NCBI GenBank assembly: GCA_946533675.1
Contig: CAMNBZ010000001.1
Location: forward strand, 64,224-128,223
Direction: 5' to 3'
Source of the DNA: an uncultured Verrucomicrobiota bacterium
Lineage (GTDB): Bacteria; Verrucomicrobiota; Kiritimatiellia; RFP12; UBA1067
DNA length: 64,000 bases
Part shown: piece after piece, positions 1-64,000 of the stretch
Layout of the letters: each line of letters begins with the position of its first letter
Numbering within the stretch: position 1 is the stretch's first letter
Translations under genes and position numbers: made by a program
Notes under the pieces: model-generated
The model's database searches: none
Told to the model about the DNA's origin: nothing
Seen by the model: the letters and a program-made list of their open reading frames with translations, nothing else

Positions 1-275
1 CTTACCAGCTCAACGACATTCCGCGCAAACCTGCATGACGGACGATGAACAAGCCTACCATCGTATGCACTTCCAAGCGCATAGTAGGAGACGCCATTTA
101 TAGTCTCTTGCAGACCTTCAGGCCCTGCTGAACAGATATGCAATTCGATTTGGGGCGCATACTTCCGGATTGCATCAACAAGCGATGGCAACCATCCCCC
201 TTGATTGATTTTTGTAAGGCCAATCCGTTCTGCAAATCCCGGAAGAACTATATTTGTAAACCAAAGGACTTTCAT
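1..275 (-). CDS. glycosyltransferase, N-terminal part (gene runs off the left edge)
   Basis: Manual minus-strand translation from ATG 273-275 gives MKVLWFTNIVLPGFAERIGLTKINQGGWLPSLVDAIRKYAPQIELH..., open to position 1. It resembles the N-terminal half of GT-B enzymes. It is absent from the ORF track because no stop falls in the window. Confidence 0.5.
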   Translation of the reverse strand, partial: MKVLWFTNIVLPGFAERIGLTKINQGGWLPSLVDAIRKYAPQIELHICSAGPEGLQETINGVSYYALGSAYDGRLVHRPSCRFARNVVELV

Positions 276-278
276 TAT

Positions 279-1499
279 CTAGAATCTCCCAAATGGCGAA
301 TTGTGTTCAACGACAATAACCCCCCTAGCCCCCCTACCAAGAAGGGAGTACCACTTGGCAACAATGCCATCGAGACAATATTCGTTCGTTTTTGCTATCG
401 CTGAGCGCGCCATTTTCATGCGCATATCTTCATCTTTCATCACACATTCCAACCGCTTCGCAAATTGTTTTTTGTCAAACGGCTTTATCAAAAAGCCGCT
501 AACAAAGTCCTCCACAATGTCTGATGCGGATGCAAATGAGTTGAAAACGACAGGGACACATCCTTGCCTCATTGCCTCGCCTAGCACCATAGGCCAACCT
601 TCAAAATTAGATGCCATTACAAACACTGATGCTTCCTTGTAGTATGGCGTGGGATCTTTCTGGAATCCTTCGAATGAAACCTGCTGCAAGCCAATACGCC
701 TTGCCATTTCTTCAAGTTCCATCCGCTTCGGCCCGTCACCAACTATCTTGAATATCCAACAAGGGTACTTTTTTTCAATAATTGCCCATACCTGCAACAG
801 CCTTTCAACGCCTTTTGTTGTGATTAATGAGCCTACAAATAGGATAGTTTTCTTTTTTACAATATTAGCACTATAAGTTTCTCCCACGATTGGATTTGGT
901 ATGGCGCAGAGTTTTTGCATCCGTTTCTTCCCGACTAACCTCCTTATCTGAGAAAAGTAGTTGCCTGAAAGGACAACATAACAGTCCGACTTGTCAAAAA
1001 GCAGTTTACGCCGGCAACTTTCGTAATAAAAGCGCCTCAAATATAGGTATGGGCGCAAAATAGATATCGCAAGCCGTCTCAACAATCCGATTTCATGCCT
1101 ATGTTTCGTTTGTGCATTGCACGATAGGCATGGTGCCGAAAGTTCTTCTGGAACCAAAGATGGTAAACAATAATTATTACGCCACATCTCCACAACATCA
1201 AACAACATATCGTGGATATTTGCATAGGAATCCTGAAAGATGATTTTAGCAGGTTGAAATGCGACAAGAATCGACAAAAATGCAGAACGATTGGAGGGAG
1301 AGTCAAGATAAGGTTCTGGCAACTCGCGCCACTCGATGCCCTGAACCAGTTTCCCTAGCAGATTGGACCCTTCTTTGTGGACAAAAGAAACGATGCATAC
1401 ACGATGCCCGTCCTTGGCAAACCTGTTGGCAAGAATCGTCGTCACGGTCTCAATGCCGCCAAAAGCTGGATACTGATGCTGATAAAAGAGTATATTCAT
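279..1499 (-). CDS. glycosyltransferase family 4 (GT-B fold)
   Basis: ORF 279..1571. Start moved to ATG 1497-1499 (MNILFYQHQYPAFGGIETV), which forms a tcat/ATGA overlap with the upstream stop. C-terminal EGWPMVLGEAMRQGCVPVV is the GT4 E-x7-E region. Confidence 0.85.
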   Translation of the reverse strand: MNILFYQHQYPAFGGIETVTTILANRFAKDGHRVCIVSFVHKEGSNLLGKLVQGIEWRELPEPYLDSPSNRSAFLSILVAFQPAKIIFQDSYANIHDMLFDVVEMWRNNYCLPSLVPEELSAPCLSCNAQTKHRHEIGLLRRLAISILRPYLYLRRFYYESCRRKLLFDKSDCYVVLSGNYFSQIRRLVGKKRMQKLCAIPNPIVGETYSANIVKKKTILFVGSLITTKGVERLLQVWAIIEKKYPCWIFKIVGDGPKRMELEEMARRIGLQQVSFEGFQKDPTPYYKEASVFVMASNFEGWPMVLGEAMRQGCVPVVFNSFASASDIVEDFVSGFLIKPFDKKQFAKRLECVMKDEDMRMKMARSAIAKTNEYCLDGIVAKWYSLLGRGARGVIVVEHNSPFGRF

Positions 1500-2590
1500 G
1501 CCAATGCCACTTCCAAATACTTCTTTCCGAAGTCTGCGAGTCTCACGATATGTGCATCCACATCGCCCCAATCAACATCTACATAATCTACACGTTCTAC
1601 ATGTTCTACACGGCCAATCAACCCCACCCCCTCCAGCAGCGACAACATCCTCGCATCCGATGCCTTGCCGTTCAACGCCACGGTAAACGGCCTATGAAAC
1701 ATCAGTGAGAACACCGTACCATGAAACGAATTCGTTACCACATACTCCGCATGATGCATGAACCAAAGCCATTCCGCCGGTCCCAATGCCGTCACATGCT
1801 TCGCCTTGCCCGGCAGATACCATCTCGCCAGCTGCCCGCCAGGAAGATGTACGACTGGCAATCCCATCTTCTTGCCAAGATCAATCGCCGCATCCTCCGC
1901 CCAAGGATGTCCGCAGATTGTATAGACGGCTATGTATTTCTCCGGCAATCCAAAGCGCGGCTTCCGCTCGATGGCCTCGTAGTCCGCCCGTCCCAGCAGA
2001 AGCGTCGGATCGCATACAACAATCGCATCACGTCCGCAAAGCCGCTTGACGATCTCCGCACCCTGCGGTTCGCGCACGGAAAGCGCGTCAAAGCGCGAAA
2101 GCCATTCCGACATCTTCTGTTCTAGTTCCGCCAAGAACTTATCCACGCCAAAACTCGGCGCATACGAGATGCGCTTGACACCATCGGGAACATCCGCAAG
2201 AAAATACATATCGTTACCCTCGTTGATGACAGGATGCCATACCTGATCGCTGCCAACGATGAGATGAGTGTAGCCTCCACTGCCGATTCTGGACTTCTTC
2301 ACCTTGCCGCCCAGTTTCATCTGTTCATTCAGGAATCTTCGGTAAAGATGGCGACGATATGATTCGATTGCGAATGTCTTGAAGAAAGTATTGAACCCAT
2401 TGTAGAACGAACCGACGAAATGCCTAAAGCTGTTGCACCGCAGATAATATTTGCACGGCCAGCCAATCTTGCCGTAGTTCACAATGGATGCGTCATGCCC
2501 GCATTTGCGAAGATGCGTCTGCAAGGCCCACGCCTGCAAGGCAGCGCCACAGTTAAGCGAATGGTGAAATGTCAGAATGCCTATCTTCAT
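1496..2590 (-). CDS. polysaccharide pyruvyl transferase family protein
   Basis: MKIGILTFHHSLNCGAALQAWALQ and GSDQVWHP are typical of the PS_pyruv_trans (CsaB/WcaK-like) family. ATG verified at 2588-2590. Confidence 0.85.
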   Translation of the reverse strand: MKIGILTFHHSLNCGAALQAWALQTHLRKCGHDASIVNYGKIGWPCKYYLRCNSFRHFVGSFYNGFNTFFKTFAIESYRRHLYRRFLNEQMKLGGKVKKSRIGSGGYTHLIVGSDQVWHPVINEGNDMYFLADVPDGVKRISYAPSFGVDKFLAELEQKMSEWLSRFDALSVREPQGAEIVKRLCGRDAIVVCDPTLLLGRADYEAIERKPRFGLPEKYIAVYTICGHPWAEDAAIDLGKKMGLPVVHLPGGQLARWYLPGKAKHVTALGPAEWLWFMHHAEYVVTNSFHGTVFSLMFHRPFTVALNGKASDARMLSLLEGVGLIGRVEHVERVDYVDVDWGDVDAHIVRLADFGKKYLEVALA

Positions 2591-3570
2591 ATATCACCCA
2601 GCATTCTTTGCCTTACTTTCGAAAAAATCATACGCAGCCTACTGCGGACATATGCCATCATACCAATTCTCAATCTATACTTTTCCGCCAATTCGCCGAA
2701 ATCCATCTTTCCGGAATCTGCCGCGAAGTTCTCCCATTGCACTGGCTTGCTCGGCGACTCCACAATCGGCAGATTTTTGGCTATCACATCTTTTGCCGAC
2801 AATTCTTTCCGCCCAATGTCCAATTCGTTAAATGCGGCATGGCCATTTTGGGTATGAACAAGCACGCAGCTAACACCGGCACTTACCTTGGCACGGCTCA
2901 ATTCCGGGTATAATTCTTCCGCCCCCCAAAGGTCGCCAATCGTAATGTCGGAAGATCGTTCGATGCCCCTGAACTGGCATTTGAAACAGCATCCACTAAA
3001 ACCCAGCCCTGAATAGAATGCTTGCGAATAAGGATCTAATAGACTCATCTTGATTGTTGACGAGCCATCCTCCCAATCGTAGCGGTAATAGGTCTTTCGT
3101 TTCCACCCATATTTCTTGTCTCTAGGATTGATGTTGACGAGCCGCTTACCGTTCTTTCGCTCAAGCCATGATACGTATTTGAGCCATAGCTTCTGAGGCG
3201 GTGCACCAAAACATATCAAATCCACGACAAGCAGATGTGGATGGTTACCAAACATCTTTCTGATTGCTGCGCATTGGCAAGGCAGCCCTGAAAACAACAC
3301 GTATTTCCCGTTTTCAAGCGCACTGCGTACGGAAAAATACACCTCTCTAGATATCTCGCCATGTACATATTTGACACCTCGTAACGCAGCCAATTCATCT
3401 CCTGTTCGCGCAATTCTGTGTCCCACCCGAAGTCCATCACCGTAAGCGGCGCCAACGACTATGCCGCCCTGACGAAGTATCGAGAACGAAAGTTCGGAAA
3501 ACACGCCACCACTTGTACTCTCGCGAAGTATATCTGCATTTCGCGACCACGCCGCAAAAGCGCGAGTCAT
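2587..3570 (-). CDS. coenzyme F420 hydrogenase/dehydrogenase beta-subunit-like (FrhB family) protein
   Basis: STSGGVFSEL and GLPCQCAAIRK motifs. This family is commonly paired with pyruvyl transferases in capsule loci. Start ambiguous: ATG 3568-3570 (ATGA-coupled) or 3574-3576; the track ORF extends to 3714. Confidence 0.7.
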   Translation of the reverse strand: MTRAFAAWSRNADILRESTSGGVFSELSFSILRQGGIVVGAAYGDGLRVGHRIARTGDELAALRGVKYVHGEISREVYFSVRSALENGKYVLFSGLPCQCAAIRKMFGNHPHLLVVDLICFGAPPQKLWLKYVSWLERKNGKRLVNINPRDKKYGWKRKTYYRYDWEDGSSTIKMSLLDPYSQAFYSGLGFSGCCFKCQFRGIERSSDITIGDLWGAEELYPELSRAKVSAGVSCVLVHTQNGHAAFNELDIGRKELSAKDVIAKNLPIVESPSKPVQWENFAADSGKMDFGELAEKYRLRIGMMAYVRSRLRMIFSKVRQRMLGDI

Positions 3571-4571
3571 CCGCATGCCTCCTTTAGCTTTCTGATAGCC
3601 GAAAGCATCATCCACATAGGACACCATTGACCACGGCGGATGAATTGCTGATATGCAAATCTCTTTACCGACTTCATTCTGCCCTTGTCCATCTGCATTG
3701 ACATATCCGTGCAAAGAGTATTTTCAAGTGATTGCAACTTGGGCGGCAGGTGCTTTGCAGCGTTCTTTACATCGACAATTCCTGCATTGGCGATATAGTC
3801 TAGAACTATTGCCGTGACATATCCGGCTAGACGTTGTTTTGCCAATGAATCCGCATTGGCTTCATGTAGTGTAGTCTGTGTACTGACATACCATCTCTGC
3901 ATCTCGCTTATCAATCGCTCGATGTCTTCAACAGTCCTTCTCCGCCACGCCGATGTTTCGCTGTCTCTATACCAATAACCCGCGAAATTGCATTTGACGG
4001 CCCTTTGCACATTAAGAAGAGCATCAAGGTTGAAAATCGCATCTTCGTAAACCTTCATACCTCCACGAAATCGGACATCACGAAGGACCACCCTGCGATA
4101 GAAATTTTGGACAGTAAGTCCACCGCGTAGGATACTGAAGTCAAACACGTCACGGCCGAAGAGTTCTTGAATTTGCGAAGTGCGACTGTATTTAGGGAAT
4201 GGAAGTTTTCTCGAAACGGACAACTTTATCATGTCTGTATTAGTTGTGGCGGAATCCCTTACAGCCTCAAGCCAATGAACAGATAGGATATCGTCTGCAT
4301 CAACAAATCCAACATACTCACCCTTCGCCACGTCAAGTCCGGCGTTCCTTGCTACGGAAACCCCACCATTCTTTTTCATGTTTATGACGCGAAACCTACT
4401 ATCGGTTTTTGCATATGCGTCGAGAATCCCTTCGCTTTCATCACTAGAGCCGTCATTTACGCAAATACATTCCCACTCTGCCACACTTTGCGCAAGAACG
4501 GAATCCAGACACTCACGCAAATGTGCCGCTGCATTGAATACTGGAATGATTACTGAGAATTTGGATTTCAT
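3567..4571 (-). CDS. glycosyltransferase family 2
   Basis: MKSKFSVIIPVFNAAAHLRECLDSVLAQS..CVNDGSSDES..FVDADD. Start at ATG 4569-4571, overlapping the upstream stop by 1 nt (TGATG). Confidence 0.85.
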   Translation of the reverse strand: MKSKFSVIIPVFNAAAHLRECLDSVLAQSVAEWECICVNDGSSDESEGILDAYAKTDSRFRVINMKKNGGVSVARNAGLDVAKGEYVGFVDADDILSVHWLEAVRDSATTNTDMIKLSVSRKLPFPKYSRTSQIQELFGRDVFDFSILRGGLTVQNFYRRVVLRDVRFRGGMKVYEDAIFNLDALLNVQRAVKCNFAGYWYRDSETSAWRRRTVEDIERLISEMQRWYVSTQTTLHEANADSLAKQRLAGYVTAIVLDYIANAGIVDVKNAAKHLPPKLQSLENTLCTDMSMQMDKGRMKSVKRFAYQQFIRRGQWCPMWMMLSAIRKLKEACG

Positions 4572-5660
4572 CAAGCGCAACGCCTTCTTTCTCTTATCGC
4601 ACAAATCAAGTAACCATAAATCATTGAGATAAGCAATGGGATGAAAACCCCAACAATTGAATATGCCCACCACCATCGTGGAGAAAGAATTGCAATTGTA
4701 GGAAATTCGTCCAACTGTCCTCTCTCCCCAGACATGATGAGCAGACAAGAAATTATTTTGAACGACAGAAAATGCCATGTCAAAATCGAAAGAGTGTGAT
4801 CCCCTATATAAGTTAGCAACTTCAAGAAGAAAGGCGTTCGCGCTAGAATCGAACTGAAAAACATTACTATCAATATTCCACCTATTGCGGAAAGAACATA
4901 CAACGGCGAATTAAGTGCAGAACAAGAAGTCAGGCTTGTACGCCAAAATGCGAACCCTGACAACAACACCACTGCAGCAGACGAAAGAATTACCGCGCAA
5001 TGAAACCTTCCCTTGCAAATCACTGCTTCAAAACGATTGAAATAATGTCCTGCTGCAAAGAAAACCACAGCGAACATCCCATTACCGAACATCCAGAAAT
5101 ACGGAATCCTATGAATCAGGACTTTGCCCGCCAACGACATGAGCGCGAATGCGGCTAGACAAAGGAATCCTGAAGCACCGCGCTTGTATTCCAAAAGGCG
5201 CAACAGCGTGAACGCAAAGACCTCCGCAATGAACAAAGCAGGCAAGAACCAGTACGCGCCCATTAAATCTTCCGTATAAAGCTGGAAGGTCAGGATCTTG
5301 AACACACGAAAAATAACGTCGGACACCGAATAATTCGTGCCTTCGATAAGTCCGCATGATATAAACGGGTTGTGCAAAACGATGAATACCACTGACCATA
5401 AAAACGATGAATACCACTGACCATAGAAAATACGGCAACAATATGCCCTTTACTCTACGCCGTAAAAATGCGCTGGGATAAGCGTAGTGATCGGTATTGA
5501 AACAGTATCCCGCCGTAAAAAAGAACAACGGCATGTGGAACAAATTCACGAAACCCTCAAAACCGGAAGGCGTAAGGTGCAGTGCGTGCCCCATCACCAT
5601 GAGGATTATGGCAATGCCTTTGGCAATCGATATCCGAGGATTTCTCTTTTTCGTCCTCAT
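4571..5660 (-). pseudogene. acyltransferase family 3 (O-acyltransferase), frameshifted by a 25-bp tandem duplication
   Basis: Track ORFs 5109..5738 (N-terminal part: IAKGIAIILMVMGHAL..FHMPLFFFTAGY) and 4571..5392 (C-terminal multi-TM part) are two frames of one gene. The frame switch coincides with the duplication at 5376-5425. Start ATG 5658-5660 is ATGA-coupled. Confidence 0.75.
5376..5425. repeat. perfect 25-bp tandem duplication (aaaacgatgaataccactgaccata x2)
   Basis: Read directly: 5376-5400 is identical to 5401-5425. 25 is not a multiple of 3. Confidence 0.95.
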
Positions 5661-6640
5661 CCAAATACTTTCAGCGCGGACCGAAATGCCTTCCGGAGCA
5701 TAGAGAAATAAATGCTTCGCTTCCTCACGTATCCACATCCTGAAATACTCTTCATAATCTTAATAGTGTCGTCAACGCCCCGTGCATAACCAACAAGTTG
5801 CAGAAGCAGTGCCTTTGCCAGCAATGGATATCCAGCCTTCAAACGGCACAACGTTGCGCGATCTTCGTCGCTTGTTACCATAGATTCACCATTCTCTTCG
5901 ATTAAGCGACTAAACCAATCGTAAAACTGGAGAGTTGCCTCGCATTTCTGGAGTACACCCTTGGATGGATGCGAAATCTGTATCGGCGAATCTCTGTACA
6001 TACCGAGCATCTGTGGCGCAAACAGCACCCCGCCATTCTTGTATGATGCAAGAAGGTACATTGTCTTGGTATCCGAAAACCATCCAAGAGGGTATTTTGC
6101 GATACCACCGATTGCTTCAAGCGATGATCTTCGAATAAACCACTCAAATAAAGTCAGATGTCGTCTTCGCACTTCATGCATCATCATAAAATATAGCGCC
6201 GTCTCATGATTAAGCACTGGAACGCCAGCATCCGTTAGTTGTCCGATTTCGTCAATATGCCCAACTCGGCACGAGAATAGTGAGACCTTAGGGTTAGACT
6301 CGCCAAGTTCGACCATTCTCTCCAAATATGTCGGCTTATAGACATCATCGTCTGAAGCAAGCACAATATATCTTCCCCTCGCAAACGCGCAAGCGTGGCG
6401 ATAAGCTCCAGAAAGGTCAATTCCTCCAATGTTCTTGGCATTCCTGCGGTAAACAATCCGTTCGTCGTTAAACTCATCTAAAACAGAGGGGAAATCGAAT
6501 GGCGAAGCATCATCAACCACGATGAGTTCAAAATCTCTGTACGTCTGCGCAAGTATGCTTTTTACGGACTCCTTGAAGAACTCGCCCTTGTAGGCTGGTA
6601 GCACAACAGAGACCATCGGTGTCATATCTTTGCTTGTCAT
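5657..6640 (-). CDS. glycosyltransferase family 2
   Basis: VSVVLPAYKGEFFKESVKSILAQTYRDFELIVVDDASP..ASDDD. Confidence 0.85.
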   Translation of the reverse strand: MTSKDMTPMVSVVLPAYKGEFFKESVKSILAQTYRDFELIVVDDASPFDFPSVLDEFNDERIVYRRNAKNIGGIDLSGAYRHACAFARGRYIVLASDDDVYKPTYLERMVELGESNPKVSLFSCRVGHIDEIGQLTDAGVPVLNHETALYFMMMHEVRRRHLTLFEWFIRRSSLEAIGGIAKYPLGWFSDTKTMYLLASYKNGGVLFAPQMLGMYRDSPIQISHPSKGVLQKCEATLQFYDWFSRLIEENGESMVTSDEDRATLCRLKAGYPLLAKALLLQLVGYARGVDDTIKIMKSISGCGYVRKRSIYFSMLRKAFRSALKVFG

Positions 6641-6981
6641 AGATATACTCCTTCCTCTCTTTCAATTAGCGACACGGCGCTCACGACAAGAACATTTTTC
6701 CTTGTCGTCCCAAGCATGAGACTCTTAGATTGGCATAGGACGTTCACCATCGCAAGGAGCGTCTTTGTGTGATATTACACTTTCCCAGCATCGCCGAGCT
6801 GCATTCTTGACATAATTGGGGGAACAATCGTCCATACTCGTCCAACACCATTCCTATGCAACGAACGAACAAACACCTACCTAACGTACATAAGCAAAAA
6901 AACTTCATCAGCAACAACGCTCTGTGCGACGCTTTATAATTCGTCTGCCTTGTCAAAAAATCCTTATTAAAGGCCATCGCA

Positions 6982-8529
6982 TTACCTGAAAAGCCTTCTC
7001 ACCATATTAACTTTGACCCACTCCTTTTCCGAAGAAGTCAAGACTATAGCCCACGCCATAAATGACAGAACCAATGCCGTACCTGCCGAAACAGCAATAA
7101 CACGAATCAGCGACTGATGCATATTTGCGGCAATAACCATCCCCACTGCGAACGACACACCTCCTGTAACAGCAAGCGGCATGAGTATTGATCTTATCCA
7201 GACAATGACGGATAACCCAACTAGACTTTGCCCAAAGTAGAGTAAAGACACAATCGTACCTACCCCCACAATAACAAACGCCCACCCCACAGAAACAGGG
7301 GACATTCCAAACCTTGCGAATATGTACACAAGCGGGACGGAGAACAGCAATATTCCGCCCGTCACAACCTGATACATTGCAATCTTGCCCTTCGCCATTA
7401 TCGCCGGCATATACCCAGCTGTGAGTTTTGACAGCCAAAAGACAATAATAATGCATCGGCATAGTTCAGCAGCAAACGGCGGGCGCTGTTTTAGCCACAG
7501 TTGCAGCACTTCGTCTATCTCAAGAAACAGCGGTATTGAAAAAAACATGGCAAGGAGCGAACCGAACTTGCAAGCCTGAAACACCAAGCTCTGCACCTTT
7601 TGGCGAGAGCCAGCACCCTCTGCCGCAGTGACTGCGGGTATGAGAGATGTCACCATAGCGTTTGAGAGCGATGTCGCCTGTGCCGACAACTGGTTCGCGA
7701 TGTTGAACGAACCGTTTATCTTCGTGCCATAGAAGAGATTTATCACTATCGCAGTACCCTGATTGCGTAGCATTCCTCCCGCACATCCAAAGAGTTGCCA
7801 ACCAGAAAAAGTAAAAAGTTCCTTTATTTGACGCCAATTCTTCCACAATTGCGGACGAACCCTACATGGAGCAAAATCTCGCCGTGCACGTAACATCTGA
7901 ACAATTGTAATGAAACTCATTATGCACATCGAATAGAACGCATAATATATTAGACGGTCTCCATTGTAGGACGCAATGGTGTAGGCAAATATAAACATGA
8001 ATAGGGTCTTCGCACATTCCCATACTACCATCTCCGCAAAACGTTGCCAAGACCAGAAGAACGAAAGGTACGGTATCGAAACCATGTTGACGAACGTGGT
8101 GACGAGGGAAAATGTAAATACGAAATAGCAAGCGCCCAATCGACTTTCTGGTATCGCCAACCAATGCCCGATTGCGTAGTAGCCGATAGGTGCGCCAACC
8201 GCAATCAGGGCGAGTGGCACGACGGTGTGAACGCAGAGAGCTGTATTGAACCATTGCGTTAGTTCCTCGCATTCGTTGTTTGGTTCAATGTGGTGTTTAC
8301 CGATGACAAATGAATAATAGCGTCCTATGCTCCCCCCAAGAACCGTATTGAAGAAAGATATGAATGTCAGCAATGCCCCAACCACCCCGACAAGCCCAAA
8401 ATCGGACAGCCCCAGCCCGTTCACGACCCAGCGACTGCTGAAAAGTGCAAACACCACGGAAAACACCGTCCGCCCGTATGTGGCAAGCGTGTTGAACACG
8501 ATTCTCTGTGATGGTGTAAGTTTTGGCAT
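6982..8529 (-). CDS. wzx: oligosaccharide flippase (Wzx / MOP superfamily polysaccharide biosynthesis protein)
   Basis: About 12-14 predicted TM helices with a typical Wzx N-terminus (QRIVFNTLATYGRTVFSVVFALFSSRWVV). The track start at 8550 is TTG, so ATG 8527-8529 (MPKLTPSQ) is preferred. Confidence 0.75.
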   Translation of the reverse strand: MPKLTPSQRIVFNTLATYGRTVFSVVFALFSSRWVVNGLGLSDFGLVGVVGALLTFISFFNTVLGGSIGRYYSFVIGKHHIEPNNECEELTQWFNTALCVHTVVPLALIAVGAPIGYYAIGHWLAIPESRLGACYFVFTFSLVTTFVNMVSIPYLSFFWSWQRFAEMVVWECAKTLFMFIFAYTIASYNGDRLIYYAFYSMCIMSFITIVQMLRARRDFAPCRVRPQLWKNWRQIKELFTFSGWQLFGCAGGMLRNQGTAIVINLFYGTKINGSFNIANQLSAQATSLSNAMVTSLIPAVTAAEGAGSRQKVQSLVFQACKFGSLLAMFFSIPLFLEIDEVLQLWLKQRPPFAAELCRCIIIVFWLSKLTAGYMPAIMAKGKIAMYQVVTGGILLFSVPLVYIFARFGMSPVSVGWAFVIVGVGTIVSLLYFGQSLVGLSVIVWIRSILMPLAVTGGVSFAVGMVIAANMHQSLIRVIAVSAGTALVLSFMAWAIVLTSSEKEWVKVNMVRRLFR

Positions 8530-8533
8530 ATTA

Positions 8534-9601
8534 CTACTTTCTGCCGACAATCCTCTTTACGAATCGCTTGACTTGCATTACCTTCCTTCTGCGCTCGCGC
8601 TTTGCAAAAACAGTTTTGGCAAGGCTTGTCGCCATCTGAAAGTTACCGTCCATCAACTTCTGCATCCAACATTTGTCTTCTGCATCCACATCGTCAATCA
8701 CTCCACCGTCTAGTAAGAAATTCGTCTTTTTGGCCAGGCCGACAAGCCCAACACATTCGGCATCATTGCGCTTAACTTGAAGAACATCTCGCATGACATC
8801 GGTGAATGTACACGAGAGGTAAAGCTTTAACGACTGTTCCATTTCCTCAGAAAGCGTATGTGCCCGATAGTAACTCTTGACATATTCGATGGCCTGTACA
8901 ACACCTTCCATGTATGCGCAAGGAACTCTCCCCGTCGTGGCCTTTGGATTACGCCGCCAAAAATAGAGCGGCTGACATATCTTGACCAAAGACTTGATTC
9001 TATTCGCGTTCACGATATTATACGCAAGGTCATCACTACCCCACACGCATTCAGGCAGAGGATGTCCTTCTATGATCTGCCGCCGATAGACATGACTCCA
9101 GACCGTTATGTTCATCTTCTGTGCAAGATACCACTTTAATATGTCCGCCCCCTTGAGCAGGTTTGCCGTATTCAAAACCTCGGTTGGCTCATAAAATGGA
9201 TAGGATTTCGCTTTGAACACCGCTTTGAAGGACGGACGGAGCACCTTGCACTCGCAAACATCTGCGGACGCCGTCTCCATCGTTTTTACCGCCAGCTCAA
9301 GCCATTGAGGATGCAGAATATCATCCTGGTCGACAAATGTAATGTAGTCGCCTTTGGAATGACGGAAGCCGAAATTTCTTGCTGACGCAAGGCCACCATT
9401 TGTTTTTTCTACAAGCTTGAATCTGTCATCGTCTCTTGTCCGCGAAACGGCATACTCTATGCACTCTTGCATTGGCGATCCGTCGTTAACGAATATACAT
9501 TCAAAATCCGAAAGCGTTTGCGCTTGGATGGATTTGATACAATCCCCAAGACAGCGTATGTCGGCATTGTAGAGCGGCAGAATGACTGAAACTTTATGCA
9601 C
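8534..9601 (-). CDS. glycosyltransferase family 2
   Basis: HKVSVILPLYNADIRCLGDCIKSIQAQTLSDFECIFVNDGSP..VDQDD. The start codon at 9599-9601 is GTG. Confidence 0.8.
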   Translation of the reverse strand: MHKVSVILPLYNADIRCLGDCIKSIQAQTLSDFECIFVNDGSPMQECIEYAVSRTRDDDRFKLVEKTNGGLASARNFGFRHSKGDYITFVDQDDILHPQWLELAVKTMETASADVCECKVLRPSFKAVFKAKSYPFYEPTEVLNTANLLKGADILKWYLAQKMNITVWSHVYRRQIIEGHPLPECVWGSDDLAYNIVNANRIKSLVKICQPLYFWRRNPKATTGRVPCAYMEGVVQAIEYVKSYYRAHTLSEEMEQSLKLYLSCTFTDVMRDVLQVKRNDAECVGLVGLAKKTNFLLDGGVIDDVDAEDKCWMQKLMDGNFQMATSLAKTVFAKRERRRKVMQVKRFVKRIVGRK

Positions 9602-10442
9602 GACGATCCCTATCCATTATCTGGTTAATCTTTGTTGCATCGCCCCATACTCCTGGGGAGTCGTATGGGCGATCTGGGAACGCCCCATAGTCGAGAGAAA
9701 TCTTCAGACTGTGGCTTTTAATGAAATTCTCAACAGCCTCTCCAAGAGACAGCGGAACACCGGAACAGCAGTTTATGATGCCGTCCGTTTCCGTCTGCAT
9801 GACTGTGACGGCAATTCGCTCTGCCAATTCTTCCACATGAAGAAAGTCATATTTGTTCTTGCCAGATGTAAATGGGAAAGTCTCTTTCCCAGACTCAGCC
9901 GCCTCAAGAAGCTTCGTGAAAATCGAATGGTTGAAATGGTCGTCTCCGTAGATATAGAATCCTCGCAACCATTGAAATGTTATCGGCTTGTTTTTAAACT
10001 CAACCGACAAAGCCTGACGCAACGCATTCTTGGCAATGCCATACATGGAAAGCGGGTTACACGGAGAGTCTTCGTCTATCGCACCTTCCCAATATCCGAC
10101 TTCGTGCATAGTCCCCATAACCGCAACTTGCTGAATTCCTCGTTCCGTCATCTTTTTGACAAAGTCAAAATGATGATGAAGATTCGCCAGATGGCTTGTT
10201 GCATTGTGTACAAAACCATCTTGCCAGGCGAGATGCAAAAGCACATCGCACCTTGGCAGAATATCAACAAAGCCGGCGTCATTGAGTATGTTCCCGACAT
10301 AAACCTCCGCCAATTCTGGGATGCCCCGGTTGACCATATCAACGGCAACAACCTTTACACCGCGAGAAAGCAGACTTGAAATGACGTGCCTGCCTATATA
10401 GCCAGACGCGCCAGTGACCATTATCGACTTTATGTTTTCCAT
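9594..10442 (-). CDS. NAD-dependent epimerase/dehydratase family protein
   Basis: IMVTGASGYIGRHVISSLLSRGVKVVAVD Rossmann motif. ATG verified. Confidence 0.85.
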   Translation of the reverse strand: MENIKSIMVTGASGYIGRHVISSLLSRGVKVVAVDMVNRGIPELAEVYVGNILNDAGFVDILPRCDVLLHLAWQDGFVHNATSHLANLHHHFDFVKKMTERGIQQVAVMGTMHEVGYWEGAIDEDSPCNPLSMYGIAKNALRQALSVEFKNKPITFQWLRGFYIYGDDHFNHSIFTKLLEAAESGKETFPFTSGKNKYDFLHVEELAERIAVTVMQTETDGIINCCSGVPLSLGEAVENFIKSHSLKISLDYGAFPDRPYDSPGVWGDATKINQIMDRDRRA

Positions 10443-10454
10443 TTTCTTTTCTCC

Positions 10455-11531
10455 TTACCTGCCACCAAGCATAATTGAATACGCTTTCGGCCATTTTTGT
10501 CTAAATGTCAATGATGCAACAACGAGAAGTGCCGTTGTCCCAACCCATATTGACAAAACAGCAAGAGTTCCACATCCCATGGGAATCGAATTGCACTTTA
10601 CAACCACAAACGACACAGGAATCAATGGGATGAACTGAAACATATAGATGAAAAACGAAGTAGATAGAATGGGACTACGAAGAATCGAGCGTAACCGGTC
10701 AGCCATGATGTCATAAATCGTAAAGATAAATACTAAACCCGCCGTTATACTCATGGCCCTACCAACAATCGCAAAATCCTCCGGCATCCAGATGCGGGCA
10801 GCAACACCAAATATAAGCATAAGCAGAAAACTAACGTAGCACAAACGTTTTGAATTTCTTGATGGATGCCAGTACACTATACTACTTGAAAAATATGCAC
10901 CCAAGATGAACCAGAAAAGCCCTTCAAGGCTGAAACCGCTCCTGAAGAACTGAACATTGGAAAGCGGGGATGCCCACAATACAAATGTTGCAGCAATCAC
11001 AACCGCGCCAATCTTCTTATTCCTTACAACAAACCAATAGACCAGCGGTGACATAGTTATAAGAACAAGCAAGTTTCGAACAAACCACAACGAACCGACA
11101 AGTGGGAATTTTGTGAAATCTACGCCAAGTGCAAGATATGCACACCGACATACTTCGTGGGCTAATACAGAAGCCGGATAGCCATGCCATACGACTGATG
11201 CCATGGTTTTTGCAATTGAAATCACCAATGCGAGAATATTCGCAAGAAGGAATGGTATCAGCAACGTGCGAATCCTCTTTTTCAATACTTTACAATACCA
11301 CGTCAATCCCGTTTCGTAATTTCTAAACAGCAAAAGCCCACTAACAAAAAAGAAATACGGAACAGCGACACGGGTAAACGTGTCTAAGACTACCTCAACG
11401 CACCACCAGTCGAGCGAAAATCTCGCAAACTCAGGATGCGGCACATGAATCAACACCACTAAGCCTGCCGATACAAACGACAGCACCTTTAGTTTATTAG
11501 AGAGATATTTTGGAACCTTCTCAGTACGCAT
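10455..11531 (-). CDS. acyltransferase family 3 membrane protein
   Basis: Multi-pass membrane protein. VLSFVSAGLVVLIHV..VAVPYFFFVSGLLLF is typical of acyltransferase 3. Confidence 0.8.
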   Translation of the reverse strand: MRTEKVPKYLSNKLKVLSFVSAGLVVLIHVPHPEFARFSLDWWCVEVVLDTFTRVAVPYFFFVSGLLLFRNYETGLTWYCKVLKKRIRTLLIPFLLANILALVISIAKTMASVVWHGYPASVLAHEVCRCAYLALGVDFTKFPLVGSLWFVRNLLVLITMSPLVYWFVVRNKKIGAVVIAATFVLWASPLSNVQFFRSGFSLEGLFWFILGAYFSSSIVYWHPSRNSKRLCYVSFLLMLIFGVAARIWMPEDFAIVGRAMSITAGLVFIFTIYDIMADRLRSILRSPILSTSFFIYMFQFIPLIPVSFVVVKCNSIPMGCGTLAVLSIWVGTTALLVVASLTFRQKWPKAYSIMLGGR

Positions 11532-12806
11532 TTAACTCTCCCTCTTATTAAAAGAAAATGCACGTTTTAGTTTTAGCATGGGAATAATTGCGTGTGTGGG
11601 AAGAATTTTTTCCAACCCAACGACAATATGCGCAAATGCACTATCGCTTATAGGGATACCCCCCCTATCCGCATGACGCGTTTTCAGAATTTTATAAGCT
11701 TCGCCCGTGTATGTATCATGTCCGTGTCTCAATTCCTCCTTCACAAGCCAACGAAGATAATCGCTTCTATGCGCTCTATAATATTCCACATCAAAAACAT
11801 CCTTGAACGCATCAAGCACTTCAAGGGCGTCTAGCGTAACAAGCGTACGCTTGCATTTTGAACATTTCATGCAATTGGGCCCCCTATCATCAGTACAAAC
11901 ATGGAGATATTTATGCGCAAGTGGGAATGATGCTACATCACGTGTCTTTGACACACGTGACTTCGCCCCGCCTTCGGGATGAAATCGCAATTGTCGTGAG
12001 GAGAATGCATTAAGAGACAATAGATCGTAACATGCCGAATCGTGGTCATTTATGTGACACAAGGAGAAATACGAAAAATCATGCCCCCATGACGAATAGT
12101 AATACGTCCGCCAGAATTTCTGCAAGGCCAAAACCGTGGATGCATTTACGTATGTATTTGTCAAATCGAAGAAGTGGCAATTCCACCAGCCAAAAAGCGA
12201 TGCAAGATTGGAATTAATTTCAACAAGTTCAAGTCCAACTTCCGCGGCAAAATCTCTAGCCCGTGCACACTTCCATTCAAACTGCCCCGCGCCGCGATTT
12301 GGTTCATAGGCTCCCACATTGTTTAAAACAAGATGGGTAAGGTTATGCCCCTTATAGCCAGAATTCAAATGGTGCAGTATCGAGTGCATCGAATCTATAC
12401 CAAGAGAGGCTCCTGTGCCAACTGCACCCAAATTGGGAAGTTCGCAAGAATCTACAGTTGCAAAAATCTTTGTCGCATACAAATCATGACAATGATCAGA
12501 AAGTGAAGGTATGAGATATGTCCGCAAATTGTATAAGATTTCTTCGCCAACGGGAGCTTCGCATCTTATATCCAACCCATTAGACATAGCAAAACGAAGA
12601 AAGCACACAAGAAATGCATCACTTCGCTCGTAACACAGATACTCACCATACGACTTACTTACTTCTATAAACACCTCTGAACTTCCATATGGAATGGGTG
12701 CGTCCACAAACGCAACAAGCCGAATCTTGCCGCCAAAAAGTTCTACCCTAGGGCTATGAATAAACAATTCCCCCTTATAGCCACTACTGACTTTCGTAAG
12801 CACCAT
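11532..12806 (-). CDS. hypothetical protein (weak PP-loop-like GASLGIDS and a C-terminal Cys cluster)
   Basis: 424-aa ORF in operon context with non-repetitive composition. GTGASLGIDSMH and NCMKCSKCKRT are reminiscent of the adenine-nucleotide alpha-hydrolase family, but no family is recognised. Confidence 0.6.
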   Translation of the reverse strand: MVLTKVSSGYKGELFIHSPRVELFGGKIRLVAFVDAPIPYGSSEVFIEVSKSYGEYLCYERSDAFLVCFLRFAMSNGLDIRCEAPVGEEILYNLRTYLIPSLSDHCHDLYATKIFATVDSCELPNLGAVGTGASLGIDSMHSILHHLNSGYKGHNLTHLVLNNVGAYEPNRGAGQFEWKCARARDFAAEVGLELVEINSNLASLFGWWNCHFFDLTNTYVNASTVLALQKFWRTYYYSSWGHDFSYFSLCHINDHDSACYDLLSLNAFSSRQLRFHPEGGAKSRVSKTRDVASFPLAHKYLHVCTDDRGPNCMKCSKCKRTLVTLDALEVLDAFKDVFDVEYYRAHRSDYLRWLVKEELRHGHDTYTGEAYKILKTRHADRGGIPISDSAFAHIVVGLEKILPTHAIIPMLKLKRAFSFNKRES

Positions 12807-12830
12807 AGGAATTTTACCTCCTTTTTTGTT

Positions 12831-13694
12831 TTATAATGCAAGATTCCTTAAATACTCACCGTATGCAGACTTTCCATAACTTGATGCCAATACACTGAGA
12901 TTCACTCCATCAATCCACCCTTTTGACCAAGCAATCTCTTCAATGCAAGCTATCTGCAGGCCTTGGCGATCAATTAATGCTCGGACAAAGTTAGTGGCAT
13001 CGGCAAGGGAAGCATGGGTACCAGTATCAAGCCAGGCAAAGCCTCGCCCCATAGTCTCCACTGCCAAACGACCCTCTTCGAGATACTGGCGATTGAGATC
13101 GGTTATCTCGTATTCGCCGCGAGCAGATGGTTGAAGCACGGCAGCCTTTTCAACAACATCGTTAGGGTAGAAGTAGAGCCCAACAACTGCGTAGTTGGAT
13201 TTCGGCTTGGCGGGCTTCTCTTCGAGTGAAATGGCGCGGCCAGTAGAATCAAATTCAACTACACCATAACGTTCAGGGTCGCTGACGCGGTACCCAAAGA
13301 CGGTTGGCTCGTTACGCGAAGTCGCCTTTTTGAGAAGGCTCGGCAGATTCGCTCCGTAAAAGATATTGTCGCCAAGAACAAGGCAGGCATCGTCGTCGCC
13401 AAGGAACTCACGACCGAGAACAAACGCCTGAGCGAGTCCATTTGGAACTTCTTGAACTTTATAGGAGAACTTCATGCCAAGCTGGGAACCGTCGCCAAGG
13501 AGACGCTCAAAGTTGGGCAAATCCGTTGGTGTCGAAATTATCAGTACTTCGCGAATATCCGCCAGCATCAACGTCGAAAGCGGATAGTAAATCATCGGCT
13601 TGTCGTAAACCGGCAGAAGCTGCTTGGAGACAACCTTTGTGAGCGGGTGGAGGCGCGTACCCGCACCGCCAGCAAGTATGATGCCTTTTCTCAT
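12831..13694 (-). CDS. rfbA: glucose-1-phosphate thymidylyltransferase
   Basis: [43 protein letters not shown]. Start ATG 13692-13694 is ATGA-coupled to the rfbC stop. Confidence 0.95.
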
Positions 13695-14248
13695 GCAAGA
13701 TTCTCCCAAGGCAGAATCTCGGCAAGCATCGGATGTTTCTGATCTTTTGGCGAGAGCGTCAGTTCTACTCCGACATCTGGCCATTTGATGCCAAGCGCCG
13801 GATCGTCGAAGCGCATGCCCCTGTCTGCTTCTGGTGAATAGAGATTATCGCACTTATAGCTGAAGAGTGTATTGTCCTCAAGGACGATAAATCCATGAGC
13901 AAATCCGCGAGGAATGAAGAACTGGCGGCGATTCTCTGCGGAGAGAGTTACGGCAACATGCTTGCCAAAGGTCGGAGAGTCTTTGCGAATATCGACGGCG
14001 ACATCCCAAACTGCGCCCTTGATTACACGAACTAGCTTTGCCTGAGTATGCGGCACCGCCTGCCAGTGGAGACCTCGTACAACGCCCTTGGATGAAAAGC
14101 TTTCGTTGTCCTGAACGAAGGTGTTTGTTATCCCAGCCTTGCGGTAGCGCTCTGCATTATAAGTCTCACAGAACCAGCCGCGTTCGTCGCCAAACACATC
14201 AGGCTCTATGATTTTCACCCCTGAGATTTCCGTATCAATGATCTTCAT
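13691..14248 (-). CDS. rfbC: dTDP-4-dehydrorhamnose 3,5-epimerase
   Basis: [43 protein letters not shown]. Confidence 0.95.
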
Positions 14249-14325
14249 ATTTCATTATTCTTTTGTTAGTATCTAATGTGTTCGTAAGTATTCGTTTTGC
14301 CCGCCTTTCAATCAGCGGGAACTAC

Positions 14326-14526
14326 AGGGTCAGACATGATTGCCACAGTAAATTACCACAGTAGTTTTTCCTTCCATGGCGCCCCATCGACGCATTCGCA
14401 GCGCATATTGCCATTCACAACCGGTCGCTTCTCCAGCACAAGCACCTTGCGCCCCGCCTCCGCGAGCCGCCTCGCCACCGTGCATCCCCATATCCCCGCA
14501 CCTGCAACTATCGCATCAATTGGCAT
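14326..14526. repeat. repeat A, left copy (direct repeat of 18803-18898 plus 19084-19150)
   Basis: By-eye alignment: agggtcagacaTgattgccacagtaaattaccacagtagtttttcc... and ...caccttgcgcccCGcctccgcGagccgcctcgccacc..., with scattered substitutions. Confidence 0.8.
14353..14526 (-). pseudogene. 57-codon remnant of an FAD/NAD Rossmann N-terminus (UDP-galactopyranose-mutase-like)
   Basis: Manual translation gives MPIDAIVAGAGIWGCTVARRLAEAGRKVLVLEKRPVVNGNMRCECVDGAPWKEKLLW*. It has a GxGxxG motif plus an acidic residue ending the beta-strand, and is truncated. A second, interrupted copy lies at 18850-19150. Confidence 0.45.
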
Positions 14527-14744
14527 TTACACTTTCTCCTTTCACCAACCCAATCCCCAATCAGCACCATCAATCCAAATCTCTCCTTCCATCCTCCTCC
14601 GCCCCATCATCCATAAGCCAGCAATACGCACCATCATCGAAAATGGTGCGCACCCAAACCTCCAGCGGTGCGCAGGGCGCTCAAGAGTGAAGTTACTCCT
14701 GCCATATTATTCGTGCAATCCGACAACACCTTCTCCATAGCGAT

Positions 14745-14855
14745 TTAGTTCGAGTTCGAGATGATTTAATTGGAGTTTAGAGTTCGAGTTCGAGAGAGGA
14801 ATGGTTCTTCTTTTTTATATCCACCGCCCCATCATCCCTTACCCAGCAATAAGAA
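14745..14855. repeat. repeat B, left copy (GAGTTC-hexamer run plus a cccatcat..acccagcaata block)
   Basis: Similar to 18680-18770. A partial extra copy of the cccatcat block lies at 14598-14655. Confidence 0.6.
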
Positions 14856-14947
14856 GTCTTTCCACGCAGTGGTACTGATGAGAATCCTATGGTTAGGAGA
14901 CAAAGGGTTTATCGTATCAGTGTTTGTTAATTCTCTCGATTCATAGA

Positions 14948-15754
14948 TTATATTGTTCTGCCCAAACATTCAAATGCCTTTACAATCCCAGCAACTAAAC
15001 GCTTGTGGGATTCTGTTGTCGCGAATCGAACCGCTGCATCCAATAAAACCTGAGAATTATACGCTGGACGACAATCTGTCTTCTTATGAGTAATTCGTTC
15101 GTAAATCTGAAGCAGACTCTTCCCTCTGAATACCAACTCAAACGATTCAAGGATTGATTTAACAACCGAAGGATCTGGCTCCTTAAAGTTTTCTCTTAAC
15201 AATTCGTCCTCGTTCAATTCAACAATAAGAGTACTTCTGTCATCATACCTTTCATTAATTAACTGGTGTATTGATGGCCAACTATGTTTTTCGCCAATCA
15301 TGTTGCGATATTCGTATACATAAAACGCATACCATCTTGATAAAGCCTTTTTAATTAGCAAAATCCGTTCTCTTTCAGGCGAAGAAAACAACCTATGGAT
15401 GCATGATCCCACTAATATATCGTTCTCAATTGAATAGCCAGCTGTAAGCACCAAACCTTTGTACTTCTCAGGCACACCAAATATTACCCATAAGTCTTTA
15501 TCTGCAACGCAAACAATATTAGTTGCCCCAACTCGTTTTGCCTCTTCATAGCAACGCAAGACCGCATCCTTACCACCAACTGCCGTAAAATACACCTTGT
15601 CCTTAAGATCACTCTCCATTTTTTTATAGCATACAATATCATACGATCCTTCAACGATAACAGACAGTCGATCCGAATGTGAGGCCTCGCCTATGAGCTC
15701 AAACGCTTCAAATTCTGGATCCTGATTTACATTTAGTATATCACTTGCGGACAT
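14948..15754 (-). CDS. DUF4435 / TOPRIM-like protein (AriB-like putative nuclease effector)
   Basis: SVIVEGSYDIVCYKKM (EG..D), NIVCVADKDLW (DxD) and GYSIENDIL (IEN) match the DUF4435 motif pattern. It lies 12 nt downstream of the ABC ATPase. Confidence 0.65.
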   Translation of the reverse strand: MSASDILNVNQDPEFEAFELIGEASHSDRLSVIVEGSYDIVCYKKMESDLKDKVYFTAVGGKDAVLRCYEEAKRVGATNIVCVADKDLWVIFGVPEKYKGLVLTAGYSIENDILVGSCIHRLFSSPERERILLIKKALSRWYAFYVYEYRNMIGEKHSWPSIHQLINERYDDRSTLIVELNEDELLRENFKEPDPSVVKSILESFELVFRGKSLLQIYERITHKKTDCRPAYNSQVLLDAAVRFATTESHKRLVAGIVKAFECLGRTI

Positions 15755-15766
15755 GACACCCCCAAC

Positions 15767-16897
15767 TCACTCATTCTCTCCACGATTTGCATCTAAAAAA
15801 TATTCATTCCTAGGATAGCGCGTATATATAAATGGTGAGTGCGTGGCGATGATAAATTGATTAGATGTCTCTTGGGTTAAAAGCCGGTCAAATAATCTTC
15901 TTTGCCAACATACATGTAAATTCAACTCAGGCTCGTCCACAAAAATAATTGTATTCTTTGAAAAAGCGTTATACGTCAAAAAACTCAACATTTGTTTTTC
16001 TCCGGCAGACAGTGCACTCGCGCTTACTGGGCTGGAACCATCACCAAGAATCACCCCCTCACCAATTGTTACTCCACTATTCTTGAATGTTTCTGCCACC
16101 AAATTGCTTAATTCATCTAATGGTTTGCGCATTTTCGCACATTCCTCTTTCAATCCATCCAACTTCTTCTCAATTTCAAAAAGGGCTTTGCGAGCATCAG
16201 TATCATCAGCATTTTTGTTGCGCTGATTCAATGCTCTTTCAATGTATTTAGAAAACTCTAAGTAAAGGTGATTAACATTAGCATTTATTTCATTGTTTAC
16301 GCTCAACAACATCCGTTCAACATCCTTTGTCCCTATAGATGATATAAACTTGTGCTTGCAAGTACTCAAGGCTAAAGAGAAATTATTAACTGCATATGCC
16401 AATTCATTAATCGTTGGCATACGCCTTTTTCGCATATGAAGTTCATCTGCCGTCTCAAAGCCTCCTTCAATGCGCCTAAATGTCGGGAAATATATCGTGT
16501 CTTGCACTATATTAGAAATAGAATCATTTAATGCCTCAAGTTTTCGCCATCCATTAGGAGATATTGCTTCTGAATCATACAAGACATCATAGGACACAGG
16601 ATCCACATTCCCGTCAGGCAAGGACACTGTAAATCGAGCCGCTCGCGGACCTGATTTTACATTTTCATAATCGGGCAACACTTCCAACCTGTATTTATCA
16701 GTCTCGACCACAGCCCTATCAAATACCATTTCAGTAAGGGGAATGCTTTTGTTCGTAGAAAGAAGGCACCATAACAGTTTTAGTATGCTTGTTTTCCCCG
16801 ACCCATTAAGACCTGTCAACACCGTTAGATCCTCATGAAAATCTATTTTATGGTTAATTTTGCCATACAAGCCATAAACTTCAAAACTCTTTACCAT
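15767..16897 (-). CDS. ABC/SMC-like AAA ATPase (AriA-like)
   Basis: Walker A LTGLNGSGKTSILK, signature LSAGEKQMLSF, Walker B IIFVDEPELNLH, H-loop IIATHSP, with a coiled-coil insert between the lobes. Strong SD (GAGGAGGTGATATG). Confidence 0.8.
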   Translation of the reverse strand: MVKSFEVYGLYGKINHKIDFHEDLTVLTGLNGSGKTSILKLLWCLLSTNKSIPLTEMVFDRAVVETDKYRLEVLPDYENVKSGPRAARFTVSLPDGNVDPVSYDVLYDSEAISPNGWRKLEALNDSISNIVQDTIYFPTFRRIEGGFETADELHMRKRRMPTINELAYAVNNFSLALSTCKHKFISSIGTKDVERMLLSVNNEINANVNHLYLEFSKYIERALNQRNKNADDTDARKALFEIEKKLDGLKEECAKMRKPLDELSNLVAETFKNSGVTIGEGVILGDGSSPVSASALSAGEKQMLSFLTYNAFSKNTIIFVDEPELNLHVCWQRRLFDRLLTQETSNQFIIATHSPFIYTRYPRNEYFLDANRGENE

Positions 16898-16906
16898 ATC
16901 ACCTCC

Positions 16907-17788
16907 TCAAAGATTGATAATATTGGTTACGGCATATATTGGATGTCTTCTTCCATCCCCATTGTACTTATTACAACAGAATTTATGAGTTTCTGATACA
17001 TAAACAGAAAATCGACCGGAATTATCGTCAATCACAACAGTTCCAAAATCCTTTACATTAACCTGAAAGACATCATTCAATAAAGAAGATCTTATAATAT
17101 CTGCACCTGCAAGCCCATAAACAATTATTTTGGGTCTTAAAACGTCCTTAATAATATCTATACTTTTCGCTAATGCTGCATTGTCCCTAACTACAAGAAT
17201 ATCAATATTGTCCAATTTTGCACGCACCGTAGAATTTGTCGCCATCTCAAGAAATGTTCGCCTTCCTACATCCCCTGCGACTACTATTTTTTGCCCACTT
17301 GTAGACTTTGCCAAAAGAACAATTGCAGCATCATTTGTATCTAAGCCATCCATAGATATCAAGCCTTGCGATGGCGAAAGCACTTCAAAATTTGCATGTG
17401 GAGATGAGTACCCCGTCTCCACCCTTATTGAGCGGCAAAAATCGCTATGGCGATCTAAAATAAGATCTCTATACAAGTCATAGTCTTTTTCGTCGTCCAA
17501 CGTAGTAGCATCCCATCTATCGGCAAAAACGCCAGGATGCCAGAAATTCCTAAACCCCACCCCTCGATAAAGAGCATTTAATCCATCCATACAGTCCTTC
17601 TTTGGGCAAGTCAGAATGAATCGTGCCAGACCATTTATCGACATATCCAATAAATAATTTATTGGATGATTGTACCCATCAGGAGCGTTTGCATTCCCTG
17701 CGCAAATATCAACAATAGAAGCACTCCCATTGTCATGCTTGAAAATGGTTGACATCCCTCTCAAGAGTTTTAAAATGTGCAGTTCCAA
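16907..17788 (-). CDS. metallo-beta-lactamase-fold (ComEC-like) protein with substituted metal ligands
   Basis: ILTCPKKDCMDG aligns to the MBL motif THPHADHIGG. NDAAIVLLAKSTSGQKIVVAGDV aligns to N.sSlVl....iLltGD. DILVVRDNAA sits in place of LkvpHHGS. TTG start 5 nt after AAGGAG. Confidence 0.5.
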   Translation of the reverse strand: MELHILKLLRGMSTIFKHDNGSASIVDICAGNANAPDGYNHPINYLLDMSINGLARFILTCPKKDCMDGLNALYRGVGFRNFWHPGVFADRWDATTLDDEKDYDLYRDLILDRHSDFCRSIRVETGYSSPHANFEVLSPSQGLISMDGLDTNDAAIVLLAKSTSGQKIVVAGDVGRRTFLEMATNSTVRAKLDNIDILVVRDNAALAKSIDIIKDVLRPKIIVYGLAGADIIRSSLLNDVFQVNVKDFGTVVIDDNSGRFSVYVSETHKFCCNKYNGDGRRHPIYAVTNIINL

Positions 17789-17790
17789 GA

Positions 17791-18666
17791 CTACTCCTTC
17801 AAGGCACTTTCACATTGTTCTGGCTTAGTTGAAGAAAATACAGCCCTAACTCTTTCTGCTGCAATGTTTACCTTTTTGCAGATTGATTTTGATGGCGCCC
17901 TCCCTTTTTTATATGAGTACAGTATCGCGGCATCCAACTCTTTTCGCAATTTGTCTGCAGATTCTTTTAGTGCATTAATCTCATCCGGCGACTCGTTATA
18001 ATGGCTCAACCACCCTGGTATGCGTGTCAATGTTCTTAAACCCTCGTCTATCCCATATAAAACGTAACGAGCCTTGTATCTACATTCTTCCAAGACTTTG
18101 CGCTGCTCATCTGCTTTTTCACGCCATTTATTTAAGGATCTTTCAAAATCAGCTTTCTGCCTTTCGCCTATCAACAGTTCTTTATCATGAGACAGTTTCA
18201 ACCCATACATGTTACAACAAGCAAGTAATTGATACATTGCACCACCAATTTTAGCGTCAAACTCGGCAAGACGAGACCTATAAGCCATTTTATAGTCTTG
18301 GCCAGATTTAAAGGCAGAAACTAAACAATTACCCACTAATGCAACTAAAGCTGCGGCGAGCGCCCCATATGCGGCAGGAATAGTCATCCACCAATTGCCA
18401 CTAATATCCTTGTTACTTGATGGCATCTCTTCCGCTTTACACAACAACACACTTTCAGCACTTGTAATCTCTGAGGGACAGACCACATTGGTGGATTTTA
18501 GGGTGGTAGAATAATTTAGTACTGCCACATTATTCGTGTGATTCAATGCCCCCCTCTCCATCGCATTCGTGTCAACGGCATTCACCCACACTTGCGGCGC
18601 ATCATCCGCGCGGCAAATCCCCGCCGCACAACAAAGCAATACAATTATGGCAAAACCTTTCTGCAT
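17791..18666 (-). CDS. hypothetical membrane protein (signal peptide, one TM helix, helical cytoplasmic tail)
   Basis: MQKGFAIIVLLCCAAGICRA signal peptide, TM helix WWMTIPAAYGALAAALVALVGNCLVSAF, and a charged helical C-terminal half. First gene of the cassette. Confidence 0.7.
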   Translation of the reverse strand: MQKGFAIIVLLCCAAGICRADDAPQVWVNAVDTNAMERGALNHTNNVAVLNYSTTLKSTNVVCPSEITSAESVLLCKAEEMPSSNKDISGNWWMTIPAAYGALAAALVALVGNCLVSAFKSGQDYKMAYRSRLAEFDAKIGGAMYQLLACCNMYGLKLSHDKELLIGERQKADFERSLNKWREKADEQRKVLEECRYKARYVLYGIDEGLRTLTRIPGWLSHYNESPDEINALKESADKLRKELDAAILYSYKKGRAPSKSICKKVNIAAERVRAVFSSTKPEQCESALKE

Positions 18667-18679
18667 TCTATCTAACAGT

Positions 18680-18770
18680 AAAGTTGGAGTTACGAGTTGG
18701 AGTTCGAGAGCGGAATGTTTCTTATTTTATCCTCTTCCGCTCCCATCATTCATTACCCGGCGAATACACC
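18680..18770. repeat. repeat B, right copy
   Basis: gagttggagttcgagagcggaatgtttcttattttatcc..cccatcattcattacccggcgaatac resembles 14775-14855. Confidence 0.6.
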
Positions 18771-18802
18771 CTTTCATCAAAATGGTGCTACGGGGCCAAG
18801 AG

Positions 18803-19150
18803 GGTCAGACTTGATTGCCACAGTAAATTACCACAGTAGTTTTTCCTCTCATGGTGCCCCGTCGACGCATTCGCAGCGCACATTGCTATCCGCAACCGGC
18901 CACAAACCTTTCGATTTACCTCTTCGCATATCGTTTATTCGCACCCCTGGGGGTGAGGAGGTCTTACCCCTAGGGGTGAGAGGGCCTTACCCCTAGGGGT
19001 GAGAGGGTGTTACCCCTAGGGGGAGCGAGACGGCGCCCCCCGGGGATGACATCCATGGGGAAACAATAGGGAACACAATGGGGTCAGCACCTTGCGCCCA
19101 CCTCCGCAAGCCGCCTCGCCACCACACATCCCCAGAGGCCCCTACCGGCT
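18803..19150. repeat. repeat A, right copy, split by an insertion of about 185 bp (18899-19083)
   Basis: 18803-18898 and 19084-19150 align to 14326-14500. The intervening segment is absent from the left copy. Confidence 0.75.
18942..19033. repeat. 4 x 23-bp tandem repeat with a palindromic CCCCTAGGGG core
   Basis: Units at 18942, 18965, 18988 and 19011: tacccctaggggtgagaggg(cct/tgt). The outer units are degenerate. Confidence 0.9.
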
Positions 19151-19228
19151 CCACATTCTTCTTAATCCTGCCTGTCAAGCCTGTCTAAAATCTACGCGGG
19201 CGGCGCGTTGAGGACAACGCGCCCTACC
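19140..19228. repeat. about 90-bp direct repeat R3, left copy (contains a REP-like hairpin)
   Basis: ccctaccggctccacattcttcttaatcctgcctgtcaagcctgtctaaaatctacgcgggcggcgcgttgaggacaacgcgccctacc. Confidence 0.85.
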
Positions 19229-19294
19229 AATCCGAAAATCAAACAATTCTTAATCCTGCCTAAAACTTCCACACGCTCCACATGCTCTACACGG

Positions 19295-19492
19295 CTATGA
19301 CCGAGCTACCGGAATATAGCTGTAGACTGTGCGATCCATACGCGGAAACGAAGAGCCGTCGTGTGCCGCCGACCACAAGTCGCCGATCAATTTTGTCGCG
19401 ACCGCAAGGCGCTCGGAGTCATCAAGAGCCAGAGCCCAGGAATAGTCTTCCTTCTCGTCTTCCATTCTCAGCACTCTCACGGTCTTCGTCAT
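19295..19492 (-). CDS. small hypothetical protein (65 aa), ATGA-coupled to the upstream 57-aa ORF
   Basis: MTKTVRVLRMEDEKEDYSWALALDDSERLAVATKLIGDLW. ATG 19490-19492 verified. Confidence 0.4.
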   Translation of the reverse strand: MTKTVRVLRMEDEKEDYSWALALDDSERLAVATKLIGDLWSAAHDGSSFPRMDRTVYSYIPVARS

Positions 19493-19662
19493 TTCCTGCA
19501 GCCCTCCAGTATCTCTACGTCAGCCAGGTCTTTTGCACGACCCGAAGCCTTCTTGTTGGCTATCAGATCCTCAAGCGAGATCAGCCGAACAGGAATGCCG
19601 TCTGTATTATACCATATCCGACCTTGGAACTTCAACCACGTCGACGCCCCTACCGGCGCCAT
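19489..19662 (-). pseudogene. 57-aa ORF resembling only the C-terminal end of a nucleotidyltransferase-type (MNT/antitoxin-like) protein
   Basis: Manual translation gives MAPVGASTWLKFQGRIWYNTDGIPVRLISLEDLIANKKASGRAKDLADVEILEGCRK*. The ...SLEDLI..K.ASGR.KD..D...L tail motif is present and the N-terminus lies inside repeat R3. Confidence 0.35.
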
Positions 19663-19738
19663 ATTCTTCTTAATCCTGTCAATCCTGTCTAAAATCTACG
19701 CGGGCGGCGCGTTGAGGACAACGCGCGCGAAGCGGGCT
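19647..19738. repeat. about 90-bp direct repeat R3, right copy
   Basis: cccctaccggcgccatattcttcttaatcctgtcaatcctgtctaaaatctacgcgggcggcgcgttgaggacaacgcgc. Confidence 0.85.
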
Positions 19739-19753
19739 TTGCACACTGCTTTT

Positions 19754-19860
19754 CGTGAACACGCGTATTCAGTTTCGCGGACATGCGTATTCAGTTTCGT
19801 GAACATGCGTGTTCACGATTGCGGATATGCATATTCACGATTGCGGACATGCGTGTAAAA
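19754..19860. repeat. iteron-like array: 5 tandem units of 22 bp with core G(A/G)ACATGCGT(A/G)TTCA
   Basis: Units start at 19754, 19776, 19798, 19821 and 19843. GAACATGCGTGTTC is near-palindromic. Confidence 0.85.
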
Positions 19861-19955
19861 ATCTACAGATCAGCCTCGGTAGAAACCCTGATCTGACAAA
19901 TGCGTAGTCATTGACGATAAGATCAGAGGCGTCCGCCAGTTCCCTGGCCTTTGCT

Positions 19956-20228
19956 TCAGGCATACGACACCTCGACTTTCTTGATTGGCGAAAGAAATTT
20001 CTGGACGTCCATGCACAAGTTCTGCAAGATCGGGATAAGATCGATATATTCCTCTTCCGCGCGCCCGTTATAGCGCGCCACGACTTCCAGATACCCGTTG
20101 TCCCACTTGTTGACTTTCTCGTACCGATCCAGGCGCGGCGATGTCGCAAAGCGTATGACATCCGTGCCATACGTGAATGACGTATAGTTTCCTTTGCTGG
20201 AAAGCGTCGCTATGCCGTCGACATTCAT
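19956..20228 (-). CDS. hypothetical protein (90 aa from ATG; the track ORF starts at ATT 20294)
   Basis: MNVDGIATLSSKGNYTSFTYGTDVIRFATSPRLDRYEKVNKWDNGYLEVVARYNGRAEEEYIDL... has protein-like composition. A TGGTATAAT promoter lies at 20265-20273 just upstream. Confidence 0.45.
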   Translation of the reverse strand: MNVDGIATLSSKGNYTSFTYGTDVIRFATSPRLDRYEKVNKWDNGYLEVVARYNGRAEEEYIDLIPILQNLCMDVQKFLSPIKKVEVSYA

Positions 20229-20264
20229 GAAAGCCTTGCTCGCGATACGTTTTTTAATATCCGT

Positions 20265-20273
20265 ATTATACCA
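20265..20273 (-). promoter_or_regulatory. extended -10 element TGGTATAAT
   Basis: Reverse complement of ccgtattatacca, about 35 nt upstream of ATG 20228. Confidence 0.4.
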
Positions 20274-20448
20274 TTTACGGTGTCGCGCAGTCAATGACCG
20301 ACACGCGGCGGAATCCGTCTAGAATACGTCCCCGTGGTTTGCAAAAACGCTCCGCGCCCGTCGAGTATGCAGGCAGACTCGACCCAAGACCCATCCCGTG
20401 GGCGCCGACAGGTGATGAACTTCCGCACATAACCTGATGTAGGAGGGA

Positions 20449-20463
20449 ATAATATATCAATTG
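20449..20463 (-). promoter_or_regulatory. extended -10 motif ATTGATATATTAT
   Basis: Member of the TGATATAMTAT motif family seen before other operons in this window. Confidence 0.3.
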
Positions 20464-20629
20464 GTTCGCAGGCAAGAAATTTGCGCAAACCCGTTTTGCG
20501 GCGTGCTGCGCAGAAAAAAGGTTCTGCGCAGCGCGTGTTTCTGCGTGTCCCGGCCCCGCCGCGCCACACGCGATTTTTCGGCGATCGCCCTTGATTCCGT
20601 TCAAATGATTTGATATATCGTTTCTCGTG

Positions 20630-20759
20630 CCCCGGCGAACCGCCGAAAAAGCAGCTCGCCCGCAGCGATAAGCATCCCGGCGAACCGCCGAAAACGCGAC
20701 TCGCCTGCAACGATTTGCACCCCGGCATCCCGCCGGAAAAGACGGCCGCGCCTAGGCAT
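20630..20759. repeat. 3 tandem units of about 45 bp (cccggcgaaccgccgaaaa..) abutting and overlapping the integrase stop
   Basis: Units 20630-20675, 20676-20720 and 20721-20759. The third is degenerate. Confidence 0.85.
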
Positions 20760-22050
20760 CGGCGAGAATCTGCTGCCGCAGCACGGTGAATTCGTCCGCG
20801 CTGATCAGGCCGCGCTTCTTCGCCTTTTCCAGCTCTCTGAGCCGCGCGCAGAGCATGGGCCGCCCGCCCGTCCGGCTCCGGCCCGCGCCTCCGCCCGCGC
20901 CCCCGCCCGCGCGCATCCCCGCCATCCCCGCCGTCCCCGCCCGCGCGCCGCCGCCGAGCGACGGAATCGCGGAGACGGCCTGGCGCAGCGCGTCCTCGCT
21001 CGGATGGTAGTAATGGCGCGTCATCGCCGTCGACGCATGACCGACGATCGACTGCACCGTCGCCAACGGCACGCCCGCGTTCACCGCGATGGACACGAAC
21101 GTGTGGCGCAGTGAGTGGAAGGTCGCCAGCGGCGTGCGCCGCTCGCGCCCCTCGAGGCGTACGCTCGTCTCGATGTTCGCCGCGCGGAAGATCCGTTCGA
21201 GCCGGCGGCTCACCCGCCACCGGTGCCGCGCGAAATCGCGCGCGATGGATTCCATCACGAATCCGCGGCGGTCCACGGGCCGCGTCTCGCCCAGCAGCGC
21301 CGCCAGCTCCGGATGCAGCGGGATGACGATGCTCCGCCCGGCAAAGTAGCGGCGCGTCTTGTGCGGGACGATCCGGATGACGGACGCGGCGAGGTTTACC
21401 GCCTCCCAGCCGAGGCGGCAGCAGTCGCCCAGCCGCATCCCCGTGTAGATCGCGAGCGAAAAGAGCATCCGCCAGTCCCGCCCGAAGCCGTCGGCCGCGG
21501 CCAGCAGCCGCCGCACCTCGTCCAGCGTCAGCTCGCGCCGCGTGCAGACGGGCCCCGCCTTCACCCGGATGCCGTCCCAGGGATTCTTCGCCGCGTCCCC
21601 GCCGCCCGCGAGCAGCGCGCGGAACATCTCCCGCAGGCAGCAGATCCGCAGCGCGCAGGTGATCGGGGCGTGCCCGCCCCGGAAGAACGCGAGATACTCC
21701 TCCGCCATCGCGCGCGACACGCCGACTGGCTCCGTGACGTCCGGATGCGCGCCGCTGAGCCAGACCGAGAAGTGCAGCCACGCCCTGTACTTCGCGGCCC
21801 GCGCGCGCGGGTCGAGGCGGACGGCGAACACCGACGCCTCGTAGCGCGGCCACGCCCGGAGCAGCGCCGCGCGCGCCCGCACCCGTCGGCAGCCGCAGTC
21901 CGCAATCACGACGAGCCGCCCGAGCGACGCCTCGGCCTCCGCCCGTATGCCCGTGCCGGTCGCGCGGCTGTAGGTCTTGCCGCCGACGCGCACGCGCGCC
22001 GTCCATGTTCCGTTCTTTTCCTGCTGGAGACTTCCTCTTGTTCGGGCCAT
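20752..22050 (-). CDS. int: tyrosine-type site-specific integrase
   Basis: HSLRHTFVSIAVNAGVPLATVQSIVGHASTAMTRHYYH (the HxxR...Y catalytic region). N-terminal MARTRGSLQQEKNGTWTARVRVGGKTY. ATG 22048-22050 has GAGGAA 8 nt upstream; the track start at 22068 is GTG. Confidence 0.9.
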   Translation of the reverse strand: MARTRGSLQQEKNGTWTARVRVGGKTYSRATGTGIRAEAEASLGRLVVIADCGCRRVRARAALLRAWPRYEASVFAVRLDPRARAAKYRAWLHFSVWLSGAHPDVTEPVGVSRAMAEEYLAFFRGGHAPITCALRICCLREMFRALLAGGGDAAKNPWDGIRVKAGPVCTRRELTLDEVRRLLAAADGFGRDWRMLFSLAIYTGMRLGDCCRLGWEAVNLAASVIRIVPHKTRRYFAGRSIVIPLHPELAALLGETRPVDRRGFVMESIARDFARHRWRVSRRLERIFRAANIETSVRLEGRERRTPLATFHSLRHTFVSIAVNAGVPLATVQSIVGHASTAMTRHYYHPSEDALRQAVSAIPSLGGGARAGTAGMAGMRAGGGAGGGAGRSRTGGRPMLCARLRELEKAKKRGLISADEFTVLRQQILADA

Positions 22051-22090
22051 TTTATGATTCCTCGGCACAGCGGGTCGTGGGGATTTCGGG

Positions 22091-22125
22091 AAAAAAGAAA
22101 ACTCCCAGAACTTTCATTCTGAGAG
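22091..22125 (-). terminator. rho-independent terminator after tRNA-Ser
   Basis: On the minus strand: CTCTCAGAA-TGAAAG-TTCTGGGAG followed by TTTTCTTTTTT. Confidence 0.6.
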
Positions 22126-22139
22126 CCTTGCGCCAGTAT

Positions 22140-22229
22140 TGGCGGAGGGGGGGGGATTCGAACCCCCGGTGGACTTGCGCCCACACAACCTTTCCAAGGT
22201 TGCACCATCGACCACTCGGACACCCCTCC
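22140..22229 (-). tRNA. tRNA-Ser (GGA)
   Basis: Reverse complement GGAGGGGTGTCCGAGTGGTCGA..CAACC-TTGGAAA-GGTTG..long variable arm..GGGGGTTCGAATCCCCCCCCTCCGCCA. Anticodon loop TTGGAAA; CCA encoded. Confidence 0.9.
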
Positions 22230-22256
22230 AGTCGCTTCTTCTTCGCCCGCCCGCGG

Positions 22257-22339
22257 TGCCAGGAGCGGGACTCGAACCCGCACATACTCTCGTATAGCAG
22301 ATTTTGAGTCTGCCGCGGCTGCCATTACGCCACCCTGGC
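22257..22339 (-). tRNA. tRNA-Leu (CAA)
   Basis: Reverse complement GCCAGGGTGGCGTAATGGCA..GCAGA-CTCAAAA-TCTGC..variable arm..GCGGGTTCGAGTCCCGCTCCTGGCA. No CCA encoded. Confidence 0.9.
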
Positions 22340-22350
22340 TCATCGGACCG

Positions 22351-22424
22351 TGGAGCGGGCGAAGGGAATCGAACCCTCGTAGCCAGCTTGGAAGGCTGGA
22401 GCTCTGCCATTGAGCTACGCCCGC
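22351..22424 (-). tRNA. tRNA-Gly (UCC)
   Basis: Reverse complement GCGGGCGTAGCTCAATGGCAGAGCTCCAGC-CTTCCAA-GCTGG..GAGGGTTCGATTCCCTTCGCCCGCTCCA. Confidence 0.9.
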
Positions 22425-22440
22425 TTCAGGACGAATGAGA

Positions 22441-22456
22441 GAAGTATATCATTTTT
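22441..22456 (-). promoter_or_regulatory. extended -10 promoter (AAAATGATATACTTC) for the tRNA-Gly/Leu/Ser operon
   Basis: TATACT lies about 17 nt upstream of the tRNA-Gly 5' end. Same motif family as other operon fronts. Confidence 0.5.
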
Positions 22457-22487
22457 TCACCGCACTTACAATGGGGCAAATGAAAGA

Positions 22488-22526
22488 GACAAAAAAAGAA
22501 GACCGCGCCGGAAGGCGCGGTCTTGC
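22488..22526 (-). terminator. rho-independent terminator after rpsU
   Basis: On the minus strand: AAGACCGCGCC-TTCC-GGCGCGGTCTT (11-bp perfect stem) followed by CTTTTTTTG. Confidence 0.8.
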
Positions 22527-22552
22527 TTCGGATGGTCAGAGGACCCGGCTGT

Positions 22553-22756
22553 TCAGTTCAGCTCCATGCGTCCGCGACGCGAACGGTTGCGGATGCGGGC
22601 GCGCTGCGATTTCTTGCGCGCCTTCACGCACGGCTTTTCGAAGTAGCGCTGGTCGCGGAGCGTCTTCAGAAGACCTTCCTTGTCCATGATCTTCTTCATG
22701 CGCTTGAGGCCGCGTTCGACCGATTCGCCCTTCTTGAGCTTCAGCACGATTGCCAT
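22553..22756 (-). CDS. rpsU: 30S ribosomal protein S21
   Basis: MAIVLKLKKGESVERGLKRMKKIMDKEGLLKTLRDQRYFEKPCVKARKK. Confidence 0.9.
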   Translation of the reverse strand: MAIVLKLKKGESVERGLKRMKKIMDKEGLLKTLRDQRYFEKPCVKARKKSQRARIRNRSRRGRMELN

Positions 22757-22757
22757 C

Positions 22758-23168
22758 TCACTTCACCTCCTTCGCTGGCTCTTCGGCAGCGGGCGCAGGC
22801 GCGGCGGCTTCGCCAGCCGTGACCCACTGCAGGATGCACATCTCCGCCGCGTCGCCCTTGCGGGTGCCGAGCTTGATGATGCGGGTGTAACCGCCCTTGC
22901 GATCCATCATCGCGGGGGCGATCGTCTCGAAGAGCTTCTGGACGGCCTTGGGCTGCGTGAGACGGCTGGCCGCGAGACGGCGCGCCGCGAGATCGCCCTT
23001 CTTGGCGATCGTGACGATCCGGTCCGCGTCCTTGCGCGCTTCCTTCGCCTTCGGCAGGGTCGTCTTGATCGACTCCGCGAGGATGAGGTTGGTGACGAGG
23101 CTCCGCATGAGCATCTTGCGATGCTCCGTCGAGCGCCCGAACTTCTTGACTACTCTCTGGTGACGCAT
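22758..23168 (-). CDS. rplQ: 50S ribosomal protein L17
   Basis: MRHQRVVKKFGRSTEHRKMLMRSLVTNLILAESIKTTLPKAKE..GGYTRIIKLGTRKGD. Confidence 0.95.
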   Translation of the reverse strand: MRHQRVVKKFGRSTEHRKMLMRSLVTNLILAESIKTTLPKAKEARKDADRIVTIAKKGDLAARRLAASRLTQPKAVQKLFETIAPAMMDRKGGYTRIIKLGTRKGDAAEMCILQWVTAGEAAAPAPAAEEPAKEVK

Positions 23169-23186
23169 GGTCTAAAACTCCAATTC

Positions 23187-24185
23187 TTACTTCTTGCTTT
23201 CCAGCAGGTCGGCGTCGAACTTGTAGCCGAGGCTGAGACCCAGCTGCACGAGCTTCGCCTTGATTTCGGTGAGCGACTTCTTGCCGAAGTTGCGGTACTT
23301 GAGCATGTCGGCCTCGGTCTTCGAGGCGAGCTCGCCCACGGTCGAGATGTTCGCGTTGTTGAGGCAGTTCGCCGCGCGCACGCTCAGCTCGATCTCGTTG
23401 ACGGACATGTTGAGCAGCTTGCGCAGACGCTCGCGCTCGTCGGCCGCCTTGGTGTCGGAATCCTCGAACTCGAGGTTGTCCTCGCCCGAGTAGTCCACGA
23501 ACACGTCGAGGTGGCGGCGCAGCACCGCCGCGGCGGTCTTGAGCGCCTCCTCGGGATCGATGCGGCCATCGGTCCAGACGTCCAGCACCAGCTTCTCGTA
23601 GTCGGTCCGCTGGCCGACGCGGGTGTTCTCCACGAGGAAGTTCACGCGCGTGACCGGCGAGAAGATCGAGTCGATCGCGATGCGGCCGATCTCCTGGTCC
23701 GGCTTCTTGTTGCCGTCCGCGAGGCAGAAGCCGCGGCCGGTGCGCACCTCGCACTCCATCTCCAGCTCGCCGTCGACGTCGAGCGTGCAGAGCTCCTGGC
23801 GGGGGTTCAGCACCTGGACGTTGTTGGCCTCCGCGAACATGCCGGCGGTCACCGTGCAGGGCCCCTTGGCCTTGAGGGTGATCGTCTGCGGCTCGCGCGT
23901 GTAGGTCTTCAGGAGCGTACGCTTCAGATTGAGGATGATGTCGGTGACATCCTCCGTGCAGCCCGGAATCGTCGAAAACTCGTGGTTCACGCCCTTGATC
24001 TTCACGGACGAGATCGCCGCGCCCTCGATCGAGGACAGAAGCACGCGGCGAAGCGAGTTGCCGATCGTCCGAGCATAACCGATCTCGAAAGGCTCCGCGA
24101 CGAAGCGGCAGTAGGTCGCGGTCTGCGTAGACTCGTCCTTCTGCACGCCCTTGGGCATTTCGAATCGGCTCAAACGGATAGGCAT
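23187..24185 (-). CDS. rpoA: DNA-directed RNA polymerase subunit alpha
   Basis: GYARTIGNSLRRVLLSSIEGAAI..; C-terminal domain ELSVRAANCLNNANISTVGEL. Confidence 0.95.
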   Translation of the reverse strand: MPIRLSRFEMPKGVQKDESTQTATYCRFVAEPFEIGYARTIGNSLRRVLLSSIEGAAISSVKIKGVNHEFSTIPGCTEDVTDIILNLKRTLLKTYTREPQTITLKAKGPCTVTAGMFAEANNVQVLNPRQELCTLDVDGELEMECEVRTGRGFCLADGNKKPDQEIGRIAIDSIFSPVTRVNFLVENTRVGQRTDYEKLVLDVWTDGRIDPEEALKTAAAVLRRHLDVFVDYSGEDNLEFEDSDTKAADERERLRKLLNMSVNEIELSVRAANCLNNANISTVGELASKTEADMLKYRNFGKKSLTEIKAKLVQLGLSLGYKFDADLLESKK

Positions 24186-24236
24186 AGTTTGTCTCCAGTT
24201 AAAGTTAGGTTGTAAGCGGTTTCCCGCGTACGCGGA

Positions 24237-24845
24237 TTACCGCGAGAAGAATTCGACGATCGGCTGAACGTCGATGTTCTCGGGGATCTCGGAGCGGAGC
24301 GGCACGCTGACAATCGAACCCTGCATCGTCCCGTCGTCCCAGGTCAGCCAGTTGACGAGCGCGCGGCGGTTCTTCAGCGCGTCGAGGATCGCCACCTTGT
24401 CGCGGGACTTCTCCTTGACGGAGACGACCTGGCCAGGACGCACGATGTAGCTCGGCACGTTGCAGATCTTGCCGTCCACGGTCACGTGGCGGTGCGTCAC
24501 GAGCTGGCGGGCGCCGGCGCGTGTCGGGGAGAGGCCCAGGCGGAACGCGATGTTGTCGAGGCGGCACTCGCACAGCGCGAGGAACGCATCGCCCTTCGTG
24601 TAGCCCTCGGAGACCTTCGCGCGCTCGAAGAACAGACGGAACTGCTTCTCGCGCATGCCGTAGATCGCCTTCGCCTTCTGCTTGGCGGCGAGCTGCTGGC
24701 CGTATTCGGAAACTTTCTTGCGGCGCTTGTTCGCCCCGTGCTGCCCCGGAGGGTTGGGACGCTTTTCGAGAACCTTGTCAGGGCCGAAAATCGGCTCGCC
24801 GAAACGACGCGCAATCTTGCTGCGCGGACCTGTGAAGTGACCCAT
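24237..24845 (-). CDS. rpsD: 30S ribosomal protein S4
   Basis: MGHFTGPRSKIARRFGEPIF..SEYGQQLAAKQKAKAIYG..RLDNIAFRLG. Confidence 0.95.
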   Translation of the reverse strand: MGHFTGPRSKIARRFGEPIFGPDKVLEKRPNPPGQHGANKRRKKVSEYGQQLAAKQKAKAIYGMREKQFRLFFERAKVSEGYTKGDAFLALCECRLDNIAFRLGLSPTRAGARQLVTHRHVTVDGKICNVPSYIVRPGQVVSVKEKSRDKVAILDALKNRRALVNWLTWDDGTMQGSIVSVPLRSEIPENIDVQPIVEFFSR

Positions 24846-24848
24846 TGC

Positions 24849-25301
24849 TTAAACCCTCCTGCGCTTGCGTGCACGGCAGCCGTTGTGCGGGACCGGCGTC
24901 GTGTCGGTGATCTGAGTGACCCGGATGCCCGCCGCCTGGATCGCGCGGACCGCGCTCTCGCGGCCGGCGCCGGCGCCCTGCATGCGGACTTCGCACTCGT
25001 GCATGCCCTTCGCGACCGCCACGCGGGCCGCGTCCTGCGCGACCATCGTCGCCGCGAACGCCGTCGACTTGCGCGAACCCTTGAAGCCCGCCTTGCCGGC
25101 CGAGCTCCAGGAAATCACGCCGCCGCGCGCGTCGGCAATCGAGACCTGGGTGTTGTTGAAGGTGCTGCGGATGAAGGCGATGCCGGCGGGAATCGACTTG
25201 CCGGGCTTCTTCTTCGCGGCGACCTCGCCCTCGGCTCCCTGCGGAGCCTCGGCAGCCGCGGGGGCGGCCGGGGCGACTTCGTTCTTGATTTCTTCTGCCA
25301 T
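24849..25301 (-). CDS. rpsK: 30S ribosomal protein S11 (Ala/Pro-rich N-terminal extension)
   Basis: [60 protein letters not shown] 25299-25301 lies 8 nt after AAGGAG; the track start at 25310 is GTG. Confidence 0.95.
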
Positions 25302-25313
25302 ATCTTTCACTCC

Positions 25314-25694
25314 TTAGCGGCCGGCCTGCTTGGGCATCGCGATCGACACGCGCTTGCCGCCCTTGCGGGTCCGGGCGTTGGTCTTGGTGCGCTGGCCGCG
25401 GACGGGCAGGCCCTTCTTGTGACGGAGTCCACGGTAGGAACCGATGGAAATCAGACGGCGGATGTTCTGGGACACTTCGCGGCGGAGGTCGCCCTCGACG
25501 CGGTAGTGATCCTGGATGTACGTCGTGATCGCGTGGATCTCGTCCTGCGTGACGTCGTCCGCCTTCTTCATCGGATCGACATTCGTTGCCGCCAAAACGT
25601 CATCAGCGCGCTTCGGCCCGATACCGTGGATATAGCGCAGCGCGAAGCGAATGTGCTTCTTGCCCGGGATATCCACACCCATCATTCTTGGCAT
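25314..25694 (-). CDS. rpsM: 30S ribosomal protein S13
   Basis: MPRMMGVDIPGKKHIRFALRYIHGIGPKRA..SYRGLRHKKGLPVRGQRTKTNART. Confidence 0.95.
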   Translation of the reverse strand: MPRMMGVDIPGKKHIRFALRYIHGIGPKRADDVLAATNVDPMKKADDVTQDEIHAITTYIQDHYRVEGDLRREVSQNIRRLISIGSYRGLRHKKGLPVRGQRTKTNARTRKGGKRVSIAMPKQAGR

Positions 25695-25712
25695 GTTGTG
25701 TTACCTTCTTTC

Positions 25713-25826
25713 TTAGCCCTGGCGCTGCTTGTGGCGCGGGTTGGTGCAGATCACGCGCACGATCCCCTTGCGGCGGATAATGCGGCAGTTCTCGCAGATG
25801 CGACGAACGGAACTACGTACTTTCAT
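25713..25826 (-). CDS. rpmJ: 50S ribosomal protein L36
   Basis: Manual translation gives [37 protein letters not shown] (37 aa, below the track cut-off). Confidence 0.9.
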
Positions 25827-25864
25827 TGTTATGTTGACTCTTTAGAGTGGTCGAATGAGGGAAT

Positions 25865-25894
25865 ATTATATCATATTTCGCACCTGAGGCGCAA
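25865..25894 (-). promoter_or_regulatory. sigma70-type promoter for the rpmJ operon (-35 TTGCGC, 18-nt spacer, TG-extended -10 TATAAT)
   Basis: On the minus strand: TTGCGCctcaggtgcgaaatatgaTATAAT, about 35 nt upstream of the rpmJ ATG. Confidence 0.55.
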
Positions 25895-25946
25895 TAGGGT
25901 AAATTAATGAATTTTTCAGCCCGGTGAACGGGGCTTTTCGGCCCGC

Positions 25947-27323
25947 TCAGTAGGGGATTTTGAACGTCAGTTTCGACCCGAGCCCGCGCTTCGACCACAC
26001 GTCCATCTCGCCGCCGAGCGCCGCGCACCGCCGCTCCATACCGGCCATCCCGTAGTGGCCCGCCGCGCGGCTCGCCTCGGCGTCGAACCCCGCGCCGTCG
26101 TCCACGACCGTCATCGTCAGCGCCGTCTCGCCGAACGCGAGCCCCACGCGCACGTTTTGGGCGCGGCCGTGCTTGAGCGCGTTGCCGACCGCCTCCTGCA
26201 TGATGAGAAGGAGGCTCGCCGCCGACTTGCGCGCGACCTTGCGCTCCTCGCCCTCGGCGCGGATCTGCACGAGCCCCTCCCAGTGCGCCATGCGCCGCGC
26301 CGTGAAACCGAAGAGCTCCATCAGCGACTCGGGCCCTTCCGACTCCTCGTTCATCGCCCACAAGGTCGCCCTCAGGCCGTTCTGCGTGTGCTGGAGCGCC
26401 GCCTTCACGGCTTCGAGCTGTTCGCGCGTCTGCGGCGCGGCCGCAGGCGGGAGCTTGTTCATCGCCGCCTTGAGCCGGAACATCGCCGCGGCGAGATACT
26501 GCTGGAAGCCGTCGTGCAGATCGGCCGCGAGCCGCAGGCGCTCGCGCCGCGCGGCGTCCGCCTCGATGCGCTCCGTCTCGCGCGCGCGGATCGCCGCCGA
26601 CAGCTCCGCGCTGCGCCGCGCCACCATGCGCCGGAGCGTCACCGCCCACGCGAGAATCGCCGCCGTCAGCGCGAGGAGCGCGCCCAGAAGCGTGAAGAGG
26701 CGGCGCGTCGTCCAGATCGGCGCGCGCCGGACGACCTGGATGGCGTCGGGCGAAAGCGGCAGCAGCTCCACGTTCTCGACGCGCGCGAACACGCCGGCGT
26801 CGAAATTCTCGATCGACGTGTAGACGAGCGCGCCCGTCACGCGCACCGTCGCGCCGAGCACCCATTCGGAGGGCAGCGGCGTCTCGATCGACCACGGCAC
26901 CTCGACCTGGAGGTTGTGGTCGCCCTCGCCGACGAGCAGCTGCGTCGACGACTGGCGGCGGTTGATGTCGCGCAGGAGCCCTTCCGTCGTCACCGGCGCG
27001 CCGTACCAGTCCGTCTCGCCGTACGGCATCACCTCGTCGAAGATCTCGGCGATCGTCGCGGCGCGCGCGGCGGGGAGCGGCGCGCCGGACGCGCGCTTCT
27101 CCACGCGCGTGGCGACGAGCCGCCGCTTGACCGAGCGCTCCACCTCGCCGCGCACGGCGACGCGGTCGCCCACGGTGACGGGCGGCTTTTCGCCGTTCGC
27201 GTTCTCGACGCGCCAGCTGGAACCGGCGTCGTCGGCGATGAAGACGAAGTCCAGCCCGTCGCGCTCGAACGTCACGACGCCGGACAGGTTGGTCACCGTC
27301 GCCAGAAGAAGCGGCAGCAGCAT
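25947..27323 (-). CDS. sensor histidine kinase (HisKA_3 / NarL-partner type)
   Basis: TM helix, H-box RLRLAADLHDGFQQYL, HATPase region GNALKHGRAQNVRV..VVDDGAGFD..GLGSKLTF. Confidence 0.85.
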   Translation of the reverse strand: MLLPLLLATVTNLSGVVTFERDGLDFVFIADDAGSSWRVENANGEKPPVTVGDRVAVRGEVERSVKRRLVATRVEKRASGAPLPAARAATIAEIFDEVMPYGETDWYGAPVTTEGLLRDINRRQSSTQLLVGEGDHNLQVEVPWSIETPLPSEWVLGATVRVTGALVYTSIENFDAGVFARVENVELLPLSPDAIQVVRRAPIWTTRRLFTLLGALLALTAAILAWAVTLRRMVARRSAELSAAIRARETERIEADAARRERLRLAADLHDGFQQYLAAAMFRLKAAMNKLPPAAAPQTREQLEAVKAALQHTQNGLRATLWAMNEESEGPESLMELFGFTARRMAHWEGLVQIRAEGEERKVARKSAASLLLIMQEAVGNALKHGRAQNVRVGLAFGETALTMTVVDDGAGFDAEASRAAGHYGMAGMERRCAALGGEMDVWSKRGLGSKLTFKIPY

Positions 27324-27326
27324 CGT

Positions 27327-29264
27327 CTACTCCCTCCCCTCGCCGCGCCCGGGCGCGTCGCCGCGCAGCACCCAGCCCGCGTGGCGGCCGTCGTCGAGGC
27401 GCACCCACGCGCCGGACGTCTCGGTCGTGACGAGCGCCGCGTCCGCCGCCGCCACCGCCACCACCGGCGCGTCGGCGCGCGGCGCGAAGCGCAGCTTCAG
27501 CTGCCGGGCGCCCGCCCGGCCCGCGTCGTCGACGGCGACCGTCTCGGCCACCTCTTCGCCCGGCGCCATGTACCGGAGCGCCGCGCCCGCCGCCCGGAGC
27601 GTGCGGTACGTCTTCGTGTCGGTGTCGTAGCACGTCAGCGTCTCGTCGGGCAGACGCGGCGCGCCCGACGCGACGACATACCGCCGCCAGACGAGCCGCG
27701 AAGCCGACCGCTCCAGCGCGTCCGCGACCGCGTCCGGCGGCGCGTAGCCCGCATAGTCGAGCGTGCAGGTGACGACGACCACGTCGTTCGTCTCGACGAC
27801 GTTGCGGTCGAAGCTCTGGCGCAGCCGGAAGCCGGAGCCGACGATTCCCGAAAAGTCGGCCGGCTGGCCGGCGGTCGGCAGCGGCCGGATCTCGAGCGCG
27901 AGCGGCGCGGACGTCGCGGAAAAGCTCTGCGAAAAGGTGAAGCTCGCGTGACCGCGCGTCTGACGCCCCGTCGCCAGGCCGTCCACGCGGAACGTCAGCT
28001 CGCCCGTGAACGGCACGTCGTAGCGGACCGGCACCTTCAGCCGCTTGACGACGTTCGACGGATTCGCCGACGGTGCGTCCGGCAGGTTGACGGCCGGCCC
28101 CTGCACCGCGAGGCCGAACGTCTCCGACGGCGTCAGGTTCAGCTGCCCGAGCGTGTGCGATTTCGGCACGTCGAGCGACACGATGAAGTCGAACGTCTCG
28201 CCGACCTGGAGATCGCGGCGGCTCGTGGCGACGGTGGCCGTGACCGCGACGGGCGGCTGCCGCGCGCCGTTGATCGTGAAGCCGCCCATCATCGTGTTCA
28301 TGTTGCTCATCATCTGCTCGTGCATCCGCTCCATCTCTTCAAAGAGGTCGTGCACCGGCGAGGCCGCCGGCGCCTGCGCGTGCGCCGTGAGCGCGCACGC
28401 GGCGACGAGCGCGACGCAGGCAAGCGCGCGCACGAGCCGCCCCAGCGCCCAGACGACCGCCAGCGCCGCCGCGAAAAATCCGAGCGCGAGGCCCACGCGC
28501 CCCCGCCACGCGTGGCGCAGCACGGGCCGGGCGACCTGCCGCCACATCGGCAGCTCCACCGCCGCGCTGTCGTGCTTGCGCGCGAGCGCGGCGACGAGCC
28601 CACGTTCGATCGCCGGCGTCTGGCCCGTGCGCCATTCCAGCGCGGAATAGATCCTGAGCGCCTTCGCCCAGCTGCCGTCGAGGATGTGGCACGCCGCCTC
28701 GTTGAGCCGCGCCTCCGGGAAGTCGAAGGTCGCGAACGCGGCGGCCGTCGGCGCGCGGCACGCCTTGCGCCAGCGGAAGAGCTCGTCGTCGTCCAGCGCC
28801 ACGGACGGCTGCAGGAGGAGGCCGTCCGGCTGCGGCAGGCCGCCCTGCGCGTCGTCGAGGCCCGCGAGCGCCGCCTGCGTGCCCGGCTTGACGTGCACCG
28901 GGATCGGCCGCGTCGCCGCGCGCGCCGCGCCGCCGTTGTAGGCGAATTCGAGCGCGGGAAATTCGAGCACGCCTTCGCGCAGCGGACGCACGCGGTAGAC
29001 GAGCCGGCGCGCGTCGCGGTAGGTGTCGGTCTTCGCGCTGACGTCGTCCACCTTCCACGCGCGGCGGTCGACCTCGCGCGAGAGCGCGGGCGGGTGCAGC
29101 TCGGCGAAATCCGCCGTGCCGATGAAGTCGACGGTGAGGATCATCGGATCGCCGAGGCGCACGTTGTTCGCGTCGAACGCGGCGCGCGCCGTCAGCCGCC
29201 CGCCCGTCACGCCGTCCAGATTGATGGTGCCCAGAAGGAGGCACGCTGCCAGAAGTGCATTCAT
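27327..29264 (-). CDS. BatD-like secreted/membrane protein
   Basis: Start reset to ATG 29262-29264 (MNALLAACLLLGTINL signal peptide, ATGA-coupled). Two BatD-like beta-rich modules (VRLGDPMILTVDF.., LQVGETFDFIVSLDV..) are separated by TM helices. The track ORF N-terminus (to 30053) is an Arg/Ala-rich out-of-frame artefact. Confidence 0.5.
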   Translation of the reverse strand: MNALLAACLLLGTINLDGVTGGRLTARAAFDANNVRLGDPMILTVDFIGTADFAELHPPALSREVDRRAWKVDDVSAKTDTYRDARRLVYRVRPLREGVLEFPALEFAYNGGAARAATRPIPVHVKPGTQAALAGLDDAQGGLPQPDGLLLQPSVALDDDELFRWRKACRAPTAAAFATFDFPEARLNEAACHILDGSWAKALRIYSALEWRTGQTPAIERGLVAALARKHDSAAVELPMWRQVARPVLRHAWRGRVGLALGFFAAALAVVWALGRLVRALACVALVAACALTAHAQAPAASPVHDLFEEMERMHEQMMSNMNTMMGGFTINGARQPPVAVTATVATSRRDLQVGETFDFIVSLDVPKSHTLGQLNLTPSETFGLAVQGPAVNLPDAPSANPSNVVKRLKVPVRYDVPFTGELTFRVDGLATGRQTRGHASFTFSQSFSATSAPLALEIRPLPTAGQPADFSGIVGSGFRLRQSFDRNVVETNDVVVVTCTLDYAGYAPPDAVADALERSASRLVWRRYVVASGAPRLPDETLTCYDTDTKTYRTLRAAGAALRYMAPGEEVAETVAVDDAGRAGARQLKLRFAPRADAPVVAVAAADAALVTTETSGAWVRLDDGRHAGWVLRGDAPGRGEGRE

Positions 29265-30145
29265 CGCGAACTCGTCACCTCGTAAAGGATCGTGATCGGC
29301 TCGGCGCTGTACTTCGCGATGAAGTCGCGCGTCAGCCCGCGCACCGTGCCGACGCCCTGCACGACCTTGAGCGCCGCCGCGTCCGTCACCGGGTCGCCGC
29401 ACGAGCGCGACACATGGGCCGAGGCGATCGCGCCGGCCGCGTTGAGGCGGATCGTGATCGTGACGGTGCCCGTGCGCCCGATCTGCGGCGTGAGCTGCTG
29501 CCACCGCCGGTCGATCGCGCTCTTGAGCATGTAGAGGCACTGCTCCATCTCGTTGTTCGGAATCGATTCCACCGCGCCGGCCTTCGCGCCCATCGCCAGC
29601 ATCTTCGCGATCTCCGCGTCGCTCAGCGTCTTGGGGCCCGTCCTGCCGTTGCGCGGCGGCGTGGGCGGCTTCGGGCGGTCCTTGACGTCCTTCGCGCTCT
29701 CGCGCATGCGCCTGAGCTTCTCCTCGCGCAGCTCCGCCGCCGTCTTCTTCGGCGGCTCGGGCTTCGGCTCCGGCTTCTTCTCCTCGACCTTCGGCTTCTC
29801 GGGCTCTTTCGGCTTCTCCGGCTCCTTCTTCTCGACGACCGCCTCCTTCGCCTCGACCGTGACGGGCGGCGGCGCGGGCGGCGGCTCCGCGACCGGCTCC
29901 GGCGGCGGCGCGGGCTCCGGCGGCTGAAGGTCCTCGGGCGTGAGCGGCGGCGGTTCGTTCTCGTCGCCGTTGAGGTTCTCGACCGGCACGACCGTCCAGT
30001 CCATCGGGATGACGAGCGGCTGTTCGTTCAGCTTCAGCTGGCCCAGCCACCACAGGCCTAGGAACAGCACGACATGGAGCGCGACGGCGAAGCCGTAGTT
30101 CGCCGCGCTCTGCACTTTCGGTCGCTCTTCCTGGTCGATGTACAT
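29261..30145 (-). CDS. TonB/TolA-like energy-transducer protein
   Basis: TM anchor YGFAVALHVVLFLGLWWL, Pro/Glu/Lys-rich linker (PPEPAPPPEPVAEPPPAPPP, KEPEKPKEPEKPK), TonB_C-like C-terminal domain. ATG 30143-30145 chosen because the ATG at 30176-30178 lies inside the -10 element. Confidence 0.6.
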   Translation of the reverse strand: MYIDQEERPKVQSAANYGFAVALHVVLFLGLWWLGQLKLNEQPLVIPMDWTVVPVENLNGDENEPPPLTPEDLQPPEPAPPPEPVAEPPPAPPPVTVEAKEAVVEKKEPEKPKEPEKPKVEEKKPEPKPEPPKKTAAELREEKLRRMRESAKDVKDRPKPPTPPRNGRTGPKTLSDAEIAKMLAMGAKAGAVESIPNNEMEQCLYMLKSAIDRRWQQLTPQIGRTGTVTITIRLNAAGAIASAHVSRSCGDPVTDAAALKVVQGVGTVRGLTRDFIAKYSAEPITILYEVTSSR

Positions 30146-30165
30146 GGTGTCGTCGCTTTCGGACG

Positions 30166-30182
30166 CATAGTATATCATATCC
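30166..30182 (-). promoter_or_regulatory. extended -10 promoter (ATATGATATACTATG)
   Basis: Motif family TGATATAMTAT, about 24 nt upstream of ATG 30145. Confidence 0.45.
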
Positions 30183-30250
30183 CGCCGCCGCGCGTCAGTC
30201 GGTCTTGTCGGCCCGGCGGACTCACGCGCCGCGCACCGCCGAAAGAAGGA

Positions 30251-30562
30251 CGGGGACAGACCCCGCACGGATGCGCTCAATCGTCTGGTAGGGGCGATTG
30301 TCCTCAATCGCCCGCGATTCGTCGATGCGGCTGCTTGAGGACAAGCAGCCCTACCAGCTCTGCCCCGCAGCGTGGGGATTGTTTAACGCAGAGGCGCAGA
30401 GACGCAGAGGACGCAGAGTTTTTTTGAAATCAGCGGGGACAGACTCCGCACGGATGCGCGCAATCGTCTGGTAGGGGCGATTGTCCTCAATCGCCCGCGA
30501 TTCGTCGATGCGGCTGCTTGAGGACAAGCAGCCCTACCAGCTCTGCGTCTCTGCGTTAAAAC
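30251..30562. repeat. REP-like array: two 113-bp units (30251-30363 and 30434-30546, 2 mismatches), each with a convergent hairpin pair, plus a flanking inverted repeat
   Basis: Each unit is cggggacagaccccgcacgg..GGTAGGGGCGATTGTCCTCAATCGCC..GCGGCTGCTTGAGGACAAGCAGCCCTACC. gtttaacgcagag..gacgcagag (30380-30410) is inverted at 30541-30562. Confidence 0.9.
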
Positions 30563-30579
30563 ACAACCAAGGTGCCCGC

Positions 30580-31287
30580 TCAGCGGGTGACCTTGAAGAA
30601 CGCGCCGCCCGCCTTCGCCGGCGTGACGATCGTGATCTCCTCCGCGCCCGTCGCCGCGCGCTCCGCCTCCGGCGCCTCCGTCAGCGCGTCCGGCGTGTCG
30701 CCCGAAACGAGGCCGTAGCCAAGATACGGCGCGCCCTTCACCGTCACGTAGACGTAGCCCGCCTCGACCTTGATGCCCGTGATCTCCGGCTTCGGCAGCT
30801 CCACGCCCGCCGGCAGGTCGCTCGCCGTCGCCGCCGCGCCCGTCAGCGACGCCACCGTGCCGCTGCCGACCGAAACCGTGCCGACCTGGCCCGCCGTGTT
30901 CACCGCGTCCGCCGCGCCCGCGAGGGACGCCGTGCCATCCGCCGCGAATTTGCGCGTGTCGAGCAGATAGACGGCCCACGTGCCGCCCGCGAAGTTCTTC
31001 GCGTAGTCCGCGTCGACCTCGAAGACCGTCGTCGGGCAGCGCCCCTTCTTCGCAAGCGGCGCCTTCAGGACGACCGTGCCGCCCTCGGCGGTGCCGTCGC
31101 CCTTGATCGCGAACTGCGAGAAGTCCTTCGACCAGCACAGCGCGTAGCGCTCGCCGTCGAGGACCTTCACGCCGTCGGCGTACGTGTCCGGGCCGGGCGT
31201 CGAGAACGTGATCAGCACGTCGTTCGCCGCCGCCAGCGCCGCGCCCGCGAGCGCAACCGCGCATCCAAATGTCATCAGCTTCTTCAT
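30580..31287 (-). CDS. secreted hypothetical protein, paralog of 55257..55994
   Basis: MKKLMTFGCAVALAGAALAA signal peptide. ITFSTPGPDTYADG..GERYALCWS..LAKKGRCPTTVFEV..VYLLDTR is shared with the paralog. Confidence 0.7.
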   Translation of the reverse strand: MKKLMTFGCAVALAGAALAAANDVLITFSTPGPDTYADGVKVLDGERYALCWSKDFSQFAIKGDGTAEGGTVVLKAPLAKKGRCPTTVFEVDADYAKNFAGGTWAVYLLDTRKFAADGTASLAGAADAVNTAGQVGTVSVGSGTVASLTGAAATASDLPAGVELPKPEITGIKVEAGYVYVTVKGAPYLGYGLVSGDTPDALTEAPEAERAATGAEEITIVTPAKAGGAFFKVTR

Positions 31288-31361
31288 GTGAATGTGCCTT
31301 TCGTTTTTGAGAGTTTTCGTTGTTCGGAAGTTTTCGCGCAGAGACGCAGCGCGCGCCGCGC

Positions 31362-31865
31362 TTACGCCCTCCTCTTGCGGCGGAGCGCGAGACCCGCGAG
31401 GCCGAACAGCATCAGCAGCCCGCTCGTCGGCTCGGGAACGACCTGCGAGACGGTCAACGGCGAGACCGAGCCCGCGCCAGTCGACGTGTAGACGAAGTTT
31501 TTCCAGGCGTCGTACGAATAAGACTGCCAGCCAACGACCGAACCGTCCGAGTTCCAAAGCTCAACAAGGAAGGTCGTCGCGCTGCTGTAGTCGAACTTGG
31601 CGAACGCGCCGCCGTCCGTCGATGCGGACATGCCCGGATAAGCCGTCGATGCGAGGGCGGAAATGCTCGAGGCTGTCGCCCCCGGCGCATAGAGGTTGAG
31701 GTAGGAATCGCTGCCCTCCGCCTTGATCCTCGCGTAGGCGAATTCAATCGTCGAATTGTTATAGTTGGCATCGCTGACCATCCAGTAGAGGTAGCTGTCC
31801 TCTGCGCGCGCGGCCGTGGCCGCGAGCGCGATGGCGAGAACTGAGAAGATTTTAACCGTCTTCAT
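31362..31865 (-). CDS. PEP-CTERM sorting-domain protein
   Basis: Signal peptide plus C-terminal VPEPTSGLLMLFGLAGLALRRKRRA (PEP motif, TM helix, basic tail). Confidence 0.85.
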   Translation of the reverse strand: MKTVKIFSVLAIALAATAARAEDSYLYWMVSDANYNNSTIEFAYARIKAEGSDSYLNLYAPGATASSISALASTAYPGMSASTDGGAFAKFDYSSATTFLVELWNSDGSVVGWQSYSYDAWKNFVYTSTGAGSVSPLTVSQVVPEPTSGLLMLFGLAGLALRRKRRA

Positions 31866-31886
31866 GTGCGTATTCCTTTTGGCATG

Positions 31887-34800
31887 TTAGAGGTTGATAT
31901 CCTTTGAATTGTTGGATCCGTTCACGAACCAGACGCCCGTGCCGGCCTTGATGGTCGTGTCCTCGACCTTATGGACCGAGCGGCCAATCGTCAAGCCATT
32001 TTGCGTCTCGACTTCTTCAATCGTCGTGTACCCCCACTTATCACCGACCTTGGTATAAACCTTCGGAACGGTCTTCGTGGGAACGACAATCGAGTCATTG
32101 TCGGCGGCGCCAGTCGACTCGATGATGGCGTTCACCGTCGTGTCGCCAGGCGTCGTCGGCGCGACGAGGTTCCAGCCCGCGTCGACCGACACCGCAACCG
32201 GCGCCGCGTTGTAGGCGACCTGGAGCTTGACGGATTCAGACGTCGTGATCGTGACCCAGACCGCCTGGCCGGCCATGAGGTTGACTGCGCTCGCCGCCTT
32301 CGAATGGGTGGTCGCTTCCGTTTCCGTCACCTTGTAGGTCACCTTGGGTTCCCACGCCATTTCCGACGTCAGTTCCCACGTGTAGTAGCATTCATCAGTC
32401 TTCGACCAGACCTTGAGAATGTCGCCCGCCGCGCGGTTCGCCGTATCGATAAGTCCATCGGCCGTGCAAGCCTTCGGGACCGCAACGGCCACCGTGACAG
32501 GCGCCTCGGCGGTTGGCGTCTCGTCAATTACGACCTCTGCTTGAGCGGTGACAAGTTTGCCGTTCTCAATCGTCCAGCCCGCCGGAACATTGCCGGCCGT
32601 GGCGTCGAGGACTTCAATATCGCCCGTCGTGTAGGCCGCGACCGCGTCCGCATAAGTCGCGTAATACGCCGTGCCAATCTTCGCAACGGCCTTATACAGA
32701 CCGGCCTGTGTTGCCGCGGTATCAAGGAAGAGCGTCGCCGCCTTCCCATTCAAGGTCGTCTCACTCAAACTTGTATCATAAAACACCTGTTTTTTCGTCC
32801 CTGTCTTCAAAACGGGGCTTCCTACCGTATAACCGGTGGTTATATTGCCAATCTTCAGAAGCGAAGAGCCCGTCACGTTGATCGTGCCAGTAAAACCATT
32901 GATGTCTGCTATGTCATAACGATCGCTCGTGTTGCCCTTGGAGAGGACAAGCGTGCCAGAGCCAGAAAGTTTGTTGATTTGATTGATATTGTATTGCCAG
33001 CCGTTATTGAAGGTAACAGTTCCCTCGACCTCCAAATTGGGATTAACTGCAATCGTGTAGGCTGCGTCCCAACTAGTTTTGTAGCTGGCCCCGCCGTTAA
33101 TATAGCCCGTGAAGCCGTCTTTAAGTTTGACAGTCGATCCTGCGACACCATAATTGTTAATCGCGAACTCGCCGTTCGGGTTGAAACCAATCTCCGTCGT
33201 GCCGGTCCATTCCGTGGAATGGTAGCCGAAGTTGGATGCCGACTTGACAGCTCCACCAGCGAATACAACGGTTCCGGATCCGCGCAGATAGTTCGGTGAA
33301 TATTTGCATACGAAGTCTGACGTGGAATCCGCAATTGTCAGTTTGCCGTCAACAATCGCACCCCCCGTGAACGTCCATGTTTTGCCAGATGCAACAACGG
33401 CTTGCGCGCCCGCACCGACAACAAGTGACTTGGCGACAAAAGCTTTTTCTGTCGACCCAATCACAAGACGGGTATTGGTTGTATCGCTCGCCCACGAAAT
33501 GGCACCCGCGAAACCGGTCACATCGCCCGTGAACTGAACGTCTTTGTCGCCGGTACCTGCGATTCCGATCTCAAGCGTACCGGAGCCGATGAGTTTGGAA
33601 GAGATCGAGAATACATTGGCGGCATTATACGTTCCATTGATCTTCAATTTCGAATTCGCCGCAATTTCAAGCGTACCAACATTGTGAGCGCCATCGGAGT
33701 AGGCCGTGTTCTTAAGGTATGTTGCGCATGTACCACTATAGCGGACGGTCGATTCTTGATTGCCGAAATCGCCAAGCCAATAAACTGGACTAATCTGATA
33801 GCAATTCTTGAATTCAAACACTCCCGTCCAAGATTCACTATTCTTTAGCGCAGTGCGCACCGTCGCACTGATGACCGACGCGCTGTTGACCGTCCCCGAG
33901 CCGCCACCATTGACCACCAATGTGCCCGAACCAGTCAAACCACCAAGGGAAAAACCATTTTCGTTCAAAGTCACGGTTTCGGAAGATGCAATCGACAGCG
34001 TGTCAGACACATTAGCAAGGAGTTTCAGCGTCGTGGAAGCGTCAACCTTGGCCGCCGCAACCGCCTCCGCCAGCGTCTCGTACTTCGTATCGCCAACCTG
34101 CGCGACATACACCTTCGCGACAAGATAAGTTACATTATCAACCTCACTGGCCTTGTAATCAGCAAGAGCACCCTCACCCAGCGTTTCAGTCTCGGATTCG
34201 CGGAGGATGACAATCTGCGAGCTGCCGGCCGCTTCAATCGCAGCCGCGTAGGTCGGATACTTCACGCCGTCGACGCTCGCAACGCCGAGCTCAACCGTGC
34301 TCGCAACAGACTTCAACTTGCCCGAGCCCGCGAACGCCACACTGCTAACCGCACGGGACTGAGTGTTGTCCAGCGGCAGCCATGTCTGAGTTGTCTTATT
34401 CGCATCAGTATAGGACAGAACCGTGCCCCCAATCGTAAAGCGCGCCTTGGTCTCGCCCAAACGATAGTAGTCAAGCTCGATCTTGGCCGTCACTTCCGTT
34501 GCGCCCTCAGCAACAGGCATCGCGCCCGAAAGCGCGACCCAGACTTTGCCATCCCACGCATAATAGCTCAACGGGCCTTTTTCCGTCTCATACGCCACCG
34601 CCAGCGCCGTCTGCGTATCGGCGGCTGGCGTGTCCAAATCTCCAAGCGCGTTCGGGTAGAAGTACGCCGTGACATTGACGCTCGTCTTGGTCTCCGCATC
34701 AGGCGCCGTCTCGGTAGGCGTCAGCGTCATCCGCTCATTCGTATCGAGGTCAAGCGTAATCACGCCCTCCGCGACCTCCACGCCCGAATCGGGGTGAGAC

Positions 34801-34922
34801 CAGTCGGCATTCGTTTTGGTGAGTTCCTTCCCACTCGCAGAGCCGGAAAACCATGGGGAATCCGACGCTTTTGCAACGATAACGGAGAATGCGCACGCAA
34901 GTGCGAGAATGATTTTTTTCAT
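31887..34922 (-). CDS. large secreted repeat protein (beta-helix/adhesin-like), 1011 aa
   Basis: MKKIILALACAFSVIVAKA signal peptide. Recurring GSGTL(V/E).. motifs (GSGTLVVNGGGSGTV, GSGTLEIGIAG, GSGTVVFAGG, GSGTLVLSKG). The C-terminal roughly 250 aa resemble 54446..55237. Confidence 0.7.
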   Translation of the reverse strand: MKKIILALACAFSVIVAKASDSPWFSGSASGKELTKTNADWSHPDSGVEVAEGVITLDLDTNERMTLTPTETAPDAETKTSVNVTAYFYPNALGDLDTPAADTQTALAVAYETEKGPLSYYAWDGKVWVALSGAMPVAEGATEVTAKIELDYYRLGETKARFTIGGTVLSYTDANKTTQTWLPLDNTQSRAVSSVAFAGSGKLKSVASTVELGVASVDGVKYPTYAAAIEAAGSSQIVILRESETETLGEGALADYKASEVDNVTYLVAKVYVAQVGDTKYETLAEAVAAAKVDASTTLKLLANVSDTLSIASSETVTLNENGFSLGGLTGSGTLVVNGGGSGTVNSASVISATVRTALKNSESWTGVFEFKNCYQISPVYWLGDFGNQESTVRYSGTCATYLKNTAYSDGAHNVGTLEIAANSKLKINGTYNAANVFSISSKLIGSGTLEIGIAGTGDKDVQFTGDVTGFAGAISWASDTTNTRLVIGSTEKAFVAKSLVVGAGAQAVVASGKTWTFTGGAIVDGKLTIADSTSDFVCKYSPNYLRGSGTVVFAGGAVKSASNFGYHSTEWTGTTEIGFNPNGEFAINNYGVAGSTVKLKDGFTGYINGGASYKTSWDAAYTIAVNPNLEVEGTVTFNNGWQYNINQINKLSGSGTLVLSKGNTSDRYDIADINGFTGTINVTGSSLLKIGNITTGYTVGSPVLKTGTKKQVFYDTSLSETTLNGKAATLFLDTAATQAGLYKAVAKIGTAYYATYADAVAAYTTGDIEVLDATAGNVPAGWTIENGKLVTAQAEVVIDETPTAEAPVTVAVAVPKACTADGLIDTANRAAGDILKVWSKTDECYYTWELTSEMAWEPKVTYKVTETEATTHSKAASAVNLMAGQAVWVTITTSESVKLQVAYNAAPVAVSVDAGWNLVAPTTPGDTTVNAIIESTGAADNDSIVVPTKTVPKVYTKVGDKWGYTTIEEVETQNGLTIGRSVHKVEDTTIKAGTGVWFVNGSNNSKDINL

Positions 34923-34955
34923 GATTTGACTCCTGCTGATAAATCCATGACAACC

Positions 34956-34970
34956 GTATATTACCAAATC
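34956..34970 (-). promoter_or_regulatory. possible extended -10 (TTTGGTAATAT)
   Basis: About 35 nt upstream of ATG 34922. Weaker member of the motif family. Confidence 0.3.
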
Positions 34971-35025
34971 CGTCAGGACGACACAAGGGGGAAATCAAAA
35001 AAAATTCCCCCAAGCGGGGGAAAAA

Positions 35026-35754
35026 TCAGTGGCGCTTGGCGTAGATGACAAGCGCCTGCTGGAGAATCTGGCGGAGGAAGGCGCGGTCGTGCGCCTCGGT
35101 CGCGTACGGCAGCCCGCGCAGCGCCCAGTAGACGGCGGACATCTGCGGATCGGTCCAGTCGGTCACGCCGTAGGCCGTCTCGATCGCCGCCATCTTCTCC
35201 TTCTCCATGCCGAGTTCCGTCCACGCGTCGCGCGCGCGCACGTCCTCGACGATCGCGCGCCACTTCTCGCGGTACGTCGCGCCCGCCGCGTCAAGGTCGG
35301 TCCCCAGCTTCAGCTCGAAGAGCCAGGCGAGTTCGCGGCAGAGCTCCGCCGAATGCGGATTGAGCTTGAGCCCCTCGTCGCGCAGGAGCTTCATCGACGC
35401 GAGCACCCAGCGCCAGCGGTCCTCGGGCGTCGGCATCATGATCGAAATGTTGTAGGCGAGGTTCCACGCCGCGTAGCTCCACACCTCGGGCTCGTGCGGC
35501 TCCAGGAAGGTCAGCGTCGAGGCGAGCTGCGCGAGCTCCACGTACCGCCCTTCGTCCTGCAGCCGCTCGGCGCGGAACCAGACCGCCTCCGCCGCGATCG
35601 ACCGCAGCCCGCCCAGCGCGGCGATGACGCTCTCGGCCGCGACCGGCGCGGCGACGGGCCGGTGCGCGCGCAGGACGAACTGCCCCGCGACGCCCGCCGC
35701 GAAAAGCGCCGCCACGAGCGCCCAGCCCCACGCGCCGCGCCCCGCCGCCCTCAT
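35026..35754 (-). CDS. hypothetical membrane-anchored protein (242 aa)
   Basis: ATG 35752-35754 is ATGA-coupled to the antiporter stop. N-terminal TM helix WGWALVAALFAAGVAGQFVL; the helical remainder has no recognised family. Confidence 0.6.
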   Translation of the reverse strand: MRAAGRGAWGWALVAALFAAGVAGQFVLRAHRPVAAPVAAESVIAALGGLRSIAAEAVWFRAERLQDEGRYVELAQLASTLTFLEPHEPEVWSYAAWNLAYNISIMMPTPEDRWRWVLASMKLLRDEGLKLNPHSAELCRELAWLFELKLGTDLDAAGATYREKWRAIVEDVRARDAWTELGMEKEKMAAIETAYGVTDWTDPQMSAVYWALRGLPYATEAHDRAFLRQILQQALVIYAKRH

Positions 35755-37781
35755 GCCGTCACCCCCAAGAGGTCCTTGAGCGCGGCGATCTGCGCGCCCT
35801 CGCCGTAGGCGACGACGATGTCCGCGGCGCGGAAGACCCAGTCCGGCCCCGTGTTGCGGTGAAGCCGGCCGTCGCGCGTGACGCGGATGATGGTCGCGCC
35901 CGTCTTCGCGCGGATGTTGAGCTGCGCGATCGACAGGCCGATCGCGGGCGACGCCTCGGGAATCGTCAGCTGGTGGACGCGCTCGGCCGGCACCGTCAGC
36001 GTGAGCGGATTCGCCGGCAGGTCCTTGCGCCGCCGCTCGTCCGCCGTCATCGCGTCGCGGAGGCGGATTTCCGCCACGCGCGCGTTCTTGAGGAAGAAGC
36101 GCCAGCCGAAGACGCCCGCCGCCACCATGAGCGCCAGCATCACCCACCGCGCCCAGAGCTCCTCGGGATGCAGGTTCGCGTTGACCATCGTCAGCTGGAC
36201 GAACCACAGGGCGATGGACATGACGAGCGTGAAGAGCCGCACGACGGGCCGGAGCGCCTGCTGCCACGGCGCGTCGCCCGCGCCGGTCAGCACCGCCGCG
36301 AGCGCGTCGCCCGTCCGGCGCGCCGCGCGCACGACGGAGGCGAGCATGCCGACCATGAAGATGTTGAACGCGAGCGAGAAGAAGAACGTCTTGTGCGCCT
36401 CGAAGAAGGTCGACAGCGTGCGCCAGTCGCGCGCGTCGAGCATCGAGCAGACGAACGCGACGACGAAGTTGAGGACGCCGATGACGCCGAGATAGCCGAG
36501 GCCGAAACGCACCGCCTTCATCTCCGGCGAGACGCCCGCGTTGTCCCTCAGGCGCGCGAGGAGCGCGCGGTAGCCCTCCAGCGCGGCGGCGATCTTCCGC
36601 GGGCACGCGCGCTCCAGCCGGTCGCCGACGGGGTCCGAGAGGCGGATCATCAGCGGGTTGAGGAGCGTCGTCACGATCGAGACGGCCACGACGATCTGGT
36701 ACATCGGCGTGGACGTGTCGCCCGTGAGCGACACGTAGAGCATCGCCACCAGGAACGCGAACTCGCCGATCTGCGCGAGGCCGAAGCCCATCTGCACCGC
36801 CCCCTTCAGATCCTGGCCCGTGAAGAGCGCCGCGAGCGTGCAGTTGAGGAACTTGCCGACGACGACGACGAGCGAGACGATCAGGATGTCCGGCAGGTTG
36901 GCGCAGCACTGGACGGGGTCGACCAGGAGCCCGATCGACACGAAGAAGACGGCCGCGAACATCGCCTTGAGCGGCTCGACGAAGCGCACGAGCCGGTGGT
37001 GGACGTCGCTCGACGCGCCGATGACGCCGACGAGGAACGCGCCCAGCGCGAGCGAGAAGTTGAAGATGTAGGCGATGTAGCTGACGAAGAAGCAGCAGCC
37101 GAGCACCGTCAGGATCAGCGTCTCGTCGTCGCCGAACCGGGCGATGGACTTGAGGAGGCGCGGGATCAGCACGAAGCCGAAGACGAGCGTGCCGAGGAAG
37201 AACATGAGCAGCCCCCCGAGCGACAGCGACACCGCGCCGACCGACACGCCCTGGCCCGTCGCGAAGCCGGTGATGACGGCGAGGATGACGACTGTGACGA
37301 TGTCCTCGCAGACCGACGTGCCGAGGACGTACTTGACGAACGGCCGGTCCTCCCAGCGCATCTCGCCGATGATCTTCGCCAGGAGCGTCGTCGCCGAATC
37401 GCAGATCGCCGCGCCGAGGAAGAGGCTCGGCGCCACGCCCCAGCCGAAGCAGTTGCGCCCGACGGTATAGCCGAGCCACACCATGACGATCGTGTCCCAG
37501 ATGGCCGCCGGCACCGTGACGCGCCCGAGCTTCTTCATCTGCGAGGGCGAGAAGTCGAGCCCCATCGCGAACATGAGGAAGACGACGCCGAGCTGGCCGA
37601 TCGTCTGGACGGACGACTCGTCCGCGAGGAACGAGCCGCCCCACGTGTGGCGCGACATCAGGACGCCCGCGAGGATGTAGCCGAGCGCCTTGGGCCACTT
37701 GAGGCGCGAGCACACGACAGACGCAAGACCTGCCACTGCCATGAGCAGCGCCAGGTCCTGGAAAAACGCGCCTTCCGTCAT
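35751..37781 (-). CDS. monovalent cation:proton antiporter-2 (CPA2/Kef-type) with C-terminal RCK_C (TrkA-C) domain
   Basis: ALGYILAGVLMS..GQLGVVFLMFAMGLDFS. Roughly 12-13 TM helices. C-terminal AQLNIRAKTGATIIRVTRDGRL..ADIVVAYGEGAQI. Confidence 0.85.
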   Translation of the reverse strand: MTEGAFFQDLALLMAVAGLASVVCSRLKWPKALGYILAGVLMSRHTWGGSFLADESSVQTIGQLGVVFLMFAMGLDFSPSQMKKLGRVTVPAAIWDTIVMVWLGYTVGRNCFGWGVAPSLFLGAAICDSATTLLAKIIGEMRWEDRPFVKYVLGTSVCEDIVTVVILAVITGFATGQGVSVGAVSLSLGGLLMFFLGTLVFGFVLIPRLLKSIARFGDDETLILTVLGCCFFVSYIAYIFNFSLALGAFLVGVIGASSDVHHRLVRFVEPLKAMFAAVFFVSIGLLVDPVQCCANLPDILIVSLVVVVGKFLNCTLAALFTGQDLKGAVQMGFGLAQIGEFAFLVAMLYVSLTGDTSTPMYQIVVAVSIVTTLLNPLMIRLSDPVGDRLERACPRKIAAALEGYRALLARLRDNAGVSPEMKAVRFGLGYLGVIGVLNFVVAFVCSMLDARDWRTLSTFFEAHKTFFFSLAFNIFMVGMLASVVRAARRTGDALAAVLTGAGDAPWQQALRPVVRLFTLVMSIALWFVQLTMVNANLHPEELWARWVMLALMVAAGVFGWRFFLKNARVAEIRLRDAMTADERRRKDLPANPLTLTVPAERVHQLTIPEASPAIGLSIAQLNIRAKTGATIIRVTRDGRLHRNTGPDWVFRAADIVVAYGEGAQIAALKDLLGVTA

Positions 37782-37811
37782 TGCCGTGTGAACGCGCTCA
37801 GCGTGCGTGAC

Positions 37812-38921
37812 TTACTTGACGACCTTGCGGCCGCCCCAGCCCGCGCTCGCCGCGTTGCCCTTCGCCGCCTCGTGCGGACGGAGCGAGCGGACCGCCGCGC
37901 CGGCGAGCCACATCTCGTGGTTGTGGAGCTCTTCGAGCTTCTTGAGCATCTTCTCCTTGTAGTCGGCGCAGCCGGTGTCCTTGATGACCTCCTTCGCCTC
38001 CTGCATGGTCTTGACGCTCTTGTAGAGCTTGGCGAAGACGGGCAGCGTCGCCTTCTTGAAGATCGGGCGCCACTTGAGCGCGCCGTGCTGCGCCGTCTGC
38101 GAGCAGTTGCCGTACATCCAGTCCATGCCGTTCTCGTCCACGAGGCGGATGAGCGACTGCGTCAGCTCCTCGCACGTCTCGTTGAACGCCTCCGACGGGC
38201 TGTGGCCGTTCGCGCGCAGCGTCTCGAACTGCGCCTCCATCACGCCCGCAAGCGCACCCATCAGGATGCCGCGCTCGCCGACGAGATCGCTCGTCACCTC
38301 GTTCTGGAAGGTGGTCGGGAAGAGATAGCCCGAGCCGACGCCGATGCCGATCGCCTTGGTGACGTCCTCGACGACCTTCGCCTTCATGCCGTTGGGCTCG
38401 AACGCATACGAGCTGTTGATGCCCGCGCCCGAGAGGAAGTTGCGGCGCACGCTCGTGCCCGAGCCCTTCGGCGCGACCATGATGATGCCGACGCCCTTCT
38501 GGGGCTTGATGCCGGTGAGCTTGTTGTAGACGTAGCCGAAGCCGTGCGAGAAATAGAGGAACTTGCCGGGCGTGACGTACTTCTCGATCTTCTTCCACAC
38601 CTCGGGGCAGGAACCGTCGGAGACGAGCATCATGATGATGTCGCCCTTCTGTGCGGCCTCCTCGAGCGAGAAGAGCGTCTTGCCCTCGACCCAGCCGTCC
38701 TTCTTGGCGCGGTTCCACGAGCTGTTGGCCTTCGTGCTCTTGCGCTGGCCGACGATGACGTTGAGGCCGTTGTCGCGCATGTTGAGCGCCTGGCCGGGGC
38801 CCTGGATGCCGTAGCCCAGGACGGCGATCGTCTTGCCCTTGAGGACCTTCTGCGCCTTTTCAAGCGGAAACTCCTTGCGGGTCGTGATGTTTTCTGCGAC
38901 TGTACCGAACTTGATCTTCAT
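37812..38921 (-). CDS. ilvC: ketol-acid reductoisomerase
   Basis: KGKTIAVLGYGIQGPGQALNMRDNGLNVIVGQR..SHGFG..FQNEVTSDLVGERG. Confidence 0.9.
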   Translation of the reverse strand: MKIKFGTVAENITTRKEFPLEKAQKVLKGKTIAVLGYGIQGPGQALNMRDNGLNVIVGQRKSTKANSSWNRAKKDGWVEGKTLFSLEEAAQKGDIIMMLVSDGSCPEVWKKIEKYVTPGKFLYFSHGFGYVYNKLTGIKPQKGVGIIMVAPKGSGTSVRRNFLSGAGINSSYAFEPNGMKAKVVEDVTKAIGIGVGSGYLFPTTFQNEVTSDLVGERGILMGALAGVMEAQFETLRANGHSPSEAFNETCEELTQSLIRLVDENGMDWMYGNCSQTAQHGALKWRPIFKKATLPVFAKLYKSVKTMQEAKEVIKDTGCADYKEKMLKKLEELHNHEMWLAGAAVRSLRPHEAAKGNAASAGWGGRKVVK

Positions 38922-38957
38922 TTCTGCCTGTTCCTTGTGTGAGAACGTGATAACTGC

Positions 38958-38974
38958 GTATTATATCATAAATT
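38958..38974 (-). promoter_or_regulatory. extended -10 promoter (TTATGATATAATAC) for ilvC
   Basis: About 38 nt upstream of the ilvC ATG. TGATATAAT. Confidence 0.5.
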
Positions 38975-39005
38975 CCCGCCTGCGGCGGCGCAGGAAAAGC
39001 GATTT

Positions 39006-39641
39006 TCACACCGCGTAGACGATGTCGGCGGGCGGCGGCGCGGCAAATTCGACGCGGCGGCCCGTCACGGGATGGCGGAACGCGAGCGCCACGGCGTGGA
39101 GGAGCGTGCGCGCCGGCCTCACGCGCAGCCGCGCATCCTTCTCGCGCGCGCCGTAGAGCGGATCGCCGACGATCGGCGCGCCCAGCTCGCGCGCGTGGAT
39201 GCGGATCTGGTGCATCCGGCCCGTCTCGATCCTGAACTCGACGAGCGCCAGGCCGTTCTTCCGGCCGAGCACCGTCCAGTGCGAGACGGCGCGCAGCCGC
39301 GCACGCCCGACGGGCGACGTGATCGTTCCCTGCGCCGGACGCGGCGCGCCGTGCAGGACGGCGAGATACGTCTTCTCCACCGTGTCGTGGCGCTCGAACT
39401 GGCGGCGGAGCGCAAGGTACGCATCCTGCGTCTTCGCGAGCACCATCACGCCGCTCGTGTCGGCATCGAGCCGGTGCACGACGCCCGGCCGTTCGACGCT
39501 GCCGACCGCCCGCGCCGCCGGGCAGCGCCGCGTGAAGGCATCCGTCAGCGTGCCCGTCTCGTGGCCGGGCGACGGATGGACGTACTGCCCCGCCGGCTTG
39601 TTCACGACCAGGATCGCGTCATCTTCGAAAATTACATCCAT
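39006..39641 (-). CDS. RluA-family pseudouridine synthase
   Basis: MDVIFEDDAILVVNKPAG..HRLDADTSGVMVLAKT..GRMHQIRIH. ATG 39639-39641 overlaps the upstream stop; the longer track ORF N-terminus is rejected. Confidence 0.85.
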   Translation of the reverse strand: MDVIFEDDAILVVNKPAGQYVHPSPGHETGTLTDAFTRRCPAARAVGSVERPGVVHRLDADTSGVMVLAKTQDAYLALRRQFERHDTVEKTYLAVLHGAPRPAQGTITSPVGRARLRAVSHWTVLGRKNGLALVEFRIETGRMHQIRIHARELGAPIVGDPLYGAREKDARLRVRPARTLLHAVALAFRHPVTGRRVEFAAPPPADIVYAV

Positions 39642-40720
39642 ATCCCCAGCTCCGCCAGCGGTTCGCGGACGAACGCGCGCGCCTTCGCGCGCGGGTGCGG
39701 CAGCGTCAGCTCCGGCGTGTTCAGCCGCAGGCCGCCGAAGTCGATCAGGTCGAGGTCGATCGTGCGCGGCCCGTTGCGGACCGTGCGCACGCGGCCGAGC
39801 GCGTCTTCGATCGCGTGCATCCGCCGCGCGAACGCGAGCGGCTCCAGCGCCGTCTCGAAGACGGCGACCTGGTTCAGAAATTTCAGCGCGGCGAATGCCG
39901 GCGGCACGTCGACGGGCTCCGTCTCGATGACCGACGACGCGGCGACAAGGCGCGTCAGCGGCAGCGCCGCGAGCGCCGCGCACGCACGCGAGAGGTAATC
40001 GCGCCGCGGCTCGATGTTGCTGCCGAGCGAGACGATCGCGCGCACCGTCGCGGCCGCGCCGTAGCCGACGCCGCGCACCGTCCGGATGGCGTCGCCCGCC
40101 GCGCCCAGCTTCTCCCGCAACCGCGCCATCGCCATCGACAGCGTGTTGTCCGCCACGTCGCGGTCCGCGCCCCAGAATTTCGTCATGAGCGCATCGCGGT
40201 TGAACACCTCGCCGGGATGCGCCGCGAAAAGGCGCAGGATCGCGACCTCCTTTTCCGTGAGCGCCGCCGTGCCGCCGTCCGCCGCGACCATCCGCAGGGC
40301 GGCCGGCTCCACGCGCCAGCCGTGGAACGCAAACTCGCCGCAGCCGCCGCCGGTGCGCCGGAGCGCGGCGGCGAGGCGCGCGAGCCAGACCGATTCCGAC
40401 GCCGACTTGGAGATGAAGTCGTCCGCGCCCGCGCCGAGAGCGCGCACCTCGTCCGCCTCGGCGTCCTTCGCCGTCAGGAAGAGGATCGGCGTGGCGGCGT
40501 CGGTCGCGCGCACGGCCCGGCAGACGTCGTAGCCGTTCATCTTCGGCATCATCACGTCAAGAAGAAGGAGGTCGGGCCGCCGGTCGCGGTAGAGCCGGAG
40601 CGCCGCTTCGCCGTCGGCCGCCGCGCGCACGTCGTAGCCCGCGCGCGCCAGCAGCGCCGCGAGCGCGCGCCGCAGCGTGCGGTCGTCTTCCGCGAGGAGG
40701 ATGTCCGGGCGCGGCGTCAC
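39632..40720 (-). CDS. fusion protein: OmpR-type response regulator (REC + winged helix) :: HPPK (FolK)
   Basis: REC: ILLAEDD..LLLLDVMMPKMNGYD..LFLTAKD..ADDFISKS. wHTH: LTEKEVAILRLF..IRTVRGVGY. This runs without a stop into AIVSLGSNIEP..VIETEPVD..FLNQVAVFET..GPRTIDLDLI..LPHPR (HPPK). GTG start in a GTGA overlap. Confidence 0.8.
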   Translation of the reverse strand: MTPRPDILLAEDDRTLRRALAALLARAGYDVRAAADGEAALRLYRDRRPDLLLLDVMMPKMNGYDVCRAVRATDAATPILFLTAKDAEADEVRALGAGADDFISKSASESVWLARLAAALRRTGGGCGEFAFHGWRVEPAALRMVAADGGTAALTEKEVAILRLFAAHPGEVFNRDALMTKFWGADRDVADNTLSMAMARLREKLGAAGDAIRTVRGVGYGAAATVRAIVSLGSNIEPRRDYLSRACAALAALPLTRLVAASSVIETEPVDVPPAFAALKFLNQVAVFETALEPLAFARRMHAIEDALGRVRTVRNGPRTIDLDLIDFGGLRLNTPELTLPHPRAKARAFVREPLAELGIWM

Positions 40721-40980
40721 GCGTTCGCGGTCGTGTCGTTCAGGGCCCGCAGCGTCTGCGCCAGCGATTCGATCAGCTCCCGGGACTCGAACCGGTCGAT
40801 GTAGCCGTCGCCCAGGAAGCGCGTCAGCTTCTCGATCGCGAACGCGAACTCGTCGCCGCGCTGATGCTCTTCGAGCCAGCGCTTCACCGCGTGCGCTTCG
40901 TCCGTTTCGATGCGCGAATCCTGAAGGATGCCCTTGGTCAGGAGCCAGAATTCGTCGTGCAGTTCTTTTTGCGTCATCAT
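40717..40980 (-). CDS. small hypothetical protein (87 aa)
   Basis: MMTQKELHDEFWLLTKGILQDSRIETDEAHAVKRWLEEHQRGDEFAFAIEKL... Coupled at both ends (ATGA upstream, GTGA downstream). Confidence 0.55.
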   Translation of the reverse strand: MMTQKELHDEFWLLTKGILQDSRIETDEAHAVKRWLEEHQRGDEFAFAIEKLTRFLGDGYIDRFESRELIESLAQTLRALNDTTANA

Positions 40981-41639
40981 TGTTCGTTTTCCTTTTCGGG
41001 GTGTGAAGAGGCCGGCGGTTCGGTCACGGCGTGTGCGATGTAGACGAAGACGGGGCGGTCGCTTTCGAGCGTCACCGTGCGCGCCGACGCGCGGTTCAGG
41101 GTGGCCGTGTAGAGCGTGCGGAAGGCGACGCCCGCGAGCGGCCAGACGAGGCCCGTCGACGTCATGCGCGTCGACGGATCGGGCGCGAAGACGGAAACCG
41201 CCGTGCCGACGGCGACGCGGAAGCGCCGCCGCCCGTCGAGCGGATGGAACGTGCCGAAATCGGTGACGACCGGCAGCCCCGCCTCCAGCGCGCGGAAGAT
41301 GTTGCCGAGCGTGTGGTCCTCGCGCTTCCCGGTCGCGCCGACGATCACGAGGTTGCGCCAGCCCTGCGCGCGGCAGTAGGCGACGGCCTTGGCGAGATCG
41401 TTGTCGTCCTGCTCCGCGACGCGCACGCACGTTGCGCCGCGCGGCGGCCGGCCCTTGAGCGAATCGAGGTCGCCGATCGTCACGTCGGGCGCGCGGCGGA
41501 AGCGGCGTCGGTACGCGTCCGCGGCGCCGTCGCAGGCGACGACCCGCCGGGCGGCGGCGAGCGCCGAAAACGCGGCGCCGCCCTTCTGCGGAAAATCGCC
41601 GTTGGCGAGGATGACTGTCGTCTGCCGCTTCGTTCTCAT
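40977..41639 (-). CDS. thiN: thiamine diphosphokinase
   Basis: TIGDLDS, EQDDNDLAKA and VGATGKREDHTLGN motifs of TPK. Confidence 0.8.
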   Translation of the reverse strand: MRTKRQTTVILANGDFPQKGGAAFSALAAARRVVACDGAADAYRRRFRRAPDVTIGDLDSLKGRPPRGATCVRVAEQDDNDLAKAVAYCRAQGWRNLVIVGATGKREDHTLGNIFRALEAGLPVVTDFGTFHPLDGRRRFRVAVGTAVSVFAPDPSTRMTSTGLVWPLAGVAFRTLYTATLNRASARTVTLESDRPVFVYIAHAVTEPPASSHPEKENEQ

Positions 41640-41644
41640 GCCGG

Positions 41645-41660
41645 ATAGTCTATCATATTT
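41645..41660 (-). promoter_or_regulatory. extended -10 promoter (ATATGATAGACTAT); near-leaderless thiN transcript
   Basis: The TAGACT hexamer ends 7 nt before the thiN ATG. Confidence 0.45.
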
Positions 41661-41739
41661 CCCGCCCGCCGCGGCGCGCTCCGTCGCACTTTCTCGCAGC
41701 GCACCTCATCGGCACGCTCACATAAAACACACCGCACAA

Positions 41740-42723
41740 CTACCGCTTGAGTGCTGCAACAGCCACGGACAGGAGTGCGGCGGCGGCGATGACCTTCACG
41801 ACGCCGAGTCTGTTCCAAAAGACGAGCGCGGCCGCCGCGAGCGCCAGCACCGCGCCGAACGGATCGAGCATCTTCGCAAACGACACGACCGCGAGCGTCA
41901 TCATCACGATCGTAAAGACGCGGATCACCGTCATCAGCCCCTTCACCGCCGCGCGGTCGCGGAAGCGGTCGAGGAGGCTCAGCGCGAGCGAGAGAATCAC
42001 GAACCCCGGCACGATCAGGCACGCCGTCGACACGAGCGCGCCGCAGACGCCGAAGAGCCGATAGCCGAAATACGTCGCCGCGTTGATGCCGATCGGCCCC
42101 GGCGTCATCTGCGTCAGCGCCATCAGGTTCGCGAACTCCTCGGCGGGAATCTGCAGATAGGCGGCGTCAGGCCCGACGAAGTCCTGCAGATAGAGCGGCA
42201 CGAGCACGTAGCCGCCGCCGAACGCGACGAGGCCGTACTTCAGGAAGATCAGCGCAGCGAGCGGCGACGCGCCGAACCGCCGCGCACCGCGCGCGCACAG
42301 CTCGCGCACGTCCTGGACGAAGCGCCGGCAGCTCTTGGCCAGCATCGCGAGAATAACGCCCGTCAGCGCCGCGCGCAGGCCGCCGAACGCCGCCACGAGG
42401 TAGCGGTTGTCGAGCGGGATCGCGTCGTAACCCATCGACACGGCCGTGAAAATGAGGATGCTCGGCAGCGCCACGCCCGCCACCGCCACGAGCGACCCGG
42501 TGACGCCCGCGACACGCCGCCCGACGTAGACCGCGCTGTGCGCCGCCATGATGCCCGGCACCATCTGGAAGAGCGCGAGCTGGTCGAGAAGCTCGCCTTC
42601 CTTCAGCCAGCGGCGCTTTTTCGAAAAGACCTCCTCCGCGACCGAAATGATCGCGTAGCCGCCGCCCACGACGAAGAGCGCGATGCGGAACATGTCGAAG
42701 AACAGCGTCGCCAGTTTCTTCAT
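41740..42723 (-). CDS. chrA: chromate transporter (ChrA/CHR family)
   Basis: FRIALFVVGGGYAIISV..LALFQMVPGIMA and a second half LKYGLVAFGGGYVLVPL..LTQMTPGPIGIN. ATG 42721-42723 is ATGA-coupled. Confidence 0.85.
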   Translation of the reverse strand: MKKLATLFFDMFRIALFVVGGGYAIISVAEEVFSKKRRWLKEGELLDQLALFQMVPGIMAAHSAVYVGRRVAGVTGSLVAVAGVALPSILIFTAVSMGYDAIPLDNRYLVAAFGGLRAALTGVILAMLAKSCRRFVQDVRELCARGARRFGASPLAALIFLKYGLVAFGGGYVLVPLYLQDFVGPDAAYLQIPAEEFANLMALTQMTPGPIGINAATYFGYRLFGVCGALVSTACLIVPGFVILSLALSLLDRFRDRAAVKGLMTVIRVFTIVMMTLAVVSFAKMLDPFGAVLALAAAALVFWNRLGVVKVIAAAALLSVAVAALKR

Positions 42724-43190
42724 ATCGCCAGAATGAGCGCCAGATTCGCGCACGCCACCGCGTCATACAGCCCGTCGTGCCACGTGCGCGCGTCGATCTG
42801 CGGCACGCAGCCGAACATTTCGCACAGATCCCCCAGCCGGTAGCTCGGCAGACGCGGATAGCGCGCCTTGGCGAGCTTCAGCGTGTCGACCCACGGCCCC
42901 CATTTCGTGAGCGGCGCGACGCGCGTCAGGATCGTCTTTTCGCAGGCGATGTTGTGCGCGACGAGCCGCGCGCCCAGGAGCTTCGGCGCCCACGTCTCGA
43001 AGGAACTGCCGAGCGTCCCGAGCGCATCCGGCTCGTGCGCGCGCGGCGGCGCGCCCTCGACGTCGAAGAACCATTCGCCCGTCTCGACGAGGACGCCGTT
43101 TTCGACGCGCGCGAACCCGAGCTGCCACGGCTCGTTCACGCCGCCGCCCTCGTAGCCCGTCGTCTCGAAATCGATCGCCAGGAAGTTCAT
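42720..43190 (-). CDS. DEDDh 3'-5' exonuclease (DnaQ/epsilon-like)
   Basis: MNFLAIDFETTG (Exo I), VAHNIACEKTIL (Exo II), WHDGLYDA (Exo III). ATGA-coupled to the folP stop. Confidence 0.8.
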   Translation of the reverse strand: MNFLAIDFETTGYEGGGVNEPWQLGFARVENGVLVETGEWFFDVEGAPPRAHEPDALGTLGSSFETWAPKLLGARLVAHNIACEKTILTRVAPLTKWGPWVDTLKLAKARYPRLPSYRLGDLCEMFGCVPQIDARTWHDGLYDAVACANLALILAI

Positions 43191-43924
43191 GATGCGGCGA
43201 CGGCCGTCGTTCCGTTCCCGCGCAGCGCGGCCAAGACCTTGAGCGCCTGCACCGTTTCGCGCACGTCGTGGACGCGGACGACACTTGCGCCCTGAAGTGC
43301 CGCCCACACCGCGATTGTGAGATTGCCGGCGAGATCCTTTCCGGGGACCTTCTCGCCGGTGAGCCGCTTGACGATCCGCTTGCGGCTCGCGCCGATCAGG
43401 ACGCGCCCTTTTTTCGCGAGCTCCGGTATCGACTGAAGAATCGCCAAGTCCTCCTCGCGCGTCGTCCCAAACCCGATCATCGGGTCCAGATAGAGGGGGA
43501 CAGACCCCAAATCCGTGGGGACAGACCCCAAAGATTTTGCCGGAATGACAAGTTCTGCGCCGTTTTTCGCGCAAATCTTCAACATATCCAAAACCGGCTC
43601 GGAATAGACGCAGTTGACGATCCGCGCGCCGAGCGCCACGGCGCGCGCCGCCGTTTCGGGGTGGTACGTGTCGATGGAGATGGGGACAGACCCCGCGACG
43701 AGCGGGGACAGACCCCGCAAAACGGGCTCGATGCGCGCCCATTCCTCCTCCCAGCCGATCGGCGTCGCGCCGGGGCGCGTCGATTCGCCGCCCAGGTCGA
43801 TGATGTCCGCGCCGTCCGCAATCAGGTTGCGTGCGCGGCGGATCGCCTCCTCGGGCTTGTTGAACTTTCCGCCGTCGGAGAACGAGTCCGGCGTGACGTT
43901 GACGATACCCATGACCTGGCACAT
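43187..43924 (-). CDS. folP: dihydropteroate synthase
   Basis: MGIVNVTPDSFSDGG..IIDLGGESTRPGA..ISIDTYHPE..LDPMIGFG..GASRKR. Start at ATG 43922-43924 or 43910-43912. Confidence 0.9.
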   Translation of the reverse strand: MCQVMGIVNVTPDSFSDGGKFNKPEEAIRRARNLIADGADIIDLGGESTRPGATPIGWEEEWARIEPVLRGLSPLVAGSVPISIDTYHPETAARAVALGARIVNCVYSEPVLDMLKICAKNGAELVIPAKSLGSVPTDLGSVPLYLDPMIGFGTTREEDLAILQSIPELAKKGRVLIGASRKRIVKRLTGEKVPGKDLAGNLTIAVWAALQGASVVRVHDVRETVQALKVLAALRGNGTTAVAAS

Positions 43925-43926
43925 GC

Positions 43927-46893
43927 TCACTCCCCCTCTTTGGGTATGCGGCGATAGCGGTAGCTGGAGAACGCCGTGTTCTTGAACACCTTCCACACCG
44001 GATAGACGCTGCCGTCGGGACGGATGCGCTCCTGGTAGCGGTCGATGTCCATCAAATCGGCCATCTTCGCCGAAAACACCTCGTTGCCGTCAATGGCAAT
44101 CGTCAGCCGATCCGAAGCGGCGACGAGGCGGAACGCGTGCGAGGGCGTGCGGGCGAGATCGCCCTTCCGGACCACGAACTGCGGCGACCACCCGTCGTCA
44201 TACGCCTTCTGGAAATCGGAAGAATCCGTCTTCTCGGCGGCGGCAAGGTTTTCCTCGGTGTAGGACTCGACCGAGTAGTGGTCGCCCGCTTCGTCGCGCC
44301 AGAACCGGATATACGGATAGGCCCAGGAATTCGAGTTCATGCAGAACCCCACATACGGATGCGACAGCCCCCAGCCGATGTTCCAGTACTTCTGCTTCGG
44401 GTCCTTCTCCTCGAAATGCACCGTCCCCTCGTATTCGTATCCGATGCCGGGCAATGGCACCAGGATGCGATAGTAGCACTTGTTTCCCTTGTCGTAGATA
44501 CGCGCCCGTCCGTCCTTTCCCGTTCCGACCATGCTCCACCAATGATTGGCCTCGAAGCCCTTCGGCGTCGGCATCGCGTCCACCCAGCCGCCCGCCGCCT
44601 CCTGCAGCGCCTTCCGCGCCTTGAAATAGTGGCGCGACGCCACGACATACGCCTCCTCGCGCAGCCTGGGCGTCTTCAGCAGTTTCTCCGACGCCGCAAG
44701 CACGGCCCGCAGGTCGCCCCTGTGCGCCGCCTCGCCCAGGCGAATCGTGTCTTCGCGCGTCTTCTTGTCGCCCAGGGCGATGAACATGTTCACCTGCGGC
44801 AGATACTCGCCGTTGGGGGCGGCGTAGCGCAGCCACAGGGCGTCGTGCCAGCTCGTCAGCGAGGTCGTGATCTGAGACGCGTACTGCCGCACCTTGTCCC
44901 AGTCGTCAAGCTGCATCGCCAGCGCCATCGCCATGCCCCGGAACGCATCGACGGACGGCATCAGCGGCTGCTCCCCGGCGGCGATGTAGGCGTCGAACAT
45001 CCCGAAGATCGCGTCGCGGAGCGCCGGGCCGATCACGTAGGCGCAGATGTTGGTGTCGGTGGGAACGCCCTCGACCTCCCATCGATAGATGTTGGACAGC
45101 GCGGCGGCGGTCGCGCGATACGCGAACGTCGAATCGGTGCGAACGTTGCTCGCGGCGTTCGAGGCGACAGAATAGAGGTAGGCCGTCGAACCGCTCCAGC
45201 GCGTCGTCTGGCCGTGCAGCACCTGCCCGATGCGGCTTGTCGCCTGGTCGAGCGAATTGGAGACGGCGCGGTTAAAGAGCTCCGCGCCGTCGCCCGCGCG
45301 GTTGTAGCCGTAGTTCTTCGCCAGGTGCATCATGGCGCGCGCGCCGTCGGGCTTGAGCCGGATCGCCGCGACCAGGTCGGCGTCGCCGCCCGCGTTCAGC
45401 AAGTCGAGATAGTCGTAGCCCACGAGCTTGCCGGCATCCGGGGCGACGAACGCAATGCCGTTGAGGTTTTCGATGATCTGCTTGTCCGCCTCCCGGAAGA
45501 AGCCCGCCACCTTCTCGAACGCATTGCTGCGCGCCGCGTAAATGGCGCTGAAATCGACTTTCTTCTCGCTGTCCTTCATGTCCTTTCGCACCCCGGTCCA
45601 GTCGGCATGGCCCCAGCGGATCAGGAACCCGAGCATCGGCTCGGCCGCGTCGTCGTGCTTGGCGGCCATCTCCTTGAACATCTTGCCGCCCTGCCAGTAT
45701 TTCTGCTCCTTGGAGAATCCCAGATAGCGCACCAGGCCGACCGCCGCGTCCCGGCACTTCGCCTTGTTCCAGAGGTCGTTCGCCTCGTTGAACTCGGCCC
45801 CGGTCGGGAACTCGTCGCGGGCGGTCGCCAGCTTGCGCGCCAGCGTCTCGCGCACCTTGACGACGCGCGCCGCCGTCTTCGCGTCCATCCCCTTCGGCGC
45901 GCGAAACGTCTCCACAACGTGCCGCCGCCAGAACGGCAGCGCGACCTGCTCGAAGAACGCGGCGTCCGTGTGCGCGTCCTCCGGCTTCGGCGGGACGAAA
46001 ACCGGCCGCCGCCGCGCCGCCGCCCAGCCGTCGTCGTCATCGTCGTCGTCCTCTTCGATTTCCTTGTCGAGCGTGCCGTTTTTCTTCGCCTCCTCGAACT
46101 TCTCGATTGCCTGCCGCAGCATGGCGAAGTTTTCTTCCCGGTCGCCGATGAGTTCCTGCTTGCGCGCCTCCATGTTCACCGGCACCTCCATCGCCTTCGC
46201 CTCGGCGAGCGTCTTTTCGAGAAGCGGCACGTAGCGAGGATAGACCTCCCCGAGCAAGACCTGCTGCATGCACTTCATCGCTTCGCGCTCGATTTGCTTT
46301 CGTTCCGACTTGGAAAGCTCCTTCGCCGGCAGCGGGAACTTCTCCTTGAACTTCTCCAACGCCGCGCGCGAATCCTCGGCCATCTGGTCGTCATAGCGTT
46401 GGAGCACCTTTTCAATCGGCTGGATGTACTTCTTGATGTCCGGCGCGTCGCGGATTTCGGATTCGAGCTTTTCGAGGTAATTTTCGGACCCGCCTTTTTC
46501 GTAGCCCAGCCGGCAGACTTCCTCGCCCTTCGGGTCGAGGACAATGACAGTCGGGAAGCCTTCGACGCCGAACTTCTCGACGAGCTTCGGGTTCTGCGCC
46601 TTCGCCTGGTCGGACAGCAGCGAGTCGTCTTCCGGCGAGTCCACCATGAGCAGGACGTATTTCTCGGCGGCGGCCTTGAGGAACGTGTCGGTCGCGAACA
46701 CCTCCTTGTCGAGGCGCTTGCACCATCCGCACCAGTCGCTACCCGAGAAGTCGACGACGACGTACTTGTTCTCGGCAGCGGCCTTCTTGAGGGCGGCATC
46801 GTAGTCGTCGAGCCATCCTTCGGGAGTTGAGGTCTTGGCGAACGCAGCCAGCGCAAAGAGCGCGGCGCACAACAACGGGATCGTGTTCTTCAT
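43927..46893 (-). CDS. secreted thioredoxin-domain protein with a large uncharacterised C-terminal region (988 aa)
   Basis: Signal peptide. VVVDFSGSDWCGWCKRLDKEVF (CxxC). An EEDDDDDDDGW acidic tract. About 700 further residues with no recognised family. Confidence 0.7.
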   Translation of the reverse strand: MKNTIPLLCAALFALAAFAKTSTPEGWLDDYDAALKKAAAENKYVVVDFSGSDWCGWCKRLDKEVFATDTFLKAAAEKYVLLMVDSPEDDSLLSDQAKAQNPKLVEKFGVEGFPTVIVLDPKGEEVCRLGYEKGGSENYLEKLESEIRDAPDIKKYIQPIEKVLQRYDDQMAEDSRAALEKFKEKFPLPAKELSKSERKQIEREAMKCMQQVLLGEVYPRYVPLLEKTLAEAKAMEVPVNMEARKQELIGDREENFAMLRQAIEKFEEAKKNGTLDKEIEEDDDDDDDGWAAARRRPVFVPPKPEDAHTDAAFFEQVALPFWRRHVVETFRAPKGMDAKTAARVVKVRETLARKLATARDEFPTGAEFNEANDLWNKAKCRDAAVGLVRYLGFSKEQKYWQGGKMFKEMAAKHDDAAEPMLGFLIRWGHADWTGVRKDMKDSEKKVDFSAIYAARSNAFEKVAGFFREADKQIIENLNGIAFVAPDAGKLVGYDYLDLLNAGGDADLVAAIRLKPDGARAMMHLAKNYGYNRAGDGAELFNRAVSNSLDQATSRIGQVLHGQTTRWSGSTAYLYSVASNAASNVRTDSTFAYRATAAALSNIYRWEVEGVPTDTNICAYVIGPALRDAIFGMFDAYIAAGEQPLMPSVDAFRGMAMALAMQLDDWDKVRQYASQITTSLTSWHDALWLRYAAPNGEYLPQVNMFIALGDKKTREDTIRLGEAAHRGDLRAVLAASEKLLKTPRLREEAYVVASRHYFKARKALQEAAGGWVDAMPTPKGFEANHWWSMVGTGKDGRARIYDKGNKCYYRILVPLPGIGYEYEGTVHFEEKDPKQKYWNIGWGLSHPYVGFCMNSNSWAYPYIRFWRDEAGDHYSVESYTEENLAAAEKTDSSDFQKAYDDGWSPQFVVRKGDLARTPSHAFRLVAASDRLTIAIDGNEVFSAKMADLMDIDRYQERIRPDGSVYPVWKVFKNTAFSSYRYRRIPKEGE

Positions 46894-46916
46894 TGATGGT
46901 CTTTTCGTATTGAATG

Positions 46917-46931
46917 ATATTATATCAAATC
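46917..46931 (-). promoter_or_regulatory. extended -10 promoter (ATTTGATATAATATC)
   Basis: About 25 nt upstream of ATG 46893. Overlaps the rnhB stop region. Confidence 0.45.
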
Positions 46932-47548
46932 ACATTGGCCACCGGCCCGAAGCTGCGGCGGTGCGCGGGACACGGCCCGAGCCGCTTCAGCGCCGCAAGG
47001 TGCGCCGGTGTCGGATAACCCTTGTGCTGCGCAAAGCCGTAGCCGGGATAGGTGCGTTCCAGCTCCCGGCATTCGGCGTCGCGCGCCGTCTTGGCGAGAA
47101 TCGACGCCGCCGCGATGAAGAGCGACTGTGCGTCGCCCTTGACGATGTTCTGCGACGGATAGGGCAGGCCCGGCACCGCCAGCCCGTCGACGAGGATGCG
47201 CGGCGACGCGCCCGCCAGCCGCGCGCCCGCCGCTTCCGCCGCGCGCCGCATCGCGAGGTGCGTCGCCTTCAGGATGTTCAGCCGGTCGATCTCGGCGGGG
47301 CTCGCGCTTGCGACCGCCCACGTGCAGCCGACGGTCGCGCGGATGACGGCGGCGAGCTGTTCGCGCTTCTTCTCCGTCAGCTTTTTCGAATCGTTGATTT
47401 CGCGCCAGTCGCCGGCAACGAGCCGTTCGGCGAGATCGAGCGGCACCGACACCGCCGCCGCGTAGACGCCGCCGGCGAGCGGGCCGCGGCCCGCCTCGTC
47501 AATGCCGATGACCGTGCCGCCGGCCGCGCGCTCAAAGTCCAGCGTCAT
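46925..47548 (-). CDS. rnhB: ribonuclease HII
   Basis: VIGIDEAGRGPLAGGVYAAAV..INDSKKLTEKKRE..VKGD..ASILAK. Confidence 0.9.
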   Translation of the reverse strand: MTLDFERAAGGTVIGIDEAGRGPLAGGVYAAAVSVPLDLAERLVAGDWREINDSKKLTEKKREQLAAVIRATVGCTWAVASASPAEIDRLNILKATHLAMRRAAEAAGARLAGASPRILVDGLAVPGLPYPSQNIVKGDAQSLFIAAASILAKTARDAECRELERTYPGYGFAQHKGYPTPAHLAALKRLGPCPAHRRSFGPVANVI

Positions 47549-47813
47549 GCCCGTTCGTTTCGGCGGCCGGCGCGTCCGCGTCTGCGGCCGGTTCGGCGGG
47601 CGCGTCGCTCGCGCACGCCGCGCCCTTCGGCGCGTCGCGCTGCTGCCGCTCTTCCAGGAGCTGCCGCGTCCACGCCAGTTCCTGCTGCGTGCGGATCAGC
47701 TCCCTTTTCGCTTCGTTCAGCCGCGTGCGCAGATCGAAGATCATCAGCGCCATCACGACGAGGATCACCAGCGTGACGATGGTCCGGAACAGCTGCAACA
47801 TGAACTTTTTCAT
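47532..47813 (-). CDS. small membrane-anchored coiled-coil protein (FtsB/DivIC-like)
   Basis: TM helix TIVTLVILVVMALMIF followed by RLNEAKRELIRTQQELAWTRQLLEERQ. Confidence 0.4.
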   Translation of the reverse strand: MKKFMLQLFRTIVTLVILVVMALMIFDLRTRLNEAKRELIRTQQELAWTRQLLEERQQRDAPKGAACASDAPAEPAADADAPAAETNGHDAGL

Positions 47814-47816
47814 CTT

Positions 47817-49625
47817 CTACTCCTTGATAGTGCCCTTCAGCACCGCGATGAACGCGGACTGCGGGACGTTGACGTGGCCGAACTCCTTCATCCGCGCCTT
47901 GCCGCGCTTCTGCTTCTCGAGGACCTTCATCTTGCGCGTGACGTCGCCGCCGTAGAGCTTGGCGAGCACGTCCTTGCGGAACGGGCGGATGTCCTCGCGC
48001 GCGATGATCTCCTTGCCGATCGCGGCCTGCACCGGAATCTTGAACTGGTGCGGCGGAATCGTCTCGGCGAGCGCCTTGCACATCTGGATGCCGCGCGCGC
48101 GCGCCTTGTCGCGGTGCACCATCGTCGCGAACGCATCCACCGTCTCGGAGTTGAGGAGGATGTCCATCTTCACGATGTCCGAGACCTGGTAGCCCGCCGG
48201 CTCGTAGTCCATCGACGCGTAGCCGTGCGAGACCGACTTGAGCGTGTCGTGGAAGTCGATCAGGATCTCGTTCAGCGGCAGTTTGCAGTGGAGCATCACG
48301 CGCCGCGCGTCCATCGTCTCCGTGCCCTCCACCGTGCCGCGCCGGTCGATGACGATGCGCATCACGTCGCCGATCGACTCCGACGGCGTGATGATGCGCG
48401 CGGTGAGGATCGGTTCGGAGATCGTCTCGAGCGCCGAGGGGTCGGGCATCTGCAGCGGGTTGTCGAGCTCGCGCTCCTCGCCCGACTTCATCTTGAGCCG
48501 GTAGACGACGCCGGGGCTCGTCGAGATGATGTCGAGCCCGAATTCGCGCCGCAGCCGCTCCTGGACGATCTCCATGTGCAGCAGCCCCAGGAACCCGCAG
48601 CGGAAGCCGAAGCCAAGCGCGAGCGAGCTTTCGTGGTGGAAGGTGAACGCGCTGTCGTTCAGGTGCAGCTTCTCCAGCCCCGCCGCGACCTTCGGAAACT
48701 CGTCGGTCGACATCGGGTAGATGCCGCAGAAGACGGTCGGGTGGATGTCGTGGAAGCCCGGCAGCGGCTCGGTGGCGCCGAGGCGCGACGTCGTCACCGT
48801 ATCGCCGATCTTGATCTCGCTCGGGTCCTTCACGGTGCCGACGATGTAGCCGACCTGCCCCGCCTCCAGCCGGTCGACCGGCTTCTTGTTCGGCGAGAAG
48901 ATGCCGACCTCGTGCACGGTCGTCGAGACGTGCGAGCCCATGAACGTGACGCCCTGGCCCGCCTTGAGCGTGCCGTCCATCACGCGCACGTACGTGATGA
49001 CGCCGCGGAACTCGTCAAACACCGAATCGAACACGAGCGCGCGCAGCGGCGCGTCCACGCCCCGGGTCGTCGGCGGCGGGATGCGCCGGACGATGGCCTC
49101 CAGCACGGCGGGGCAGCCCGCACCCGTCTTCGCCGAGACGAGCAGCGGATCGTCCATCGGAATGGCGAGGATGTCTTCGATCTCGCGCGAGACTTCCGCG
49201 ACATTCGCGCCCGGCAGGTCGACCTTGTTGAGGACGGGGACGATCTCCAGCTTCGCGTCCTGCGCGAAGTAGGTGTTGGCGACCGTCTGCGCCTCGACGC
49301 CCTGCGCGGCGTCGACGACGAGGAGCGCCCCTTCGCACGCGCCCATCGAGCGCGACACCTCGTAGGCGAAGTCGACGTGGCCGGGCGTGTCCAGCAGGTT
49401 GAAGAGGTAGGTTTTGCCGTCCTTGGCCGTGTAGTGCATCGAGACGGGGTGCGACTTGATGGTGATGCCGCGCTCGCGCTCGAGGTCCATCGCGTCGAGC
49501 GTCTGTTCCTTCAGCTCGCGCGCGCTGATGGCGTTGGTCAATTCCAGAATGCGGTCGGAGAGCGTCGTCTTGCCGTGGTCGACGTGCGCGATGATGCAAA
49601 AATTTCTGACTGTCTCAAGCGTCAT
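47817..49625 (-). CDS. lepA: translation elongation factor 4
   Basis: MTLETVRNFCIIAHVDHGKTTLSDR..LLDTPGHVDF..NKVDL; LepA C-terminal region. ATG 49623-49625. Confidence 0.95.
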   Translation of the reverse strand: MTLETVRNFCIIAHVDHGKTTLSDRILELTNAISARELKEQTLDAMDLERERGITIKSHPVSMHYTAKDGKTYLFNLLDTPGHVDFAYEVSRSMGACEGALLVVDAAQGVEAQTVANTYFAQDAKLEIVPVLNKVDLPGANVAEVSREIEDILAIPMDDPLLVSAKTGAGCPAVLEAIVRRIPPPTTRGVDAPLRALVFDSVFDEFRGVITYVRVMDGTLKAGQGVTFMGSHVSTTVHEVGIFSPNKKPVDRLEAGQVGYIVGTVKDPSEIKIGDTVTTSRLGATEPLPGFHDIHPTVFCGIYPMSTDEFPKVAAGLEKLHLNDSAFTFHHESSLALGFGFRCGFLGLLHMEIVQERLRREFGLDIISTSPGVVYRLKMKSGEERELDNPLQMPDPSALETISEPILTARIITPSESIGDVMRIVIDRRGTVEGTETMDARRVMLHCKLPLNEILIDFHDTLKSVSHGYASMDYEPAGYQVSDIVKMDILLNSETVDAFATMVHRDKARARGIQMCKALAETIPPHQFKIPVQAAIGKEIIAREDIRPFRKDVLAKLYGGDVTRKMKVLEKQKRGKARMKEFGHVNVPQSAFIAVLKGTIKE

Positions 49626-49631
49626 AAAGTG

Positions 49632-49647
49632 ATAGTATATCAAATCC
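49632..49647 (-). promoter_or_regulatory. extended -10 promoter (ATTTGATATACTATC); near-leaderless lepA
   Basis: TATACT ends 8 nt before the lepA ATG. Confidence 0.5.
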
Positions 49648-49719
49648 CGCCCGCCTCCGCCAAGTAACGTCCGGCCCAGGAACATCCCCCGCCTTTGTTA
49701 AAGGCTGCCGAGCCCTTGG

Positions 49720-49850
49720 AGTAGGGCGCGTTGTCCTCAACGCGCCGGAATGCGGTGCGGCGGCTTGAGGACAAGCCGCCCTACCAGAGGTGCCCTGTCC
49801 GTCATATTCCGTGTCAATTGATGGTAGGGCGCGTTGTCCTCAACGCGCCG
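49720..49850. repeat. REP-like hairpin elements (convergent pair at 49720-49786 plus a single copy at 49823-49850)
   Basis: GTAGGGCGCGTTGTCCTCAACGCGCC..GCGGCGGCTTGAGGACAAGCCGCCCTACC and GGTAGGGCGCGTTGTCCTCAACGCGCC. Confidence 0.9.
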
Positions 49851-49857
49851 GAAAGTT

Positions 49858-50721
49858 TCAGGCGGGGGGACGGGAGGAGAGGACGGCGGCGGCGACGATC
49901 ACCGCAAAGCCCGCCACCGACAGCGCGTCCGGCACCTGCGCGAAAAAGGAAAAGCCGAAAAGCGCCGTGAAGATGACGTTCGTGTAGTCGAAGACCGCGA
50001 TCTCGTGCGGCGGCGCGAAGCGGTACGCCGCCGTCACGCCGAACTGCCCCACCGCCGCCGCGCAGCCCGCGCCGACCATGACGAGCACCTGCCGCGTCGT
50101 CATCGGATCGGGCGCGGCGATGAAGAACGGCAGCGAGGCGAGCGTCGAAAACGCGCTGAAGAAGAGGACGATCAGCGCGCCGTTCACGCGCAGGATCCCC
50201 AGCTCGCGCACGCACGTGTACGCCACGCCCGCGCCCAGCCCGCCGCCGAGCGCGCAGACGGTCGCGAACGTCGCCGCGCCCTGAAAGCCCGGCTTCATCA
50301 CAAGGAGCGCGCCCGCGAACGCCGCGACGAGCCCCGCCAGCTGCCGCCGCGTGACGCGCTCGCGCAGAAAGAGGCCCGCGAAGAGCACCGCGAAGAACGG
50401 CGCGGTCTTGTTGAGCGTCATCGCCTCGCCGATGTTGATGCGCGAGAGCGCGTAGAAGTTCCCGAAGATGCCGATGCACCCCGCGACCGAGCGCGCGACG
50501 AGCAGCGCCCACGCCCGCGCGTTCTTCGGCAGCTCGCGCGCCGGTTCGCGCGCGAAGACGACCGCCGCGATCGCAAACGCGATCAGGTTGCGGAAGAGGC
50601 TTTTCTGAAACGTGTTGACCGGCGCGCCGACCTCGTCGCACAACCGCACGAAAAACGCCATCGCCGCGAAGCCGAACGCGCTCGCGACGAGGCAGCAGAT
50701 TCCCTTCTGACGATTCGACAT
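49858..50721 (-). CDS. EamA/DMT-family transporter
   Basis: 10-TM pattern with two EamA-like halves. Confidence 0.8.
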   Translation of the reverse strand: MSNRQKGICCLVASAFGFAAMAFFVRLCDEVGAPVNTFQKSLFRNLIAFAIAAVVFAREPARELPKNARAWALLVARSVAGCIGIFGNFYALSRINIGEAMTLNKTAPFFAVLFAGLFLRERVTRRQLAGLVAAFAGALLVMKPGFQGAATFATVCALGGGLGAGVAYTCVRELGILRVNGALIVLFFSAFSTLASLPFFIAAPDPMTTRQVLVMVGAGCAAAVGQFGVTAAYRFAPPHEIAVFDYTNVIFTALFGFSFFAQVPDALSVAGFAVIVAAAVLSSRPPA

Positions 50722-50757
50722 CTGCGTGCAGATGGCCGAACTGCGTTCGGCCGCGCC

Positions 50758-51450
50758 TCAGCCCATCTGGGCGAGAATGTCGCGCGCCGCCGCCGCCGGA
50801 TCCGCCGCCGCCAGGATCGGCCGCCCGACGACGAGATGCGTCGCGCCGCCCTTCACCGCGTCGGCCGGCGTCGCCACGCGCTTCTGGTCGCCGACCGCCG
50901 CGCCCGCCGGCCGCACGCCGGGCGTGACGAAAAGCGTTCCCGCCGCGAGCGCCGCCTTGAGCCGCGCGACCTCCTGCGGCGAGCAGACGAGGCCGTGCGC
51001 GCCGTGCGCGGTCGCGAACTTCGCCATCGCCAGCACCTGGTCCGCCGGGTCGCGCCCGGTGATGCCGACATCCTCCAGGTCGCTGCGGTCGAGCGAGGTC
51101 AGGACCGTCACCGCGAGAATCTTCGGGCCCGCCGCGCCAAACTCCGCGCTCGCGTCCGCCGCCGCGCGGATCATCGCCTTGCCGCCGACGGAATGGATCG
51201 TCATCAAGTCGACGCCGAGCTTCCCGCCCGAACGGACCGCGCGTTCGACCGTGCGCGGGATGTCGTGGAACTTGAGATCGAGAAACACCTTCTTGCCGAG
51301 GTCCTTCACCGCCTTGACGACGTCCGGCCCCTCCGCCGTGAACAGCTCCAGCCCGATCTTGTAGAACCCGACCGCGTCACCGATCGCGCGGACCTTGGCG
51401 ACCGCCTCCTCCCGCGTCTGGACGTCCAACGCAACAATCAATTCCGCCAT
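50758..51450 (-). CDS. pyrF: orotidine 5'-phosphate decarboxylase
   Basis: MAELIVALDV..GFYKIGLELF..FLDLKFHDIP..VVGRPI. Confidence 0.9.
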   Translation of the reverse strand: MAELIVALDVQTREEAVAKVRAIGDAVGFYKIGLELFTAEGPDVVKAVKDLGKKVFLDLKFHDIPRTVERAVRSGGKLGVDLMTIHSVGGKAMIRAAADASAEFGAAGPKILAVTVLTSLDRSDLEDVGITGRDPADQVLAMAKFATAHGAHGLVCSPQEVARLKAALAAGTLFVTPGVRPAGAAVGDQKRVATPADAVKGGATHLVVGRPILAAADPAAAARDILAQMG

Positions 51451-51451
51451 C

Positions 51452-53914
51452 TCAGAACTCCTTTGCGCGGCGCGCGGTGTCTTCGGCATCGGCCTTGGCC
51501 TTCTCGCGCTGCTCCGCTTCCCTCTTCTTCGCCTCGTCGAATTTCTTCTTCGCCTCGATGAGCCGCTTCTTCGTGTCGAGCACCGCCGCGTTGTCGGGCA
51601 GGATCGACAGCGCCAGCTTGACGTTCACCGCCGCCTCCTTGAACTTCTGCATCTCGATCTGCACCATCGCGAGGTTGTTGTAGAACGCCGGCTGGTTCGG
51701 CGCGAGCGTGATGCACCGCGTCAGGTACTCCTCGGCGCGCGCGAAGTTCTTCGTGGTCGCGTAGTACATCGCCTCGGCGAAGTTCGAGTCCACGTCCTCG
51801 GGATGCGACTCGATGATCACGTCGGCGTAGATCTTCGCGGAATGGAAGTCGGCGCGCGACAGCGACAGCTGCAGGCCCTCGCGCGGCGTGATGCGCTGCT
51901 GCATCTGCATGTTGCGCTGCACCATCGACGCGAGCAGGCGCTGGTACTGGCCGTGAAGATCCTCCAGCTTCGTCGCCATCTCCGCATCGACGATCGCCTC
52001 CTCGGCGTGGCCCTCGAGGTCCAGCTTGTCGCCGCGGTAGCGGCACATCCGCGCCAGGCGCCACTGCACCGACTCGAACGCGCCCTTCACGCCGCGATCG
52101 CTGCACGCCTTGATGCCGCCCGCCGCGTAGATGGCGAGAATCCGCTCGACGAGCTCCTTGGCCTTCGCGAGGCCGCGCGCGCGAACCTCCGCGCTCTTCC
52201 AGCCCGCCGGGCGCGAGACGAAGCCGCCCATCGGCGGAATCGCCTTGCCGTCGCGCTTCCACAAGTCAAAACCCATCTGCGCGGCAATGTCGTCCAGCTT
52301 CATCGGCTTGTCGCGGATCCAGGACCGAAGGCCCATCGCGACGTCGATCGAAAAGCTCATCTTGTCCTCGCTGTCCGCGCCGATTTCGCCGCGCGTGCGC
52401 AGGTTTTCGCCGTACGTGCCGCCGCCGCCCATCAGCGAGAGGCAGTAGATCGGCCGCCCGCGGCGCACCGACTCCATCTCGATCGCCGTGTCGAGCCGCC
52501 CGTCCGTGACGAGATACTTCGCGTCCTCGCACTCGTCGAGCATGGCCGCGACCGTCTCGTTGACGATGCGCGCCATCTCGCGCGTCAGCTTCTTCGAGCG
52601 GCCCGGGACGAGCGCCACCAGCACGAGGCCGAGGAGGCCGAACTTGACGAGGAACTTGTTGAGCGCGATCATCTTCGGGCTGTAGCCTTCCAGCCGCTCG
52701 ATCGAATTTTCGTCGTCGTCGTCGATGAAGTGGCGCGCGTTCAGCGCATGGTCGCGGCAGAACGCGTCGTAGCCGAACACCGCCAGCGACATCGCGACCG
52801 TCACCGTGTTGAGCACAATGCCGAACGCATGGAAGTAGTCCGACGGCACCGGCACGTACGTCCAGAACCAGAGCGCGGAGATGCCGCAGCACTGGGTGAA
52901 CGCGAGGAGCCCGCAGACGACGAAGACGACGCCGACCGAATAGGTCAGGTTCTCCTCCTCGTCGGCCGCCGGCGGGAAGCGCAGCATCGAGACGACGCAC
53001 GGCACGAGGAAGACGCCGAACCAGAGCGCCAGCGCGCCCGGGGTGAAGGCCGCCGTGATGTCGCGCCAGTAGTTGAGCGCGTACTGGAGCGGCAGGTCGC
53101 CGCCGGAGAAGCCGTTCGCCTCCAGCCCGCCGCAGAGAACATAGCCCCAGCAGTTGAGCAGGATGCCGACCACGAACGCAAACACGTAGACCGCCGTCAT
53201 GTGCCACTTGCCGAGCGCCATGACCGCCGGCTTGAAGAGCGGCGACTGCATGTTCGGGATGCGCTTGACGACGGCGAGGTAGATGGCGATGGTCGCCACG
53301 AGGAGGAGCGGGCCCACCACCGTTTCCGCCGAGAGAAGGCCGAGCACGAACGACAGCAGGAGCGCATAGCGCATCTGGCCCTTGCGGAGGAAGACGAAGT
53401 AGAGCGAAATCGCCGCGACGGTCATCAGCAGAAGGACCATCGTCTCGCTGAAGAACTGCCCCGCCGCCCAGATCGGCTCGGACACGAGGAACGTCAGGGC
53501 CGCGAACGCTGCGGCCGCGCGCACGACGCCGATGCGCTTCTTCGAATGCTGCGGACGCGCGAGCATGACGAAGTGGAGCATCTCACGCACCGTCAGATAG
53601 ACCGCGCCGACGAGGAACGCGAGCGACGCCGTGCCGAGGATCTTCATGACCGACGGATCGGCGAACGTGTAGACCCACTTCGCGAAGAGCGTCCAGAAGC
53701 CCTTGACAATATGCGTCGCCGGACGCACGCCGCTCGCGACGGCGGAATCGGCCCAGGCCGTCGGCGGGATTCCGGGAATCCGCCACAGGTAGTTCATCCC
53801 GACCGCGACGGCCGCCAACAAGCCCGTGATAATCCAATCGCCCAGAACGATTCGTTCGTCCTGAGCGGTTGTCGTGTCAGCGGAGTTGTTTTTCGTCTCA
53901 ACAATCTGCGACAT
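51452..53914 (-). CDS. large multi-pass membrane protein with C-terminal TPR repeats
   Basis: Roughly 10+ TM helices in the N-terminal 450 aa. The C-terminal region has TPR-like AEAMYYATTKNFARAEEYLTRCITLAPNQPAFYNNLAMV. A GT-C/DUF2723-like assignment is only a guess. Confidence 0.6.
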   Translation of the reverse strand: MSQIVETKNNSADTTTAQDERIVLGDWIITGLLAAVAVGMNYLWRIPGIPPTAWADSAVASGVRPATHIVKGFWTLFAKWVYTFADPSVMKILGTASLAFLVGAVYLTVREMLHFVMLARPQHSKKRIGVVRAAAAFAALTFLVSEPIWAAGQFFSETMVLLLMTVAAISLYFVFLRKGQMRYALLLSFVLGLLSAETVVGPLLLVATIAIYLAVVKRIPNMQSPLFKPAVMALGKWHMTAVYVFAFVVGILLNCWGYVLCGGLEANGFSGGDLPLQYALNYWRDITAAFTPGALALWFGVFLVPCVVSMLRFPPAADEEENLTYSVGVVFVVCGLLAFTQCCGISALWFWTYVPVPSDYFHAFGIVLNTVTVAMSLAVFGYDAFCRDHALNARHFIDDDDENSIERLEGYSPKMIALNKFLVKFGLLGLVLVALVPGRSKKLTREMARIVNETVAAMLDECEDAKYLVTDGRLDTAIEMESVRRGRPIYCLSLMGGGGTYGENLRTRGEIGADSEDKMSFSIDVAMGLRSWIRDKPMKLDDIAAQMGFDLWKRDGKAIPPMGGFVSRPAGWKSAEVRARGLAKAKELVERILAIYAAGGIKACSDRGVKGAFESVQWRLARMCRYRGDKLDLEGHAEEAIVDAEMATKLEDLHGQYQRLLASMVQRNMQMQQRITPREGLQLSLSRADFHSAKIYADVIIESHPEDVDSNFAEAMYYATTKNFARAEEYLTRCITLAPNQPAFYNNLAMVQIEMQKFKEAAVNVKLALSILPDNAAVLDTKKRLIEAKKKFDEAKKREAEQREKAKADAEDTARRAKEF

Positions 53915-53925
53915 TTAATCCTCCA

Positions 53926-54402
53926 TCAAACTTCTTTCTTGCGCTTAAGTCCGAGCATGGCAAAGCCCATCAGAAGCAGCAACCCGCTCGTCGGCTCCGG
54001 GGTAGCGACGACAGCAGAACCATTAAATGCCATGGCAATTGACGCAGCGTTGATGGCGGAGGATGTAATAGCGCCCGTTCCCACCAGATCGCTATATGTC
54101 ATCCCAGTCGAGGCCACATGACTATGTTCATAATCATTATACTTGTAAACCTCTATAAAGAAAGACAGATTATTTTTCTCAAGCGCACTAATGTCAACTG
54201 AAGAGGAACCCGGTGTTTTAATCGTTGTTCCAATTGCAGTAGCTGAAACACCAGAATCATAAGTATAATAAAGATTCGCCGTGTCGTAATCGGTACCTGA
54301 TGTTTTGCCATCAAATGTAGACCCGACCGTCCAGTTCAGATATTCAGCCTTAGCAACGATAGTAATCATCGCAACGGCCAAACTAAGAATTATTTTTTTC
54401 AT
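53926..54402 (-). CDS. PEP-CTERM sorting-domain protein (AT-rich gene)
   Basis: MKKIILSLAVAMITIVAKA signal peptide. C-terminal TPEPTSGLLLLMGFAMLGLKRKKEV. Confidence 0.85.
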   Translation of the reverse strand: MKKIILSLAVAMITIVAKAEYLNWTVGSTFDGKTSGTDYDTANLYYTYDSGVSATAIGTTIKTPGSSSVDISALEKNNLSFFIEVYKYNDYEHSHVASTGMTYSDLVGTGAITSSAINAASIAMAFNGSAVVATPEPTSGLLLLMGFAMLGLKRKKEV

Positions 54403-54445
54403 TGTTTTTCCTTTTAAACTCAATTTATGGGACATCAAATTAGAA

Positions 54446-55237
54446 TCATTTCCATTTGATAGTTATATTGTCCGTATTCCTGCGAATATACCATGCACCC
54501 GTACCAATCGGTATTTCGACACCTGTCGTAATCCGTTCAGGTGGCCTGCCCGCCCCAAGCTTATACCACATATTTTCACCATTTACATCACCATAGGTGT
54601 AAGAATCTCCGCCAAAAACAAGAATCTGGTCGCCGTCCATGGAGACACCGTCCGCTTTTTCATAAATTAAATCTTTATTCAAATCACAAGGCGCAGCCTT
54701 AGGAGGTGCAATCAGCGTCGAGTGGGTCTTGCCCAAATGCGCGAATTTCGCTTCTTCCGCCGTCAACCCGTAAACCGTCGTCGTTGCAGTTGCATCCGAA
54801 TACTGGCCGCTGAGATAGACAGGCTTATTGTTCGCGCCTGCCGCCTTCAGAACCAGAATCGCCGCCTGACCACGAGCAATCGTGTCAGCAGCAGTTGCGT
54901 TAAGACGCGAAATTTCATCGCCAGAAATCACAACTGTATTTTCTGGCTCCCAATTGCCATTACCATCCGCTTGCCAAACCTTATACCCCTTCGCACTTGC
55001 ATCATAGATATACAGAGCATCGCCACTAGCACGACCCGTCGCAAGAACAAAATCTGTAACCTTAATGGCAGCATCTTCTGTTCCAACCGCCGCCCACGGG
55101 ACAGGAATGACAACTTCCGTCGTCGTCGCGCCAACATCAATCTTCAGAACACCGAACGTGTTGGAACTTTCAACCGAGGTCGCAAAAGCGGCGACGGAGG
55201 CGATCAGCGCGCAAGCCGTAACAATCTGCTTTTTCAT
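54446..55237 (-). CDS. secreted hypothetical protein resembling the C-terminal module of 31887..34922
   Basis: MKKQIVTACALIASVAAFA signal peptide. KVWQADGNGNWEP and the ..GTGAWYIRR tail parallel KVWSK..AWEP and ..GTGVWFVNG. Confidence 0.65.
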   Translation of the reverse strand: MKKQIVTACALIASVAAFATSVESSNTFGVLKIDVGATTTEVVIPVPWAAVGTEDAAIKVTDFVLATGRASGDALYIYDASAKGYKVWQADGNGNWEPENTVVISGDEISRLNATAADTIARGQAAILVLKAAGANNKPVYLSGQYSDATATTTVYGLTAEEAKFAHLGKTHSTLIAPPKAAPCDLNKDLIYEKADGVSMDGDQILVFGGDSYTYGDVNGENMWYKLGAGRPPERITTGVEIPIGTGAWYIRRNTDNITIKWK

Positions 55238-55256
55238 GATTTCAATTCCTTTCAAA

Positions 55257-55994
55257 TTATTCGTTGACGAGCGGCTGGCGAACGACCTTGAAGAAGTTCG
55301 CATCCTTCTTGCTGATGACAAAGGTCACGACGCCACCAGCCTTACCCTGCATCGGCTGACCGCCCAGCGTCTTGATCTGATCGACCGTCGCGCCCTTCTT
55401 GACATTATACTTCAAATAGGGAACCATGTTGCCGACGGTAATGATCGCGTTTTCGTCGTCGAAATCAAGATCCACAATCGTCGGGTTCGGCACGTCCGCG
55501 ACATCCGTCACGGCGTAGTCCGTGCTCGTCGCCACATCTGTCTTGGAGACGATCGTGCCGTTGCCGGCCGCCGCCGCCGAGACGACCGCGGTCGACCCGT
55601 TCACGCCGCTCGTCGCGAGCGCCGCGCTCGACGCCGCCGGCTTGCCAGAGGCATCGCGCGTATCGAGGAGGTAGACGAAGAAGTAGCCGCCCGAAACGTA
55701 GTCTGAGCTGACCTCAAAGACCGTCGTGGGGCAGCGCCCGCCCTTCGCGAGCGGAATCTTCGCGAGGACTTTTTCTTTCGCGTTCACGGCCGTGCCCTGC
55801 GCCGTCAGGCCGTCGAACGCGTTATCCGCGCTCCAGCACAGCGCATAGAACTCGCCGTCCTTCACGGCCGTTCCATCGGCGTAATAATCGGCAGTAGTGG
55901 AAAAAGTGATGATCGCATCATCCTGGTTGGCCAGTGCGGCACCACACAGAACGGCCGCAGCAGCGGTCGAGAGATATTTGACTACGCTTTTCAT
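55257..55994 (-). CDS. secreted hypothetical protein, paralog of 30580..31287
   Basis: IITFSTTADYYADG..GEFYALCWS..LAKGGRCPTTVFEV..VYLLDTR. Confidence 0.7.
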   Translation of the reverse strand: MKSVVKYLSTAAAAVLCGAALANQDDAIITFSTTADYYADGTAVKDGEFYALCWSADNAFDGLTAQGTAVNAKEKVLAKIPLAKGGRCPTTVFEVSSDYVSGGYFFVYLLDTRDASGKPAASSAALATSGVNGSTAVVSAAAAGNGTIVSKTDVATSTDYAVTDVADVPNPTIVDLDFDDENAIITVGNMVPYLKYNVKKGATVDQIKTLGGQPMQGKAGGVVTFVISKKDANFFKVVRQPLVNE

Positions 55995-56113
55995 ATTCCG
56001 TTCCTTTCTTCTCCCATGTTTGCAAATATTATAGCATACTTTCCGCGTCACCCGCAAGGGGGAGAATTTTTATTTTTTGCCCCGGAATTCTAGACCGCTC
56101 GCGCAGCGAGCGG

Positions 56114-57160
56114 TCAGTCCTGCAAGAGGGACGAGGCGCGACGGCGGGTGGTGGCGTTGACGAGCCGCTGCAGCTCCTTCGCCGGCGTGACGATGTTCTG
56201 CCCGCCCGGCTCCATCCCCAGCTTGCGCAACGCATCGTGATACTTCGCGCCGGCCTTCTCCAGCGCCTTGCCCACCTCGTCGAGCGCCGCGAACGCCGCG
56301 TCCATGCGGTCGAGCAGCTGGTTCGCGCGCTGCACGATCTCGGCGTTGTTGCGGTCCGCCTGGAGCCGGTCGAGCCCCATCTTGAAGAGCACGAGATACC
56401 CGAAGAGCATCTGCGGCGTCGCCAGGACGACGCGCTGCGCGTTCGCGTACGCCACGAGCGCCGGATCGGCCGAGACCGCCGCCGCGTACGTCGCCTCGCT
56501 CGGCAGGAACATGATGACGACGGGCGCGTACTCCCGCGCCGGATCGGCCGCGCGCATCTTCGCGGGGTAGTCGCGCGCCGCGAGCGACGCCACCTGCGCG
56601 CGCACCGACTTCGCGTGCGCCTTCATCCGCCGCTCCGCCTCCGCCGCGTCGCCCGCTTTGGCCGCGTTGGACGCGGCGATGAACTCGCCGATGTTCACCT
56701 TGCTGTCGATCAGGATGCGGCGGCTCGTCCCGTCGAAGACCGTCACGTCCGGCAGGCCCGCCTCGCGCGAGCCCGTCTGCACCTCGAAGTTCTCGCCCTC
56801 CTTCAGGCCCGCCTCCTCCAGCACCTGCGTCAGGATCCCTTCGCCCCAGTTGCCCTGGATCTTGCTGCCGCCGCGCAGCGCGGCGACGAACTCCTCCGCC
56901 TGCCGCCCGAGGCTGCTCGCCTTCTCGCCCACGTCGTCCAGCCGCGCGCGCAGCGTCGCGCCGAGCCGCGCGTTCTCCAGCTGCGTGCGCTCCGCCGCCG
57001 TCCGGAGCGTCTCGAGGTCGGCGCGCAGGACGGCGAGCCCCTGCGCCGACACCGCCTGCGCGCGACTGCGCTCCGCCGCGACCATCAGCCGCGCGCACAC
57101 GACGGCCGCGACCGCGACCGCCACCGCCGCGACGAGCACGACGATCAGCACAACATTCAT
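56114..57160 (-). CDS. rmuC: DNA recombination protein RmuC
   Basis: N-terminal TM helix plus coiled coil, then GNWGEGILTQVLE..LIDSKV..VIMFLPSE..VVLATPQMLF. Confidence 0.85.
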   Translation of the reverse strand: MNVVLIVVLVAAVAVAVAAVVCARLMVAAERSRAQAVSAQGLAVLRADLETLRTAAERTQLENARLGATLRARLDDVGEKASSLGRQAEEFVAALRGGSKIQGNWGEGILTQVLEEAGLKEGENFEVQTGSREAGLPDVTVFDGTSRRILIDSKVNIGEFIAASNAAKAGDAAEAERRMKAHAKSVRAQVASLAARDYPAKMRAADPAREYAPVVIMFLPSEATYAAAVSADPALVAYANAQRVVLATPQMLFGYLVLFKMGLDRLQADRNNAEIVQRANQLLDRMDAAFAALDEVGKALEKAGAKYHDALRKLGMEPGGQNIVTPAKELQRLVNATTRRRASSLLQD

Positions 57161-58005
57161 TCTGCACCTTCCTTTCCTTCCGCCGCCGCACGCACGTCCG
57201 GCGGCAGCGTTTCGTTCAGGCTGCCCGTGCGGTAGCCCGTCAGATCAAGTGCGACAGCGGCGAAGCCCGCGCGCCGCAGCGCCGCCGCGATCTCCGCGCG
57301 CCGCGCCGCCACCGCGTCGAAATCGGCCGGCGGCACCTCGATGCGCGCCATGTCGCCGTGCGACCGGACGCGCACCTGCGCGAGGCCCGGCACGTGCGTG
57401 AGCAGATACTGCTCGGCGTCCGCCACGCGCGTCAGGCCCGCGGCGGTGATCGTCTCGCCATACGGGAAGCGCGAGGCGAGGCACGCGAAACTTGGCTTGC
57501 GCCACGTCGGCAGCCCGCGCGCGCGCGACAGCCGCCGCACGTCGTCCTTGGCGAGCCCCGCGTCGCGCAGCGGGCTCGCGACGCCCAGCTCGCGGATCGC
57601 GCGCCTCCCGGGGCGGTAGTCGCCGTCGTCGTCCGTGTTCGAGCCTTCGACGACCTGCGCGAGGCCGTTCGCGCGCGCGAACGCGATCATCCGGGCAAAG
57701 AGCGCCTTCTTGCAGCGATAGCAGCGGTCGGGCGGATTCGCGGCAAAGCCGTCGACGGCGAGCGCGTCAAAGTCGAGGATTTCGTGGCGGATGGCGTGGT
57801 CGCGGCAGAACTGCCGCGCGTCGTCCAGCTCGCGTGCCGGGAACGTCGCCGAACGCGCCGTGACCGCCACCGCCCGGTCGCCCAGCACGTCGTGCGCGAC
57901 GGCGAGCAGAAAGGTGGAATCGACGCCACCCGAAAACGCGACGGCGACGGAGCCCGCCGCCGCCAGGTTGCGCCGGAGCGCATCGAGCTGTCCGTCAGCG
58001 GCCAT
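57157..58005 (-). CDS. PP-loop ATPase, LarE-like ATP-dependent sulfur transferase (TIGR00268-type)
   Basis: VAVAFSGGVDSTFLL, CYRCKKALF, FACLASRFPYGE. Confidence 0.7.
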   Translation of the reverse strand: MAADGQLDALRRNLAAAGSVAVAFSGGVDSTFLLAVAHDVLGDRAVAVTARSATFPARELDDARQFCRDHAIRHEILDFDALAVDGFAANPPDRCYRCKKALFARMIAFARANGLAQVVEGSNTDDDGDYRPGRRAIRELGVASPLRDAGLAKDDVRRLSRARGLPTWRKPSFACLASRFPYGETITAAGLTRVADAEQYLLTHVPGLAQVRVRSHGDMARIEVPPADFDAVAARRAEIAAALRRAGFAAVALDLTGYRTGSLNETLPPDVRAAAEGKEGAE

Positions 58006-58609
58006 CCGCCAGCGCCTTGAGCCGGACCATCGCCGCATACGGATCGTCGGCGGCGCAGACGGCGCGCACGACGGCGAAGTTGCGCGCGCCCGCGCGGACG
58101 AGCTCCTCGGCGCGCGCGAAGTCGATACCGCCGATCGCCACCGCCGGGAACGGCACGGAACGGATCATCTCAAGCGCCGTCGCCACGCCGAGCGTCGGGT
58201 CGGGGATGTCCTTTGTCGGCGTCGCCCACACGGGCCCGACGCCGATGTAGTCGGGTTTCTGCGGAATCGCGGCCAGCGCCTGCGCGGGGCTGTGCGTCGA
58301 CAGGCCCACGATTCCAAGCGACGGGAAGCGCGCGCGCACCTCGGCGACGGACATGTCGTCCTGTCCGACGTGCACGCCGTCCGCGCCGACCTCCGCCGCG
58401 ATGGACGGATCGTCATTGACGATGAAGCGCGTCGCCGTGCCGCGCGTCACCGCGCGCACCGCACGCGCCGCGCGGACGATGTCCTCGCGCGCCGCGTGCT
58501 TCATCCGCAGCTGAATGATGCCGACGCCCGCCCTGACCGCGGCCGCCGCGCACTCGGCGTAGCCGACGCGCGGGTTGGTCATGACGAGATAGAAGCCGAA
58601 GTCGGTCAT
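57995..58609 (-). CDS. thiE: thiamine-phosphate synthase
   Basis: [55 protein letters not shown]-coupled to the thi4 stop. Confidence 0.9.
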
Positions 58610-59397
58610 TTGCCGAGGTCGGCCTTGACGATTTCGGCGATCTTGCGGCCGGACTTCAGCATGCCGCCGAAGATCGGGCCCATGCGGAAGCCGCCCTGCA
58701 CGTTGTTCGCCGCCATGCCCGAGGCGTAGAGGCCGGGGTAGAGGCGCTTCGTGTTCATGACCGTCGTGCGCTCGCCGTCGGCCATCCACATCGGCTTCTC
58801 GCCGAGGATGCCGCCCGTCGGGGAATCGACCTTGACGCCCGCCTTGTTCACGGCCTTGTTGATGATCTCGCTCGGGTGGCCCGTGCCGTCGATGAGCGCG
58901 CGGCTCGTGACGACGATCGGGTCGACGTGCATCTCAAGGCGCGCGACCGGGTTCCAGTTGATGACGACGCCCGAGACGACGCCGTCGTGCATGACGATGT
59001 CCTCGACCTTGACGGTGTTGAAGATGACCGCGCCCGCGCGGCGCGCGCCGAAGATGAGGCCCGAGGCCATCTCGACCGAATCGACCGTATGGTAGTTCGC
59101 GTCGTAGGGCCGCGTCGCGATGCCGAACTCGTGCAGGATCTCCGCCGCGTCGTTCTGGACCGTCACCTCGTTGAAGAGCATGCCGCCGCCCCACGTGCCG
59201 CCGCCGGGCGCGAGCTTCGACTCGTACACCGCCACCTTCAGCCCGGCCTTCGCGAGATCGTGCGCCGCCACGAGGCCCGACGGGCCCGCGCCCACGATCG
59301 CCACATCCACCGCGAGGTAGGACTCCAGCTTCTCGAAATACCGGCGCACGATCGCGCCGGAGATCGTCTCTTCCATCACTTCTGGCTTTTCGCTCAT
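58606..59397 (-). CDS. thi4: Thi4-family thiazole synthase
   Basis: [52 protein letters not shown]. Confidence 0.85.
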
Positions 59398-59431
59398 CTG
59401 TTCATTCCTTTTGCTGTTGCGTTTTCGTTTG

Positions 59432-59461
59432 TGATCAAGCTAGTCTATGATCAAGCTAGTC
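59432..59461. repeat. 14-bp direct repeat tgatcaagctagtc x2 (16-bp period) between the parC-like stop and thi4
   Basis: 59432-59445 and 59448-59461 are identical. On the minus strand the stretch contains TTGATCATAGACT, a possible -10. Confidence 0.8.
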
Positions 59462-61660
59462 CAGGATGCCCTTCGACGGCGGCTCGGCCTCGTCCCACCA
59501 CGACCCCTTCGACGCGGCGATGCGCGCGATCGGCTTCGTCGTCAGCTGCTTGCCCTTCGTCGACGCGGCGCGGATCGGCACCACGTCCTGCGGCTCGGAC
59601 TTGCCCGTCTCGAGATTGGTGCGCGCAACCTGCTCCTTCGGCAGGAAGTACTGCTGGTGGATGCGCTGGTTCTTCGCCGGTTTGAACTTGACGTAGATCG
59701 TGTCGGGGCAGCCCGCCTGGAAGAAGAGGATGCGCGACTTCGGCTTCTCGGGCGCGAGGCGGTAGTCCTTGTTGCGGATCAGCCCGCCGAAGCGGAAGCG
59801 CTTGATGTAGCTGAACTTGTAGCCGCCGTCCTCGTAGACGGCCGTGAAGTCGCGCTCGCGGTCCTTCTCCTGGTCGTAGCGCAGGACGGCCAGCAGGTCC
59901 TTGTCGACGAAAATCTTCTCCTCGGGCTGGACCTTGCGGAACCTGCCGTCGCGCCAGACGAGGATCAGCTCGTCGAGCGACGAGCACTTGAAGAGCTCCT
60001 CGCCGCTGCGCAGGCCGGAGCCGACATAGTTGTTCTCCCTGTCCCACCTGACCGTCAGCTCGCTCGCCGTGATCGCGCGCACGTCCACCTGCTTGAACGC
60101 GCCCGACTCGACCTTCGTGCAGCGCGGATACTTCTTCGCGTAGTCCTTGATCAGCCCCTTGAGGTACTTCACCACGAACGCGCGCAGATGCGCCAGGTTG
60201 TCGCGCACCTGCGCCTCCTCCTTCAGGATGCCGTCGATCTCCTCGCGGTTCTTGTCGATGTCGAACTGCGAGATGCGGCGGATCTGGAGCTTCAGGAGGC
60301 GCTCGATGTCCTCGTCCGTCAGGCCCCGGCGCAGCTCCTTCAGGAACGGCTGGAAGCCGGTGACGATGGCGGCCTTGACGCCGTCCATCGTCTTTTCGGA
60401 CTCGATGCGCTTGTAGATGCGCTCCTCGATGAAGATGCGGTCGAGCGTGCGCGCGTGGAAGAGGTCGTCGAGCTCGCCGAGGCGGATTTCCTGCTCCTTC
60501 TTCGTCAGCTCCATGAGCCGGTCGACGTTGCACTTCAGGATCTGCGAAACCGTCATCAGCTTCGGCCGCCCCGCCTCCAGCACGATGGGGCGCGACGAGA
60601 TCGACTTCTCGCACGTGGTGAACGCATAGAGCGCGACGATCGTCTTCTCCGGGCTCGCGCCCGTCTGGAGCTCCAGCTCGATGCGCACCGTCTCGCTCGT
60701 CAGGTCGTGGATCTTGCGGACGGGCACCTTCTTCTTCTTAATGGCGTCCTCGATGGACGCGGAGAGGCTGTCCGTCGTCTCGCCCCACGGCAGTTCCGTG
60801 ATGACGAGCTTCGTCTTGTCCTCCTTCTCGATCTTCGCGCGGATCTTGACCTTGCCGAGGCCGTCCTGGTAGTCGCTGACGTCCATCACGCCGCCGAGCT
60901 GGAAGTCGGGGTAGAGCGCGAAGGGCTTCTTCTGGAGAAGCGCGATCTCGGCTTCGAGCAGCTCGATGAAGTTGTGCGGCAGGATCGCCGTCGACAGCCC
61001 CACCGCGATGCCGTCCGCGCCCATCATCAGCAGGAGCGGGATCTTCGCGGGCAGATAGACGGGCTCTTCCTTGCGGCCGTCGTAGTTCGGCACGAACGCG
61101 GTCGTCTTCCGGTTGAAGACCTCCTTGCGCGCGAGCTCCGTCAGGCGGCATTCGATGTAGCGCGTCGCCGCGTGCGGCATGCCGGTGTAGAGCGAGCCGT
61201 AGTTGCCCTGGCCGTCGATGAGATAGCCCTTGCCTTCGCCCCACAGCTTGTTGGCGAGGACCACGATCGCGTCGCCGATCGACGCATCGCCGTGCGGGTG
61301 GTACTGCATCGCGTGGCCGACGATGTTCGCGACCTTGGTGTAGCGCCCGTCGTCCTTCTCCCAGAGCGAATGCAGGATGCGCCGCTGCACGGGCTTGAGG
61401 CCGTCCTCCACCGCCGGGATCGCGCGCGAGCAGATGACGTACGCCGAATACTGGCGGAAGTTGAAGTCGTAGAGGTCGCGCATCGGGCCCGTGCCCGTCA
61501 GGCCGCTCTTGGGCATCACCGGTTCGGGGGCTTCGCTTTTCTTCGGTTCGCGCGGTTCGGCGGCCGGCTCCGCCGGAGGCGCCGCAAACAGATCAAGGTT
61601 GTCAAACAGACTCGGCGGCTCCGCGCCCTTCTTCTTGCTGCTGTCGTTTTTCTTTGCCAT
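59456..61660 (-). CDS. parC: type IIA topoisomerase subunit A (ParC/GyrA family, ParC-like length)
   Basis: YSAYVICSRAIPAVEDGLKPVQRRILHSL..QYHPHGDASIGDAIV..YIECRLT. 734 aa from ATG 61658-61660. Confidence 0.8.
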   Translation of the reverse strand: MAKKNDSSKKKGAEPPSLFDNLDLFAAPPAEPAAEPREPKKSEAPEPVMPKSGLTGTGPMRDLYDFNFRQYSAYVICSRAIPAVEDGLKPVQRRILHSLWEKDDGRYTKVANIVGHAMQYHPHGDASIGDAIVVLANKLWGEGKGYLIDGQGNYGSLYTGMPHAATRYIECRLTELARKEVFNRKTTAFVPNYDGRKEEPVYLPAKIPLLLMMGADGIAVGLSTAILPHNFIELLEAEIALLQKKPFALYPDFQLGGVMDVSDYQDGLGKVKIRAKIEKEDKTKLVITELPWGETTDSLSASIEDAIKKKKVPVRKIHDLTSETVRIELELQTGASPEKTIVALYAFTTCEKSISSRPIVLEAGRPKLMTVSQILKCNVDRLMELTKKEQEIRLGELDDLFHARTLDRIFIEERIYKRIESEKTMDGVKAAIVTGFQPFLKELRRGLTDEDIERLLKLQIRRISQFDIDKNREEIDGILKEEAQVRDNLAHLRAFVVKYLKGLIKDYAKKYPRCTKVESGAFKQVDVRAITASELTVRWDRENNYVGSGLRSGEELFKCSSLDELILVWRDGRFRKVQPEEKIFVDKDLLAVLRYDQEKDRERDFTAVYEDGGYKFSYIKRFRFGGLIRNKDYRLAPEKPKSRILFFQAGCPDTIYVKFKPAKNQRIHQQYFLPKEQVARTNLETGKSEPQDVVPIRAASTKGKQLTTKPIARIAASKGSWWDEAEPPSKGILD

Positions 61661-61706
61661 TCTTATGCAACCATCCGCGGAAAACTGCACGCGGCCACAA
61701 AAAAAC

Positions 61707-61792
61707 TGGTTGTCAGGAGTGGATTCGAACCACTGAAGGCGTTAGCCAGCAGATTTACAGTCTGCCCTCGTTGACCGCTTGAGTACCTGACA
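61707..61792 (-). tRNA. tRNA-Tyr (GUA)
   Basis: Reverse complement TGTCAGGTACTCAAGCGGTCAA..GCAGA-CTGTAAA-TCTGC..variable arm..AGTGGTTCGAATCCACTCCTGACAACCA. Confidence 0.85.
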
Positions 61793-61807
61793 ATCACGAA
61801 GTGGGGC

Positions 61808-61822
61808 ATAGTATATCAAAAT
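61808..61822 (-). promoter_or_regulatory. extended -10 promoter (TTTTGATATACTATG) for tRNA-Tyr
   Basis: TATACT lies 17 nt upstream of the tRNA 5' end. Confidence 0.5.
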
Positions 61823-61883
61823 GCGATGCGCCGCGTCAAGTGCGAATCGGCTGCAACTTGACGCGGCGCACGGCGGGCGATTT

Positions 61884-62918
61884 TCAGCAGTATTTGCGGA
61901 CGATCGCCTCGTATTCGTCGGCCTGCGCCTCCATCGACTCGACCATCTTGAACTGCGTGTGGCAGCGCACGAGGTTGTGGTCGTCGTAGGCGGTGTGGAA
62001 GTACGTGTCGCCGTTGAGGTAGTCCGCGAGGAAGCGGATGCCGCATTCGAGCGTCAGGAGCCGCCCCGAGAACGCGATGTTCGCCTTCTCCGCCTCGTTG
62101 AGGAACTTCGCGCCGGCGAGGTAGCCCTTGACGAGCGCCTCGAAGTATTCCTTCTTCGAGTAGACCTTCGACAGGTCCTTCTCGTCCTCGGCCGCGGCCG
62201 CGCTCGACGTGCGCACCATGTCGCCGAAGTCGTAGAGGGCCGAGCCGGGCATCGTCGTATCGAGGTCGATGACGACGTTCGTGCCGTCGGGCGCGAGCAT
62301 CACGTTGTTGATCTTCGTGTCCTGGTGCACGACGCGCTCGGGGATGTCGCCCGACTTCATCAGGTCGACGATCCGCGAGCACTCCGCGCGGCGCTTCTCG
62401 ACGAACGCGAGCTCCGCGGCCACCTTCGCCTTGCGGCCCTTGACGTCCTTCGCCGCCGCCTCGTCGAGCTGGCGCAGACGGTCGGGCGTGTCGTGGAACC
62501 GGGCGATGATGTCGGCGAGCCGCGGCGGCGGGATGTCGGCGAGGTCGTTCTGGAACTTGGCGAACGCCGCCGCCACCTGCTCGGCCTGCGCGACTTCGGT
62601 GACGACGTCCGTCGAGGTGTAGCCCTCGAGGAACGCGTAGAGCCGCCACGGGTTCTCGTAGCCGACGACTTCGAGCGACGCGACGCCCTTCGACTTGAGG
62701 AAGGACGTCACGCGCAGGATGTTGTTCTTCAGCAGGACGGGATCGAAGATGTCGGTGTTGACGCGCTGGAGGATGAACCGCACGCCGCGCTTCGTCTCGA
62801 CCTTGAAGGTGTCGTTGATGTGCCCCGAGCCGTAGCGCGCGACGTCGGTCGCGTCGGTGACGCCCATCGACGCGAGCGCCGCCAGCAGTTCGTCCTTCGC
62901 GTAGACGCGCGCGCCCAT
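61884..62918 (-). CDS. APH-family sugar kinase (N-acetylhexosamine-1-kinase/NahK-like)
   Basis: YGSGHINDTFKV, HQDTKINNVML (Brenner motif), IDLDT. ATG 62916-62918 overlaps the upstream TAA (TAATG). Confidence 0.6.
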   Translation of the reverse strand: MGARVYAKDELLAALASMGVTDATDVARYGSGHINDTFKVETKRGVRFILQRVNTDIFDPVLLKNNILRVTSFLKSKGVASLEVVGYENPWRLYAFLEGYTSTDVVTEVAQAEQVAAAFAKFQNDLADIPPPRLADIIARFHDTPDRLRQLDEAAAKDVKGRKAKVAAELAFVEKRRAECSRIVDLMKSGDIPERVVHQDTKINNVMLAPDGTNVVIDLDTTMPGSALYDFGDMVRTSSAAAAEDEKDLSKVYSKKEYFEALVKGYLAGAKFLNEAEKANIAFSGRLLTLECGIRFLADYLNGDTYFHTAYDDHNLVRCHTQFKMVESMEAQADEYEAIVRKYC

Positions 62919-63925
62919 TACTTCTTCCCCTTCTTCGCCTTGATGACCGGGATCTGGGCCGCGGCGACGGACTGGCCGAGGCGGCGGAAGTGCTCGTCCG
63001 GCACGACGAGCTCGATCTTCTCCGCCCACTCGGGATAGACGTCCTTGAGCATCGCCTGCGCCGTCTCGAGGATGATGTCGCCGCCGAGGCCCGACGTGAC
63101 GCGCCCGAGCAGCATCATGCTCGTGTAGTCGTAGAACTCGTTGTACCACGGGATCGCGTGCGCGAGGAAGCGGCCGATCTGCACGTAGACCTTGAGCGCG
63201 CGCTGGTCGCCCTTCTCCATCGCGGCCTGCACGACCTTGAGGCGCTCGGGGAGCTTCATCTCCTGCGGGAACGTGAAGCCGTGCTTCTCGGCGAGCCAGT
63301 TGACGGCCTGCTGCGAGAACGCCATCGCGCCCACGCCCGCGTCGCCCGACCACTCGTCCTTCGGCGCGGCCGGGTTGAAGTCGACCGGCGCGAACGCGAG
63401 CTCGGTGATGCGGCCCGTCAGCGCGCCCGACGGATCGATGTAGCCGACGGCCTCCGACGAGCCCATCGCGACGCCGAGGATGCCCTTCTTGCCCATCGTG
63501 ATCATGCCGGCGAGCGCCGAGACGTCACCGTCGTTGTAGATCTCGAACGGCACGCCCCAGTCCTTCTCGACGCGGAAGAACATGTCCTGCGCGATCGGGT
63601 ACTTCTCGGGATTCTGCTCCTTGATCGCGCGGAAGAGGCTGGCGACGCCCATCTTCTTGCCCACGAGCGTGCCCGCCGTCGAGCCGCCGATCGCGTCGAC
63701 GCGCGGCAGCGTGGCCGCGGCCTCCTTGAGGCCCGCCGTCAGCATGGAGTAGTGATACTCGGGATCGGGGTTGTTGCGCGGATCCCACGGGAACTCCTTC
63801 GAGAAGACGACCTTGCCCTTGTCGAGCGCGGAGATCTTGAAGTCGCTCGCGCCGAGGTCGAAGCCGATGCGGCAGCCGTCGGCGACGGTCTTGACCTTCG
63901 TCAGCGTCTCGTTCATCTCGGGCAT
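62918..63925 (-). CDS. ROK/ASKHA-family sugar kinase
   Basis: RIGFDLGASDFKISAL..NDGDVSALAG..GVAMGSSEAVGY. The start is uncertain: the track start at 63940 is GTG and the frame stays open to the right window edge. ATG 63923-63925 (MPEMNETL) chosen. Confidence 0.6.
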   Translation of the reverse strand: MPEMNETLTKVKTVADGCRIGFDLGASDFKISALDKGKVVFSKEFPWDPRNNPDPEYHYSMLTAGLKEAAATLPRVDAIGGSTAGTLVGKKMGVASLFRAIKEQNPEKYPIAQDMFFRVEKDWGVPFEIYNDGDVSALAGMITMGKKGILGVAMGSSEAVGYIDPSGALTGRITELAFAPVDFNPAAPKDEWSGDAGVGAMAFSQQAVNWLAEKHGFTFPQEMKLPERLKVVQAAMEKGDQRALKVYVQIGRFLAHAIPWYNEFYDYTSMMLLGRVTSGLGGDIILETAQAMLKDVYPEWAEKIELVVPDEHFRRLGQSVAAAQIPVIKAKKGKK

Positions 63926-64000
63926 CTTCTTCAGCGGCACGACGACCGCCTCGACCGGACGGCCGTAGAGGTCGGAGAAGAAGCCGTAGTCGAACTTGCG

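Follow-up and report, generated by a model that had tools for sequence, protein, structure and literature searches.

Gene content and composition of the locus

Does the AT-rich run of four genes described here encode an extended variant of the PARIS anti-phage system or, as the preliminary description had offered as the alternative, a distinct membrane-linked defence system? All four ORFs were confirmed on the minus strand of the window (the whole 64,000-nt stretch of DNA analysed), at the positions first reported and with the reported intergenic gaps of 2 (g1–g2), 9 (g2–g3) and 12 nt (g3–g4). In order of transcription, they are as follows.

17791..18666, minus strand: g1, resident membrane protein and upstream neighbour, 291 aa
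16907..17788, minus strand: g2, catalytically degenerate ComEC-type metallo-beta-lactamase (MBL)-fold protein, first gene of the cassette, 293 aa, TTG start
15767..16897, minus strand: g3, AriA-like ABC (AAA_15/AAA_21) ATPase, 376 aa, nucleotide-binding motifs all intact
14948..15754, minus strand: g4, predicted AriB-like DUF4435/TOPRIM nuclease, 268 aa, catalytic residues conserved

The TTG start of g2 is supported by a GAAGGAG Shine–Dalgarno (SD) sequence 5 nt upstream, by the homologue P0002 (59% identical), which aligns from residue 1, and by the structural model, in which residues 1–11 make up the initial beta-strand of the MBL fold. SD sequences had been placed inside the ends of the preceding genes; this holds for g2, whose SD lies within the 3' end of g1, but not for g3 and g4, whose SDs lie in the short intergenic gaps. 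The cassette is indeed the most AT-rich part of the window, with the GC minimum (0.388–0.400) at 15–18 kb and 39% GC in the cassette versus 60–73% in the remaining window. A tRNA-Ser/Leu/Gly cluster adjoins a tyrosine integrase, and the cassette site is a low-GC island beside this cluster and integrase in a Kiritimatiellia-like genome. The insertion site itself is the head of a variable polysaccharide locus, between g1 and glf.

g3 and g4 form a PARIS-like core

PARIS consists of the ABC ATPase AriA and the DUF4435/TOPRIM protein AriB (Rousset et al. 2022, PMC9122126; Burman et al. 2024, PMC11464382). The published systems comprise two genes or a single fusion and fall into 11 clades, and their hallmarks are an AriA6:AriB3 complex, activation by anti-restriction proteins (Ocr) and tRNA-Lys cleavage. 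The cassette likewise has adjacent, co-directional genes for an AAA_15/AAA_21 ATPase and a DUF4435 TOPRIM protein with intact catalytic motifs, and the best profile, PDB-sequence and fold matches of the pair are AriA and AriB.

The Walker A (GLNGSGKTS), signature (LSAGEKQ), Walker B (IIFVDEPE) and H-loop (ATHSP) motifs ascribed to g3 were all read off its translation. Its Pfam scores for AAA_15 (81.3 bits, 1.4e-22) and AAA_21 (78.6 bits, 1.1e-21) are both above threshold and exceed the PARIS ATPase rule (AAA_15 of at least 32 bits or AAA_21 of at least 27 bits; PMC9122126). The three top PADLOC matches were AriA models (1e-27 to 6e-24; best 9.9e-28), and the best PDB sequence matches were AriA entries (8ux9/8v45/8v46, 4e-17), with an alignment limited to residues 282–362, the C-terminal ~80 residues. 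As g3 is also ~90 aa shorter than Escherichia coli AriA (376 versus 464 aa), the AriA6:AriB3 architecture may not apply to this cassette.

In g4, the EG..D / DxD / IEN pattern noticed earlier is present as VEG..D, DKD and GYSIEND and is invariant across 27 homologues; the conserved positions are E35, D85xD87, E110-N111-D112 and R210-G211-K212 (alignment A3). The TOPRIM acidic residues of g4 and the Walker and signature motifs of g3 are intact, as in PARIS. g4 matched the PADLOC AriB model (2.9e-7) but scored 24.5 bits (E 2.8e-5) against Pfam PF14491, 2.5 bits under the 27-bit cut-off of the PARIS rule, which asks for an adjacent PF14491 protein of at least 27 bits (PMC9122126). Most g4 homologues carry PF14491. 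In the AlphaFold2 (AF2) model of g4 (pLDDT 87.4), the best PDB fold matches were AriB (8ux9_A, 4.9e-5; 8v46_D), followed by the TOPRIM region of OLD (6nk8), with a modest TM-score of 0.42–0.47 to AriB. Together, these Pfam, PADLOC, PDB-sequence and fold matches bear out the PARIS-like ATPase–TOPRIM core first proposed for g3 and g4.

OLD-family nucleases, GajA of Gabija and PtuA of Septu and retrons share the AAA_15/21 ABC ATPase clade and TOPRIM chemistry with the cassette. In the cassette, however, ATPase and TOPRIM are separate proteins, and UvrD (GajB), HNH (PtuB) and reverse transcriptase are absent.

g2 is an MBL-fold protein that has lost almost all of its metal ligands

We next considered g2, for which an MBL fold with substituted metal ligands had been suspected. 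Alignment, modelling and Foldseek agreed with this suspicion. The AF2 model is confident (pLDDT 88.6, pTM 0.90) and has the alpha-beta/beta-alpha arrangement of the MBL fold; its top Foldseek match was the ComEC beta-lactamase-like domain (9ic4, E 3.2e-12, TM 0.67/0.73), followed by Pce, tRNase Z and RNase J. Profile searching placed g2 in an MBL family with more than 1000 standalone members of ~330 aa. Its matches to PADLOC PDC-M48B were weak (7.3e-7 and 5e-6) compared with 4e-35 for canonical members, and g2 is a divergent member of this MBL nuclease family.

The HxHxDH-type motif and the downstream His/Asp metal ligands are missing from g2, and P0002 is similarly degenerate. Neither protein keeps the HPDMDH, GDAHD and APHHGR motifs found across the family, which have been substituted or deleted; in g2 the changes are H61C, D63K, H66C, H175G and D176R together with deletion of the HHG motif. 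HPDMDH is replaced differently in the two (CPKKDC in g2, CPIKEN in P0002). Because the metal-binding site has been lost, g2 is most likely non-catalytic. Both orthologues still have C61, D/E65 and D173, which leaves a residual single-metal site conceivable.

Might g2 nevertheless be an enzyme, a hydrolase with an unconventional (e.g. Cys/Asp) site acting as a second effector beside the TOPRIM nuclease? D27 and D68 are also kept in both orthologues, MBL-family relatives serve as DNase effectors in other defence systems (PMC12799240, PMC12642450), and P0003 also matches the LmuA and RTasMBL models. However, g2 has lost six ligand positions that are near-invariant in the family, the two orthologues carry different residues at positions 63 and 66 (K/I and C/N), and g2 has no protease partner like those gating related zymogen MBLs. 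We therefore regard an enzymatic g2 as very unlikely.

g2, g3 and g4 are a conserved unit

The only other known copy of g2–g3–g4 was found in metagenomic loci (L001–L004) with the same gene order: MBL-like (291 aa), ATPase (383 aa) and DUF4435 protein (265 aa), separated by gaps of 9 and 10 nt. Protein identities between the window and this copy are 59% (g2), 69% (g3) and 48% (g4). Synonymous sites are saturated, and with this limit dN/dS was ~0.15 for g2 (versus P0002) and 0.09 for g4; all three genes are under purifying selection. Among 31 other ATPase+DUF4435 loci with enough upstream DNA, none had an MBL-family gene. The co-occurrence statistics are thin, as the three-gene form is known from two independent lineages only.

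These data bear on the reading that the system is a two-gene, PARIS-like one in which g2 is a decaying PDC-M48-like relic without a role and g1 an unrelated neighbour. The lost metal ligands, the missing canonical PDC-M48A membrane partner and the nearest outgroup DUF4435 loci, which are plain two-gene pairs, are consistent with decay. Yet the g2 ORF is intact in both lineages despite the saturated synonymous sites, g2 is more conserved than g4, the 9-nt g2–g3 spacing is identical in both lineages, and the model is well folded with high confidence. In addition, the ligand losses common to g2 and P0002 indicate that inactivation predates the lineage split and that the protein was kept afterwards. 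We consider a functionless g2 unlikely; the MBL-like gene has been conserved under selection as a partner of the ATPase+DUF4435 pair.

g1 is a resident gene beside an insertion

g1 encodes a signal peptide, ~70 extracytoplasmic residues, one transmembrane (TM) helix and a cytoplasmic helical domain of ~170 aa. Its family has 271 representatives, mostly of ~185 aa with an N-terminal TM helix, and no Pfam or PADLOC match was found for it. Homology of g1 to PDC-M48A was rejected (hhalign probability 0.6%).

In L019, a related Kiritimatiellia metagenome-assembled genome, g1 (96% protein and 95% nucleotide identity) is followed directly by glf, and g2–g4 are absent between them. Relative to L019, the window contains a 3.2-kb insertion at ~14626–17810, with these non-coding ends.

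17789..17810, minus strand: left junction, a cassette-derived leader with the GAAGGAG ribosome-binding site of g2, overwriting the last six codons and stop of g1
14626..14947, minus strand: right-hand non-coding part, with repeats D6 and D7; L019 homology resumes at 14625

On the left, L019 homology stops after ...CAATGTGA (window ~17810), and the C-terminus of g1 reads ...QCESALKE* in the window versus ...QCDCG* in L019. Positions 14770–14814 are a degenerate copy of the g1 upstream region, and positions 14690–14741 are one of the g1 5' coding sequence.

The preliminary description had treated the four genes as one functional operon; on this view, g1 would serve the PARIS-like core as its membrane sensor or effector. 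The 2-nt g1–g2 gap, the SD of g2 inside g1, the failure to find a separate promoter element between g1 and g2, and the theme of an MBL beside a small membrane protein in canonical PDC-M48 all fit such a system. However, g1 occurs without g2–g4 in L019, and g2–g4 occur without a g1 homologue in L001–L004. The tight spacing arose when the insertion replaced the last six codons of g1. Neighbours of g1-family genes elsewhere vary and never include ATPase+DUF4435 pairs, and no g1-family ORF was present in any DUF4435 locus examined. A four-gene membrane-linked system is thus highly improbable. g1 is a resident gene and not a conserved or functional component; any extension of PARIS here is by g2 alone, and a membrane link is not supported.

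A probable rare three-gene variant of PARIS

The cassette is probably a rare variant of PARIS in which a third gene joins the usual two. It departs from the two-component composition by this conserved additional gene, which encodes the dead MBL and sits in tight coupling just upstream of the pair in each of the two known lineages; the shorter ATPase and the DUF4435 score under the rule that defines PARIS are further differences. Overall, we assign a probability of about 65% to the reading of 14948–17788 as an anti-phage cassette of three genes that belongs to the PARIS / OLD-like class of ABC-ATPase + TOPRIM systems, has a dead MBL and was inserted beside g1.

By analogy with PARIS, g3 would hold the g4 nuclease inactive and release it when an infection cue is sensed; freed g4 would cleave tRNA or some other nucleic acid, and infection would be aborted. 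g2 would be a lineage-specific third subunit. Its ancestry lies in a family of nucleases that act as defence effectors (PADLOC PDC-M48B; Lamassu and DRT MBL effectors), and it could act as an adaptor, a trigger sensor, a decoy or an extra lock on the ATPase–nuclease complex.

Two known arrangements of such MBLs differ from the cassette. In PDC-M48, a PADLOC candidate consisting of a small 4-TM membrane protein (A) and a ComEC-like MBL (B), canonical B proteins have intact HPDMDH/GDAHD/APHHGR motifs, and the ~165-aa multi-pass protein A is always encoded immediately before them (L005, L006, L007), whereas the cassette lacks component A and g2 has an ATPase and a TOPRIM nuclease as partners. In protease-gated MBL DNase effectors (HamM, and Avs- and retron-associated MBLs; PMC12799240, PMC12642450, bioRxiv 10.1101/2025.09.03.673762) and MBL-type Lamassu LmuA, a ComEC-like MBL gene likewise lies just upstream of an NTPase-based sensor, and the same MBL family has repeatedly been recruited into defence systems. 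In the cassette, however, the MBL is degenerate, the TOPRIM nuclease takes the effector role, and Pfam, NCBIfam and PADLOC revealed no trypsin-, caspase- or subtilisin-like protease domain in g1–g4.

A more specific possibility is that g2 is an integrated decoy, derived from the common PDC-M48 / Lamassu / protease-gated MBL DNase family of defence effectors but without catalytic activity. A phage MBL inhibitor or MBL-binding factor would bind this bait, and g3 would then free g4. We hold this to be decidedly unlikely; if true, it would extend PARIS sensing of anti-defence proteins to a new trigger class through a dedicated third subunit. PARIS has been described as a two-protein system in which the ATPase itself senses the phage trigger. 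An obligatory pseudo-nuclease subunit would show that sensing or regulatory modules can be gained by recycling the dead effector of another family, and comparing the two-gene with the three-gene form would be a simple way to learn what an inactive MBL contributes.

The cassette lies at the head of a polysaccharide biosynthesis cluster, as does a distant DUF4435 pair in L018 within its own, which would suit a housekeeping or polysaccharide-locus accessory ATPase/nuclease set. However, the cassette is polymorphic in presence among close relatives, its GC is anomalously low, and its best matches throughout are PARIS components. The L001 copy has defence-type neighbours (AAA_15+DUF3696, two caspase-like peptidases and an HTH protein), and other DUF4435 pairs were seen on viral contigs and inside Type I R-M loci. 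A non-defence role is therefore extremely improbable, and we retain the anti-phage reading.

Expression signals and flanking repeats

The cassette would have arrived through the 3.2-kb insertion between g1 and glf. As this joined it to the 3' end of g1, the g1 promoter probably drives its expression, with g1 as a probably co-transcribed upstream neighbour. The locus would illustrate neatly, in nature, how a defence cassette can land at the head of a variable polysaccharide locus and borrow the expression signals of its neighbour. Repeat and gene-remnant DNA, previously noted on both sides, was found as follows.

18791..18870, minus strand: repeat element of ~65–80 nt with a tandem TTACTGTGGYAAT motif, 125 nt upstream of g1
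14316..14396, minus strand: second copy, at the truncation point of the glf remnant, 68 nt upstream of rmlC
14397..14526, minus strand: 5' remnant of glf (UDP-galactopyranose mutase), ~43 codons

The copy at 18791..18870 is a candidate promoter/operator for g1–g4. No Rfam match was obtained for the element; its exact 26-mer occurs only twice in the window (0 expected), and in L019 and L001 the element likewise precedes the leading gene of gene groups. The glf remnant aligns to the start of L019 glf, which encodes 360 aa.

Gene layout and composition

Four co-directional ORFs were confirmed in the cassette, as the preliminary description had stated:

18666..17791, minus strand: g1, membrane protein, 291 aa
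17788..16907, minus strand: g2, MBL-fold protein, 293 aa, TTG start
16897..15767, minus strand: g3, ABC ATPase (AriA-like), 376 aa
15754..14948, minus strand: g4, DUF4435/TOPRIM protein (AriB-like), 268 aa

The intergenic gaps are 2, 9 and 12 nt (g1-g2, g2-g3 and g3-g4, respectively). The block was also correctly described as the most AT-rich part of the window: its GC content of 0.39-0.40 is the minimum, compared with 0.42-0.52 in the adjoining polysaccharide genes and 0.60-0.74 beyond 20 kb. It is flanked by direct repeats and a glf 5' remnant, in agreement with the repeats and gene remnant noticed earlier. Shine-Dalgarno sequences had been placed within the end of each preceding gene; this held for g2 alone and not for g3 or g4. 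A scan for sigma-70 promoters and intrinsic terminators performed no better than on shuffled sequence.

g3 and g4 form a PARIS-like pair

The anti-phage system PARIS is defined as AAA_15/AAA_21 plus DUF4435, encoded by two genes or a single fusion (PMC9122126). The motifs previously read from the DNA were all recovered in translation, with GLNGSGKTS, LSAGEKQ, IIFVDEPE and ATHSP in g3 and the DUF4435/TOPRIM pattern (VEG..D, DKD and GYSIEND) in g4. In Pfam, g3 matched AAA_15 (81 bits) and AAA_21 (79 bits). Its top three PADLOC matches were AriA models (1e-27 to 6e-24), with PtuA, GajA and NsnB ranking below, and its best PDB sequence matches were the AriA chains of 8ux9/8v45/8v46 (4e-17, over residues 282-362 only). 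g4 matched the PADLOC AriB model at 2.9e-7 and Pfam DUF4435 at 24.5 bits, slightly below the 27-bit cut-off.

A PDB sequence search with g4 alone returned nothing useful, and a fold search was performed instead with its AlphaFold2 model (pLDDT 87.4). The only significant matches were AriB, 8ux9_A (4.9e-5) and 8v46_D, followed by the TOPRIM region of OLD. Across an alignment of 27 homologues, E35, D85, D87, G106-Y-S-I-E-N-D112 and R210-G211 were invariant, and K212 almost so. Given these profile, PDB and fold matches, the distal pair is PARIS-like, as had been proposed. Judged by motifs and residues, g3 is an intact ABC ATPase and g4 an intact TOPRIM nuclease.

g2 encodes a degenerate MBL protein

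No match to g2 was found in Pfam, NCBIfam or PHROG, and the PADLOC model PDC-M48B, the ComEC-like MBL of a candidate system, matched only weakly (7e-7). A single-sequence search of 5.8 billion proteins yielded two relatives, P0002 (59% identical) and P0003 (25% identical, annotated ComEC). A profile built from these three sequences retrieved more than 1000 standalone MBL proteins of ~330 aa. P0003 itself matched PDC-M48B at 4e-35, together with the MBL-type Lamassu LmuA and DRT-associated MBL models. Phage and plasmid collections contained no g2-like gene except for a single canonical member of the family, carried by a Burkholderia replicon.

Because a PDB sequence search with g2 alone was equally uninformative, we again searched with a predicted model (pLDDT 88.6, pTM 0.90). 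The best match was the ComEC beta-lactamase-like domain 9ic4 (E 3e-12, TM 0.67/0.73), with further matches to Pce, tRNase Z and RNase J. The near-invariant family motifs HPDMDH, GDAHD and APHHGR are lost in g2, which carries C61, K63, C66, G175 and R176 at the ligand positions. P0002 has C, I, N, G and R at the corresponding positions, and the two proteins share a deletion of the HHG motif. Model, fold match and ligand losses thus bear out the earlier reading of an MBL fold with substituted metal ligands. On its predicted structure, g2 is a folded, ligand-less MBL protein, and it is best read as a pseudo-enzyme.

g2, g3 and g4 are a conserved three-gene unit

Whether the MBL gene accompanies ATPase+DUF4435 pairs elsewhere had been put forward as a test, and it does: P0002 is encoded on four metagenomic contigs (L001-L004) in the same arrangement as g2-g3-g4. 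There, an MBL-like gene (291 aa) is followed after 9 nt by an ATPase (383 aa) and after a further 10 nt by DUF4435 (265 aa). Protein identity between the window and L001 is 59% for g2, 69% for g3 and 48% for g4; synonymous sites are saturated, and dN/dS is 0.15 (g2) and 0.09 (g4). The L001 trio lies beside an AAA_15+DUF3696 ATPase, two caspase-like peptidases and an HTH protein, a defence-island setting. The three-gene linkage is therefore conserved and under selection. g2 has stayed intact and under purifying selection, its tight linkage is fixed, and it carries the same ancestral ligand losses as P0002; it is therefore a functional component of the cassette rather than debris.

The MBL partner is rare. 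We collected 81 more DUF4435 loci, both metagenomic and from viral contigs, and an MBL-family HMM run against all ORFs of the DUF4435 loci matched in L001-L004 only. Distinct ATPase+DUF4435 loci numbered 59, and none of the 31 in which 1.1 kb or more precedes the ATPase had an MBL gene there; most of these 31 lacked any tightly coupled upstream gene. The trio is so far known from two lineages. The closest g4 relatives (P0122, P0124 and P0125; 40-47% identity) are on contigs of 1-2 kb, which break off at the ATPase or shortly before it. On one of them, L014, from the lineage of P0124 (a protein 41% identical to g4), an ORF with ten codons on the contig (1-42) stops exactly 9 nt before the ATPase, a spacing equal to that of g2-g3. 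In three of the 31 loci with sufficient upstream sequence, all metagenomic, the pair is tightly coupled behind a Type I R-M HsdS gene (L047 668-2095, L055 483-1691 and L099 868-2091); here R-M operons harbour a PARIS-like pair.

g1 is a resident neighbour of an inserted cassette

The membrane protein had been counted as part of a four-gene unit, and this did not hold. A genome scan identified a related Kiritimatiellia MAG contig (L019, JAZQGX010000070.1) on which a full-length glf begins 155 nt after a 96% identical g1 and leads into a polysaccharide cluster. L019 1654-2570 aligns with window 18732-17810 (95% nt) and L019 2637-2866 with window 14625-14396 (90% nt). From these alignments and the g1-glf order, the window has 3.2 kb extra (~14626-17810), which holds g2-g4. 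The left breakpoint lies 19 nt ahead of the g1 stop, changing the C-terminus from ...QCDCG* in L019 to ...QCESALKE* in the window. The 22 new nt at this junction include the g2 ribosome-binding site GAAGGAG and are similar to the leader that precedes the MBL gene in L001; the 2-nt g1-g2 gap was thus made by the insertion. These data show that the cassette is mobile, and it probably uses the g1 promoter.

g1 comprises a signal peptide, ~70 extracytoplasmic residues, one TM helix and a ~170-aa cytoplasmic helical domain. An exhaustive search gave 271 family representatives, mostly of ~185 aa with an N-terminal TM helix and sharing the motif RYxLWGxDxGLRTLTRxPxW; the family has no Pfam or PADLOC assignment. 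In 14 other genomes its neighbours vary (a trypsin-like peptidase, a PIN_12 protein, a luciferase-like oxidoreductase and unknowns), and no ATPase+DUF4435 pair was found beside it. g1 is therefore a bystander. The case is less unusual than first proposed, because the two unexplained partners become one real partner and one bystander.

The g1 leader (residues 1-60, 18487-18666; MQKGFAIIVLLCCAAGICRADDAP..WVNAVDTNAME) recurs at 58-79% identity in the otherwise unrelated P0184, P0194 and P0237 (421 aa), and a degenerate copy occurs at 14690-14741. The pattern suggests a lineage-specific secretion/sorting leader shuffled between genes.

Relation to known systems and proposed mechanism

Published phylogenies of PARIS contain two-gene and fused forms only, whereas the window cassette has three genes. 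It is a three-gene variant of a PARIS-like system, and the third gene is what is new. Of the two options raised earlier, an extended PARIS variant or a membrane-linked system, the first stands through g2; the second does not, as g1 is a bystander. In the library searched, no paper named DUF4435 together with MBL, and none named PDC-M48.

In PDC-M48, the partner of the MBL (B) is a conserved four-TM membrane protein (A) of ~165 aa, whose gene lies 2-12 nt ahead of the MBL gene (L005 297-806, L006 4483-4989 and L007 4502-4996). These pairs occur in defence islands with MmeI-type R-M, toxin-antitoxin pairs, BrxR and a ThiF/E2/JAB protein. We considered g1+g2 as a PDC-M48-like pair, but g1 is unrelated to A (profile-profile hhalign probability 0.6%), and an HMM scan also spoke against it.

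In PARIS, AriA sequesters AriB, and a phage anti-restriction protein causes its release and tRNA-Lys cleavage (PMC11464382). The g3-g4 pair would work likewise, through sequestration, trigger-induced release, cleavage of nucleic acid (probably tRNA) and abortive infection. g2 would be a non-catalytic subunit. Given its descent from defence effectors that cut DNA, it may bind DNA itself, or else a phage factor aimed at such effectors, and relay the signal to the ATPase; alternatively, it might merely stabilise or lock the complex. Recent work shows that NTPase sensors have repeatedly acquired an upstream ComEC-like MBL gene, whose product is a DNase zymogen activated by a protease (PMC12799240, PMC12642450, 10.1101/2025.09.03.673762). 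That mechanism does not extend to the cassette, which has no protease and a dead MBL.

Island setting and flanking repeats

Downstream, at lower coordinates, lie rmlC, rmlA and genes for an acyltransferase, an epimerase, a GT2 glycosyltransferase and a flippase. Upstream are repeats, a tyrosine integrase (20752-22068; Phage_integrase 3e-24, SHOCT-like tail) and, directly adjoining it, tRNA-Ser(gga)/tRNA-Leu(caa)/tRNA-Gly(tcc) (22140-22424). Across this integrase/tRNA cluster (20752-22424), GC leaps from ~40-48% to 60-73%. This gives the low-GC polysaccharide and defence segment (1-~20 kb) the look of an integrated island.

An element of ~65-80 nt, consisting of a tandem 13-mer (TTACTGTGGYAAT x2) and then ...CAATCAWGTCTGACCC, recurs at these sites:

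18791-18870, minus strand: 125 nt upstream of g1
14316-14396, minus strand: 68 nt upstream of rmlC, with glf truncated exactly at its beginning
L019 1-58: start of contig
L001 5091-5158, 9627-9695 and 9902-9953: three copies, one 48 nt upstream of the MBL gene

In every case the first gene of a group follows ~50-170 nt downstream of the element and in the same orientation, which suggests a candidate lineage-specific promoter/operator. The element is also located at rearrangement breakpoints and may be a recombination site or hotspot. An integron attC site was rejected, as the sequence shows a 13-mer repeated directly in tandem and lacks an imperfect inverted repeat. An Rfam scan of 14000-20500 returned no RNA family, this element included.

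Further repeats lie nearby. An 88-nt direct repeat (19135-19222 and 19643-19726; 92-98% identical) contains the perfect hairpin GCGCGTTG-AGGA-CAACGCGC, and its copies flank a pair of small ORFs on the minus strand (19295-19492 and 19489-19662), neither of which matches Pfam. Inserted in the upstream glf-remnant copy, at 18943-19045, are four tandem copies of a 23-nt unit, ACCCCTAGGGGTGAGRGGG, with the palindromic core CCCCTAGGGG. Five tandem copies of a 22-nt unit (TTTCGYGRACAYGCGTRTTCAS, 19751-19860) separate the small ORFs from the integrase region and could represent iterons or arm-type recombinase binding sites.
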